Shown: positions 1 to 64,000 of the stretch, piece by piece
How the letters are laid out: each line of letters opens with the position of its first letter
Position numbering within the stretch: position 1 is the first letter of the stretch
Assembly: GCF_006345805.1 (NCBI RefSeq)
Contig: NC_042999.1
Coordinates: 128,216,001 to 128,280,000 of the forward strand
Direction: 5' to 3'
Source: Octopus sinensis
Lineage: Eukaryota
Length of the DNA: 64,000 nucleotides
The notes under the pieces: model-generated
What the model was told of the DNA's origin: nothing
The model's database searches: none
Seen by the model: only the letters and a program-made list of their open reading frames with translations
Position numbers and translations under genes: made by a program

Positions 1-622
1 ATAACTATGCAGGGCATGGTCATTATTCTGTGAGGTGTTTTCAAAATACCTACATACCCAGTACTTAAATGAGTACTTGAGAAACTCAGGTGCTGTAAGT
101 ATCTAGTTTGAATTGCTGATTCAATATTATAACTAATTATAATATTATAATACCATTGCTTAGCTTTTGGTTGCCTTTAGTGGAGTCCACTTTGTTACAG
201 GCATTTGAAGCAAGTTTTATAATAAAGTCTGATAATGACTTCTTCCTTTCCTCCAACTATTTAAGAAGCCCTGAACAGAGCTATTGTTCCTAATCTTCCC
301 ACCCTGACTGATCTGTTAAAGAAAATAGTGATACTGTGTGCAATCTCATTGCATCTCAAATTAGAAGATATTTCTTCCTTAAAGAGAGGCAGCTTCTGGA
401 ATGGAGGATATAATTCAGACTCAAAGGTAGATTCAGCCATTTGAGGAAGAGAGAACAATAAAATGAACATCGAATTAAATACTGAAATCAACATAATGAC
501 TCAAAACCTTTAAAAGCAATCACTGAATTATGGCTCTAGCATGACCATAACCCAGTGAATAAAAACCAAATAATGATAAAAGGAATAAACTCAGTAATCA
601 AAAGAATCATATGTTCACTTAC

Positions 623-771
623 CAGGCCCAAAAAGATGAAAAACAGTTGGAGCACATCTGTATAGGCGACTGAATAGAGTCCACCAAAAAGTGTGTAGAA
701 TATGGCAATACAAGCTGAGACAATGATGGATATGTTTGTATCAAGCTCAAGAATTACTGCCAAAGTGGCAC
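623..771 (-). CDS. SLC5A7: Choline transporter coding exon 4 (149 nt); gene continues beyond the window start
   Basis: ACTTCAG| (G)[49 protein letters not shown] |GTAAGT. Contains the sodium:solute symporter [10 protein letters not shown] motif. Confidence 0.97.
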
Positions 772-1014
772 CTGAAGTAAAAAGAAGGAACAAAAATATT
801 ATATGTAATGTCTCTAATAACTTAATTCTTCTTTCGTTTTGAAAAAAAAATTTTTATCATTTGATCTTGAAGGAATAACTAGAAATACATTTCTATTTTA
901 CAGATTTATTTACAACATTTGAAATTATGATATATGTTTAGAGTATGGAATATACATTCATGATTGCATATACAATACACTCACATACATGCATTTGCAT
1001 ATATATATATATAT

Positions 1015-1300
1015 ATAGTTGAAATTTACAAAAACAAAAGATGAAGACAGGTGTATAAACAACAAACAGGTGTATTAGTTTAACACTCAGGAGGGTGAGA
1101 AAGTCTTTTATGTTTCAAGCCTATGCTCTTCAACAGAAAGGAACATGAGGAAATAAACAGAGAAAATAAAAAAAAGGTTTAGTGGCTAGCGATTAATCAT
1201 GGCGGCTGGCTGGACAAAGGTAGTTAGACAGGAGAGCTAGGAAGAAGGGGAGATAATAAAGTATTGGTGATCCCAAAATGAAGATGTGTGTGCATGTGTA
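1015..1300 (-). mobile_element. Penelope-like element terminal-repeat remnant
   Basis: Minus strand carries CTGTTGAAGAGCATAGGCTTGAAACATAAAAG, the hammerhead-type motif typical of PLE terminal repeats, and ends in (TA)n. Confidence 0.5.
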
Positions 1301-1780
1301 TGTGAGAGTGTGTAAGTGTGAGCATGTGGATAGGGGCTGATGACTTTGATATGTGGATGTGTGTGTGTGTGTGCATCTGTAATGTGTGGGTGTGTGGATA
1401 ATGGTGTGGGTGCTGGAAAGTGATCAGTGCTAGTGTGTGGGGGTGGTGTGATGTGGTGTTGGGATGTGGGGGTGCGAGGGTGGGGTGTGGGGATGCGAGG
1501 GTGAGGTGTAGGGATGTGAGGGTAGGGTATGGGTTTGGATTTGGGGTGAGAATGTGGAGGTAGGGTGGGGTATGTGGGAGTGGGTTAGGGTTGGGGGTGG
1601 GGTGGGATGGAAGGGTATCAATGAAGGGAGAAGGTGGGTGGGACTGAAGAGAGGAGGTAGATGTCAGGGCAAGAGAGGAGAGGAGAGGTGGGTAGGAGTG
1701 AAGAGAGGAAGTAGGTGTGAGATGAAGAGAGGAGAGGAGGGGAGTCAGATGAAGAGGTGAGGGGAGGGGAGTTGAGCCCT
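1300..1780. repeat. G/T- and GA-rich low-complexity tract
   Basis: Degenerate (TG)n, GGGGT and GAGAG repeats; source of the spurious Pro/His/Thr ORFs. Confidence 0.85.
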
Positions 1781-1799
1781 TGTGGGGCAATGGAATGAA

Positions 1800-2130
1800 G
1801 AGACTTATAATGTGATATTATAAGTTTGATACTGTTCTCATCAAATTCTGAATTGTTCATCAATTCTGAGAGAAACTTGAAGCTTTTCACAATCTGCTCA
1901 TATGGGTCCATCCTTGCTTACCTGGATTATCAAGCATTCAGAGACTTGATTTAGAACTTCTATCCTAAATTTTCCATCCCTTTCAAAGAAGCTCTATCAC
2001 TTGTTCCATCTGCAAATTTCTTTGTAACAATGTGCTTGGAAACATCAGAATAATCTGAGGTGATATATTCACATAAACCTTTTGCTACTAATTCATAGCG
2101 GGAATGAAAAAATTAAGTTGCTTAAGCTTC
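1800..2130 (-). mobile_element. Probable hAT transposase remnant
   Basis: Broken peptide ...RMDPYEQIVKSFKFLSELMNNSEFDENSIKLIISHYK resembles the C-terminal half of ZMYM1-like/hAT transposases as I recall them. Stops and frameshifts present. Confidence 0.4.
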
Positions 2131-2479
2131 ATTAGTTTTGTGGTAGATCCACCACTGTTCACAGGCTCTCTCTCATTCCAGTTGACCTGTTCAGTTCAAT
2201 GAATAAGCTCATCCTTGAAGATCTACACCAGTTCACTAGGGAATTGACCCAGAAGATGAGATGTTCTCATGATAGCATTATCACCTGATGAATAAAGTTC
2301 AAAAACTCAGTGCATAGGTGCCACATGCTCTGAATAAAAGAGGAAAACTCCAGTGTTCCTCTATTGCCACCAGTTTGCTTGCTTGACACCAGGCTACTTG
2401 TGGACACAGTATTTATACTACATTATCACTGATGATGATAAATGATATTTTTATGTCAATACAATGCAGAGGAATAAAT

Positions 2480-2950
2480 GGCCAAATTCCAAGACAGAGT
2501 TGTGTCCAAATAAGACAATGATCAGCATTTGGTGGGAGAGGAAGGAGCTAATCTCCTATGAAATGCATTACAATCCATGCAGAACTTCATATTCAACATA
2601 TACACTGGTTCAATGAGGCAATCCATCAGAAACAACCCAAAAGACAACCAGTGTGCTTCTTCAACATGGCAACACTTGCCTCCATGACACTAATTTGATC
2701 ATGGACACTATTCAAGAGCTCTGTTTGAAAGTCGTATATTCTCCTGATAATGGTACCTTCATATTATCATCTGTTTTGGTTGTGCTCCAACAGTATGTGA
2801 GACATTTCATTCAATAACAATGTAGAGCAGGAAACGTGACATGATAAATTCTTTGAATCAACACCTGGTGATTTCTACCATCAAGGCATTGACAAACTTG
2901 TGGAATGTTGGCAAGAAGTAATGAATAATGAAGGAGAATATATTTTTGAC
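2480..2950 (+). mobile_element. mariner transposase remnant (C-terminal part)
   Basis: Decayed KTELCPNKTMISIWWE..., YSPD and FYHQGIDKLVECWQEVMNNEGEYIFD* motifs of DD34D transposases. Confidence 0.75.
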
Positions 2951-3069
2951 TGATTTCTTAAAATAGTTGATGAAAAATAAGGTTTATAATAAATGAGAAA
3001 CAAAAAAAATGAATTAATTTATCTGACAATCCAATAAATATTTATTTTAATTCATACTTTTTAAAATTA

Positions 3070-3104
<35 letters not shown>

Positions 3105-3116
3105 GATTATACATAC

Positions 3117-3272
3117 CAAGAGCTGAAAGTACTGCAGCTGACCAAAACACTTCTCCAAGAAGGGCTGGCAAATACAACAAACCACCCATTCGCTCACCAT
3201 ATTTAATCTGGAAAGGATCTAACATGGTAACGTAACCCTGTGTACGCATTTTTTCAGCAAAGAAAAGACCAC
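3117..3272 (-). CDS. SLC5A7: Choline transporter coding exon 3 (156 nt)
   Basis: TTTTTCAG| (G)[51 protein letters not shown](G) |GTATGT. Confidence 0.97.
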
Positions 3273-3423
3273 CTGAAAAATATGTACATAAATTTATACA
3301 AATATATGTTTAGATGATGTACTTGTGCATAATAAACACACATCTGTACACACACACACACGCGCGCGCAACAGCTTTTCTTAGTTCTAATATGAGCAGT
3401 CGCCATATTCTCTTCCATATCGG

Positions 3424-3506
3424 CTAACTCTGATGAGCGTAAAGTTATATAATCAGATTTTCACCTAACACTCCATTGTATTCTGTACGTGAAATCGATT
3501 GGTAAG
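3424..3506 (+). ncRNA. Minimal type I hammerhead ribozyme motif (Penelope-associated type)
   Basis: CTGATGA 3430-3436; stem II GCGTA/TACGT (3437-3441/3486-3490); GAAA 3491-3494; palindromic stem III ATCGAT 3494-3499; cleavage triplet AUU ending at 3500; stem I CTAACT/GGTAAG with 5 of 6 pairs. Confidence 0.6.
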
Positions 3507-3546
3507 ATCAGCTGTGATGGATATTTAATACTAATCTTTTCAGATA

Positions 3547-3596
<50 letters not shown>

Positions 3597-3760
3597 ATGC
3601 GTGTGTGTGTGCATGCATGCATGTGTGTATCTCTGAGTGTGCATGTTTAGATATTTATATATAGATATATATGTAGCCATCTATGTAACATACTTAATGT
3701 AAACACATCATTTAAAGGTCAAGTTGCTGCAGTATATAATTTAGAATTTCATAAAATATT

Positions 3761-3972
3761 GGTTTCTAATTTCGGCACAAGGCCAACTATTCTGGGGAAA
3801 GACTAAAGTCGATTACATCAACTCCCAAAATCAACTTGTACTCATTTTATTGATCCCCAAAAGATGAAAAGGTAAGTTAACCGAGGCAGAATTTGAACTT
3901 AGAATATGAAGATGGATAAAATGCTACTAAGCATTTTTCCCATCATGCTAATGATTCTGCCAGCTTGCTGCC
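3761..3972 (-). mobile_element. tRNA-type SINE, family A
   Basis: A/B-box-like head (GCTGGCAGAATC...GTTCAAATTC). Flanked by a perfect 20-bp TSD TTAGAATTTCATAAAATATT (3741-3760, 3973-3992). Confidence 0.9.
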
Positions 3973-4524
3973 TTAGAATTTCATAAAATATTACTTATAA
4001 ATACATACTTTGCAACAGACATTGATAACTGAGTATTCTCTTTCATATTTTAACACCTAACAAATCAAACATGACTATGTACATATAAGTAGCAGATGTT
4101 TTTTCAACAAATGTAACTTGTTGGTGTAATTATTTCTCTGAAAAATTTGAGGACGTTGGGTATTTCTTATCCCCATATTCTTTAAGTCTCTTCATATAGC
4201 TTATCGTGGGATATTCACTAGCCTCTCTGTGGAACTATAGGTCTTGGTTCAGTTTGAAAGTCCACTGGAACTTTTCTTGATAGTTCCATGGTCTTAGATA
4301 GCTAACTCTGGGTTCTTTCACCTCCATGGTGTACATTTAGTAATTTCCACATGGTAAGTATTTCCCTGTTTGATTACTGCTACAATCTTTGTATGCAAAT
4401 ATGTATGTATGCAGGCACATAAATATATATACATGTACGTATATATGTGTACATGTATGTATATGTGTATATCTATATCCATCTGTCTGTCTGTCTGTCT
4501 GTCGGTCTGTCTGTCTGTCTGTCG

Positions 4525-4557
<33 letters not shown>

Positions 4558-4877
4558 TCTATCTATTTATATATAAATATGTACATTCCTTATTTTTGGA
4601 ATATTTTGAAATATACACATATTATCATTTATAGCTTTATGTGTGTGCTTCAAGATATTCCCCAAAAGAATTTTTTACATTCTCTTGAAAGTTTATAAAT
4701 TTTTATGATGTCAACAACATGCAATATATTCGTGTGTGTGTATGTGTGTGTGTGGTTGCTTTGTTTATAGCAATTCCTCTACTGCTTGTGTGTGTGTGTA
4801 TGTGTATTATATATTTGAGTGTGTTTTATGCCTGTATATGTGTGTGTATGTGCATGTGTTTATTGACATCTTCAAAA

Positions 4878-5090
4878 AGGCCACATCATCTATGGAGAGT
4901 ACTATACCAAGTTGCTGAGGCAGTTATGAAAGGTTATCAAGACCAAATGCCCAGAAAAACTGCATAAAGGGATCCTGTTTCATCAGGACAATGCTCCAGC
5001 AGACAAAACCTTGTTATCAATGGTTATTGTATGTGACTGTGGCTTTGAACTGGTTGATCCCCACCACCATTCTCCTGGTCCAAGCATTGC
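4878..5090 (+). mobile_element. mariner transposase remnant
   Basis: EYYTKLLRQL*...KGILFHQDNAPAD...CGFELVDPHHHSP, a decayed HQDNAPAH/HPPYSPD region. Confidence 0.8.
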
Positions 5091-5573
5091 AACACCAATG
5101 GCAGAAATGTGTGGGTTGCAAGGGAGACTTTGTTGAAAAATAAACCTCATATGGTCACATTACATAAAAGTATCTCTGTCAGCCTATGAACTTTTCAGCT
5201 GACCCTCATTTAATATGAAGGATAAATAACAGAAATTAGTAAAGATCAATGTTATACACTGGATCAAGCTTGTCACATTTCACTCCAGCTTCTACAGGCC
5301 CTATACATTCAAAGCTCCTGTTTTTATTATGTAACATTAGACTTTTAAAATATTTCATACAATCTGCTTACTACATGGAAAGAGAATCCCTTATCACAAA
5401 GGGATCCTTTTTCCATGTAGTAATACATGTGTAAATTTATCTTTGAATGAGTCACAATGGCCATGAGACTAATGTACTGAACTACTAATCATAATGTAGG
5501 CATGAATTTAAAACTTACTACAGTAGCCATTGTGGTGTGGTCCTGAGAAGGGTACAAATACACATACACTCAT

Positions 5574-5622
<49 letters not shown>

Positions 5623-6007
5623 AACATACACATTATGTATGTATCTTTCATTAGTTTGGTCTAATGGAAAAGGTTGTGCCTTCATGAACCCCAACAGGCC
5701 CTTTAAGCCCAGCAAAATCAACAGGATTAATGTTCCTCTTGAATAGTTGCAACTACGCGACAATCCCAAACTTTTCCACTGTATTCATGTTAGTATGGGA
5801 AAAAATTATGCAAAACAATGAAGAAAGATCTGAAACAATGATTTTCATACTTATTCTTAATGTTTTCTGAATGATTCAAGTGTAAATATGCTAGTCACTG
5901 TTGTGTATGTCACAAGAGAACAACTTCTTCCTCATATGATGATTGTGTGATCATAGTTTAGTAATCTTAGTTGAAAGTCGAAAAATCTTAATTAAAATCT
6001 TACTTAC

Positions 6008-6115
6008 CAAATATAAGACTCAGGGCATATCCAATAGGTGCCTGGCACCAGAATAATCCATCACGAACGATAATTTCAGCTGTTCCATTGATGTAGGCAC
6101 CTCCAACCCATGTTG
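6008..6115 (-). CDS. SLC5A7: Choline transporter coding exon 2 (108 nt)
   Basis: TTTTACAG| (A)[35 protein letters not shown](G) |GTAAGT. Frame is continuous with exon 1. Not in the ORF track. Confidence 0.95.
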
Positions 6116-6747
6116 CTGTAAAACAAAATCAAACCATGCATGGAAAGATTAGCATTGGATTGTGTATGGTATGTGTATTATGAAGGAAAGTTAAAACATT
6201 GTTATTATTGTCTCAGGTGGCAAACAATCAAAAGACTAAAATAAATAGAACTCTTCACTAAATGGCTTGCAGTATTTAGTTTCTAAATTTTAACTTTATT
6301 TCTCCCAAAATTGAGAAAATAATTACCAAGAATGAAATGTAGTGAATTCAATCAGATGAATCTCTCATGGATTTCATGGTATCAAAATGTAAGTGACAGA
6401 GAACTACACAAACACTTCTACACTGGACAATGCTAAAGCAGAATCAATGTAACACCATATGGGGCAAGGCTAGCTCTTTGAATTACAGATGTGGTCCTTC
6501 TGATGAGCTTCCACACAATTTTTAATTTCACTGAAAAAGCTTGTATTGTCCATATCTGTCATCTTATGCCCTAGGACTCATACGGTCAGAGCTTAAACCC
6601 AGTTTTCTTAGTGACTGAGATTCCCTCCCCCACCCCAGTGGGTTGTTTGTCTGTCATACAGTTAACTTCTCAGCTTTTACTGGAACTTATTTATGCTGGA
6701 GCGTTCTGGAGCAATATGAAATGAAGTGTTTTTCCTCAAGAACACAA

Positions 6748-6979
6748 AAGGTGGCGAGCTGGCAGGAACGTTAGCACGCCAGGCGAAATGCTTAGCGTTA
6801 TTTCATCTGCTTCTATGTTCCGAGTTCAAATTCCGCTGAGGTTGTCTTCGCCTTTTATCCTTTCAGAGTCGATTAAATAAGTACCAGTTATGCACTGGGG
6901 TCAATATAATCAACCTAATCCATTTGTCTGCCCTTGTTTGTCACCTCTGTGTATAGCCTCTTGTGGGCAGTAAAGAAAT
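6748..6979 (+). mobile_element. SINE family A nested in an older minus-strand SINE (family D-like, about 6560-7070)
   Basis: 10-bp TSD AAGAACACAA at 6738-6747 and 6980-6989. The host repeat reads through when the insert is removed. Confidence 0.85.
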
Positions 6980-9015
6980 AAGAACACAATGCGCTGCCTG
7001 GAGTAGCAATTGAAATCACATAATAATGATCATGAGTGCAACACCCTAACGACAAGGCTGCACACCTTCCCTTTGAATTGACCAAAGCCTACAGTTAGAA
7101 ATTTTTCTAACACAATTAGCTTCACAGTGGGATTAAATTTAACTCACCATGATTATAAAGAAAATTTCTTAAACCATTCAGCTATACTCTCTCCCCAACA
7201 AATTCCTGCTTCTGGATGAATGAAAGAAAGGAAATATCTAGCTTAACTTTTGCTAAGAAATCTCTGCAGAGAGAAAATTCCTAATTTCATTTTTGTGTTC
7301 ACTCAGAAATTCCAGTAAGAGAATTCTATGGGGAACTATATTATCAGTGTTTCTATTACAGTCCAATATCACAGGAAGGCCTGCGGTCAACAGTGTCAAG
7401 AAAATAAAACACTTGTGATGATTCTTTAAATATTGAACTAGCAACCTTTGGTACTTACATACATCTAGGTGGATTACACCATTGAGAGGCAATGTTTAAC
7501 CTGTTGTGAGAATATTCAGCAATCACCTGATGGTTGTGATTTGCTAGAATAACCCATGTTATAAAAAAATTTAACCAATCCTGACTTCCCCTAGAACTGG
7601 TTCTAGCAACAATTCCATCAGTGTATATTCAGTAGTTTTAACTACTTGGCAGAGAGCATTAAGACACCATAGGAGATGATTTACAGAAACAGTAGAAACA
7701 TAAAGGCATTGAACAGTTGGTAAGACAAATGACATTAGAAGTCAGTAGCACAGCAAACAGCTAACCACACTTTAGCTACATCAAGAACAATAACATTCAA
7801 AACTCTTTCCACAATTAATATAGTAATGACATTAGTCGTTTTTATATTTGTGTGTATACAAAAAGAATAAAAATATTGTTTGTCAAAAATCCAAATAGAT
7901 TCCATCTGTGTCTTCATACAACCCCACAGGTACTATGAATTCTGACAGAAAACAAACTTCTAATCCTTTGGATGGATAACTGGTACTGTTTTGATTTAGT
8001 GGTGTTGATTGGCAGAACTGTTTTTTAACTACCATTACCATCAACATCAATAATGCCTTCATCATAGTCGCCACCACTGCCACCAAAATCATTACTAATA
8101 TTTCAAGTTCCCTGCAAGTATTCCCTCGAGTATTAGAATGAGGAAAAATATCCAGGGAAGCCTGCAGCATGTAAACTTCATATAATAAAGTGGGTGTTAA
8201 TATATTTGATGTTGTAAACCAAACAGTGTTCATTAATTCAAATTATATTCTTAGCGTTCAGAATAGATCCTTATCTAAATTCCAAAGTTTGGTCATGCAG
8301 AAGCAGGGAAGATAGCGACTGAAAATATAATTAAAATTGAGAGGAGATCTCTTCTTTGGTTGTACAATGACAACTCTGGACAACTTTCAGCTTTTCATTA
8401 GATCTCATTAGTGAAATATCGATTATTGATATTTGTTAGACTTTAGAATGACTAGAGACACTTAGGTTTTTTTCCTAAATAAACATTGAGTAGCATAATA
8501 ACTTATAAGAATGCTTACAGAAAAATACCCAGGTCCACCTGCTGCTTGAAAGCTTAATAGTAAAGTGTGTACAATCATATTTGATGTGGTAATCCAAGAA
8601 ATTTTATGAATCAAAATAACTCCATTAATATATATTATATCTTAGTTCACTCAAATGTTGGGAATAGGTGCAAGATATTTTGAGAATTTCATTTATGATA
8701 GACTAATATTTTATCAAGGAAAATTTATCTCTCATTTGCTCAATGCCTTCAATTTGAACTGAACCATTGGTACTTAAAAAGCATTATGTACTCTTAGTTG
8801 TCATTGTTGTTGTTATCATCATTATTATTATTTATTTTTATCACAGGTTTTGTTGGAACTCCTGTTGTCTTACGTGCATAGTGGGCTTGCTACCTGCAGC
8901 CCACAGTACCATGCTATCCGTTCTTTTCAGCCATTTAATACTTTCCTGATGATTCTGGCCATTCCAAGGAGGTGCCAAAGAGGCAAATCTTTTATTATTA
9001 TTATTATTATTGATG

Positions 9016-9235
9016 AGGCAGTAAGCTGGCAGAATTGTTAGCATGCTGGACCAAATGCTTTACAGTATTTTGTCTGCCACTACGTTTTGAATTCAAATTC
9101 CACTGGGGTCGACATTGCCTTTCATCCTTTCAGGCCACTTAAATAAGTACCAGTTATGCACTGGTGTCGATGTAATCGACTTAATCCCTTCCCCCAAATT
9201 TGAGGCCTTGTGCTTCCAGTAGAAAGGATTATTAT
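9016..9235 (+). mobile_element. SINE family A in an (ATT)n tract
   Basis: Same head and body as 6748-6979; ends in AGAAAGGATTATTA. Confidence 0.85.
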
Positions 9236-9529
9236 CATCATCATCAACGTTATTATAATTATTATTTATATTAAGGTGGCATGCAGGCAGAGTTGTAAAT
9301 GCATCGGATAAATTGCTGAGGGAACAATTATCTCTGCTAGCAAGAAAAGGATTTTCTCTCTCTCTATCTCTCTGAAGGAAGGGCATATTGTATGATGCTT
9401 GTACACAAAGTATGATGTTGTTTGGTGGTAAAACATGGGCACTGAATATGCATCATATGCAAATGCTGGAAAGCAAATAGGCCCTGCTGAATGTGCACCA
9501 TCAACATCCCTACCACCACCACCACCACT

Positions 9530-9560
<31 letters not shown>

Positions 9561-10849
9561 TTTAAAGTCCACTTCACCATGGGTTGGACAGAATTTTTAA
9601 ATTGGATTTTCTAAAGCAAGACAGTAGCCAACCCTCATCTGTTTCCAAGTAAAGTAATATTCTCTGTGGACATGCATATTTTTTCCATGAAAGATTGGAA
9701 ATTAAGAACACTACTTGCATGATGGAGATATTCATTTACAACTATCACTTGAAGTCAGTAACACATACACACACACACACACACTCACACGCACACACAG
9801 AGGCACAAACACACACACACACACACACAAATAGACACACACAAGCACAAACACACACACAAGCACAAACACACACACACACATAGAGTTATACTAATAC
9901 ACATGTACACGTATACATTCACACATACATACACAATCAATAAATTGCTAACCTGCTAACCTTATTAAACACACATACACATGTGCGTGCGTGCACACTC
10001 ACACACACACACACACAATGTGCTTCTTTCAATTTCTCTCTATCAAATCCACTCACGAGGTTTTGGCTGGCCTTGGGCTATAGTGGAAAACACTTGTCCA
10101 AAGTGCTACTGAACCTGGAACCATGTGGCTGGGAAGCCTACAGCCACCCCTGCACCTATATACATATATAAAGCAATCATTTCGACATCTGACATGTGGT
10201 ACCCAGTTGCACCTGTATAGGTAACGTCAATTTGATGGCGGAAGTGAGCTTATGTCCACACAAACGTTTGATCACTATAAACAAATCATCTGTGTGGTTG
10301 TTCAGTAAGAAATTGTTGAACCCTCATATGTCACCTAACAGTGGGAGAGTCCATTATATATATGTAAAACAGCATCAGAGCCAAGCAGTAATTAAGAATA
10401 AATGAACTGTAGGTTAATTGAAATATGTTTGTGATATATTTTAACTTCTAAAGGCAAGCTCACTGCAGTTACCATGGAGAAAAAATTCTTTCTTATTGTA
10501 AAACCACCAAATCTGTCCAATGTCGCCCTCTGTCAGACTCCTAGATGGCTGTTTCTAACACTTTAGCTTTCCTCAAAGGGAAATACTGAAGAGAGATAAT
10601 CCAAGGCAAATTAAAGCCATGGCTTTAACTAAAAAACAGTCGACATCAGTGATTGATTTGCACTATTTGACTACCTGACCGAAATAAACTTAACAATATC
10701 CGCACCAAGCAGTGATTTAGAAGAAACAAAATTAAGGTTGTTAAAATATATTTGTGACATAATTGCAGCGTGGAAGGTGGTTGGTGTATATTTTTCCTTT
10801 TACTTTTTACATATATATAAACATATATAAACACACACACACATGTATA

Positions 10850-11000
10850 GACATGGCTGTGCAGTAAAAACTTGCTTCTCTAGCACATGCTTTCTGGGTT
10901 TAGTCCCACTGTGTGGCAACTTCTACTATAGCCTCAGGCAGACAAAAGCCTTGTGAGTAGATATGGTAGATGGAAACTGAAAGAAAAGAAGCTGATTGTT

Positions 11001-11033
<33 letters not shown>

Positions 11034-11245
11034 CTTTGTGTTTGTGTTTGTCACCCTTACTATTACTTGACAACTGATATTGGTGTGTTTACGTTCCCAT
11101 AATTTAGAAGTTCAGCAAAAGAGACCAGTAGAATAAGTACTAAGCTTACAAAGAATAAGTCTGGAGGCTGATTTCTTCAGCCCAAAACTTTTTGAAGCAG
11201 TGCTTCAGCATGGTCACAGCCACATGACTGAAACAAGTAAAAGAA
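10850..11245 (+). mobile_element. tRNA-type SINE, family B (internal (TA)n(TG)n)
   Basis: Head with box A/B-like TGGCTGTG..GG / GGGTTTAGTCCC, a microsatellite spacer and a conserved tail ...CAAATGACTGAAACAAGTAAAAG. Further copies at about 10020-10150(-), 11925-12085(-), 13440-13640(-), 19640-19800(+), 20330-20885(+), 21915-22080(-), 31755-32060(-), 32182-32580(+), 36000-36125(-), 49660-50046(-), 51290-51490(+). Confidence 0.85.
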
Positions 11246-11258
11246 TATATATATATAT

Positions 11259-11905
11259 CATCATCATTTAACGTCCGCTTTCCATGCTAGCATGGGTTGG
11301 ACGGTTCAACTGGGGTCTGGGGAGCCCGAAGGCTGCACCAGGCCAGTCAGATCTGGCAGTGTTTCTACAGCTGGATGCCCTTCCTAACGCCAACCACTCC
11401 GAGAGTGTAGTGGGTGATTTTATGTGCCACCGACACAGGTGCCAGACGAGGCTGGCAGACGGCCACGCTCGGATGGTGTTTTTATGTGCCACCGACACAG
11501 GTGCCAGATGAGGCTGGCGACGGCCACGATCAGATGGTGCTTGTTACGTGCCCACAGCATGGAGGCCAGTCGATGCGGTACTGGCTACGGCCACATTCGG
11601 ATGGTTTTCTTGTGTGTCACCGGCACTGGTACCACAAAGATACAAATTCCATTGATGTTCATCTATTTTGGTTTGTTTTGTTTTGATTTGATTTGTTTTG
11701 ATTTTCACTTGCCTCAACAGGTCTTCACAAGTGTCACAAGAAGGAAGGTATGCACAGGTGGACTGACTACGTCCCAGGTAGGGGCCACGGGTTATGGCCT
11801 GACTAGTCTTGCTGGGTCTTCGGATGGTGTTTTTATGTGCCACCGACACAGGTGCCAGATGAGGCTGGCGAACGGCCACGATCGGATGGTGTTTGTTACG
11901 TGCCC
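11259..11905 (-). mobile_element. 5'-truncated RTE LINE 3' UTR with internal ~54-bp tandem repeats
   Basis: Ends in TAAATGATGATG. Homologous to the 3' UTR that follows the RTE ORF at 40810-41420. Flanked on both sides by (TA)n. Confidence 0.75.
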
Positions 11906-13779
11906 ATATATATATATGTATATATACAACAGTCTTCTTTCAGTTTCCATCTACCAAATCCACTCACAAGGCTTTTGTTAGCCCAAAGCTATAGTAGAAG
12001 ACATTTGCCCCAGGTGCCATGCAGTGGGACTGAATCGGGAACCATGTGGTTGGGAAGCAAGCTTCTTACCACAGCTGTGTCTGCACGTATGCATATTTTT
12101 ATAATTAAATATTATAAGGAGTTGCATTAAAAAAAAAATTGTTGAGGTATTTTGTGTATTATAGAAATATAAACAATTCATTGCAGACAAATTTTAGCAA
12201 CAAAATCTAATATGGATCTCAATTGGGAACCACTGCTATAAATGATAAAGAACATGATGAAAAAATAAAAACAAAACAACCGTTTCTGGCATCAGATTAT
12301 GGCAAAGAGCACTCACTTGCAAAGTAACAGAACCACTTCAAAACATAAATAAAAGCATAAAAAATAAATAAATAAATAAAACCCTAACTAAAACAAATAA
12401 TGCCATCATTATTCACTCCATGCTATAATCTGAAAGCTGTCATGTTAGTTAGAACGAAGAGCCAATCAAATTTTAAGATATAGTTTTTAATGTATTTCTA
12501 TTGGCTGATTGAATGAAATAGCTGCAACATTTCCTCTCAGGCCAATTTACCTTTCTCAGAATAGTTAGTTAAAAGATTTTTGCTAAAAATAACTTCAACT
12601 TCTAATTTGATATTGCTATTTTTCCAATTTCTGTTTTCTTTTTTTTTGTTTATATTTTATTGGTCAGATATTCAGTGATGTTTATATTGTTTTGTCTGTG
12701 AACATCATAATCAATGAGGTTTTTTTTTTTTTAAAGAAAGAAATTTCCATGTTGATGTTAGAAAGATAAGAATTAGGTTAAGTAATGTTTCATGTAAATT
12801 ATACTCTTATTTTCAAATTTGGTTCCTAAAAGGGAATCAAATTTCTGTTTGAAATGGATTTCTATAGATTTCCATCCAATTGAAAGTGTACACAACCAGC
12901 TCTACTTATTAGACAATTTTATTGATTTCTATTTTCGTTTTTTTTTGTGTGTGTGCATCATCTCTCTTTGATTTTATCACTTAACTAAAGACGATGAATA
13001 CGGTCTTGATGATGATGATGATGATTGTAATGGTGATGCTGATGATGGTGGTGAAGCTGTTAATACTAATGATAGTGTAGGTATAAACAACCACACTGCG
13101 TTTTCTGAGACTCCAAAATATGAAATCCTTTACTTAACACTAAAAGAAGGAAAAAAAAAAGGTAATCGTTGGAAGCAGGAAAGGACATCCAGCCATAAAA
13201 TGCTGTTTCAAATAAGTCCTCGTCCAACCTATGCTGTCACAAAAACCGAACATTAACTGAATGAATTACAGTCTGAAATTATAGCCTGAGAACATGATCA
13301 GAAAATGAAGACATTATAAAGAATCTATATCTTTGTAGTCTTTCTCAGAAGTAACAGTCATTGTAAAAGGTGCAATAAGAGCAAAATATGTCCAGAGTTG
13401 TTCCTGTGTACTACTAAATGTCAAACTCACGTTGCATTGCATTCGATATCTTTTAACTTTTACTTGATTCAATCACTGGACTGTGGCCATGCCGTGGCAC
13501 TGTCTTGAAGGGTTTAGTCAAATAAATTTACCCCAGTACTTATACTTTAGGTTTGTTATGTATTCTATGCATCTCTTGTATCAAGTCATTATAATACAGG
13601 GATGTAAATAAAACAATACCAGTTGTCAAGCAATGAAAAGGGTGACAAACAACAAATACACTGACACATATATACATACATACAAACATACATGCATATA
13701 TACATGCATGCATATATACATGCATGCATACATATATACATACATATACACTCCCACACATACATACATACATACATGA

Positions 13780-14460
13780 TAGCTTCCCCCTCATTATCGA
13801 GTATGGCCATTGCACGAAGCTTAACTGTTACTGGTGCTGTGATCGAATGTGACTTTTTAGCCCAGCCAAAGATTTCCAATGTCTTGTACAGAATTGGCAG
13901 CTAAAACCTTTACAGGTAATAGCCTGCTGTAGTTGTAACTGGGCTTCATGTACCTTTGCATGTCATTTAAGTCCCCCTGCTGAATTACACTCTCTTCCAC
14001 ATGCCTGGCAGATATGATTAGTATGGTGTGTAACACCACCACCAGTGGCCAGGTTGTCACTCATCTGTCTCGCTTTATGACTACGAAGATGACTCTGGAA
14101 TCCAGCTTTATTGAGGCAGGGTCTTGCACAGACACTGCATGTGAACATCATAGGAAGACCCTTCCCATCTGACATTTCACATCCAGCAAAATATACTGCT
14201 TTCATTTCTTTCAAGCTTACAAATGTCATCGGTTGTCACAGCCCATGTTTTACTGCCATGCAGCATAGCTGTTTGCACACAGGCATCATACTATGAGGAA
14301 GAGGCCCTTTGTTACCAGCAGAAGTAGGAGCTCTCTGAACTTTGCCTAGCCTATTATTATTCTCACAGCTATGCTCTTGGAGCATCCACCTCCATTACTA
14401 ACTTGGTCACCTAGATAACGGAAGGTATCTTCTACCTCTAGCTTACCCCACTGGCAGTTG
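13780..14460 (-). mobile_element. RTE-clade LINE fragment(s) ending in three C2H2 zinc fingers
   Basis: FRYLGDQVSNGGGC and WAKFRELL..YDACVQTAMLHGSKTWAV motifs, followed by CSVC..HLRSH, CQAC..*HAKVH and CQFC..HIRSQH. Confidence 0.7.
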
Positions 14461-14475
14461 ATGGAGACTATTTTC

Positions 14476-14547
<72 letters not shown>

Positions 14548-14614
14548 TGGGAGTGTAACTCCAAACTTACAGGGAAAAATTCAATTTTGTATTAAATCAA
14601 ATTTCACAGTATAA

Positions 14615-14857
14615 ATATATAAAATATGAATTAGAGATAAAACAACTATTATGCAACTCAAACAGTGATAGACATAAACCAATGCATAAATAACAAATAA
14701 TATATATAATTAATATAATATATAATATATATAAAATTTATATATATATAATATTATATTAATTATATATATCATTTGTTATTTATGCATTGGTCTATGT
14801 CTATCACTGTTTGAGTTGCATAATAGTTGTTTTATCTCTAATTCATATTTTATATAT
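14615..14857. repeat. Near-perfect palindrome (83-bp arms, 1 mismatch, AT-rich centre)
   Basis: 14615-14697 is the reverse complement of 14775-14857. Confidence 0.9.
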
Positions 14858-14871
14858 ATATATATGTATGT

Positions 14872-15090
14872 ATACAAGATGGTATCAAAATGTTCCAAAC
14901 TAGATAGGACACAGTTGTGTGTACAGTGAGAGCTAACAGTGACCTTTGTGAGGCAGTGTGTCGAGTGACATTGCTGTGTTTACTTCACAAGTTGTGAAAT
15001 TTGTGTTTTTGTAATTGTGTGTAAGTTGTAGCCTGTAATTTTGTCATGGACAGAAAGCTGGAACAAAGAGCCAACGTGAAATTTTTGCAG
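14872..15090 (+). mobile_element. mariner 5' end (TIR plus transposase start)
   Basis: TA-flanked TIR-like TACAAGATGGTATCAAAATGTTCC, then MDRKLEQRANVKF. Confidence 0.6.
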
Positions 15091-16089
15091 GTTTACAGAC
15101 TACATACAGGCTCTCTTATAACTAAATAATTTTCTAATCATTGTATCATCACTAGTGGCCAGCTGTTACAAAGGAGATTATTATTTCTTCATAATATTTG
15201 GTGGATTAGAATTTTGCATTTTAAGTTAAGAAATTATAAGGAAATAGATTTATAGAACTGACATTTAATTTTTTCCATTTACTTATTAAAAAGTTTTTAA
15301 AATTTCTAGTCAGTGGTATAGAGCTATTTCATTATTTTTAGAAGTCAGCAGCATTGGATTTGTTAACTGAGCGTTTTATGAAATGAAGAGAAACTTTCTT
15401 TGAGTTTTCATTGACCATCTTGTAGATACTACATTTCGTCTTAATAGAGAAATCTGCTGTCTATAGTCGAATAATATCCTATCACAAATGAAATATAGCT
15501 CTCATCAATACACAGCATGATAAAATAGGAGTCATTGTAAGACCTTTATTTGGTTGTTTGACATATTAGAAATAGTAGTGAAATCTTCCTCTGATCATTC
15601 CTTATCTTCAAAAAGAAAATATATTAGATAATGCAGTCCTTGTTATATGACGGCTGGCATAAAAAAATGTGATGGTTATAGCTGGAATATATTTTTTCAT
15701 GGATCTCTACCATGCCACTCTACCAAGGCTGAATGAGAACTAAAATGTAAGTCAATCTTAGGAATTGTCTTGTTTCATCATGTTTTGATGAATTTTCTTC
15801 AACATAATTAGTAGTTCTTTAATTATAGGTGGCTATAAAAATCAATAAATTCTACTGCATCACACACAAGGTTTGATTTTCAACATTATATTGGAGCATA
15901 TGCTTATGCTTCTGGTGTTTATCTTTTACTGCCTGTTACTATGTATGCTTGTAATATTATTCACGTTTTGAAATCTGCATACTTACTTGTCTTGACATGC
16001 TGTCATATATAGCTTTTGATCTGTTCTTTTAATTTTGCTCAAAGATCATTTAGTATGACAAAAAAAAAAAAAGCAGCTAGATATTTATT

Positions 16090-16300
16090 CTTTTATTCTT
16101 TTACTTGTTTTGGTCATTTGACTGCAGCTATGCTGGAGCATTGCCTTAAAGGGATTTTTAGTTGGAGAAATCACACCCAAGACTTATTCTTTGTAAGCCT
16201 AATACTTATTCTATTTGTCTCTTTTGTTGAACCACTAAATTATGGGGACATAAACACACCAACATCAATTGTCAAGCGATGGCAGGGGAACAAACACACA
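16090..16300 (-). mobile_element. 3' half of a family B SINE whose 5' half lies at 19261-19410
   Basis: The two halves are co-oriented and complementary, separated by about 3 kb inserted at the SINE's internal microsatellite. Confidence 0.65.
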
Positions 16301-16336
16301 CACACACACACATGCACACGCACACACATCCACACA

Positions 16337-16384
<48 letters not shown>

Positions 16385-16480
16385 TTCTGTATGTGTAAAG
16401 TAACATTGGTTTCATATCTAGCATGAACTAAACATATCTTCAGTTTCTCTATATACATGTGTATATAATATATATATATA

Positions 16481-16717
16481 TCATCATCATCATTTAACGT
16501 CCGTTTTCCGCGCTAGCACGGGTTGGACGGTTTCGACCGGGGTCTGGGGAGCTCGGGAATGCCCCAGGCTCCAGTTAGTCTGGCAGTGTTTCTAACAGCT
16601 GGATGCCCTTCCTAACGCCAACCACTCCGCGAGTGTAGTGGGTGTTTTTTACGTGCCACATGCAAAGGTGCCAGAGGGGTCTGGCATCGGCCACGTTCGG
16701 ATGGTGCTTTTTATGTG
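16481..16717 (-). mobile_element. Young RTE 3' tail (CpGs retained)
   Basis: Same family as 11259-11905; (TGA)n tail abuts (TA)n at 16480; homology stops at 16717. Confidence 0.8.
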
Positions 16718-16955
16718 GGGAGGGGAGAATATAGGGGAGCACCAGCGGGGAGGGGTGGTTCAGAAAATGATGACAGGTTCTAGGCAAGTAGAACGTAGGA
16801 CAAGAGAGGGTAATGCATGGTCAAATAGCGTATTGAAGAGGGGGGTTCGAAGAGTAGACACCTATAATGGTGGTGGGAGAAGCGACTCCGTATAGATGGA
16901 GCAAAAATATAGAGATATCCGGTATGGTGGTGGGGGTGGGCAAGGGCGGGTGCAC

Positions 16956-17127
16956 CGGGAATATGACGGGCTGGCTTAAAAATGCTCTTAGCAAAGGAAG
17001 AGGGGGGATGGCAGACAACGTAAAAGAGGGAGAGAGAGAAGGGAAATAGTGGAACCCGCGAAAATGGGCCGCCATTGAAAAAACCCCTGTATGGAGAAAT
17101 AATATGCAATACAAGGCGAAGCTGAAA

Positions 17128-17172
<45 letters not shown>

Positions 17173-18933
17173 TAAGCAAATTTTCGACCGAGGATCAAAG
17201 GACAATACTAATACTACTAATAATAGTAATAATAATAAATAATAAAAGCTCAACCACAACATTAGATTAGAAAGACTCTCTTATCTTGGGAACATTTCGT
17301 TCTTCGGCCTGACACGGGAATATGACGGGGCGCTTAAAAATGCTCTTAGCAAAGGAAGAGGGGGGATGGCAGACAACGTAAAAGAGGGAGAGAGAGAAGG
17401 AAATAGTGGAACCCCGCGAAAATGGGCCGCCATTGAAAAAACCCCTGTATGGAGAAATAATATGCAATACAAGGCGAAGCTGAAAATAGTAATAATAATA
17501 ATATAATAATAATAATAATAATAATAATATAATAATAATAAGCAAATTTTCGACCGAGGATCAAAGGGACAATACTAATACTACTAATATAGTAATAATA
17601 TAAATAATAAACAGCTCAACCACAACATTAGATTAGAAAGACTCTCTTATCTTGGGAACATTTCGTTCTTCGGCCTGAAACGGGATATGACGGGCTGGCT
17701 AAATGCTCTTAGCAAAGGAAGAGGGGGGATGGCAGACAACGTAAAAAGAGGGAGAGAGAAGGGAAATAGTGGAACCCCGCGAAAATGGGCCGCCATTGAA
17801 AAAACCCCTGTATGGAGAAATAATATGCAATACAAGAAGCGAAGCTGAAAATAGAATAATAATAATAATAATAATAATAATATAATAATAATAATAATAA
17901 TAAGCAAATTTTCGACCGAGGATCAAAGGGACAATACTAATACTACTAATAATAGTAATAATAATAAATAATAACAGCTCAACCACAACATTAGATTAGA
18001 AAGACTCTCTTATCTTGGGAACATTTCGTTCTTCGGCCTGACACGGAATATGACGGGCTGGCTTAAATGCTCTTAGCAAAGGAAGAGAGGGGGATGGCAG
18101 ACAACGTAAAAGAGGGAGAGAGAGAAGGGAAATAGTGGAACCCCGCGAAAATGGGCCGCCATTGAAAAAACCCCTGTATGGAGAAATAATATGCAATACA
18201 AGGCGAAGCTGAAAATAGTAATAATAATAATAATAATAATAATATAATAATAATAAAATAAGCAAATTTTCGACCGAGGATCAAGGGACAATACTAATAC
18301 TACTAATAATAGTAATAATAATAAAAATAAACAGCTCAACCACAACATTAGATTAGAAAGACTCTCTTATCTTGGGAACATTTGTTCTTCGGCCTGACAC
18401 GGGAATATGACGGGCTGGCTTAAAATGCTCTTAGCAAAGGAAGAGGGGGGATGGCAGACAACGTAAAAGAGGGAGAGAGAGAAGGGAAATAGTGGAACCC
18501 CGCGAAAATGGGCCGCCATTGAAAAAACCCCTGTATGGAGAAATAATATGCAACAAGGCGAAGCTGAAAATAGTAATAATAATAATAATAATAATAATAT
18601 AATAATAATAATAATAAGCAAATTTCGACGAGGATCAAAGGGACAATACTAATACTACTAATAATAGTAATAATAATAAATAATAAACAGCTCAACCACA
18701 ACATTAGATTAGAAAGACTCTCTTATCTTGGGAACATTTCGTTCTTCGGCCTGACACGGGAATATGACGGGCTGGCTTAAATGCTCTTAGCAAGGAAGAG
18801 GGGGGATGGCAGACAACGTAAAAGAGGGAGAGAGAGAAGGGAATAGTGGAACCCCGCGAAAATGGGCCGCCATTGAAAAAACCCCTGTATGGAGAAATAA
18901 TATGCAATACAAGGCGAAGCTGAAAATAGTAAG

Positions 18934-18981
<48 letters not shown>

Positions 18982-19249
18982 GCAAATTTTCGACCGAGGA
19001 TCAAAGGGACAATACTAATACTACTAATAATAGTAATAATAATAAATAATAACAGCTCAACCACAACATTAGATTAGAAAGACCTCTTATCTTGGGAACA
19101 TTTCGTTCTTCGGCCGACACGGGAATATGACGGGCTGGCTTAAATGCTCTTAGCAAAGGAAGAGGGGGGATGGCAGACAACGTAAAAGAGGGAGAGAGAG
19201 AAGGGAAATAGTGGAACCCCGCGAAAATGGGCCGCCATTGAAAAAACCC
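16956..19249. repeat. Tandem array of a ~360-bp CpG-rich unit, 6 full copies plus a ~130-bp partial
   Basis: Unit starts at 16957, 17316, 17682, 18045, 18401, 18758 and 19121. Each full unit has an internal (AAT)n. Copies differ mostly by 1-nt indels. Confidence 0.97.
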
Positions 19250-19308
19250 ATATATATATACGACAGGCTTCTTTCAGTTTCCATCTATCAAATCCACTCA
19301 CAAGGCTT

Positions 19309-20230
19309 TGGTCAACCCAAGGCTATAGCAGAGGATGCTTGCTTAAGGTGCCACATAGTAGAATTGGACTCAGAACAATGTGGTTGATAAGTAAGCTTCT
19401 TACCACACAGCTAACGATAGATTTTTTTCTATCTCTTCAATTTCTTTTTGCCTGTGCTATCTTTTGTATTAATATTGGTTTTGTTGCTTGTGGTTCTAAT
19501 TGTTTCAATTGTTCTTATGAGTATTTAGTCTCAAGTTAATTCCTACTCAAACAGCATTATAATTAAAGATTTTCCAATCACAACTATTCTGTCTTGCTCT
19601 TAATCATTGCATACCTATGACTACATTATTCAATGTGGTCACAGGTGTGACCATGTGGTTAAGTTTCCTTTTTAGTCACATAGTTTTCGGTTCAGTTCCA
19701 CTGCATGGCACTCTAAGTGAGTGTCTTCTGTTACAGCCACAGACCACCCAAAGCCTTGTGAGCTGATTTAGTTGATGGGAACCGAAAGAATCCCAACATA
19801 CATACATGTATGTATACATATATGTGTGCATGTGTGTGTGTGTGTGTGTGTGTGCGTGTGTGTGCATGTGTGTGTGTGTGTGCATATATACATGTAATAT
19901 GTATGTACACACACACACACACATGCACACATATGCAAAGATTAAGACCAAGACAGAATAGTTGTGATTGGAAAATCTTTAATTATAATGCTGTTTGAGT
20001 AGGAATTAACTTGAGACCTATAAGAACAATTAAAACAATTAGAACCACAAGCAACAAAACCAATATTAATACAAAAGATAGCACAGGCAAAAAGAAATTG
20101 AAGAGATAAGAAAAAAATCTATCGTTAGCTGTGTGGTAAGAAGCTTGCTTCTCAACCACATTGTTCTGAGTTCAATTCTACTATGTGGCACCTTAGGCAA
20201 GCATCCTCTGCTATAGCCTCGGGTTGACCA
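19309..20230. repeat. Local inverted duplication (~300-bp arms)
   Basis: 19309-19613 is the reverse complement of 19932-20230. The arms include non-SINE sequence, and differ by a few substitutions and one ~7-bp indel. Confidence 0.9.
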
Positions 20231-20524
20231 CATGTATGTATGTATATACGTATGTATGTATATATGTATTGCATCTGTGAGCTTGTGTGTGTGGTTGTGT
20301 TTCCTATGAATGCCATTCATTTCCAGTATAGGTGCAGGCAGGGCTGTGTAGAAAGAAGTTTGCCTCCCAACAACGTAGTTTCAAGTTCAGTCCAGCTGCA
20401 TGGCACCTTGGAAAGTGTCATCTATTATAGTCTTAGGCCAACCAAAGCCTTGTGAGTGGATTTGGTGGATGGAAACTGAAAGAAGCCTATCATATATATA
20501 TATATATATAGATAGATAGATAGT

Positions 20525-20592
<68 letters not shown>

Positions 20593-21877
20593 TAAATAGA
20601 TATATAGATAGATTAATAAGTAGATAGATAGATAAGTAGACAGACATATAGATAGATCTTTATGTGCATGTTTTTGTATATATGTTTGTTTCCCAGCACT
20701 GCTTAACAACTGATGTTGGTGTATTTACATCCCCAAAGCTTAGCAATTGAAGCAAAAGAGACCAATAGAATAAGTACCAAGGTTTACAAAAAAGGAATTA
20801 GTACTGGGGTTGATTTGTTCAACTTAAAATTATTTGAGGGTGACTCTCCAGCATGACCAGAGTCCAGTGACTGGAACAAGTGAAATATATTCTGCAAGAA
20901 TATGCCAGGTCATAAGAAAATACATCCTTCTTTTGAAACAGGTGAGAGTTGGCTACAGGAAGGGCCTCCAACGATAGACAATGTTTCAATAAAATCTGTT
21001 TGACCTAATGCAAAGCATGTAAAGTGGACATTAAAACACTGATGATGATGATGATGATGATGAGTCCTAGATTACACCCTTGAATTACACCCCTGTAAAG
21101 TGTAAACTGTAAGTAGATGCAAATGGCAAAAGTGATAATGATGAAACGACTAAATATGAAAAAAATGTAATGTGACATTTGAAAGATGATGAGTAGAGTC
21201 AAAAATGCAATAAACCAACAGAGAGCAATGTATGTGCACGTATGTGTATGTGCATGCACACACATGCACACAAATGTTAAATAACTTTATTATTTTGATG
21301 CTAGTTAAAGAATAACAACTTAACATTTACTGACATGGTAAGTTGAAACAGAGTAGCTTCAAATTTTTTATTATCAAATTCAAGTTGAATAGGAGTTCAA
21401 GTTTCACCTGTCACCTTACCCAATGCTGTAAGTATATGTATGCATGTGTGTGCATGTGTATCATCATCATTACCATCATCATCGTTTAACATTCGTTTTC
21501 CATTCTGGCATGGGTTGGATGGTTCAACAGGAGCTGTTCAACCAGGGAGCTATCCAGACTCCAACTGTCTGTTGTGGCATGGTTTCTATAGCTGGATGCC
21601 CTTCCTAATGCCAACCACTTTACAGAGTGCTGGATAACTTTTTCTACATACTTTGGTCTTGCCTTTTCTCGTTCCATTTTTAGTTTGTTATACTATGTAG
21701 GCTGTAATTGATGATTGTGCCAAGATGTCAGATCTGTCAAAAAACATTGTTTGGCATGATCTCAGTACATGAAACTAATAGTAACACATACAAACATATA
21801 TTGTGTTTATTAAATAACATTTATCTCTCACATGATGGAGTACTTTTTTTGTTGATCTTACCATCTGGGAACAGTAG

Positions 21878-21915
<38 letters not shown>

Positions 21916-22099
21916 TACAACGGGCTTCTGTCAGTTTCCGCCTACCAAATCCATTTACAAGGCTTTGGGCAGCCTGAAGCTATAGTAGAAGACACTTGCT
22001 CAAGGTGCCACACTGGGACTGAACTCAGAACCATGTGGTTGGTAAGCAAGCTACTTACCACACAGCCACTCCTGCACTTGTGTATAATATTATATTGTA

Positions 22100-23520
22100 A
22101 TATAGTAGAAATGTTGTTATAAAGTACACTACTAGTATTTTCTTTTTTTTTTTGTTTTCATGCTTCACAAGACTATTGGTAGGATTGTGCCAGAATGAAA
22201 GTGCTACTGTAAATCTTTTCTTTTCATGCCCTGTTGTTTTCACTAACACTGTTTTTGTGCCTTTGTATTTACAATTCTATTATCGACCATAAGGAGGTTT
22301 ATAGGTATTTCGTCCATATTTCCAACATTGCTCAATAGATAATGATGTTTCTTACACTGTTGTATTATGTAGCGATGGAAATTAGTAATTTTAGTGTCAA
22401 GACCTGCTGGTAATTTCTGTGATATTTTAGTTTTCTATCTCAGTACAAAATCATATCTTTTCATGAAGTGACTACATCACAAAGCAGTTGCTTTGAAGTC
22501 TTTACTGTGCTCTTAATAAGTCTTCCTTTAATCTTCAAACTCTTACCATCTTCTTGGTTACACCGTATCCTCTTGCAGCAGCACAGTTGTTTGGGATTTG
22601 GCAGGTGCTACCACTTTCAGCTTAAAACCAGCTTCATATTTCTTTGATTTATCACTTGGAGCCATGAAGAGGTTTAACAATTGCTGGAAATTAATGTTCA
22701 CCCAGTGAAAGTATTGTTGCTTACAAAAGAGTTACAACTTGAGCCTTTTCAAGTATCCCTATCTGTAAATGTTTAAAAGTAATTGGTAGCTGTAAGGTTT
22801 ATTGTGATTGGTCTGACTGACACAAACTGGCCAGTCACAGAATGTAATGGTACATGCTGCTTATCTGCCATAACAGGCAGGTTAGTTACCATAAACTACA
22901 CTTGTCCTGAAAGCCATTGGCTGGCTGAACGCTGTATGAGAGAGCACTCTAATGAGACAGTGTAGACAGAATGGACCCTGAGACCTGCCTGAACGGGCTG
23001 ATTGTTTACATTTTCTATTTCTTTACTACCCACAAGGGGCTAAACACAGAGGGGACAAATAAGGACAGACAAGCGGACTAAGTCGATTATATCGACTCCA
23101 GTGCGTAACTGGTACTTATTTAATCGACCCCGAAAGGATGAAAGGTAAAGTCAACCTCGGTGGAATTTGAACTCGGAATGTAACGGCAGTAACGTTCCTG
23201 CCAGCTTGCCGCCTTCTGATTGTTTACATTTTCTGTTTGTCAGTTGTTGCAAATGGTGATTTGTGTCTGTCCGCTAAGTTTGCTGTGCTGTTATTTTAAT
23301 ATAATCTTACTATTAATCTAGCTTCCCAAACATATAAGTATCAATAGAAAATAGTGTGCTGTAGAACCATAGGATCTATGCGAGTGCTTTACACTGTTCT
23401 CTATTAACATTGGTGCTCCTCTAAACCACAGGAAGTCAAGATACAGATAGTTTTGGGGTGATTTTTTTTAAAGTTCAAATTCTGTCTGGTACATTGGTAT
23501 ATATGGTATATATTTATATA
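22100..23520 (-). mobile_element. pogo/Tigger-like DNA transposon remnant
   Basis: MAPSDKSKKYEAGFKLKVV...NNCAAARGYGVTKKMVR (Brinker-type HTH) at about 22480-22670; decayed TACCGTATATACC-type end near 23520. A related end lies at 57735-57840(+). Confidence 0.6.
23017..23215 (-). mobile_element. SINE family A inside the pogo remnant
   Basis: 19-bp TSD CTGATTGTTTACATTTTCT (22998-23016, 23216-23234). Confidence 0.9.
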
Positions 23521-24150
23521 TATGACAACCTTCCACACATATTAATTTTGAATCGTTGTCTGAGTAGTTACACTTAGGAGATTCTATACGTTTCTCTATG
23601 TATACTAGCAGAAAGAACGCCCTCCAGGTGGTTTTCTGCTAGTCAAACCTGGAGTGTGTATGTGTTTATATTACAGAGACAGTGTGTGTGTTTATATAAG
23701 AGAAACAGTGTTTGTGTGTGTATGTGTGTGTGTATGTGTGTGTGTGTGTGTGTGAGGGGGAGAGATCATTGCAAACAATGAAGGAAATAAACATGAAATG
23801 AAAAAATCACATAAATATAAACTAGTTGAAAACTATTTGCATTCTTTTGGTTGAACTCTGAGAAATGCCAAAATGAACACTGGTTTTGTTCATTAATTTC
23901 CATAAAACTTTTTTATTTATTTAGTTTTGTTTTAAAGTGAAAGAGAGGAGAAAGGGTAAGATGTATATACGTGTATGTGAAATGGATATATATGTGTTTG
24001 TGTGTATATGTGTGTTTGAGAGAAAGTGAGCGCTCTTTAGACATTACTTTCTCTCTCTGTCTCACACACATACATATATGCACACACATACATACAAAAA
24101 GGATGTATGCATATGTATTCATGTATGTACATATACATGACAACACACCT

Positions 24151-24193
<43 letters not shown>

Positions 24194-25123
24194 TACATAC
24201 ACAAATACACACGAAGTGTGCGGGGTTCAAGTGAAAGAATGCCAAACTATCTTGTACTGAATATTTAAATTTGTGAACTTGAAATATTCAATAATAAAAA
24301 GAAGTTCAGAAAGTAAGTTTTCCTGAAAACTTCAATGTATAAAAAATCTCACTTGCTTAGTAAATATATCTTTCAGTAATTTATTGTAGTTGCAATATAT
24401 CTGTAATTTAAACAAACTTCAAGGTAACCCAACCATGTTTAGCACGCTAGAAATAACAGCAGATATTATTGTAAGGCTTGTAGTGTTCCAAACAGCCATA
24501 CCAACAAAATCACTTGTTAATATTTTTTAAAAAATATACTGGTATATTAAAAAATTTTCATTTTATCAAAAATAAACCTCAAAGTTATATAGCTATTTTG
24601 TCTAATAGCATTCATTCAATAAATAATTTTTTACATTACATATATAGAATAAACTGTGGGTTTTGCAAATAGCGAGTTAAAACTTGAAATGAAAACATTG
24701 AAATGAATATATATTAAGTAATCATTAATGAAAATAAAGGTGAGAGAGAGTGAGAGACTGTTGCAAATGAAAATGGAAAATTTTGCCTGAAACGAATTAA
24801 TATTAAATTAATATTAAGTCAACTCTGCAGTGAATGTGATGAATATCTAAATTTGTGAAAAACTTGTAGTTCAAATATTCAATAAACTTCAAAAATCAAA
24901 ATTACAGGAAATTTCTTGGAACATGAATTTATTAAAAAATTTCCAGATGGTCAAACCTTTAATAATTACTGTCTTTTAGTAACTGTTACATAACTAATTA
25001 ATAAGCAGCTTTCTCCATTATAATATAGATAGCTATTATGAATTTATTATATTTATTCATGGTGTACATGAATGTTTTATATTTGGAATCAATGTCCTTA
25101 ATATGAGGTCATAGTTAGTTTTC

Positions 25124-25396
25124 TTAGATATTAAGGACTTTTCTCACAATCCTTGCAGTTCCTAACAGAGCAGATTTTTTAATCAATGCAACTCTTGTAG
25201 TTACACCAATCTCAATAAAGGAGCTGTTAAGTCTCTTGGTGACTGTACCTAGGGTGCCTATAACAACTGGAATTACTTTTGTAGAAGCACTCCACAGTTG
25301 TATTTCCCAAGCCAAATCCTGATATTTTCCTATTTTTTCCTGTTCTTTGATCACTATATTCATGTCCACAGATATAGCCAATCGATGATGGTGCAC
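25124..25396 (-). mobile_element. RLE-type LINE 3' fragment (R4/Dong- or NeSL-like endonuclease tail)
   Basis: KEQEKIGKYQDLAWEIQLW..TKVIPVVIGTLG...KSALLGTARIVRKVL; abuts an (AAT)/(ATT) tract. Confidence 0.8.
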
Positions 25397-26231
25397 TTTT
25401 ATAATAATAATAATAATAATTATTATTATTATTATTATTATTATTATTTATAGTATATTTCCTGTACTGTAATGAAATATGCGTAACATAGAACTAAAAA
25501 TGTTCTAGTCTGTGTTTTAGCACACACACACACACGCACACATAGTGTGTGTGTGTGTGGTATAGGGAGTTGGTCGCTTACATCAACCCAAAACACAGCA
25601 GAAATATAACAACGCCTGGAAAATAATGCTTTCAAGACACTGTAATTTGTGTCAGAAACATTGAACTTGAAATAAGGCTATTTTTTAAATGCAAAATTGA
25701 TTTTACATGGAAATAAACAAATATATTTTCTAAAAAATAACAAGAAGGAAAATTGATTCACAAAATCAACCAGAAATTTCTTAGCATTTTGCTGTTAGGG
25801 GATGTGAAATAAACAACACATTTTTCAATTAATGAAGAACTGCATGGTTTCCAACAAAGATAGTCAATAATTTTTGAGAGAAATTAAAATGGATCACCAA
25901 TCCTGATAATTGCCTTCCACTCCTTTCTACTGACATAGAGAAGAGGAGCAGTTGTCATAACTCATTTTTGAACACTGACACTTAACTTGGTTGAGTAATT
26001 TTGTCTAGTAAGAGATCCACTCACAGCAGATTTCAGAGAATTTAGTGAATACTTAAAGAGGAACATGTTTCAAGAATTAGATATATCTATTATAGATTCA
26101 AACAGTGTTAAACCAGTTGAAAACACTGGGGTCATTGTAATCAACTTACCTCATCCCCTGCACTTGCTGGCCTTGTGCCAAAATTTTAAATCATCATCAT
26201 CATCATCATCATTATTGTTATTACTATTATT

Positions 26232-26880
26232 AAGGTGGCAAATTGTCAAAATTGTTAGCTCACTAGGCAAAATTCTTAGTGGTATTTTGTCTGTCCTTAC
26301 ATTCTAAGTTCAAATTCCGCTGAGGTTGATTTTGGCTTTCATCTTTTCAAGGTTGATAAATTAAATGCCAGTGAAACACTGGGGTCGATATAATCAACTA
26401 CTCCCCCTCCCCCAAAATTTCAGGCTTTGTGCCTTTAGTAGAAAGGATTATTATTATTATTAAGGTAGTGAACTGTTAGAATTGTTAGCTCACCAGGTAA
26501 TATTGTGACATTTTGACCATCTTTACATTCTAAGTTCAAATACTGTTATGGTCACTTTTATTTTTCATCCTTCTGGGGCTGATTAAAAAAAGTATCAGTT
26601 GTGTACTGGGGTTTATGTAATCGACTGTGCCCCTCCCCTTGTGCCTATATTAGAAAAGATTATTATTATTATCATTAAGGTGGTAGAGCATTTGCAGAAT
26701 TGTTAGAGAGACAAAATGCCTTTTGATTCTTTATGTTCTGAGTCCAAACCTCCACCAATACTGACTTTGCCTTTCATTCCTCCAGGGATGACAAAATAGA
26801 ATACCAGCCAAATACTGAGATTGCTAGTATTGACTGACCCCCACCTCTCCCCAAATTACTGTCTGTGTCAAAATTTGAAA
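26232..26880 (+). mobile_element. Three head-to-tail family A SINEs
   Basis: Heads near 26232, 26460 and 26676, each following the (ATT)n tail of the previous copy or tract. Confidence 0.8.
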
Positions 26881-26909
26881 TATTTATTATTATTATTATT
26901 ATTATTCAG

Positions 26910-27345
26910 TAGTTTTATTTTTATAACGTGCTTTCACTTCACTACCAAGTGCAGCTCTGTGTGCCTTGGGTATGTGCTGTGGTTAGGTTTGATGCTCTTA
27001 TGGTTACTGTATTGAAAGTGTTTTGCATAGGATGTGTGCAGTGGCAAGTAGTGCAATTTTCTGTATATTATATGTAGTTGTAAGTCCTGGTGTTTTTGTT
27101 ATGTATTTGTCTGAATATTTTTTTAATCATATCTAATGCACCTGCTATGATAGGAATTATTTCTGTTTTTAGATTACACATTCGAGTTACCTCTATTTCC
27201 AGGTCTTTGTATTTTGAAAGTTTCTCCATTTCTTTTAGAGAAATGTTGTCATCTGCTGGTATTGATACATCAATTAGAAAGCATTATTTTCTTCACGATC
27301 TTTGACAACTATATCGGGCCTATTGGCCTTAATTTCTCTACCTGT
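26910..27345 (-). mobile_element. RLE-type LINE 3' end
   Basis: GREIKANRPDIVVKDREE..LIDVSIPADDNISLKEMEKLSKYKDLEIEVTRMWNLKTEIIPIIAGAL (RPD...D..K nuclease), then 3' UTR and (AAT)n. Confidence 0.85.
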
Positions 27346-27375
27346 GTTGTTATTATTATTATTTTTATTATTATT

Positions 27376-27895
27376 GAGTGAGAGAGCAGTGCATGCCATC
27401 AAAGTGACACTGGGGTAAAATATACGAAGCCCAGTATACCCATCATGACTACCCGTCTGATAAGGGTACACCAGGTACATGCATCACAACCCAGTGTGTG
27501 CAACATGGTGGTCTCATATCAAGATAAACAGTGCATGACCTTGCAGGTGGGGCCCAGTTAGAATTTTCTTCTGGTCGAGTAGCCCATCCCACTCAAAAGG
27601 TCCCTGAATAGGGATTGTTTAAGGATGTTGAACCACCCATGTTTCCAAAGGTGAATTATTCAAACCTCCGAGAACTCCTTTCAACACACAGCTATGATGC
27701 TCCCCCACTACTTCTGCTCGTGGTCAGAGATGCACATATCGTCAGCCACTAAGGGACACGGTCAACTGGTTAAGGTCAAACAACTGACAAGCAAATCTGT
27801 AGTATTTAGCAAAATAACAATGAACATGATAACACTTCCAATCAATTAAAATCAGAAGCCATGAGAGCCACTGCCTGGTACCGTATCAGGGCATT
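27376..27895 (-). mobile_element. Unclassified non-coding retroelement or LINE 3' UTR between (AAT)n tracts
   Basis: GC-richer 520-bp block bounded by TAA repeats, with a CTCAATAATAA tail. Confidence 0.45.
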
Positions 27896-27902
27896 TATTA
27901 TT

Positions 27903-27959
<57 letters not shown>

Positions 27960-28005
27960 ATTATAATTATCATTATTATTGTTGTTGTTGTTATCATCAT
28001 CATCT

Positions 28006-28058
<53 letters not shown>

Positions 28059-28270
28059 GTGAGCTGGCAGAATTGTTAGCACACTGGGTGAAATGCTTAC
28101 TGGTATTTCATCTGTCTTCACATTCTGAGTTCAAATACCGCTAAAGTTGACTTTGTCATTCATCCTTTCGGGGTTGATAAAATAAGTACCAGTTGAGTAC
28201 TAGGGTCGATGTAATCAACTAGTCCCCTCCTCCAAAATTTCAGGTTTTGAACCTTTAGTAGAAAGGATTA
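27896..28270 (+). repeat. (ATT)n microsatellite followed by a family A SINE (28057-28270)
   Basis: About 160 bp of ATT/GTT/ATC repeats, then the family A head GAGCTGGCAGAATTG. Further family A copies at about 30600-30790(+), 30998-31200(-), 42805-43013(-), 43132-43345(-), 43553-43720(-), 46668-46850(-). Confidence 0.85.
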
Positions 28271-28399
28271 TTATTATCATTATCATTGTTATAATTTTCG
28301 TTATTATTATTGGCTGTTAAAGTATACACATATATATTTGTATCATTCTATAGTTTGTCCATATTTAACAGCATTAACAAATGAAAGTTTCTTTGAAGT

Positions 28400-29700
28400 G
28401 TTTGCTTAAAAGAATTTCAATTCCTAAGGAAAGCCCACTCTTAATGCCCAAAGATAAACAACAAAAAGTTTGTTTTTCCATACTTTTACTTTAATTATTT
28501 GCACACCGTAAATACATCTAAAATGGCTACTTAACACCAACAGAATGCTACTGTAACAAATGAAGAGAAAATAAGACAACACAAAAGCAAAACACATAAC
28601 AGAATGAACGAAAGAGGAAAAATGAACATTTGAATGAACAATTAACAAATAAAATACCCAAAACAATCAGACAAGTAACTTCAATAGTGACAGTTACAAC
28701 AGCAATGTCAGTGACAAGGCTTCCAAAGTAATTGTGTTAAAGCAATTCTTGTCTCAATTCTAGCGCAAACAGAACAAAGAGAATTTTCAAACTTAACACG
28801 ATTTTAAGAACAAAAAACAAAAAGAGAGAAGACACACAGTTAGGAGAATTTTATAAATCAAGCAATATTTCTTTGCTAAAGGATATAATCCAAGACAGAG
28901 TGAAGTGAAAAAATATATACCTGTATTTTATTAAAGAAAGAACTGGACTAAAGCTTTTTCCTCAAGACAGAAATACATAAAATAGGCACTTCAAGATAGC
29001 TCAGAAAAAAATTTCTCTCCAAAAGAGGAGAAAGTTATGGCACCATCTCTGCACTTTCAAAACTGAAGACTCAGCCAAAACACAGGCTGAAATTCTTGGG
29101 TATACCTTCACCTATACATTTGTGTCCCAGTACATGGGGCAAAGCAATATAAGAGTGACACTAAAAGGTAGTGGAAATGGTGGTTGGTTGTGACTTTTGT
29201 ATTTCAATATGGACAACTGGTTAAAGTAGAGCTAATGAGAGGCAGAATATGGCTAGGGGTGGGTGTGAATAAAATGGATTTGCAAATTCTTGTGCTTGAA
29301 AGCCACAAAGCCATACTGGAATCGTGGCCAGTTGAGGGTACCAAGACATACAGTGTAAGATTGACAATAAAAAACAAATGGCTTAGTTGCTACATTTGTT
29401 ATAGTTAGAACCACCTCAGAGCTTCTCCCTCAGAAGAACCAAAAAGATTAGGTGAAGAAATGAGAAATAAAATTAACTGAGACTGTCTGAGACAGTAAAA
29501 AGTGCAACAAACAAAAAATTTCCAAAAAATGAAACATTAGCATGAAACAACAAAAAACAGGCAAGAAGGAACAATTTCTTCAAAATAACAAGGATATTTC
29601 TCCACAGAAAAATAATGAAGAAAATGAAGAGGAGGACCAAGAATTAAGATCTATCATCCTTAAAATGTCAGACAACTAATTGACAAAATTTTAGCAAGGG
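28400..29700 (+). mobile_element. Possible decayed LINE ORF1-like region
   Basis: A-rich strand bias and broken peptide stretches (TISALFKTEDSAKTQAEILG..FVSQYMGQSNIRVTLKG). Family not identified. Confidence 0.3.
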
Positions 29701-29872
29701 ACACTTTTAGTGAATTGCTTTAGAGTTGAAGGTCACATAGAGCAACTTGAGCAACCATACTGTATGTGATGTTTTTAGTCCTAGTTTATCTTGAGCATAA
29801 TTTGGTCTGTAAAACATCTTGATCCACACTTTTCTACTTATGTATTATTCTTTTACTTTTGATCAGTATTAA

Positions 29873-30093
29873 CCCTTTGGAAAGTATATGGTCTAACATT
29901 GTTTTTGGTTCTAATGAAGTGAATACCTGTTTTGAGTGATTTTAATTAAAACAGCCCATCAAAATTTAATCTTAATTTATGGTCCCTAATTCAGCTTAAT
30001 ATTGTCAAAGTTATTTTACTAAATTCTTTATTCTTTTCAAAATCAATCAAAATAAGGACTATTTATTTGGACAGAAATATAGTAACCAAAGGG
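29873..30093. mobile_element. piggyBac-type MITE
   Basis: TTAA|CCCTTTGG ... CCAAAGGG|CTAA: 8-bp TIR with one decayed TTAA. Confidence 0.7.
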
Positions 30094-32587
30094 CTAATTT
30101 TAAGAAAAGACTATAACATGTTCAACATACCTATATCTCCTCCCTCATCACTTTGGCTGTATCTCCTTGTCCAGGTCCCGTGCTACATACTTCTTTAATT
30201 TTCTTTTGCTTAGAACTGCTATACTCCTCCCCAACTCATATAATTCATTCTTTATCAACACTTTTCCTACAGATGCTGACTACCAGTTATTAAAACTGAA
30301 CATCAATAGACAACATTTTTTTGAGAAGGTGTGCAAATATTATGGCAATGCCCTTTCTTTTATTGTTATCACATAAAAAAAAAATCAGAGAAAGATTATT
30401 GTGAAGTGGTCATCATAGGAAATAAATTTTATGATTACTTGGATATGTGATATACTTCAAGCTTCCTTGCAGAGCCTGTGATATTTAACCTTTATTACTA
30501 TTCAGTAAATGATATTCTGTTGAAGTACAACTTTAAGTTTGCTTGCTATTCATTTGAGCAAAGTGATTTTTATGCTTTAATGGATAGACAAAAGTAAAGA
30601 ACTGGTAGAATTGTTAGTGTATCAGACAAAATGCATAGCAGCATTTCTTCCAGCTCTTTACATTCTGAGTTCAAATTCCTCTGAGGCTAACTTTGCCTTT
30701 CATCTTTTCAAGGTTGATAAAATAGATACCAGTTGAGCACTGTAGTTGATGTGATAAACTAACAACTACCACAGAAACTGCTGACCCTGGGCTAAGATTC
30801 AAAAACACTACAGATGAACATGCTAATTGGCAAAGTTCTTAAATTCCATGAAGATAAAAAAATTAATAGATTTTTATTTAATATAATTTATAATTAAGTA
30901 AATCATGGCAACATTTGTAGCTATTAAAACACAGACAAACACTGTTACAGTCACTACAGCTTTATCAGTTACTATTTTGTAATAATTCTTTCTACTACAG
31001 GTGCAAGGCCTGAAATTTGGGGCTTGAGGATAGTTGATTACATCAGCCCTAGTGCTCCACTGGTACATATTTTATTGACCCTGAAAGGATGAAAGGAAAA
31101 GTCAACCTCGGCAGAATTTGAACTCAGAACATAAAAATAGATGAAATGCTGCTAGGCATTTTGACTGGTGTACTAACAATTCTACCAGCTTGCTGTCTTA
31201 TATTATTTAGTAATAATGACATAGTGTTATATGCCAGCAATACATTAAAGTAACATGTTAGTGGTCAAGACAAAGATAAAGTTCAAAGACTTTGATAACT
31301 AGTAATTAATAATATTACAAAACAACAATTAAGTTAAAGTTAATATAACATTGCATGTGTGTTTTTAATTGCTACAATGACTCTACCATGACCTAACTGT
31401 TTAAGTTTGAACATATACTCCTAGCCAAAATCAGATTTGGGGCATTATGGATAACATAGATATATAAGAACCAGGAGATTTCAGATTTGACCTCTGGCAA
31501 GCTTGTAGAGTTTTACAGTATGTATCTTGGATTTAGAATAGCTACACTATGTCTATGTTTGTTGTGAGAGGCAGCTACAAGATTTGGTGGCAAAAAGAGC
31601 TTCTGGTCATTAAACACTACCCCAGAAAAACCATCTAACCCATACCAGTATCAAAAATCAGATATAAAATGCTGATGTTGACACAATTTCAGACTAAATC
31701 ATATGCCAAACATGTGTAACTCATGGTGTTACTTATGAACTTTATTCTTTATTCTTTTACTTCTTTCAGTCATTTGACTGTGGCCATGCAGGAACATCAC
31801 CTTTAGTCGAACAAATTGACCTAGGACTTATTCTTTGTAAGCCTAGTACTTATTGTATTGATTGTCAAGCGATGGTGGGGGGGGAGGACAAACACAGACA
31901 CACATGCACACAAATATATACATATATGTACGATAGTCTTCTTTCAGTTTCTGTCTACCAAATCCACTCACAAGGCTTTGGTCAGCCTGAGGCTGTAGTA
32001 GAAGACACTTGCCCAAAGTGTCACGCTGTGGGACTGAAACCAGGAGTATGTGGTTGGGAAGCATTTAATTGTAAATGATACGTGTATTTTGTTTTATCCT
32101 GTTTGCTGTTGTTGTGCTATCATCCTTTTCCTGCTTGCTATGTTTTGATGATTTCTATTTGTTGTGTTTTTACCTTTGATAGGTGCAGTAGTTGCTGTGT
32201 GGTAAGTAGCTTCCTTACCAGCCACATGGTTCCGAATTCAGTCTCACTGCATGGCACCTTGAGCAAGTGTCTTCTACTATAGCCTCAGGCCGACCAAAGC
32301 CTTGTGAGTGGATTTGGTAGATGGAAACTGAAAGAAGCCCGTCATGTATATATGTATGTATGTGTGTGTGTGTGTGTTTGTGTGTCTCTGTTTGTCCCCC
32401 ACCATCACTTGACAACCGACGGTGGTGTGTCTATGTCCCCGTAACTTAGTGGTTCGGCAAAAGAGACCGATAGAATAAGTACTAGGCCTACAAAGAATAA
32501 GTCATGGGTCGATTTGTTCAACTAAAAGCAGTGCTCCAGCATGGCTGCAGTCAAATGACTGGAAGAAATAAAAGAATAGAAAAAACA

Positions 32588-32624
<37 letters not shown>

Positions 32625-32640
32625 TTAACTTTTTCTCTCT

Positions 32641-32678
<38 letters not shown>

Positions 32679-32889
32679 TAGATAGATAGATAGATAGATA
32701 AATAAGTACACAGTGAGGTCTATTTAATTTCTATCTACTGATATATACCACAAGGCATTGATAAGCCTGAAGTTATTGTAGGGGCCACTTACCAAAGGTG
32801 TTGATCAGTGAAACTGAATTCAGGTCAACATGGTTGTAAAGTAAACTCTTGCCAGCAATCTCCTATAATGCCATCCCCACCCATCTTGC

Positions 32890-34740
32890 GGTGTTATGAG
32901 CCTGCTACAACATAGCAGGGAAGGATCAGAAGTGAGGGAGTAGGCATGTCCTATCAGAAGTGGGGGGCCAGTGGATCCCACCAGAAGTGCCACGGTGGAC
33001 ATGCAGCATCAGTGAAACACGAGGGTGAGTCGACGGTGAACAGCACATCAGAGCAGACGTGGCCCTGAGGTGGGGGGCTGCATACCATCAAGATCTGGAC
33101 TGATTCAGCCACTGTACATAGGTGGGAGGGATCAGTGAGCAGAGGATGCGAACCAAAGGGGGTGCAGAGATGCTGATAAAATGCTGTCTGGGAATTCTGG
33201 GCAAGTTAGCTGCCAAGTTTAACCTGAGGCTAACTGTGGTTTTTGTGCTCTCAGGGAAGAATAGAGCGGACGTCCTGGCCAGAGTAAAGAAAGCCTGGTT
33301 GCAGATGCCAGAGGATCTGGAGTAAGGAGTGGCTGCAGTGTGTTGACTGACTGACTTGGAGCTGAGGAGATTGCATACCATGCATCACATGGGGGTGGAC
33401 AGAACCCTGTTCCTAGCCAGGAAAGTTGACTCTGATGTGACCAGGCAGAGTGTGCAAAGAGTAGTTTGGGAGCTGCAACAGATGCCAGTCTATTGACCCT
33501 GCTCTGGGTATGCACGAGGCAGGAAGCATTCCAGTTGAACACAACTGGAAACAACTGGCTGTGGACATGACGCATTACCAGCAGGGTACATACCTCTCAA
33601 TGGTCGACTGTGAACCAGGGCAGTTAGCCATATGGAGGGAGATGAAGATGGGGACCAGAGAGGAAATCACAAGAATACTGAATGAGGTATTCCTAGAATG
33701 AGGCCCTGTGGATAAGCTGCTTGTGGACAATGGCACTGCGTTTTGCTCAGAGGTGTTGGGGGAAATGCTCGACAAGTAGTATGTCAGCCGTTTCTTCAGG
33801 GCAGCATACCAGCCAAGTGGCAAAGGAGTTGTAGAGGGGCATCATCGTACCATCAAGACCATAGGAGAGAGTGGCCACATCTCACTGGTCGAGGCCGTTT
33901 TTTGGTATAATATGTCACCCAGGATGGGACAGGCTGAGGAGTTAGTCCCACACAGGGCAATATTCAAGTATAAGTGGAGGCATTCATGTACTGCATCGCT
34001 GCATCCCACAGAAGAGAAGGAGCATGCCTTTGTGCAAGTCAGAGAAGAAGTCTGGGTTAAATCCCCAAATGCGTGGTGCACATCACAGTGGGAAAAGGGG
34101 ACAATAACTTCTGTGAATTTGAAGAACAGCGTATCCGTAAATGGCATGCCATGACATGTTTTGGATGTGTGCAGGATCATCACTGTAACAGGGGATGGGG
34201 CCAACAGTAATGGACAAGAGGAAGAAGCTGGCAGGAACATGCCAGTCCTGAAGTCCCACAGTGGTCACAGAGAGAGCAGTGCCCTCTTCACTGGTTGGCT
34301 TATTATGAGACAAGTTAAGGTGTGTGGTCAGGGTTGAGAAGAGGGCATGGGCAGGTTGGTTGAATGATCTTCAGATCAGGTGGGGCGTGTGGTGTTATGA
34401 GCCAGGCTGTATTGTAGGGAAGGATCAGAAGTAAGGGAGTAGGCATGTCCTGTCGGAAGTGGGGCCCGTGGATCCCACCAGAAGTGTCACGATGAACATG
34501 TGGCATCAGCAAAGCATGAGGGTCAGTTGGCCGTGAACAGCACATCAGAGCAGACATATGAGATGGTACAGCAACAGATAGCGCATACGGACGCAGAAAC
34601 TTGGAGATCGAGACAGCACATGGACCTTGGAGTTAGAGACAGCACATGGATGTTGAAAGTGACCCTTTTTCCAGACCAACAAGTAAGACTACCGTAATTC
34701 TCTCTTTGCATCCGTCTTTTTTCTTCCTTTACATCACACA
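32890..34740 (+). mobile_element. Ty3/Gypsy LTR retrotransposon remnant: partial LTR copy, RNase H end, integrase, LTR
   Basis: HHMGVDRTLFLARK zinc-finger region; WKQLAVDMTH, LLVDNGTAF and VVEGHHRTIK DDE motifs with stops. LTR 34321-34740 (TGTGTGGT...ATCACACA). 32890-33058 repeats 34392-34556. Confidence 0.85.
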
Positions 34741-35281
34741 TCTAAAATTTGTCGTATTGTGACAATATTAAAACTCATTAATTAATTTCATATTCACTCT
34801 TTACATCAAACGCTAATAAAATTAACTTCAATTTACAAACTAGCATTTTACGCATTTAAAATTGCTTGTTTTCACTTTTTATTTTATTTTTTAATGTGTG
34901 ATTTTGAGTAAGAAATATTTTTATTCATTTATTTATTCTAATCTTAATTTTTTTTTTGTTAAGTCAAAATTCTAAGACTGAATTAGGAAAAACAAAAAAA
35001 GACTTAAGTTCTCTAGAGTTCATTTTACCAATAAGACATTTTAGTGAAAATGAAGTCATATTGATTTCTCATAAATATACAAAGAAACTAAAATGGTTCG
35101 CTGTTCTTTGATTAGGTCCACCTGCTTTGCATAAAACTAGAACAAAAAAATTATTGGCAAGAAATAATTGAATTCATTCTTCCAGAAAATGGAAATTAAC
35201 TTTCTTTTTATCTTATTTTTTTTCACCTTTCTTATTTTCAGTTCTTTCCTTTTTGTCTGTGCCAATAGAAATATAATTGTG

Positions 35282-35314
<33 letters not shown>

Positions 35315-37411
35315 TGTGTGTGTGTGTCTGTGTCTCTGTGTGTGTGTACATGCATATACATGTCTGTATATGTGTACATGCACATGTATAAATGTATGCC
35401 TTTGTGTGTGTTGTTGTGTTTATGCATTTGTGTGTGTGTATGTAAATATCTATGAATGTGTATGTGTACACGTGTACACTTGGGTTTCTGTATATACATG
35501 TGTGTCTATACATGTGTATGTGAACATGTATATATGTGTGCTTATATGTATTTATATGTGTGTGTGTGTGTGTGTGTGCACGCACGTATGCACACATTTG
35601 TGTCTGTGTTGCATATATGAATGTATGTATATGTATGTGTTTGTATGTGTGCATTTTTCCGTCTGAATAACTTTCAAGATTTTCTTTGTTTTTTTTTTTA
35701 CTTAATAAATAAGAATTCAAAATTAAAGTCTTTGGGGAATAAAGTAACTAACATGATAGAAAAGTAGCTGACTGTAAGGTTTGGTCGACCAGTCTCACTA
35801 AAATAACTGATGCAAAAAATAATAGAAATAGGCTAAAAATAGATTTTTATTAATGATGTGGATTACATGGGCAATGATGATGTTAACGGTAGTGGTGATG
35901 TTCATGGTGATAATAATGACACTGATGATGATGATGGTGATGGTGGAGATGATAAAGGAAGATGATGACAATGAAAATTATTTCTGATAAAAACACAAGG
36001 CCGGAAAGCTCTAGTCTGTGACGGAAACTTTGGTCTAGTGAACCTAGTAAATGACACTTGCCAAAAATGCGACGCAGTGGGACTGAATCCAAAACCATGT
36101 GGTTGTGAAGTAAATTTCTTAATCATATATGTGTGTGTATGTGTGTGTGTGTGTGTTTGTCTTTTGTGTGTTATGCATTGAAGTGATACCTTGTTCTTCT
36201 CCAACTCTTTTTCTCTCTCTCTCTCTATCTTCCCCTTTTCCTCACTATAAATACTCTGTTCTGCCTAGCCATGCATTTTCTTCAACACTCCTTGTAGGCA
36301 GGTTCTGTCGACATAGCCTAGCTAGAGCTATATATAAAGTTGAAATCTATGTCTTAACTGAAGAAAGTATTATGTAAGAGATGAATGTTTTTTCTCTCTT
36401 GCATATGTGTGGTAAACACATCCCAAATATATCAATATTTGGTTTGAATTTTTATTATTATTAATATTATTGTTGTTGTTGTTGGTTGTTGTTATTATTA
36501 TTATTTGTATTATGATGATCTATCTACCTATTTATCTTTCCATCTATCTATTTATCTCTCTCTCTCTCTTTCTATAGATAAATATGTGTGTGTATATATA
36601 TATATATGTGTGTATATAAATCAAAGTTATTTTATTCTACACAGGTAGAAATATAGGTAAAATAGTAGTTGAAAATACACCGAGAGTAGTTAAAATATTT
36701 TTTTATTAATATATTTAAATCTTTAACCAATTTTACAGTTTACATTGATTTTCAAAAAGTTCAAATAGAAAGACATGGCTTATGTCGCAGCAGTCGAGTA
36801 TGTAAATTATGCCAAGGAACCATAATGGACAGAGAAGAAACTCTCATTGATGCAAGTTCTATTTGAAACTGATTTCCACCATTATTTTTGAAATTCACCT
36901 AGTCTTTACTCAGCTATCTCAAGGGATAGTTCTCTCCACTTAAGCTATTATATTCAATTCTCATTTGTCCTGCCATTTCCTACTGTTGATATGCACACAT
37001 GCAAAATAAGATAGTTAATTTATGAATATTCAGTCTTTCTTTAATCTCTGTCCTCACCATATCCTGTCCACAGATGTCAATGACAATAGTGTATTTGGTC
37101 AATAAGCTCTAACAAGGCATCTATGTTCAATCTCAATAACATATAAGCCATCTTCAAGATACTCAGAGCTCAGGAAGAATTTTGAAGTTTCATGTTAGCA
37201 AAAAGTTAATAGCTGAGCAATAATGGTCAATCTTTATAATGCAGTGGTCCTGAAACTGACAAATAGCAGGAAGGTCCCATCTAAAAAATATTAATGAAAA
37301 CTTTGTCCCTTTTTACTAATGCAAAAACAAGAGAGTTAGCATCCAAGTAATTCTTCTGTCTTTGCTACAGTCTTGGACATGTTAAATTCTACAATCTCTC
37401 TGCATCTAAAG

Positions 37412-37671
37412 CAATGGTTCTCAACCAGGATCCGCATGACCCTTCATGGGGTGGGGAGATCCATATAAGATTTTGTTGTTAAAGATTACTAGCAATAAAT
37501 TGGTTATACATTTACAACACACAAAATATTTTAACAATTTGTTTTGTACAATTCCTGATAATATTTAATTATAAAAATACAGTAGGATTTTATTTTTAAC
37601 ATAGGGGTCCAGCAGAGTAAAATGGGTTTCAAAGGGGTCCATAGGAACAAAAAAATGGTTGAGAATCACTG
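37412..37671. mobile_element. hAT (Charlie-like) MITE
   Basis: TIRs CAATGGTTCTCAACC / GGTTGAGAATCACTG; 8-bp flanks ATCTAAAG / CTCTAAGG (6 of 8 match). Confidence 0.8.
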
Positions 37672-37767
37672 CTCTAAGGTAATAATACCAGGAGATATGG
37701 AATATAAACCTCCAACTCCAATAAAATCATTCGCTTCATTACCTGCTATCTTTCTAAGCTAATAAAT

Positions 37768-37806
<39 letters not shown>

Positions 37807-38745
37807 GTTTAACGTCTGCTTTCCATGCTAGCATGGGTTGGACGGTTCAACTGGGGTCTGGGAAGCCTGAAGGCTGTCAGCTCTGGTAGAAACCTATTCT
37901 TTCCAACAGTATAACTGGGATAATTGAAAGTAAGTAGACTTGTCACCAAACTGAATTTATACAAAGAAAAAAAAATGACATCTTCCACCAGAGGCTGATT
38001 TTTCTAATACTAGTAACATGTTAAGCATGCTTCAAGTCCCTTTAATACATCACTAGAATTAAAAGTAAAATACCTGTTGGTTATAAATGAGCATCCATTC
38101 TAGATTATTTCAATAAAAACTACCATATTTGCAAGTAATCAGATCAGGTGTGTTATCTTAGGGAAAAGATTCGTCAGTATTGAAGAGTCTGAGGCCCTAA
38201 GCATTACATTCCTAATTGTGACAAGCAACTAAGTAAAACAATATCAACTAAAATATAACATTTTATTTCAGTTTTTCAAATATCAAATACATGTAATATA
38301 TTCCATTTGCAATAGAGACTTCATCAATATTTATTATATACTGTCTTTGGTAGATACTTTAGATTAAGAGATAAGCCTCTGGGCAGACAAACCACAAATA
38401 GTTTCAATCTAATAATTGAAGTCAGTCAGTTTCCCTTTATGATACAGATGCCTTTGGAAAAGATATGAATGCGATATCATTTTAATTCCACTTCCCTAAA
38501 ATATATAATCAGCCCACCTGTTTAGCAAAGAATCAAGAGACTAACATAATTTTGTTCTTCAAAGTCCTGAGTTCAAATGCTGCCAAGGTCATTTTTACCT
38601 TTCAATTCTTCTAGAGTCAATAAAATAAGCATCAACCATCTCCCACTCTATCTCTCTTTCTCTCCCCCCACCCTGCAATAACCAAATTTGTTCCTTAAGT
38701 CAATATTCTGAATTTGAAAGAAAACCATATGGAACCATAACTTAC

Positions 38746-38920
38746 CTGTCATAGTAAATATTCCAACAAGCATCCCTAAATTCCGCCCTGCTAACATCAC
38801 ATCATCACTGTCAGCTTGTGAACCTGTTTGTTTGGACTTGCGACCAGCCCATATTCCTACGAACAAGATTCCAAGGTAGAAAACAACAATAGCTAAAATC
38901 CCAGCAATATGTACAGCCAT
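38746..38920 (-). CDS. SLC5A7: High-affinity choline transporter, coding exon 1 (175 nt)
   Basis: Translates [58 protein letters not shown], matching the CHT1 N-terminus as I recall it. ATG at 38920; phase-1 donor G|GTAAG at 38746/38745. Confidence 0.95.
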
Positions 38921-38965
38921 TGTTGTAGCCTTAATGTGTTTGAAGCCGCTCAGTGATTGTCAAGT
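38921..38965 (-). other. SLC5A7: 5' UTR part of the ATG-containing exon
   Basis: Polypyrimidine tract plus AG (TTTTTTATTTCAG|) lies 45 nt upstream of the ATG, which implies a further non-coding exon upstream. Confidence 0.7.
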
Positions 38966-39365
38966 CTGAAATAAAAAAGAAAAAAATCTCATAAGTATAA
39001 AAAATAATTTATATTTGTTAGTCTAAACTCTAGAGGGAATAACAGAGCAGAAGTAATGATTCAGGATGTTAATGTGATACTGGAAGAATAGATTAGTTAC
39101 ATGAGATTACAATAAGAGTTAACATACAGATAGGATAATAGAAGATGCATGACTTAATGACAAGTGTAATAGACTCACAATAATAAGGCCCTGAGTTCTA
39201 TTCCTAGTGGTGAGGATGATGATGAACAACAAACAAGACTTCTTTCATTTTCATTTGTCACAATAAATTAAGATAGTTTCATTTTTTCTTAATTATACAA
39301 AAAATTAAATGATGATGTATATATACTGATATAAATAAAAGATATGGGAATAAAATAAAACATGA

Positions 39366-39665
39366 AGGTGGGTGGCTTAATGGTTAAGGTATTTGGTTCA
39401 TAGTCATAAGGTTGTGAGATTGGTTTCTGGTGGTGCATTCTGTCCTTGAGCAAGACACTTTATTTCTCATTGCTACAGTTTACTCAACTAACAAGAATGA
39501 GTTGTACCTGTAGTTCACAGGGCCAGCCTTGTCACATTCAGTGTCATGCTGATTCTCCTGAGAACTACGTTAAGAGTCTGTATGTTTGTGGAGTGCTCAG
39601 CCACTTGCTCATTAATTTCACAAGCAGGCCATTCTGTTGACTGGAACACTCACTGTTGTATCCAA
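39366..39665 (+). mobile_element. tRNA-type SINE, family D
   Basis: GGTGGCTTAATGGTTAAG A-box-like head, then TGTCCTTGAGCAAGACACTT core. Confidence 0.7.
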
Positions 39666-40809
39666 CAGAGAGCTGAGAAGAGGACAGTTTGGATAAAGGA
39701 ACTCTTGTAGAGAAGACAATCTCCTAGTGTAATGAATTAAAAAAACTGGTTTTGACTCTTATTTGAAAAAACTTCTTATCTGTTTCTGTCCCTCTCTCAT
39801 ACTTTAACCCCTCATCATCTGGCACAAAGCCACCGCCATCAATACTACCCCCTTCTCTGTTTAAGGAGCCTTGTCTTGCAAGTTATTTGGTAACCTTGCT
39901 GGTGCTGATGCCATATAAAAAGGATCCAGAAAGTGGGTAAGATTTGGAAGAACATCCTTCCATAGAAACCACACCAAAACAGTCATCTGTGTTGCTACCT
40001 CCTGTCAGACCATCCAACCTATGCCAGCATGGAAAGCAGACATTAAATGATGATGATTGTGATGGTGGTGGTGTTGGTGGTGGTGGTGATGATGGAGCAT
40101 AATAACTATAAGCTTAACATGTATGGAAAAATTGGTTGCTTGTAATAATCTACATGGAAGTTCCCAGAGAATTTGGCTCCTTGTTGTAGTCATTTTACAT
40201 TGATTATAAACAAGTGGCATAAAATATCATTAAAATCATATTCCCTTCTTTTATTAATTTGAAATCATGTAACTTCAATATTTAATTTGTAGTGATAAAT
40301 ATTTGGGAAGGAATCATAGGTTGTGAGTTGGGTGTTGGAGTAACATTGTTCCTCGGAAGAATAAAGAACAATATTGTTGTTATTTAGCTTTGGTTGATCA
40401 TGATTAAGTCCATGATTAAATGTATTCTAGCCATGACCATCCTGTTGTTTTTTTTTTCAGGCATTATATACTTAATACTAAATTATCCATATTGTCTTAG
40501 ATATTCTTTTCCTTTAAGATGCTAGGGTCTGTTTAGGGAAATTTGGCTGCTACTTCTAGCTGGCTGAATAACTGTATAGAGACTGCAACTTTGTGGTCTC
40601 TATATTTTCTTTTGTAATGGACTGTGAGAAGAGACAAGATATGGTTGTCAAAGAGATGAAAAGAATAAAGAAAATATAGACAGATTGACTAATAAAAAAT
40701 GAAAATATTTTTTAGTTAAAATTAAACAAAAGTATTTAAAATAGTAGAAAATAAGAATCAGAAAAAAATTTGAATCTTATGGACAATTTTATACCATTCA
40801 TACAGTAAG

Positions 40810-41383
40810 AGGATTTAAGGGGGAAACTGGGTGTAAGAGGCATCAGATGTGAGCAAGAGAAGACTATGCTGGTTTAACCTTGTGATGCGTATAGATGAGG
40901 ACAGCTGTATAAAGGAGTGTTGAGCTCTAGTTGTTGAGGGTACCTGTAGAAGGAGTAGATCCAGGAAGACATGGGACAAAGTGGTGAGAAAGGATTTATG
41001 GATGCTGGGCCTCACTGAGGAAATGACAAGGGACCAGGAGATGTGGCAATTTGCTGTACTTGATAAGACATGTCAAGCTAAGTAAAATCATTATCTTCCA
41101 TACATCCAGGCTTATCCTTTCAGGTGTCAATGCCACATAAAAGGCATCTGTGCCGGTGCTGTGTAAATGCATCCATGCTGGGACTATGTAAATGCTACCA
41201 TGTTGGTGGCACGAAAATGCACCTGTGGCAGTGGTACGTAAAAAGTACCCAGCACACTTTGTTAAGTGGTTAGCATTAGGAAGGGCATCCAACCATAGAA
41301 ACCATCCCACAATAGACAATTGGAGTCTGGACAGCTCCATGTCAAACCACCCAATCCATGCCAGCATGGAGAACAGATGTTAA

Positions 41384-41420
<37 letters not shown>
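40810..41420 (+). mobile_element. RTE LINE 3' end (ORF C-terminus plus 3' UTR)
   Basis: Decayed ...RIDEDSCIKEC*ALVVEGTCRRSRSRKTWDKVVRKDL..LGLTEEMT, then short tandem repeats and a (GAT)n tail. Shorter tails at about 21470-21640(-), 37790-37875(-), 40000-40050(+), 43345-43550(-). Confidence 0.85.
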
Positions 41421-41421
<1 letters not shown>

Positions 41422-43070
41422 ACTATGAAAATTAAAATTATTTAAATAGTTACTAATATCGGCAGTTTCTGATCTATTTTCTTAGAGTATTCTCTGTTTT
41501 GTTTCTTGTGCTAACTCACAAACTTTGCAACGATGTCTGGATTTCATGACATTAAACAGATTTCATGGCATTAAACAGATAAGAGAAAAATCATACCCTG
41601 GACAAGATACTAACCTACCACATATTGTTTGAAAGGTAATATATATTAACTTGCATGACAAAGAAACATTTACATACCACAGAATTTATTAATTTGCTTC
41701 CATAATGTTAATCCTTTGTTTATTGTCAGATAAATAGTGGTATTTCAGCAGAAACAGGACCATAAAGTTCACTGGAACAGCTGGAGTTGAAGTTGTGGAA
41801 CTCCAAAAACATATTCTCTTCCTATAGTGGCATTTTAAACTATGAATTTCTTGAGAGCAAATCTATACTTATTTCCGTGTTGAGATTTAATTTCCTTATA
41901 TTTATTTCTTAATCTAGATAAAGAACTGAATTTTATTTTTCTCACTCTCTTAATCACCCTTCTTTCTCTTTCTCACTTCTTTCTTTCTCTACTCTCATCC
42001 TGGCCTGCTCCTTCTCCTCTTTTTCTTTCCTTTCTCTGTTTTACTCCATTTTAAAAATTTCTGCTTTCTTTTCCCCCTTTTTTCTCTTTACTTTACTATT
42101 GTTCTGTATGGTCTTTCTTTTTTTCTCCTTTTACATATTCTTCTCTCACAAGCCTTCCTCTTCTTCTACTTCTCATGTCCCTCTTCATATTTATTTTTTT
42201 ACGCAGATACTAGAGACATTCTTACAAAGATAATTGTTTACATTTGAAAATGTCACATTTTTTATTTAAACAAAACCTGATTCACTGAAAGCTGTATTCT
42301 ACACTTCAGGAAAATATCCATTGACCTGTTAAGTTAAAGTTACCTACAGCTAAGCTGCTCAGAATAAATCTATAAAAGACAGGTCAAAATCTGATGTGGT
42401 ACAGAAAAATCTGATCTGCCATACTTCTAATAAATATCTCCCCTGCCCCAGAGAAAATATTGGGATTAATTGTATAAATACAAAAGGAATTTATTTTCTG
42501 ATTACTTTGATGATTTTTTTTTAAACATATATAAAAAGTTAGGTGGTTGTCAGTAGCTGTAAAGTCTAGAGTTTGCATACATACATATATTTTGGTTCTG
42601 AAGGTTTAAGAAGTACATGATCTTTTCCACATATTAGATGGTCTTCCATAGCTAAGAAGTGTATAAAATAAGGAAGACATTAAATCTAAGGGGACTTTCT
42701 TTTGTACCCTTTTTGTTTTAAATGACCTACTTTTGCAGTTATCTTTCCCTCTAAATAAAGAATTTTGATACTACTACTACTACTACTACTACTATTACTA
42801 CTACTGGTTTCAAATTTTGGTACAAGGCCAGCAGTTCAAAAGAAGGGGATGAGCTGTTTATATCAACCTGAGTGCTCAACCTTTTCATTGACCCTGAAAA
42901 AATGAAACACAAAGTCGACCTCAGTGGCATTTGAACTCAGAATGTAAAGACAGATAATATGCTGCTAAGCATTTTGCCTGGTGAGCTAGTGATTCTGCCA
43001 GCTTGCTGCCTTAATAATAAAAGTAAAGAATAACCAGTAATTAAGAACTATCCAAGAGGCTTTAATAATA

Positions 43071-43130
<60 letters not shown>

Positions 43131-43789
43131 ATTCAAATTTTGGCACAAAGCCAGTAATTTCAAGGAAAGCATTAAGCTGATTACATCGATGAAAGTGTTC
43201 AATTGATACTCATTTTATCGACCCTGAAAGGATGAATGGCAAAGTTGATCTTGGGGGAATTTGAACTCAGAATGTAAGGCCAGACCAAATACCGCTAAAC
43301 GTTTTGCCTGGTATGCTAAGGTTTCTGATAGCTCACCACTTTCATCATCATCATCATTTAACATCTGCTCCAGTCTGATCAGGCAAGGTTTCTACAGCTG
43401 GATGCCCTTCCTAATGCCAACTACTTCAAGAGTGTAGTGAGTGCTTTTTACGTACCACCAGCATGGGGGCCAGTCAGGCAGCACTGGCATTGGCCATGCT
43501 CAAATAGTGCTTTTTATGTACCACGGGCATGGGAGCCAGTCAGGTGGCACTGTGGCACAAGGCCTGGAATTTTGGGGGTGGGGTTACATCGATCTCAGTA
43601 CTCCATTGGTACACAATTTATCAACCTTGAAAGGATGAAAGGCAAAGTTGACCTTGGCGGAATTTGAACTCAGAATGTACAGATGGGCAAAATACTGCTA
43701 AGCATTTAAGCTGGTGTGCTTTACATTTTGAGTTCAAATTAGGAAAGTAAACAAGGATGTTCTAGAGGTCTGCAATGAACTTTCCAACA

Positions 43790-46190
43790 GAGAGATCAAA
43801 TACAGAACAAACATACTTAAATTGGAGAAAGAAAAACCCTACTAATGGACCAAAACATAGACAAATTAGCTAATATTTGCAGGGATATCATAAAGAAAAG
43901 GCTATTGATAGACCTGTATATCCAACAAATTCAGTTTTATATGTTCATACAAATATAGATGTGAATAATGATATAAAGCATCCTTCCACTGAGGAAGAAG
44001 AACCTAGTGTGACAAATACCCAAAATGAGGAATTCAACAAAATTGTCCCAGACACTGACATTGTTGAGAATGGTTATAGTGAAAGTGGAAACACAGACAC
44101 TGAAGCTGACAAGCTAAAAGCAAAAATTGTATCTGAGTGGCTGAAGGCCAACACACTGAGATTAATTGTATAAATACAAAAGGAATTTATTTTGTGATTA
44201 ATTTGAAGATTTTGGTTCTGAACACAATGAACTGGGAGATTGTAATGATCTTTCCAAGATTTGCAGCTCAAAATTATTAACCAAGGTAAATGCAGTTATA
44301 AAATCCATCTTGAGTGAAGATGAAGTCAATCTCACTTCACTAAATAATTTGTTTTATTCTGCAGCTTCAATAAACACTGCACCATGTAGTATTCAAGTAA
44401 AGAGAAAAACTCAACATAAAAACAGGAAACCAGCATGGTGAGAGAGAACTAGGAATAAAATTAAGGTGCTCAGATCAGCTATTGAAATACTCAAGAAAAT
44501 CAAGAGCAAAAAAAAATAACTAGAAAGAAAATATAATGTAAAAAGAACAAACAAAACTGATGAAGCAATTGAAAAATGATCAGGCAATCAAAACAGCACA
44601 GATAAAGATAATCTTAAATGTCTATTATAAAAAAACTGCAAAAGATAATATAGTTATGAAGACCACATCTAAGAAGGGTAAGTACAAAAGTTTTGCTCAT
44701 CAATCTGGTCACATCCTAAAGAATACAACCATGATGCTCCCTGGATTAATCGACAAGTCAGAGACTCTGAACATATTACAGAACAAAAACAGAAAGATAT
44801 CTCAGTTGAAGATCTCAGGTCTGCATTGAGAAATTCTAGCAAATGGAAATCACCTGGGAAAGATGAAATCTCTAACTTCTTGCTGAATGCTTTCACTGAA
44901 TCTTACAGAGAACTGACTCACTTCTACAATAGCATTATACATGACCCTAGGAAAATCCCTCCTAGGATGGTAAATGGAGTGACTTATTCCCCCCGAAACA
45001 TCTGCCCACTTACATTACTTACAACCATGTATAAAATACTAACATCTATCATTACTGAATATACATATGCCTTCCTGATGGATGACAAAATATTCAGCAG
45101 TGAATGAAAAAGTTGTAAACATGGCTCATATGGTTGTAAAGACCTACTTTTAATCAATAAAAGGGTTCTTGAGGGCTGCCATGTATGACACAGAAAGCCT
45201 TCTTTTGCATGGATTGATTACAAAAATGCATTTGACAGCCTTTCCCATAGCTGGATTGAGAAATTCTTGGGAAGACAGCAACCATTAGAATAGACGCCTG
45301 CCTAAAGAATACCAGTAACTGGATGCATAAACTTGTATGCAAATATGAAAGTTCCAAATTAGTATTCATTATCAGAAAAAGTGAAGAAGTATGTATAGGA
45401 ATGAAAGATCAGCAAGACTAAGACTTAACTATCATAAATGAAACAGAAATCACTGTGATATCAAAACAAATAAAAGCAGGCCAAATGAAATGGATTCTCA
45501 TTGCAGCAGAATACATGGGAAAGTAAGGTGTTATGTGATAAATACCCTACAAGGACCAAAATCTTGATGTAGATGCAAATAGAAGCATCATTAGATCAGT
45601 GTTTGGCTGCATTAAATCAGAAATAAGGGGCTTCATAAAGCTGCTTAGGATCAGTGTCTGGGCCACCAGAAACTATCAAGCAAGCATTCTTCAAAATGGT
45701 GTTGATCCTGCCTACTGCTTTTATGGTGCAACCAAGGAGCAATTGACCACCTAATCTCTGGATGGTGGATGCTGTATGCTTCCTCAAATGAATATATTAA
45801 GAGCCATGATAGACTTGGCCAGTATTTATACTGGATCATATGCCATACATCTGGTTTCCTTATATGAGAACAGGTGGGATCATAAGCCTGCCAAAGTAGT
45901 AGAAAATGAAGAAACCACAGTTCTTTGGGACTTTAGTAGAGAAACTGGTCATGCTATATAGACAAATAGACTAGATATTGTAGTAAAAGATCATGTTGAC
46001 AAAATATATCAGCTCACAAACTGCAACACCTTAGTAAAATATTGAAAAGTTAAGTAAATATAAGGACCTCAGAATAGATGTCTCAAAAGAACAGCGAATG
46101 TATCTGTGATCTTTGGAGTTTTGAGGTCAATACGAAATAGTGCTCTTAAACACTATAGCCAAATACCAGCTTCAAATTAGGTAGCAGTGA
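43790..46190 (+). mobile_element. Decayed, internally deleted RLE-type LINE (R4/Dong-like)
   Basis: WKSPGKDEISNF, PLTLLTTMYKILTSII, FAWIDYKNAFDSLSHSWI (RT N-terminus); later HKPAKVVENEETTVLWDF..NRLDIVV (RLE). Many stops. Confidence 0.85.
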
Positions 46191-46202
46191 ACTACTTACA
46201 TT

Positions 46203-46270
<68 letters not shown>

Positions 46271-46964
46271 GAGGGAGAGAGAGAGTGAGAATGAATTGGT
46301 GGTATCTCAAAAGAGCTCAATAGTAGTGATAAGGTGTCCAAGTGGCACCTCAGGTAGGAGGAAAAACATATATACAACATATACTATAAAAAATTATGCT
46401 CATGGGTACTTCCCACATCCCAAGAAAGATATTGTCAACTTGAAAATACTGATTCTTCTAAAACTTTTTAAAAACTGAAACATTACAAATTTAACAGAAT
46501 CTTAGTTCTCAAATTCTGGCCTCCTTCCCATAAAGTATATCCATGCTAGTCAAAAATAACATCCACAGTAAAACGTCCAACTTTCAGTTAATTGAAGTCT
46601 CTGGGTGAGACTTGGAACAATTCGTATGAAACAAAACAACAATTATGTAAACAACAATAGTAATAATAGTTTCAAATTTTGGCACACTGCTAGCAATTTT
46701 AAGGGTGAAGGTAAGTCAGTTACATCAACCCCAGCATTTGACTGATAGTTATTTCATTGACCTCAAAAGGACAACAAAGTCAACCTTAGCAGCATTTGAA
46801 CTCAAAAATGTAAAGCCAGATGAAAAGTTGCTAAGATCGTGGTCCAGTGTGTTAACAAACAACAACAACAACAACAATAATAATAAAATACAGAACCAAA
46901 ATGGAGTTTCAAAATATACTGAAGAAAAAATATGGAAAGAATAATTGCTACTGGCTAATACACC

Positions 46965-47345
46965 ATAAGGCTCTGTAGGGAGGAAATAAGTCACTCTTGC
47001 TTCACATCCACCACTTACATCCACCCTATCTCCCAAATAGCAAAACCCTCTCACCGTTTCCACCTCATCACATAGCATTTCCACTGGTTCCACCAGCTCC
47101 TTTCTCACATCTTCCATAAACAAACTCTCTCACCAGTCTTGAGATCACCTTCTTCATTTTCATACATCTACCATGAATCCATTTCTCACATCTCGTACAC
47201 ACCACCATATTTGCCATTACCCTTCTCCCACATATACCACATGGGTCCACCTTACTCACTAACACTTCTCCTTCCACCCCACTCACCACCACCTTTATCT
47301 GCTTGAGGTTTACCTTCAAACCCTTGCTTTCAAACGCCTGATTGG
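46965..47345 (-). mobile_element. RTE LINE fragment (post-RT Cys-rich region)
   Basis: GLKVNLKQIKVVV..PCGICGRRVMANMVVCTRCEKWIHGRC...FCYLGDRVDVSGGCE. Confidence 0.8.
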
Positions 47346-47639
47346 AAATATATTTTCAAGATGTAGAGAGTAATTTTTGGTGACATTTCCCTGTCAACAA
47401 ATCAGCCAGTGGCTCTGTGCTTTCAGAGACAAATGGAACATAAACTCCCTAGTTTGAAATACAGTTACATGTGAGTGACAGGAAGAGCATGCAGTTGTAA
47501 AGGTAATGCCTCTATTTTCATCTAAATGATACTAGCATTGAAAATAGACAAAAAACTAAACAAACAGATGACCAAAAACCTATCAGGCAACTAATTTTAT
47601 ATTAATAATAGATACCTCTTTAACATCTGAAAAATGATA

Positions 47640-48560
47640 AATACAGAATATTTTCCAAGCTTATGGTAACTGACAAGCTTGATGTAGCTTTAAAATTATC
47701 GAACAAGATATGTGGTTTATACATTAAGCACGTTTTCGATGATGTGGGAGCTAGCAGCAAAATGACTGATCGGTTTAGCTGCCACATCATTAGTCCACAT
47801 GTGATGAGTTCATTCCATGGAATATTCCTTTCACTGTGCCTTTTGATACACTAATTATGTCAACTTACCAAGCATATAATTAGATGCCATTCCCATTTCA
47901 GCATTCAGTGATTAGCATTAAGGAGTACACCCATCCATGAAATATCTCGCCATCAATATGTGCAAGTGTATAAATCAGTATGATTGGTTAATAAATAACT
48001 GTTTAAACTATGAAACCAAAGAAAAATTAAAAGAAAAATATCAGTGGGTTCCTTTTAACTTTATTTCTTCAGATAATGACATCATTGTCTGGTGAAGATG
48101 TGTTTTTAGAGAATTTTAATATAGTAGTAGTTTTAGTGTGTTGTATCCCATAATTTCAAATAGTATATTCTTTGTGCAGTGGAACCCGATAGAACTTTTT
48201 CCCTTCATGTTATGTAACTAGAGCAAGTCAGCTTGGTGGAGATCATTTCTTAATAGACAACATTTCTGAGAGGATTTGGTACTACAAGCAAAAGAAACAT
48301 CGCTTCCATCACTTACAAAAGTGTTCAATGCCTATTACTTGATAAATTCTAGGAAACTAATTCAGGTCAAAATACTGTGTCTTGCAATCCATTAGCATTC
48401 TGGGAAACGTGTTGCGTTTTTAACGTAAAGGTCTCTTTGAGAGAAAATATTACAGCAAGTGCCATCCACATTCGTATACACGTTATAAATGTGTCTATAC
48501 ACCAGTATTTTATGCTAAGGCTGTTTCAAGTGTTTATATTAATTTAAATCCATTAACTCT
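47640..48560 (-). promoter_or_regulatory. Candidate promoter / non-coding first exon of the choline transporter
   Basis: About 0.9 kb free of recognisable repeats and locally CpG-enriched; TATA-like TTATAAAT at 48483-48490; minus-strand donor |GTAAGT at 48317/48316. Confidence 0.25.
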
Positions 48561-49611
48561 GTTTTTATGCTCAACAGAAAAGAGAAAAGAAACATGACTT
48601 AAGTAAAAATATCATAAATCTAAATATAAAATGAACAATAATTGTCAGCACCATACCTTTTATATATGGTTCCAGGTTATGAACCCTGAGTACCACAGAA
48701 AAATTATAACAATTCTGCAGCAATTATGCTTGCTCAACAGAAAAAAATGAGATTATGTGGTGTGGTAGAAACCAGAATAAATTCATTTTTAACACTGGTC
48801 CGAACTATAGACAGGTTGACAATGAAAATGATAGTCAAAGACAAAAGCATGAACCTGCTCCAGTGTATCTAAAATCAACTCAAACAGACTAGTGTGATGT
48901 GTGACTCAGCTCACAAGAAACAGAATTTAATTTAAATAAACAATGCACACTTTCTCTTCCACTTTCTTTGAATGTATATATAAATGTATGTGTGCATGTT
49001 TAGATACATGCTCACACATACATACATAAATACATACACACACATTCTTTTTCTTTAAGCAATATACTATTAAAGAATATACCATTCTTTAAAAAAAAAA
49101 CTTTAAATTTTAAATTTTAAATTCTGATCACAATTTGTTATTCTGTTTTAATGTTTCATAACATTTAAAATTTTTTTTATTCATTTAGTATTATTGCTTA
49201 ATAGCATTTATTTAATATTGTTTTCTTAATCATTGCCGAATTCAATTTGTATAATATGTATATAAATTTTTAACCCACTTTTCTTTAACTTTAAATTTCA
49301 TTATAATTCTTTCTGATTTAATGTACTAACAAGTATCCATTGGACAATGATGATGTTTGTAATTAAAAACTATGTTAAGTATTATAAATTCATTAACAAA
49401 TGTTAATTTAATTTATTTCCAATAGTTGTTCTTAATTTATTGGTCCAATAGTTTTCACTAAATGATTATTGTGATAATAAAAGACAATAACTGAATTTAG
49501 AACTATTTTATTTGTTTGTTTGTTTGTTTATTTATTCATCTATTTATCTATCTACTAATTATTCATTTATTTTTACCTAACTTGTTTATTATTAATTTTC
49601 TATGCTTTTAA

Positions 49612-50221
49612 CCTTTAGCATTCAGATTACTCAAATGTCTTGGTTTCTCTATCTTTCTTTTTTATTTGTTTCAGTCATTTGAGTACAGCCATGCTGGAGC
49701 ACTGCCTTTAGTCAAACAAATCAACCCCAGTACTTATTCTTTGTAAGCCTAGTACTTTTTCTATCGGTCTCTTTTTGCTGAACCACTAAGTTACAGGGAT
49801 GTAAACACACCAGCATCGGTTGTCAAGTGATGTTGGGGGGACAAACACAGACATGCAAACATATACACACACATACACATATATATATACATATATACGA
49901 TTGCTTCTTTCAGTTTCTGTCTACCAAATCCACTCACAAGGCTTTGGTTGGCCCGAGGCGAAAGCAGAAGACATGCCATGCAGTAGGAATGAACCTGGAA
50001 CCATGTGGTTGGTAAGCAAGCTACTTACCACACAGCCACTCCTGCGCCTATTCATTCTCATTGTTTTATAGCTAGTAGCTTTGAAATTTCAATGATGTGA
50101 TTGTTTATTTTTAGAATGACATTGTAGGGTAGGTATGAGAGACTTGATCTGGCTGGTTTAAACATAAATCAGGTAGAATATTTTGGTTGGATATGACCAG
50201 TTTAAATGGTAAATGGCTGAA
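49612..50221. mobile_element. piggyBac-type MITE interrupted by a family B SINE
   Basis: TTAA-CCTTTAGCATT left end; body homologous to 61271-61486. Confidence 0.6.
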
Positions 50222-50684
50222 CTTTTCACTTGATCTATTTTTAATCAAATTTAATTCACACAATTATTTTCAAAGCATCGTAAGAGAATTGGAGAGATGG
50301 CAACTCAAAGAAGCCTGTCACTTATGTAAAATGTGTGTGTGTGTGTGTGTGCGAGTGTTTCCTTGTTTTGACATCATGTGTTAGCTGTAAACAAATGTCA
50401 CCGTCATTGAAATAATGTTATTTGTTTTCCATCTTCTATAGAAACATATCTTGCCATGGAGGTAAAAATTTCTTGCTTGGAAAAGGTGAGGTCTGGTGAC
50501 AGGAAAGGCATCCAACCTTAGAAAATCTGCCTCATTAAATTCCATCTGACCCATGAAAATATGGAAAAAGGGACATTAAAATGATGATGACAATGTCGAT
50601 TATACTAGTAACAATCATTATCACTAATATAAGAATTTTATTCATTTACCTACTTCACTGTCAACATTATTCTTGTTAAAGAAT

Positions 50685-50689
<5 letters not shown>

Positions 50690-50736
<47 letters not shown>

Positions 50737-50737
50737 A

Positions 50738-50796
<59 letters not shown>

Positions 50797-50962
50797 GGAG
50801 TGATTGGCATTAGGAAGGTTATCCCGCTGTAGAAACCAACTCAAAACAGACTGGAGCTTGGTGCAGCACTCCAGCTTACCAGCTTCAGTCAAACCATCTT
50901 ACCCATGCTAGTATGAAAAACGGACACTAAATGATGATGATGATGCACACACACACACACAC

Positions 50963-50994
<32 letters not shown>

Positions 50995-51211
50995 AATATA
51001 TATAAATATATATATATATATTATATATATATATATATATATAATATATATATATATATTGTGGAGTGATTGGCATTAGGAAGGTTATCCCGCTGTAGAA
51101 ACCAACTCAAAACAGACTGGAGCTTGGTGCAGCACTCCAGCTTACCAGCTTCAGTCAAACCATCTTACCCATGCTAGTATGAAAAACGGACACTAAATGA
51201 TGATGATGATG

Positions 51212-51225
<14 letters not shown>
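50690..51225 (+). repeat. Tandem duplication (~266-bp period) of (CA)n(TA)n plus RTE tail
   Basis: 50792-50945 and 51058-51211 are identical by eye. Confidence 0.9.
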
Positions 51226-51242
<17 letters not shown>

Positions 51243-51559
51243 ACACACAATCACACACACACACACATATGTATATGTATATATGTCTCTGTTCCCTGCT
51301 TGACAACCAGTGTTGGTTTGTTTATGCCCCTGTAATATAGGGGCTTAGCAAAAGAGACTTATAGAATAAATACCAGACTTAAAAAAACAAATATAAGTAC
51401 TAGGGTTTATCTGTTTATCTAAAGGCCTCAAAAGTGGTTCCCAAGCATGACTGCCATCCAATGACTGAATCGAGTAAAAGATAAAAGATAAAAGATGTAG
51501 CAAGTGTTAAAACTGAAAGTAAGAAACATGCCAATGTTTTGCTTTGAGGTGTTGTGAAG

Positions 51560-51870
51560 TAAAGCTGTGTGTTTATACAAATCAATGTGTCATTGAGGAA
51601 TGATGGTGAACTTGTCCTCACTGACACTGACAAAAGAAAAAAGGAAGAAAAAGAAGATATGGGAAATTTATTATTGGAGATTGCTGAATGAAGAGAATGT
51701 ATGAGAAAGAGTGATGGTTAACAACAAATAAACCAAAAACAGAAATCAGCTGTTGAATCTGATAGCTTAACAGTGGAGAGTATGATTAGGAATATAAAAG
51801 CAAGGAAAGCAGCTGGACCATCAGGTATGGTTGCTGAGATACTGAAAATATCTGGTGAAGAAAGATTTAT
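51560..51870 (+). mobile_element. RTE LINE fragment (pre-RT region)
   Basis: LRNDGELVLTDTDK..LLNEENV and MIRNIKARKAAGPSGMVAEILKISGE. Confidence 0.75.
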
Positions 51871-51911
51871 GACAATTACTTTAATGAAACATGTTGTAAG
51901 ATTATTTATCT

Positions 51912-51943
<32 letters not shown>

Positions 51944-53189
51944 AGATGTGTTAGAGACTATTTGGTTCTTGCCGTAAGGGTAAAAAAAAAATTACTGTTT
52001 ATTATTTTCATGCTTTGGAGAGATGTAAAACTGGAAACATCAATGTAGACATGTTGGTTTGGAAATATTTACTTTTTGATCTGAACACCTCTGAGAAGCT
52101 AGGTCTTCTACCTATTAGCTTTTGTCTATTAGCTTCAAGGAACAATTAAATACAAGTTTCGGTTTATAACATATTTAAATAACTCAGACAAATGAATGCA
52201 TTCAACTTTATCTGTTGTTCTTGTCAACTACTTGGAAAAGCCACTTCAGGCCGTTCTGAAATTGGATCGAGTATTGACATAAACATAGACGATTCTCAAA
52301 GATACTGGTGTATGCAGAGCAAATAGACACACTTGTACAAATACTTCATGTTCTTTTGGATTACTGTCTACATTTATTTTGATTTTGCTTCCTCTCTACT
52401 ATCACATTTCCCATTATTTCAACTAAGCTCAATTTTTCTCCTCTTCCTTCAACTCAGTTCAATATCTTTTTTTTCTCCTTTCCATCTCAACTCAATTTCT
52501 GTTCTCTTCCTTCCACTCAGCTCACTGTCTTTCCTCTTCCTTCAGTTCAGTTCAATTTCTCCCCTTTTCCTTCAACTCAACTTTTACTTCTCTTTCTTAC
52601 ACACAGCACCATTTCTCCTCTCCCCACATTATTTTGCTCAACTTTGTCTCCCTTCCCCTTCATCTCTAAATGTGTAAGTCCACTCTATGTATGTGTGTAC
52701 CTCTCACACCTTCCATTTCATATATAACATCCTCGTCGTCGTCGTCGTCATCATTGTCATCGTCATCATCATCATCATCATCATTTTCATAAAAATTATA
52801 CCTGTCAAGTACAGATATGGCTGCATAGTTGCAGGCATGACTGTTTGGTTAAGAAGTTCAATTTTTAACCACGTGGTTTGGATTTGTCCTTCTTCCTAAG
52901 CCATCCTGCATCTTCCACCTCAACACCTATATCCCAAATGATTTCCAATGCTATACAGTTCGCACCATATGATCCCTTTATTTGTTTCAGGCATGTACCA
53001 GCTGCCCTTCATTGGCTCCTCAGCTCACACTCTCTCCAAGACCTCTCACATAATTGCCATCGTCTTCTCTTCCACTTTATCACCCCAGTCCACTCTTGCT
53101 TGCCGTTTGAAGTCGCTACATGACATTGGGTACTATCCTGTGACAGGATAGTGACCCACCAATTTCCTGCACATGGAGAACAGCCCTCA

Positions 53190-54991
53190 CCTATTCATAT
53201 CCTGATTTAGGTCCAGTGCAATTAAAGATAAGACACATGCTTCTTCAATTCCCTGAAGTCCAGTGCCAGTTGAACCTTATTCTCTGTTGGTCACACCACA
53301 ACCATCTATGGCAGAACACCACTCATTGCCTCCTCTCTCCATGGCATCATAATGCCCTCGTCTCTCTCTTGAGCTCAAACCTGGCTTCTCCTTTTAGCAT
53401 GTGCTCATAGCAACTCACCCTAATTTCTAGTACAGGAGGCGTTCTTGTTTCCACTAGTATTCTACTGTCCATCTTTCACTGTTGAACTTAACATGGAAGT
53501 CCTCATCTCCAATTGTGCCTATTGTACTTCCTCTTTCTGCTGGTAACCTGTCACTCTTACAGCCTTCTTCCTCCACTCCATGCTCACAGCACACAAATTT
53601 TACTCCTGTTCTGCCAACTGTCACACTGCCTGATTGTGTGATCACATCCGTTCTGACTACTATGTTGATGCTGTCCACCACCCCATCAACTACAATCCCT
53701 TCTAACTTCAACACTGACCCCTGTGTCTCCAGTTCCACTTCACTGATGTCTCTATATTTGATCTCCCTGCCATCCACTGCACTGAGACTGATGTTTCCTC
53801 TTCAGCTCTCAACCATTCTCATGGTTACAGGGTGGTTGTACAAACCATGTCCACAAGGGCTCATGCTTCCCTCACCTCTAGCATAAGCCTCACTACAGGC
53901 AACGAATAGTGGTGTGCCTTCAATTGGTCGTGGAGGGAACTGGTGATGCAGTAGTTCCCTTCTTCTCATTTCCCTGCTTGCAATAGTTCCTGATGTGCCC
54001 AGGTTGGCCATATCAGTAATACACTACCATTGGTTTAGGTTCTGCACATACTGTGACCATGTGCAGACCTCAACATCTGAAGCATAATCCTTTGGCTGTT
54101 TTCCTCACCAGCCTCTTGCTGTCGTTGTTTGTTGCCTACCTCTTCATTCTTCTTGTATCCGCCATTACTGTTGCTGCTATGTTGTGTGTTGTTTTGTGTC
54201 AACAACCACATTTTATCCACCATTTCTCCTACTGACATCATTTTGATGTCTGGCATCTGCTGCAGAGATATGGTCAGAGAAACCCGTCACAAAAGTCAAC
54301 TTCACCATCCTCTTCATCGCTGCTTCAGTAAACCCTGCTAAGCCTACCAGCTTTCTAATCCAGTAAACCCTGCTAAACATGCCAGCCTTCTAATTTTGTT
54401 CATGTAGTCATTTATCTGCTCGCCCATCCAACTTATTCTCCTGAGGTTATTGTAGGCTTTAAAAGCATCCTCCATGCATGCTTCCTTCAGTTGCTCTTCA
54501 ATCTTTTCAACTTTCTTCAGGTCCACTTTGTCTACTTCCATGTACAGATTCAGTGCATTGCCTTCTAAGTACAGCAGCATAAGGCTAACCATATCTTCTG
54601 TACTCTACAGCTTTGCTACAAGTTTCACCTTTTTTATTCTCAACACATCACTGTTAATTCTGACTTTTGTGGCTATCGCATGTTGGTGGTCGGGAAGGCT
54701 GGAGTGTAAACATGAGGAGAACACAGATTTGAAGAAGAAAAACACAAAAACTATAACTCCCTGATGTATCTTCATGACTGATAATGATGAGCCAAAATAG
54801 CTTGTTGTTGAAAAGCACGAAATAAAGTTGCTCATACCTCAAGTTGCAATCAGTGACAATCACTCCAAATGTCTGGTCACAAGAAAAACCAGCCAGATCT
54901 CAATCGTAATATGCATCAATTCAGTAGATTCCTTGCCAGCTAGGACCACTACACCACAACTGCTAGCAGTGTACAACTTGCCTCACACACA
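53190..54991 (-). mobile_element. Ty3/Gypsy remnant: putative LTR, gag, protease, RT start
   Basis: KKVKLVAKL..LYLEGNAL..RRLACLAGF (gag); decayed CCHC knuckle (YGQPGHIRNYC); ALVDMVCTTTL (protease); VQLALDFRELKKHVS (RT). Putative LTR 54681-54991, TG...CA. Confidence 0.8.
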
Positions 54992-56289
54992 GACCTCATA
55001 AAAAAGAAGCTGTCTTTAACTTGTTGTTTGCAGATGTGACATCATCTCATTTCCCTTCCGGTCCCTTTGTGACATCACTCCCTCTCCCTTCTGGTCATTC
55101 TTCCACAATCTCACCATGCAACATCCTTGGTAAATATCTTCTACTATAGCCCTAGGCCAACTAATGCTTTGTGAGTGGATTCGATAGACAGAAACTGAAA
55201 GGCCATTGTACACACAACCATATACACACACATACATGTATGATCTATATGTTTGTGTGTGTGCACATGAGTGTTTGCTGTGTACTTGTTTAGATTTACA
55301 CTTCTTTAAAGCTTGCAGAGCTTGCACTGACATTATTGCCATTTCCCCTGCTGTCAGCAAATCATCCACTGACTTTATGCCTTCAAAAACTTGTGGAATC
55401 CCTTATTTGAAAAACAGATAAAGGTAAGTGACAGGAAGGGCATCTGACTTGCAAAACAATGCCTCAGTGGTATATCTGCTAACCCATGCTTGCACAGGGA
55501 AACAATGGATATAAAATCTAAAGGCAGAATAATCAACACCTATCCAATTCAGTTAGTTCAACAAAGTTAACAGTCAGCTGTGGCCAAGAATTTTCCTTCT
55601 TAGATATTGTAATATTAAAAAAGAGAAAAGAAATAGAAACAGAAACAACTTCATCACAGGGTAACATTACATAGCTGTTAAAACTTGTTAGAAACAGCAG
55701 TCAAATTTCCTTTTAGCCATATTCTATTTTCATAAAAAATCAACAGACACTTCAGATAATGTAGTCCTAGATACACCTAAATGTGGTGATGGCTCATCAT
55801 AAATCTGTTTGATCAGGACTAACTTGGAAGTAAATAACGATTATAGTATCAGCAACACAGACAAAGCCTAAATTAGAGAGAAATAGATATTAGATTTATT
55901 TTTAGTGAAATATATTCCTAGTGGCAGTGCTAAAAATACTGTTGGTTTTCAGTATGAAACAATGCAGCATGCGTTTCAATAAAGATCATATATTGATTAT
56001 TATTATTATAGTTTTTGTTGTTAATATTATTAATATTATTTATTCTTTTATATTAATGCTCTTGTGCAGTCATTATATGACTATTCTTATATTTTCCTTT
56101 AAATGTAGTTAGACCTTGTAGGGTAAAATGAGAATGTTTTTATAGGGAAAGACTATGAAGAAGACATGACTAAGTGATGTCTCTCAAATGTTTCAACCAA
56201 CTATAATACATGAATAAAACAATTTTATCGGTTACAAACTGTAGGAAATAATTTAAAATTTTATAAATTGGCTCATCATAAATTTCATT

Positions 56290-56630
56290 ATGGGGGAACG
56301 TGAAGGCCAGTTGACATTGCTGTAACAGGAGATTATTCTCTCTCTAAAGCACTCCTGTAGCAACTGCATTGTCTCTCTTGTGGTATGAACTGTTGCCCCA
56401 TCTTGTTGGAACCATGTATGAGGTCTACTTTGAATGGCCTTCACATTTCTCAGACTTGACTAGTCTGGATTTTTTCTGGTGGGGATACCTGAAAGAGAGG
56501 GTTTATGTCAACAAACCAGAGACCCTGGTGCAAAGAAAACATTAATAGAGAAATCAGAGAAGTGGGGTCAGAATCTCTTGAGGGTATTATAGTGCAAGTC
56601 TTGGAACGAGCACAGGTGTGCTAAGCCAAA
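56290..56630. mobile_element. Tc1-like transposase remnant with internal inversion
   Basis: WFQQDGATVHT...NWPSRSP on the minus strand (56434-56290); WPS..SDLTSLDFFWWGYLKERVYVNKP on the plus strand from 56435. Confidence 0.85.
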
Positions 56631-56934
56631 AAAGGTTGCTAATTAAGCAATGTTATATACGCACATACACATATATATACACACATACATACATATATAC
56701 ATGTATATATATATGCATACATATACACACATCCACACACATATATATATACATACATATACATACATACATATATATGTATATATATCATATATATGCA
56801 TGTATGTATGTATTATGTATGTATATATGTATATATATTGAGTGAAAGGTCATAGCCCACCAGCCATTGGGGTCTGACAAGACGTTGTAAAGCTAAGCAC
56901 TTTATGGATGTGAAATCCTGGGTAACTCTATAAT

Positions 56935-57715
56935 CCCATCTCATCTAGGTCGTCCCATAGGATGCCCCAAGACTGTTTCCACACGTTTCCCCATTCATCT
57001 TGATCTTCCATAATGGTCCTCAGCTCCTGTACCCCTTCCATACCAGTATCTTCCAACAAGTTGTCGATATATGTCGTCTTCCTCCTTGCTCTCTTGGTTC
57101 TTCCTTCTGTTGGTTGCCAGAGCACTAGCTTGTTAGCAATTTCATTGGTGTGTCTGATGCAGTGTCCACCTAGCCTCATCCTTCTATGCTGTATCTTCAA
57201 TGTTACTTTTGGTAGTCCCTGGTATAAGTCGGCGTTTGTTGTATGACTCTTCCAGGAGACATTGAGTGCCATTCTAAGCATCCTTGTATAACAACCGTCC
57301 AACTGTTTCTTCAATGCTTTAGTGAGCATCCGTATTTCAGCCCCATATAGAAGAACAGACTCCACTGTTGCCAGAAACAACCTCACTTTCAATTACCTTG
57401 TTAACTTTGAACTCCATATCTTTCTTAATTTTTGGCATGCACTCCAGGCAAGAGCTTTCCTTGCTACGATGTCTTTTTCAGTAATTTGTGTCCATGCACC
57501 AAGCTATTTGAAATTTTCAACTACCTTGAGCGACTTACCATCTCTCACTTTTGCTGACACAGGTATTTCATGGTTGAATACTTGTAGCTCTGTTTTGTTT
57601 GCAATACAGTACACTCCTCCTTTCCCCGATTCCTGCTCTAGTCTACTCAGCATCTCCTGTGCCTGATCTGTCCTTTCTTTTAGTAATGCCAGGTCATCAG
57701 CATAAACTGACCATA
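56935..57715 (-). mobile_element. 5'-truncated RTE-clade LINE (RT C-terminus to 3' end)
   Basis: YADDLALL motif; frame runs to RLFLATVESVLLYGAE...RRMRLGGHCIRH with only about 2 stops; GATGAGATG tail. Confidence 0.9.
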
Positions 57716-59367
57716 ACTATCTTTATCAAAATATATACTGTATACGCTGGTGTATAATATGATTGGGTGTACAAGACATCACCCAGGATTTCAATTTAAA
57801 AAGTGGGTTTTGGGCTATACTTGCCGTACAAGACTGCCCCAAGTTTTCATGCATGCATGAGTGCACACACACTCACACACATGTAAATCAAATGAGTGAG
57901 CATGGAAACTAGTTAATAGAAAAGATCAACTCAACACAGAAAACTTCTCATTAGCTGTGGAGTCCAGAATCAAAGTAGTTTTGGTGCATTTATTTCGCAG
58001 TACTATGTGCCTGGAGATCACCAGTGATTATAAACATTACTGAGGTGGAAGACAGTAGAATCAAAGGCATGTAAACTTAAAACCCAGAGGACAACTTTAT
58101 ACAAGGGAAATAAAAATTATGAGCAAATGGATACAAAGTAATACAGGTTATTTAAAAGAAATGTAGTCTTTTGATAAGGCAGAAATGCATGTTTTGAAAT
58201 TTCTGATTGAGAAATAAATGTAAGTAAAATCATAGCTCTTTCTTAATCCCATTCATCAGAAAATAGCTGATATTAAACAAGTCTTTCACAAATAAATCAG
58301 TAAATTTTCAAATCAATACTCAGGTCCAACTTCAATTTCACACACTAAGGAAGTAAAAAGACCAATTTTGCTTTTGTATGCTTTCTTTTGTAAATTCTAT
58401 GTTTAACTTCATACAAGTTGAAATGACATGAGAAAATTGTGCATAGGAAAATTAGGAAATAAATGGATTCCTTGGAAGGTGTTGAGATATCTGCAATTTA
58501 CTTGTTAATAAGAAATTTACATTTGTATATTAAGTCTTGTTCATATATTTATTTCTCAAGAAATACAATGTCTTTCTTTAGGTTCAGTACAGCATAATGG
58601 AATCATGCTGTTGTATGAAGTTGCACAACATTGTCATGCAAATCGCTTTTGTTATTGTTGTTGTGATCATTTAAGTATTTCTTAAGGTTTTAAATTTAGC
58701 GGGATTCTAAAATAGATTCTTGGCAATTGAGATGTCAAAAAAAAATGTTACTGTTGTTGATGATAACGATGATAATGATGATGATGATGATGTTGATGAT
58801 GATAATGATGATGTTGACCATAACAATAATGATGTTGATGATGATAATGATGATGTTGACCATAACAATAATGATGTTGATGAATAGTACTTCATCATCC
58901 AATAGTCTACAGTATGTAACAACACTTGTCAGTTCTAAATGTTAGCTACAAAGAAACTATTCATATTTAAGAATGTGCCTGTCCAAAATGTCAAACTTCA
59001 TTTCTCCTTTTGACATAGAATTTTATGTTTAAAAATTTTTTTGTTGGTGTTGTGGTTGCTATCACCAAAATTCTTCAGACACTCAAGTTTCCTTTTGCTA
59101 TTTGCAAAAGAAGGCAGATTGATGGTTTGCTGTTAGTGGAATGCAAGCTAAAACTTGATCAACTCCAGCTGGGTCAATTAGGCAAGTGTCTGATTTTGAA
59201 AGACCCAAAATACCTTGAGACCTCACTGACGATTCATCACTGAGCGTCTGTGGGATGTGTATCTTGGACCCTGGACCCTAAGTCAGAGGGTTACGTAAGA
59301 TAAAATTTGGAATGGAGAATCAAAGCACATCTACACCCTAACTTATCAAAGTGTTCACATCAAGTAA

Positions 59368-59768
59368 TCTTTATATATAAAGCTGAAGTTGTCTGTGTGT
59401 GTATGGCAGGTTTGGTAGCCTTCAACTAACACTATCTCCTCCAAGACCCTGCAGTGCAAGTTGACCAAAATTGAGAGTATGATAGAAGAAGGCTTGCTCT
59501 TCATTCTGTAGAAGAAAAAAATTCACATCGGATCATGCTAAGACCAGAAAATATTTACATCAAAAAGGTGCTTTTTTTCTATGAAAATCCCTATTTTTTA
59601 CGATTTTTTGACTGCTGTGTCGCCATTTTTCAGTGTATTTCAACCAGAAAAATGTTCACTTAAAGAGAACAACAAGCTACATAATGCAAAATTTTTACTT
59701 TTCAAAAATTCCAATTCTAAAGGGTCAAAAAGAAAACAAACCCGAGCAACGGTGGGCCATACTGCTAG
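59368..59768 (+). mobile_element. Non-autonomous Helitron (401 bp)
   Basis: A|TC...CTAG|T termini, no TSD; subterminal hairpin CCCGAGCAACGGTGGG at 59741-59756. Confidence 0.85.
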
Positions 59769-61270
59769 TTACAATATAATCCTATTTTCCTGTAAAGAAT
59801 GGAAACATTCCTGTCCTTTGGTTCATTAACTACAAATGGAGGCATTCTCGAAGCTGACTTTAGATTGATGCCTAGGAGAAACAGAAACCACCTTTGGCTG
59901 GTTCTATAAACTTTTCTGGGATAAGAACTTATCAATACTTAGGTTTTCTTCTGGCTCTTTACATTCTGAGTAAAAATTCTGCTGAAGGTGACTTTAGCTT
60001 TCATCCTTTCAGGATAGAAAAAAAACTATATAATCAACTGCATTGCACTAGAATTTGAAACCATTAGTTTAGAGAAGTTACAACATAAAAAAAAAAAACA
60101 AAAAAAAACATGCATGCATTGCTGATAGAGGCTTCACTTCAAGTATGTTCTTAAGCATACTCATTTCCATTTTGGCATATCTAAAATAATTTGGGACCTG
60201 AGATGAGAAACCTGGATGAGAAATGTGGCAGAAATGAATCTTGGATCCTTAAAGTGCCATAAAGCTAATTGCTTGAGATAAGACATCAAATATCATTTAT
60301 AGAAGACTGGACCATGAGGATTGCTTCTATATTTCATAAATCCACGTTTTATACAATTCTAAGAAAATGAAAACTTAGATGATTGTTTCTGAAGAAGAAG
60401 CAGATATTTACTTAAAACACAGGGGTTAAGAAGATTCCTCCTCATCTCACCAATTTTTCTGTGTGTTTTAGCCTTTGATTTCTTATGCTGTAAATAAGTT
60501 TTACAACTGAAAAATCAATTCAAGTATCTGCAGTGACTGCAAGAGAAGATGTTTTAATACAAATTTCTTTCTAACACAAATCTCTTGTCTGCGAAATGAG
60601 GTCTGCCTATTTAAAGTGAGCTATCATGGTGTTTTGTTCATTGTTAGATGCTCTTATTTTGCTTCTTTTTTTCTTTTATTTAAGACATTGTGAGAAAGTA
60701 ATATTTATCTCAACTTAAAGATGGATGTTCTGTTAGAACAAACTATACTGTGGTAGATACCATGAGAGAAATTCTCATACTGGCTTTAGGTGCTAAATGC
60801 ACCCTTGCTTATATCACTTATAGGGAGATAAATCCCCACCACCTCCAGTGCCAAGACCACCAGATCATGTGATTTTGACCTTCTTTGGCACTGTCAGTGA
60901 TGGACGCTTGACTGTTAGAGATGTTTGAATAGAACATCCTCATTTAAGTGGGGATAAGTATTACTTCTCAGTATTAATACTCTCTCTGTCACTATTATAC
61001 ATTGTCAAGAAGGACCAGCTTTGTAATTTAGAATATTAAGTCTGTAAACTCCACAGAGTTGAAAACAGGGTTTAATACACTGCCTTGTATAAGCCGCCAC
61101 CTGATCTTTAATGTCTTTAGAGTTCACTTTGGAATAAACATTTGGACCAATCTCTTGGTAGACATTATTTCACACATATTCAAACCAGGCATTAACTCCA
61201 TAAGTTTCATTCATCCATGAGTATCTGAAAAGATACATGAGCTCTACCACTTCTCCTTGACTAACTTTAA

Positions 61271-61486
61271 CTCTTTAGCATTTAGGTTATTTTATAAAGC
61301 ATAATGCCTATTTATTCAAATTGTTTGGAATTAATCATGCATTATCTCACTGCTTCTAGATTTCAATGATGTGATAGTATATTTTTAGAATGTCATTTTA
61401 TGGTAGATATGAGAGGTCAAATTTGGTCAGTTTGGACTTAAGACAGGGAGTTTGGGATTGATATGGTTAGTTTAAATGCTAAAGGA
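61271..61486. mobile_element. piggyBac-type MITE
   Basis: TTAA|CTCTTTAGCATTT ... AAATGCTAAAGGA|TTAA. Confidence 0.8.
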
Positions 61487-63434
61487 TTAAAAAAGAAAAA
61501 AAAAACAATCCAGTAATCTTATTTTGACAACCAAGTGTATCTGCTACCCTTCACCTGCATAATTTAAAATATTAGCCAAAATTGATTCTAAAAACACCCC
61601 TTTTCCTTTTAAATATAAAAAAAACAAAGCTTCAAGCCTATACTGAGACCAGCAATCAAAGAACATCTCAGTGTAGCTCACTGGGATTTTGCAAGTTGTA
61701 GTAATTAACATATTTTCTTTTCATAAATGATTTCTTACAAAGTCAGAACTTTTGTACAGTGGGAACACTTAGTTATAATGATCCCACATTTTTTATTGAT
61801 ACCCATGGAAAGATGAAATGTAAAGTTGACCTTGGATTTCAACTCAGAACATAAAGTGCTGTGTAGGGTCAATAAAATTCTTTAGTCTTGTTTTGTCAAG
61901 AACATGGCAACATATCTAGTGTGGGGTGCCACATTGAACTGCATCTAGCATACCTGATAAAGTCGTTTGTGTTAAAAAAGGTATACAGCCATAGAAACCA
62001 TGCCATAGGAAAATACACAAGTGAGATGTGGTCCTCACTTGTAGAAGGACTTCTAGATGTGGGGGCCACATCTAGAAGGGCAGTCACTCTGAATATAAAA
62101 TTGATTTGGACAATGATGATGATGATGATGTTTTCATTCAATGTTTTAATAATTCTGATCATCCATTGCACTTGTCAAATCTACTGTGAATCCAGTGAAC
62201 TTTCTCTTCCTGTCTTTAGGTAGAAATAGTACACTTAACATAGTTGCTCTTACCTTGACTCTAATCTATATGTAACTTACAGTGTAGTCCTAGAAACAAC
62301 ATTGTTCATGTAGTAAACTATGAAATTCTTCCATTCTCTCAATTTCTTGTAATTCAAATCGCTTCATAGTCCCAGTAGACGAAATAGAAAAGGCATTGTT
62401 CTGGTGGATGGTGAGGAAGATGTGCTGGAACTTATGTAAGTGAACTTGTTTGTATGTAAGTGAACTTAAGTGTGTATGTGTGTATTCACATATTCATGCA
62501 TACACACTCACTTCCATAAACATGTGCATTTGCACACATTACTCTGATCAGTTTTGAACTAAAGATTCAAATCAACCAACCTTCAGAGAAATAATAATTA
62601 ATTCAACGTCTGGAAACTTGAACTCCAAACTTTATACATCTAGTCCTGACACTGTAAAAGTCCTATACAATAATAATCCAAGGAAAAGAAGATCAAATTA
62701 CCAATTCTCTTTAATAATAATTTGCTTGTAATATAATCCAAAAATCAATTGAAGATTGCCTCGTGTAATATTTATGGCAATTAGGTAAGTATTGAAACAT
62801 TTCAGAGATTCACAATATTTCATCATTTTGAGTGATTATAAATCCATTGAGTAGCTTAATTAAACTAAACAATTTATCTGATTCTATTGTGGTAATGGTC
62901 ATCAGAATTAGCACTGAGACAGACATTTTGTCTTCAATAAAGTCCAAAGAAATTCTTGCTGTAAATTTGATTTTTCTTCATTATTAATGAAATAAATAAA
63001 TAAATAAATAAATAAAAATGAAGTTATTTTCGCTTAGCGAAAAAACAAGAACAAGACAAAAACAGAAACAATAAAAGAAAACTCCCCTTAATTGGCATAA
63101 GTCGTCATTTAATAAATTGTAGCAGTGAGATTAGTTTAATTAGCCCAGTTATTATTTACATTGTCCTGGATTGATAATTATGTGAAGAGGTAAAAATATA
63201 ATAGTGTATTGACTCCATGAATAAATTAATTTGATAGAAGACAATTTTTTTTATTAAAAGTAGGTATACATGTTAGGAACAATCTTAGTTGAGTTGATAT
63301 GACATTCACCATAGAATTGGCAAATCAAAAGTTCAAATCTCACAACCAATTCTAATTTTTTTAAATTCTGCATCTAGCACTTTATTACTTTTGTGCTATC
63401 TTGGGAAGGTTGTTATGCTTTTAATAAACACATG

Positions 63435-63763
63435 CACTGGTTCAGTTTCACTTCTTTACCATTATTAATCAATTAGTTATTTAACCAACTAACTAATTGA
63501 TTGTTTGATTATTTATTCAGTTAATCAATCAAAAAGTTGTGTTTGTCAAAGTCCTTTCATTGCCATTGCCAACCTCTTCAATGATATGCCCTCTCTTCTC
63601 TAGGTCCACTCCTGGTCTGTCATTGAAGAGATTGCAATTGTCAACATATTCACAATTGATAAACATAATTGATTAACCAAATGATTACTCAAACAATTGA
63701 TTAGTAAGCTGGTTAAACTCTTAACCAATTTATGAATAACAAAGAAATGAAATAGGACCAGTG
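63435..63763. repeat. Degenerate fold-back element (~150-bp arms, ~30-nt loop)
   Basis: Outer CACTGG/CCAGTG and inner CTCTTCAATGA/TCATTGAAGAG pairs, with colinear complementarity between them. Confidence 0.75.
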
Positions 63764-64000
63764 TGTGAGTATATTATTGGTATAGTGACCCTCTCAAGGC
63801 AAAAACAAAACCTGTTTCAACACATGAGTATAGTCACTAAATTTTCTAAATTTCCCAAATGACATGCTACTATCTTAACTGAAGAAAGGTATACTTGATA
63901 ATATTATCTTTGATAGACTATACCCAGAAAAAAATATAGAATTTTGATGGTTAAAAGTTCTTTGATTTGATCATAGGTCTGTTTAATTAAATCCAACCCA

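Follow-up and report, generated by a model that had tools for sequence, protein, structure and literature searches.

A block of ~2.8 kb at positions 16481-19249 of the octopus DNA analyzed here (a 64-kb window, meaning the whole stretch studied) sits precisely at the (TA)n run inside a single old SINE of tRNA type. Read on the minus strand, it runs from a 360-bp tandem array (6.4 copies) through a 238-bp unique leader to a 237-bp tail with (TGA)4. Because the SINE halves are colinear, the CpGs are kept and the junctions are clean, a single target-primed insertion is the best reading, and this architecture makes it probable that the block arrived by one event. To the whole scenario set out below, a single insertion of a composite RNA that came from an existing element, we assign a probability of roughly 0.5.

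Anatomy of the insert

The order of array, leader and tail on the minus strand, proposed in a first-pass annotation, was borne out by Tandem Repeats Finder, unit alignment and within-window matches. Tandem Repeats Finder placed the array at 16956-19249 on the minus strand (period 363, 6.4 copies, 95% matches). Alignment of the units resolved six full monomers of ~360 bp (357-365 bp) and a 125-bp partial monomer at 19125-19249, which is the 5' end of the element, with the monomer count and fine details made uncertain by the consensus noise of the assembly (1-bp deletions). The monomers are more than 99.5% identical and contain 3-4 true substitutions in all, the remaining differences being scattered 1-bp indels and changes in the length of (AAT)n. 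They are AT-rich, and an (ATT)n run is present in every one. The motif AATGGCGGC, which we take to resemble a YY1 core, occurs at +11 to +19 from the 5' end of the insert (19239-19231), a position that presumably recalls the YY1 site near the start of human L1. Scans of the leader and monomer against Rfam, tRNA models and Pfam gave no match, and the empty Rfam and tRNA scans rule out an array of 5S, snRNA or tRNA genes. The term satellite, used for the array in the first-pass annotation, is a putative label.

The leader (16718-16955, minus strand) has a GC content of 52%, and 70% of the element strand is C+T. It has no other match in the window (word size 7, E<=1), no coding or RNA-family match (Pfam, Rfam, tRNA) and no relationship to the tail family. 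Its derivation from a decayed monomer or from the decayed 62-bp repeat of that family was rejected on local alignment scores no better than those of shuffled sequence. Tail, leader and monomer share no mutual similarity, and neither the tail/leader junction (16717/16718) nor the leader/array junction carries a TA run, direct repeat or other duplication; the 5' end of the tail directly abuts the leader (GTGG/GGAGGGG). A search of the 64-kb window found leader, monomer and the two junctions nowhere outside the block.

Over its 2.77 kb, the element strand contains 19 T5 matches and no AATAAA or ATTAAA, so that a read-through RNA of RNA polymerase II is feasible, whereas transcription by RNA polymerase III from the SINE head is not. 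A composite transcribed by RNA polymerase III from the adjacent SINE head was rejected on the same 19 T5 matches, on a T6 run that lies only 4-9 nt into the block, and on the location of the matching SINE body beyond the block.

The 3' tail and its family

The LINE-type 3' tail (16481-16717, minus strand, 237 nt) is 86% identical to 11257-11488 and ends in (TGA)4 at 16481-16492, which reads as (TCA)4 on the plus strand. At least nine other copies of this family are dispersed in the window, all variably truncated at the 5' end and all finishing in (TGA)n (copy lengths include 22, 49, 79, 145, 147, 178, 195 and 653 bp). Ten copies lie within the 64 kb, cut short at differing 5' points but always closing with (TGA)n, and in this the family acts like one that is mobilised by a LINE. 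In the block, similarity of the tail to the family breaks off at 16717, partway through the family's second 62-bp repeat unit; the sequence that follows on the same strand is unrelated. In a second young copy, at 11257-11909, 62-bp tandem repeats lie immediately upstream of the tail, and this copy, too, adjoins a TA run next to the head of a SINE. Three of nine independent family insertions adjoin TA runs, which make up 0.76% of the window (post hoc P ~7e-5).

A short hairpin (CCGUGC-UA-GCGCGG), a candidate site of recognition by the reverse transcriptase, lies ~30 nt from the end of the tail, and this 5-bp hairpin is kept in seven copies. The copy in the block shows a double change from A-U to G-C, and both changes are CpG-type transitions; as transitions of the kind produced by CpG decay, they were discounted as evidence of compensatory change. 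Folding of the whole tail was no better than that of shuffled sequence (z = -0.36). The window contains no ORF longer than 188 aa, no reverse transcriptase adjoining any tail copy and no LINE with this tail. The RTE assignment that the first-pass annotation gave to the tail is putative. The available description of Octopus RTE-2_OV gives the 3' UTR of that element as mostly microsatellite.

Insertion site and interrupted SINE

Direct reading confirmed the 11-bp flanks given in the first-pass annotation: ATATATATATA runs at 16470-16480, on the 3' side of the insert, and at 19250-19260, on its 5' side, are identical and form the two copies of a candidate target-site duplication (TSD). Precisely where the block is inserted, intact SINE copies have a (TA)n(TG)n run of their own. 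The TSD is thus ambiguous, as the annotation had also held, because the TA flank is native to the SINE's own (TA)n; it is plausible given the enrichment of the tail family at TA runs.

The tRNA-type head half of the SINE (19261-19410, minus strand) is 75-95% identical to other window copies, is colinear with intact copies and finishes in ...GAAACTGAAAGAAGCCTGTCG immediately ahead of the TA run. The other half, with an internal (TG)n, spans 16090-16383 on the minus strand; its body (16090-16300) ends in (AAAGAATA)n, and the dinucleotide run reads as (AC)n on the plus strand at 16290-16383. Between the (TG)n and (TA)n runs is an 86-bp segment (16384-16469) that belongs to the pre-insertion site, outside the insert. 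It is missing from three intact SINE copies, contains no CpG and has no significant match elsewhere in the window. Excision of 16481-19260 leaves a SINE colinear with these three copies. The view that the two halves of one SINE lie outside the block therefore holds as to colinearity but needs amending on the body side, where the (AC)n run and the 86-bp segment also intervene. A search for an empty site in the orthologous intron yielded best orthologue matches of just 72-74% identity, with no close relative among them.

Exons identified around the block place it in intron 1 of a choline-transporter gene, and insert, SINE and gene share one orientation (sense). The neighborhood is unstable: positions 19309-20230 form a palindrome, and 266 bp are duplicated at 50692-51237.

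CpG retention and age

Observed/expected CpG ratios reach 0.88 in the tail, 0.71 in the leader and 0.99 in the array, whereas each SINE half has 0.14, the 2-kb flanks have 0.20 and the window as a whole has 0.26. This agrees with the earlier observation that all three parts keep their CpGs while neighboring repeats have lost theirs, and the block is the largest CpG-retaining stretch of the window. Ratios of 0.71-0.99 in all parts indicate that the insert is young, and their height indicates that leader and monomer do not come from ordinary decayed DNA.

Searches beyond the window

An exact lookup of a 160-aa ORF that crosses the array/leader junction found nothing, and homology searches with this ORF and with a 70-aa ORF at the leader/tail junction were without hits, in collections that returned nothing from this organism or its close relatives. 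A monomer 20-mer matched four metagenome contigs that share just 20-31 bases with it, as expected by chance, and no viral contig. A 22-mer from the tail end matched one viral contig, with the match confined to those 22 bases. Four sequence strings from tail and monomer, sought in published papers, gave nothing; in the supplements of an octopus LINE paper the only match was one of 23 nt to the tail end, in one transcript.

Proposed origin and alternatives

We propose that a single composite RNA was copied by one recent event of target-primed reverse transcription into the (TA)n run of the SINE. The 3' end of this RNA would have been the tail of the (TGA)n-terminated LINE family, which the reverse transcriptase of that family presumably recognises and at which it would prime. 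Reverse transcription would then have continued through the 238-nt leader into the run of 360-nt monomers and stopped 125 nt into the seventh, either at the 5' end of the RNA or by 5' truncation. That the block went in as one piece, as the first-pass annotation had it, is well supported by the colinear halves, the clean junctions, the kept CpGs and an upstream part that has no 3' terminus of its own. The source of the RNA was most likely an existing element, a LINE or a non-autonomous derivative with tandem monomers upstream of its tail, to which the VNTR of SVA and the promoter monomers of mouse L1 come closest; on indirect arguments, we infer that such elements move by way of the tail and form a family. 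We lean toward such a non-autonomous or LINE-derived element because leader and monomer are rich in CpG and because the copy at 11257-11909 also carries repeats upstream.

A one-off chimeric retrocopy that represents no family is a possible, somewhat doubtful, alternative, and two routes could lead to it. By template switching, a reverse transcriptase on LINE or LINE-tail RNA would leave its template 237 nt from the 3' end for the 3' end of an unrelated transcript, one that read through a tandem array of 360-bp units and on into 238 nt of its flank. By read-through, a transcript of the array would extend into a downstream 5'-truncated copy of the tail and then be mobilised, in the manner of a 5' transduction. 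In architecture the block does match known LINE template-switch chimeras, a single pair of flanking repeats enclosing a 5'-truncated LINE 3' part and, on the same strand, what would be the copy of a second RNA, and the break falls at an arbitrary point within the 62-bp repeat of the family. Leader and monomer also have no other copy in the window, an absence that over 64 kb carries next to no statistical power. The upstream module corresponds to no known abundant small RNA (Rfam at gathering score or E<=1 and tRNA searches were empty), and a leader and monomer with CpG ratios of 0.71 and 0.99 would be surprising in an arbitrary array and the DNA beside it, except at an unmethylated locus. The second family copy with repeats upstream of its tail argues further against an accident, in that such repeats appear to be a habit of the family. 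An existing element is, we think, the most likely source. The data do not separate the two origins offered in the first-pass annotation, a template-switch chimera and a non-autonomous element with a LINE tail.

Independent or in-place events, with array and leader present first and the 237-bp tail landing later, or with a short insert amplifying one of its segments in place, are improbable. Two hits are conceivable at a TA run that is a preferred landing site, but a separate insertion of the tail should have TA on both sides, and the tail instead abuts the leader at its 5' end. Leader and array have no recognisable terminus, terminal inverted repeat, TSD, poly(A) or microsatellite 3' end of their own with which to have arrived separately, and CpG retention is equally high across the three parts. 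Near-identical monomers fit recent local amplification, as does the instability of the neighborhood noted above, but growth in place accounts for copy number only and leaves the composite unexplained. Against the favored scenario, monomers this alike would also allow the array to have expanded on site once a shorter element had inserted.

The near absence of substitutions among monomers and the end of the insert in mid-monomer would also fit a rolling-circle origin, raised in the first-pass annotation as a switch to a circular transcript, in which the reverse transcriptase switched to a circular RNA of ~360 nt and made the array during insertion by 6.4 rounds of copying. This is highly unlikely: the leader between tail and array would call for two successive template switches, the Rfam scan found no matching RNA family and no circular RNA is known, and recent amplification or homogenisation explains the identity of the monomers equally well. 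Least credible is an artefact of the long-read assembly, a false join or an inflated repeat, for while most differences between monomers are scattered deletions of 1 bp, typical of consensus noise, a false join would not land between exactly complementary SINE halves with matching TA runs.

DNA transposon origins were rejected on structure. Helitrons and Helentrons begin with 5' TC, end in 3' CTRR with a subterminal hairpin and insert at AT without a TSD. The plus strand of the block starts with TC but ends in ...AAAAAACCC, (TGA)4 closes the minus strand, and the tail family is 5'-truncated in the manner of LINEs. A DNA transposon with terminal inverted repeats was likewise rejected.

Comparison with known composite elements

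With the single insertion of a composite RNA that we favor, the block adds one more case to a known type of event or element. SVA and LAVA are composite retrotransposons of hominoids with a VNTR. Shared with these are non-coding, unrelated modules, an internal array of variable number (6.4 copies in the block), presumed action of a LINE in trans, target-primed insertion and frequent 5' truncation, the modular make-up and internal array being directly visible in the block. SVA differs in its poly(A) end and reliance on L1, in contrast to the LINE-derived (TGA)n tail described here, and in VNTR units of 35-50 bp, compared to 360 bp. SVA is moreover a proven multi-copy family, whereas one copy of the block was seen, within 64 kb. 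An undescribed SVA-like family of cephalopods, in which a LINE-type (TGA)n tail would move arrays of CpG-rich 360-bp monomers, possibly promoters, and seed satellite-like arrays, is a speculative extension that we consider unlikely.

Possession of a 3' tail in common with a 'stringent' LINE partner is described for SINEs and other short retroposons (Malik & Eickbush, 1998; Ohshima & Okada, 2005; as cited in PMC9115989), and such sharing extends to retroposons related to RTE (Nishiyama & Ohshima, 2018, PMC6007223). In common with these, the block has a copy of a LINE-family 3' tail and a terminal microsatellite, and 5'-truncated copies occur. TSDs of RTE-related retroposons are reported to begin with T, as does the candidate TSD of the block; the T-stretch ~10 nt upstream of the TSD (PMC6007223) is absent. 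Unlike tail-sharing SINEs, the block lacks a head for RNA polymerase III, measures 2.8 kb and consists mostly of tandem array.

The 5' end invites comparison with the mouse L1 5' UTR, which is built of tandem promoter monomers (A, Tf, Gf). Mollusc LP-SINEs have a promoter head derived from a LINE (PMC4758252). Resembling these, the block carries CpG-rich monomers in tandem at the 5' end of what would be a non-LTR retroposon, and its copy breaks off inside a monomer. In mouse L1 the monomers are followed by the LINE ORFs, whereas no ORF or Pfam domain lies between array and tail in the block, which would fit this type only as an internally deleted derivative. The mouse monomers are promoters; those of the block are 360 bp long and AT-rich, with a putative promoter role.

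U6-L1 chimeras are reportedly produced by template switching and likewise fuse a 5'-truncated LINE 3' part head-to-tail to a copy of another RNA in one insertion. Their partner is a known small RNA, in contrast to the unique segment and tandem array found here. As for satellite-like arrays carried within mobile elements, Helentron-borne arrays occur in bivalves, and the block would add a further case in a mollusc. Tandem repeats in the UTRs of plant LTR retrotransposons seed satellites (PMC7004042). Such carriers are LTR elements or rolling-circle DNA transposons, whereas the block has a LINE-type tail and ends unlike those of a Helitron.

Significance

Were the block a one-off, it would record an instance of template switching, or of capture by read-through, involving the reverse transcriptase of a microsatellite-tailed LINE, and its interest would be modest. 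If its junctions recur across the genome, it would be an invertebrate counterpart of SVA. A carrier with a LINE tail would then spread ready-made tandem arrays, a direct route from transposable element to satellite, and the monomer would be a candidate promoter of a young and active retroposon lineage. LINE activity in the brain is under discussion for this genome (PMC9115989). The gene hit here, in intron 1, is that of a neuronal choline transporter, and the insertion is very young and may be polymorphic.

Structure of the composite insert

The block at 16481-19249 (minus strand) is best explained as one composite RNA inserted in a single event, which we consider about 80% probable. Its division into an array, a unique segment and a (TGA)n tail, proposed in the first-pass annotation, is borne out by TRF, alignments and self-comparison of the window. 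TRF delimits the array at 16956-19249 (period 363, 6.4 copies), and unit alignment resolves it, read on the minus strand from 19249 to 16956, into a 125-bp partial monomer and six full monomers of 357-365 bp. It is followed on the same strand by a 238-bp leader (16955-16718), with no other match in the window, and a 237-nt tail (16717-16481), assigned by family homology and ending in (TGA)4. Only three or four true substitutions distinguish the monomers; otherwise they vary by 1-bp deletions, scattered and also outside homopolymers, and by (AAT)n length. The deletions suggest the noise of an unpolished long-read consensus, and small indels in the window are therefore not to be trusted.

A AATGGCGGC motif lies on the element strand at +11 to +19 from the 5' end of the insert; presumably it resembles the YY1 site near the human L1 start and mouse L1 promoter monomers, which we treat as a lead only. 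Open reading frames across the two junctions within the block (array/leader and leader/tail) had no match in lookups or homology searches, and when metagenome and viral contigs were scanned for short patterns from the block, only chance matches of 20-31 bases turned up.

Insertion site and host gene

The interrupted element is a tRNA-type SINE on the minus strand, with its head at 19410-19261, an internal (TA)n(TG)n run, and a body at 16300-16090 that ends in (AAAGAATA)n. With the block removed, the joined flanks were aligned to three intact copies (10850-11247, 32195-32581 and 49660-50035) and proved colinear with all three along their whole length, placing the block exactly within the SINE (TA)n run after ...GAAACTGAAAGAAGCCTGTCG. 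The 11-bp ATATATATATA is present on either side of the block. It had earlier been called an ambiguous target site duplication (TSD), and we agree: since the intact copies have a (TA)n run there, the flanks are native SINE sequence. An extra 86 bp between the (TG)n and (TA)n runs (16384-16469) is absent from the three intact copies and has no other match in the window. A palindrome with arms of ~305 bp (19309-19613 and 19932-20230), which are 93-98% complementary and separated by a 318-bp spacer, begins 48 bp from the block and covers part of the SINE head and unique flank.

The window is AT-rich (36% GC; CpG o/e 0.26), with one tRNA-type SINE and microsatellites abundant throughout; we take the SINE and the tail to be similar to octopus repeats. 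The block lies in sense orientation in intron 1 (~32.6 kb) of a high-affinity choline transporter gene (SLC5A7-like, PF00474), whose first four coding exons are on the minus strand at approximately 38747-38920, 6003-6116, 3115-3273 and 623-772; the top matches in an orthologue search with the protein are 72-74% identical. Between exon-like pieces of this gene, the interval 1001-2000 (1627-1739) is purine-rich, with a GC skew of +0.59 and a 54-bp tandem repeat in 2.1 copies. Remnants of coding sequence from other mobile elements, all decayed, lie at 33200-34650, 56931-57392 (-), 46752-47355 (-), 44682-45104 (+) and 51722-52045 (+). Some are integrase-like, stop-free and within a GC-rich stretch (51% GC), some look like the C-terminal region of a LINE reverse transcriptase, and a further piece has a PHD finger.

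The tail family

The tail matches at least nine other sites in the window, the closest being 11257-11488 at 86% identity. Copies of 22, 49, 79, 145, 147, 178, 195 and 653 bp share the (TGA)n end and differ in their 5' cut points, the footprint of target-primed reverse transcription of the LINE type, so that the tail is a genuine retroposon tail. Seven copies keep a 5-bp hairpin located about 30 nt before the tail end. The one double change in it was given little weight, since each of the two is a CpG-type transition; the whole tail folds no better than shuffled sequence. The window contains no open reading frame above 188 aa, no reverse transcriptase beside any tail copy, and no mobile-element remnant adjoining a (TGA)n tail copy so as to identify a partner LINE. 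The octopus RTE-2_OV has been described as having a 3' UTR that is mostly microsatellite, and among the supplementary data of PMC9115989 one octopus transcript has the final 23 nt of the tail family at its start.

The longest copy, e2 (11257-11909, minus strand, 653 bp), is also young (CpG o/e 0.67) and carries 62-bp tandem repeats upstream of its tail (11413-11605 and 11810-11905). Homology of the block to e2 ends at 16717, within the second copy of this repeat. Like the block, e2 has a minus-strand SINE head (11929-12075) as its 5' neighbour; it is flanked by TA runs, and its 3' neighbour is not the matching SINE body but another SINE, on the plus strand, which adjoins it with its 3' end. 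TA runs of at least 10 bp make up 0.76% of the window and adjoin three of nine independent tail-family insertions, with a post hoc probability of ~7e-5 that is only rough because runs may have lengthened after the insertions. Such a preference, if real, would explain why the block and e2 both lie beside a SINE head. A 266-bp unit is tandemly duplicated at 50692-51237 (2.1 copies with 96% matches), and each unit contains a 147-bp 5'-truncated tail copy between long TA and CA microsatellites.

One insertion or several

All three parts of the block retain CpGs (o/e 0.88 in the tail, 0.71 in the leader, 0.99 in the array) compared with SINE halves at 0.14 each and 2-kb flanks at 0.20, confirming a contrast noted at first pass; no other CpG-retaining stretch in the window is as large as the block. 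The tail directly adjoins the leader, and neither a TA run nor any other repeat lies between them. This argues against a separate tail insertion into the TA run, which would be expected to leave one. Array and leader lack a 3' terminus, a TSD and inverted repeats of their own, and we regard independent or in-place events as unlikely. The colinear flanks, bare junctions and CpG content uphold the proposed one-block insertion inside a SINE, and the first-pass interpretation as a whole is supported in part.

Neither AATAAA nor ATTAAA occurs on the element strand over 2.77 kb, so that one RNA polymerase II transcript across the block is possible, in line with a single event, a possibility being all that this shows because the absence follows from the base composition of the strand. 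An RNA polymerase III transcript begun in the SINE head is ruled out by 19 T5 matches on the element strand, among them a T6 run that occupies nt 4-9 from the 5' end.

Origin of the composite

At roughly even odds, the source was an element that already existed, whether a LINE or a non-autonomous derivative carrying a monomer region. Leader and monomer lie far above ordinary DNA of the genome in CpG, which fits a master, maintained or unmethylated, from which they were recently copied. In e2, the sole other young tail-family copy, tandem repeats likewise lie immediately upstream of the tail, and repeat-bearing upstream regions therefore seem typical of the lineage. A one-off chimera, made by template switching or by read-through from an array into a downstream tail fragment, is a more doubtful source; in its favor, the break falls at an arbitrary point within the 62-bp repeat, and the window holds no second copy of leader or monomer, 64 kb giving almost no detection power. 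Rolling-circle reverse transcription of a circular RNA would account for the identical monomers but requires two template switches, because the leader separates tail from array, and is very improbable. An assembly artefact is slightly less probable still.

Helitrons, DNA transposons and RNA polymerase III SINEs were rejected as classes for the block because their defining features, when tested for, were not found. Classical U6-L1 chimeras have a known small RNA as partner, whereas the upstream module of array and leader matches none. In mode of action there is a likeness to LINE-tail-dependent short retroposons (PMC6007223, PMC4758252), in architecture one to SVA-type VNTR composites or to an internally deleted LINE that has 5' monomers. 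That tandem repeats can travel in transposable elements and seed satellites is well established (PMC7004042). We conclude that the block adds a new example to a kind of element already known, and that it would gain interest only if the same junctions recur across the genome.
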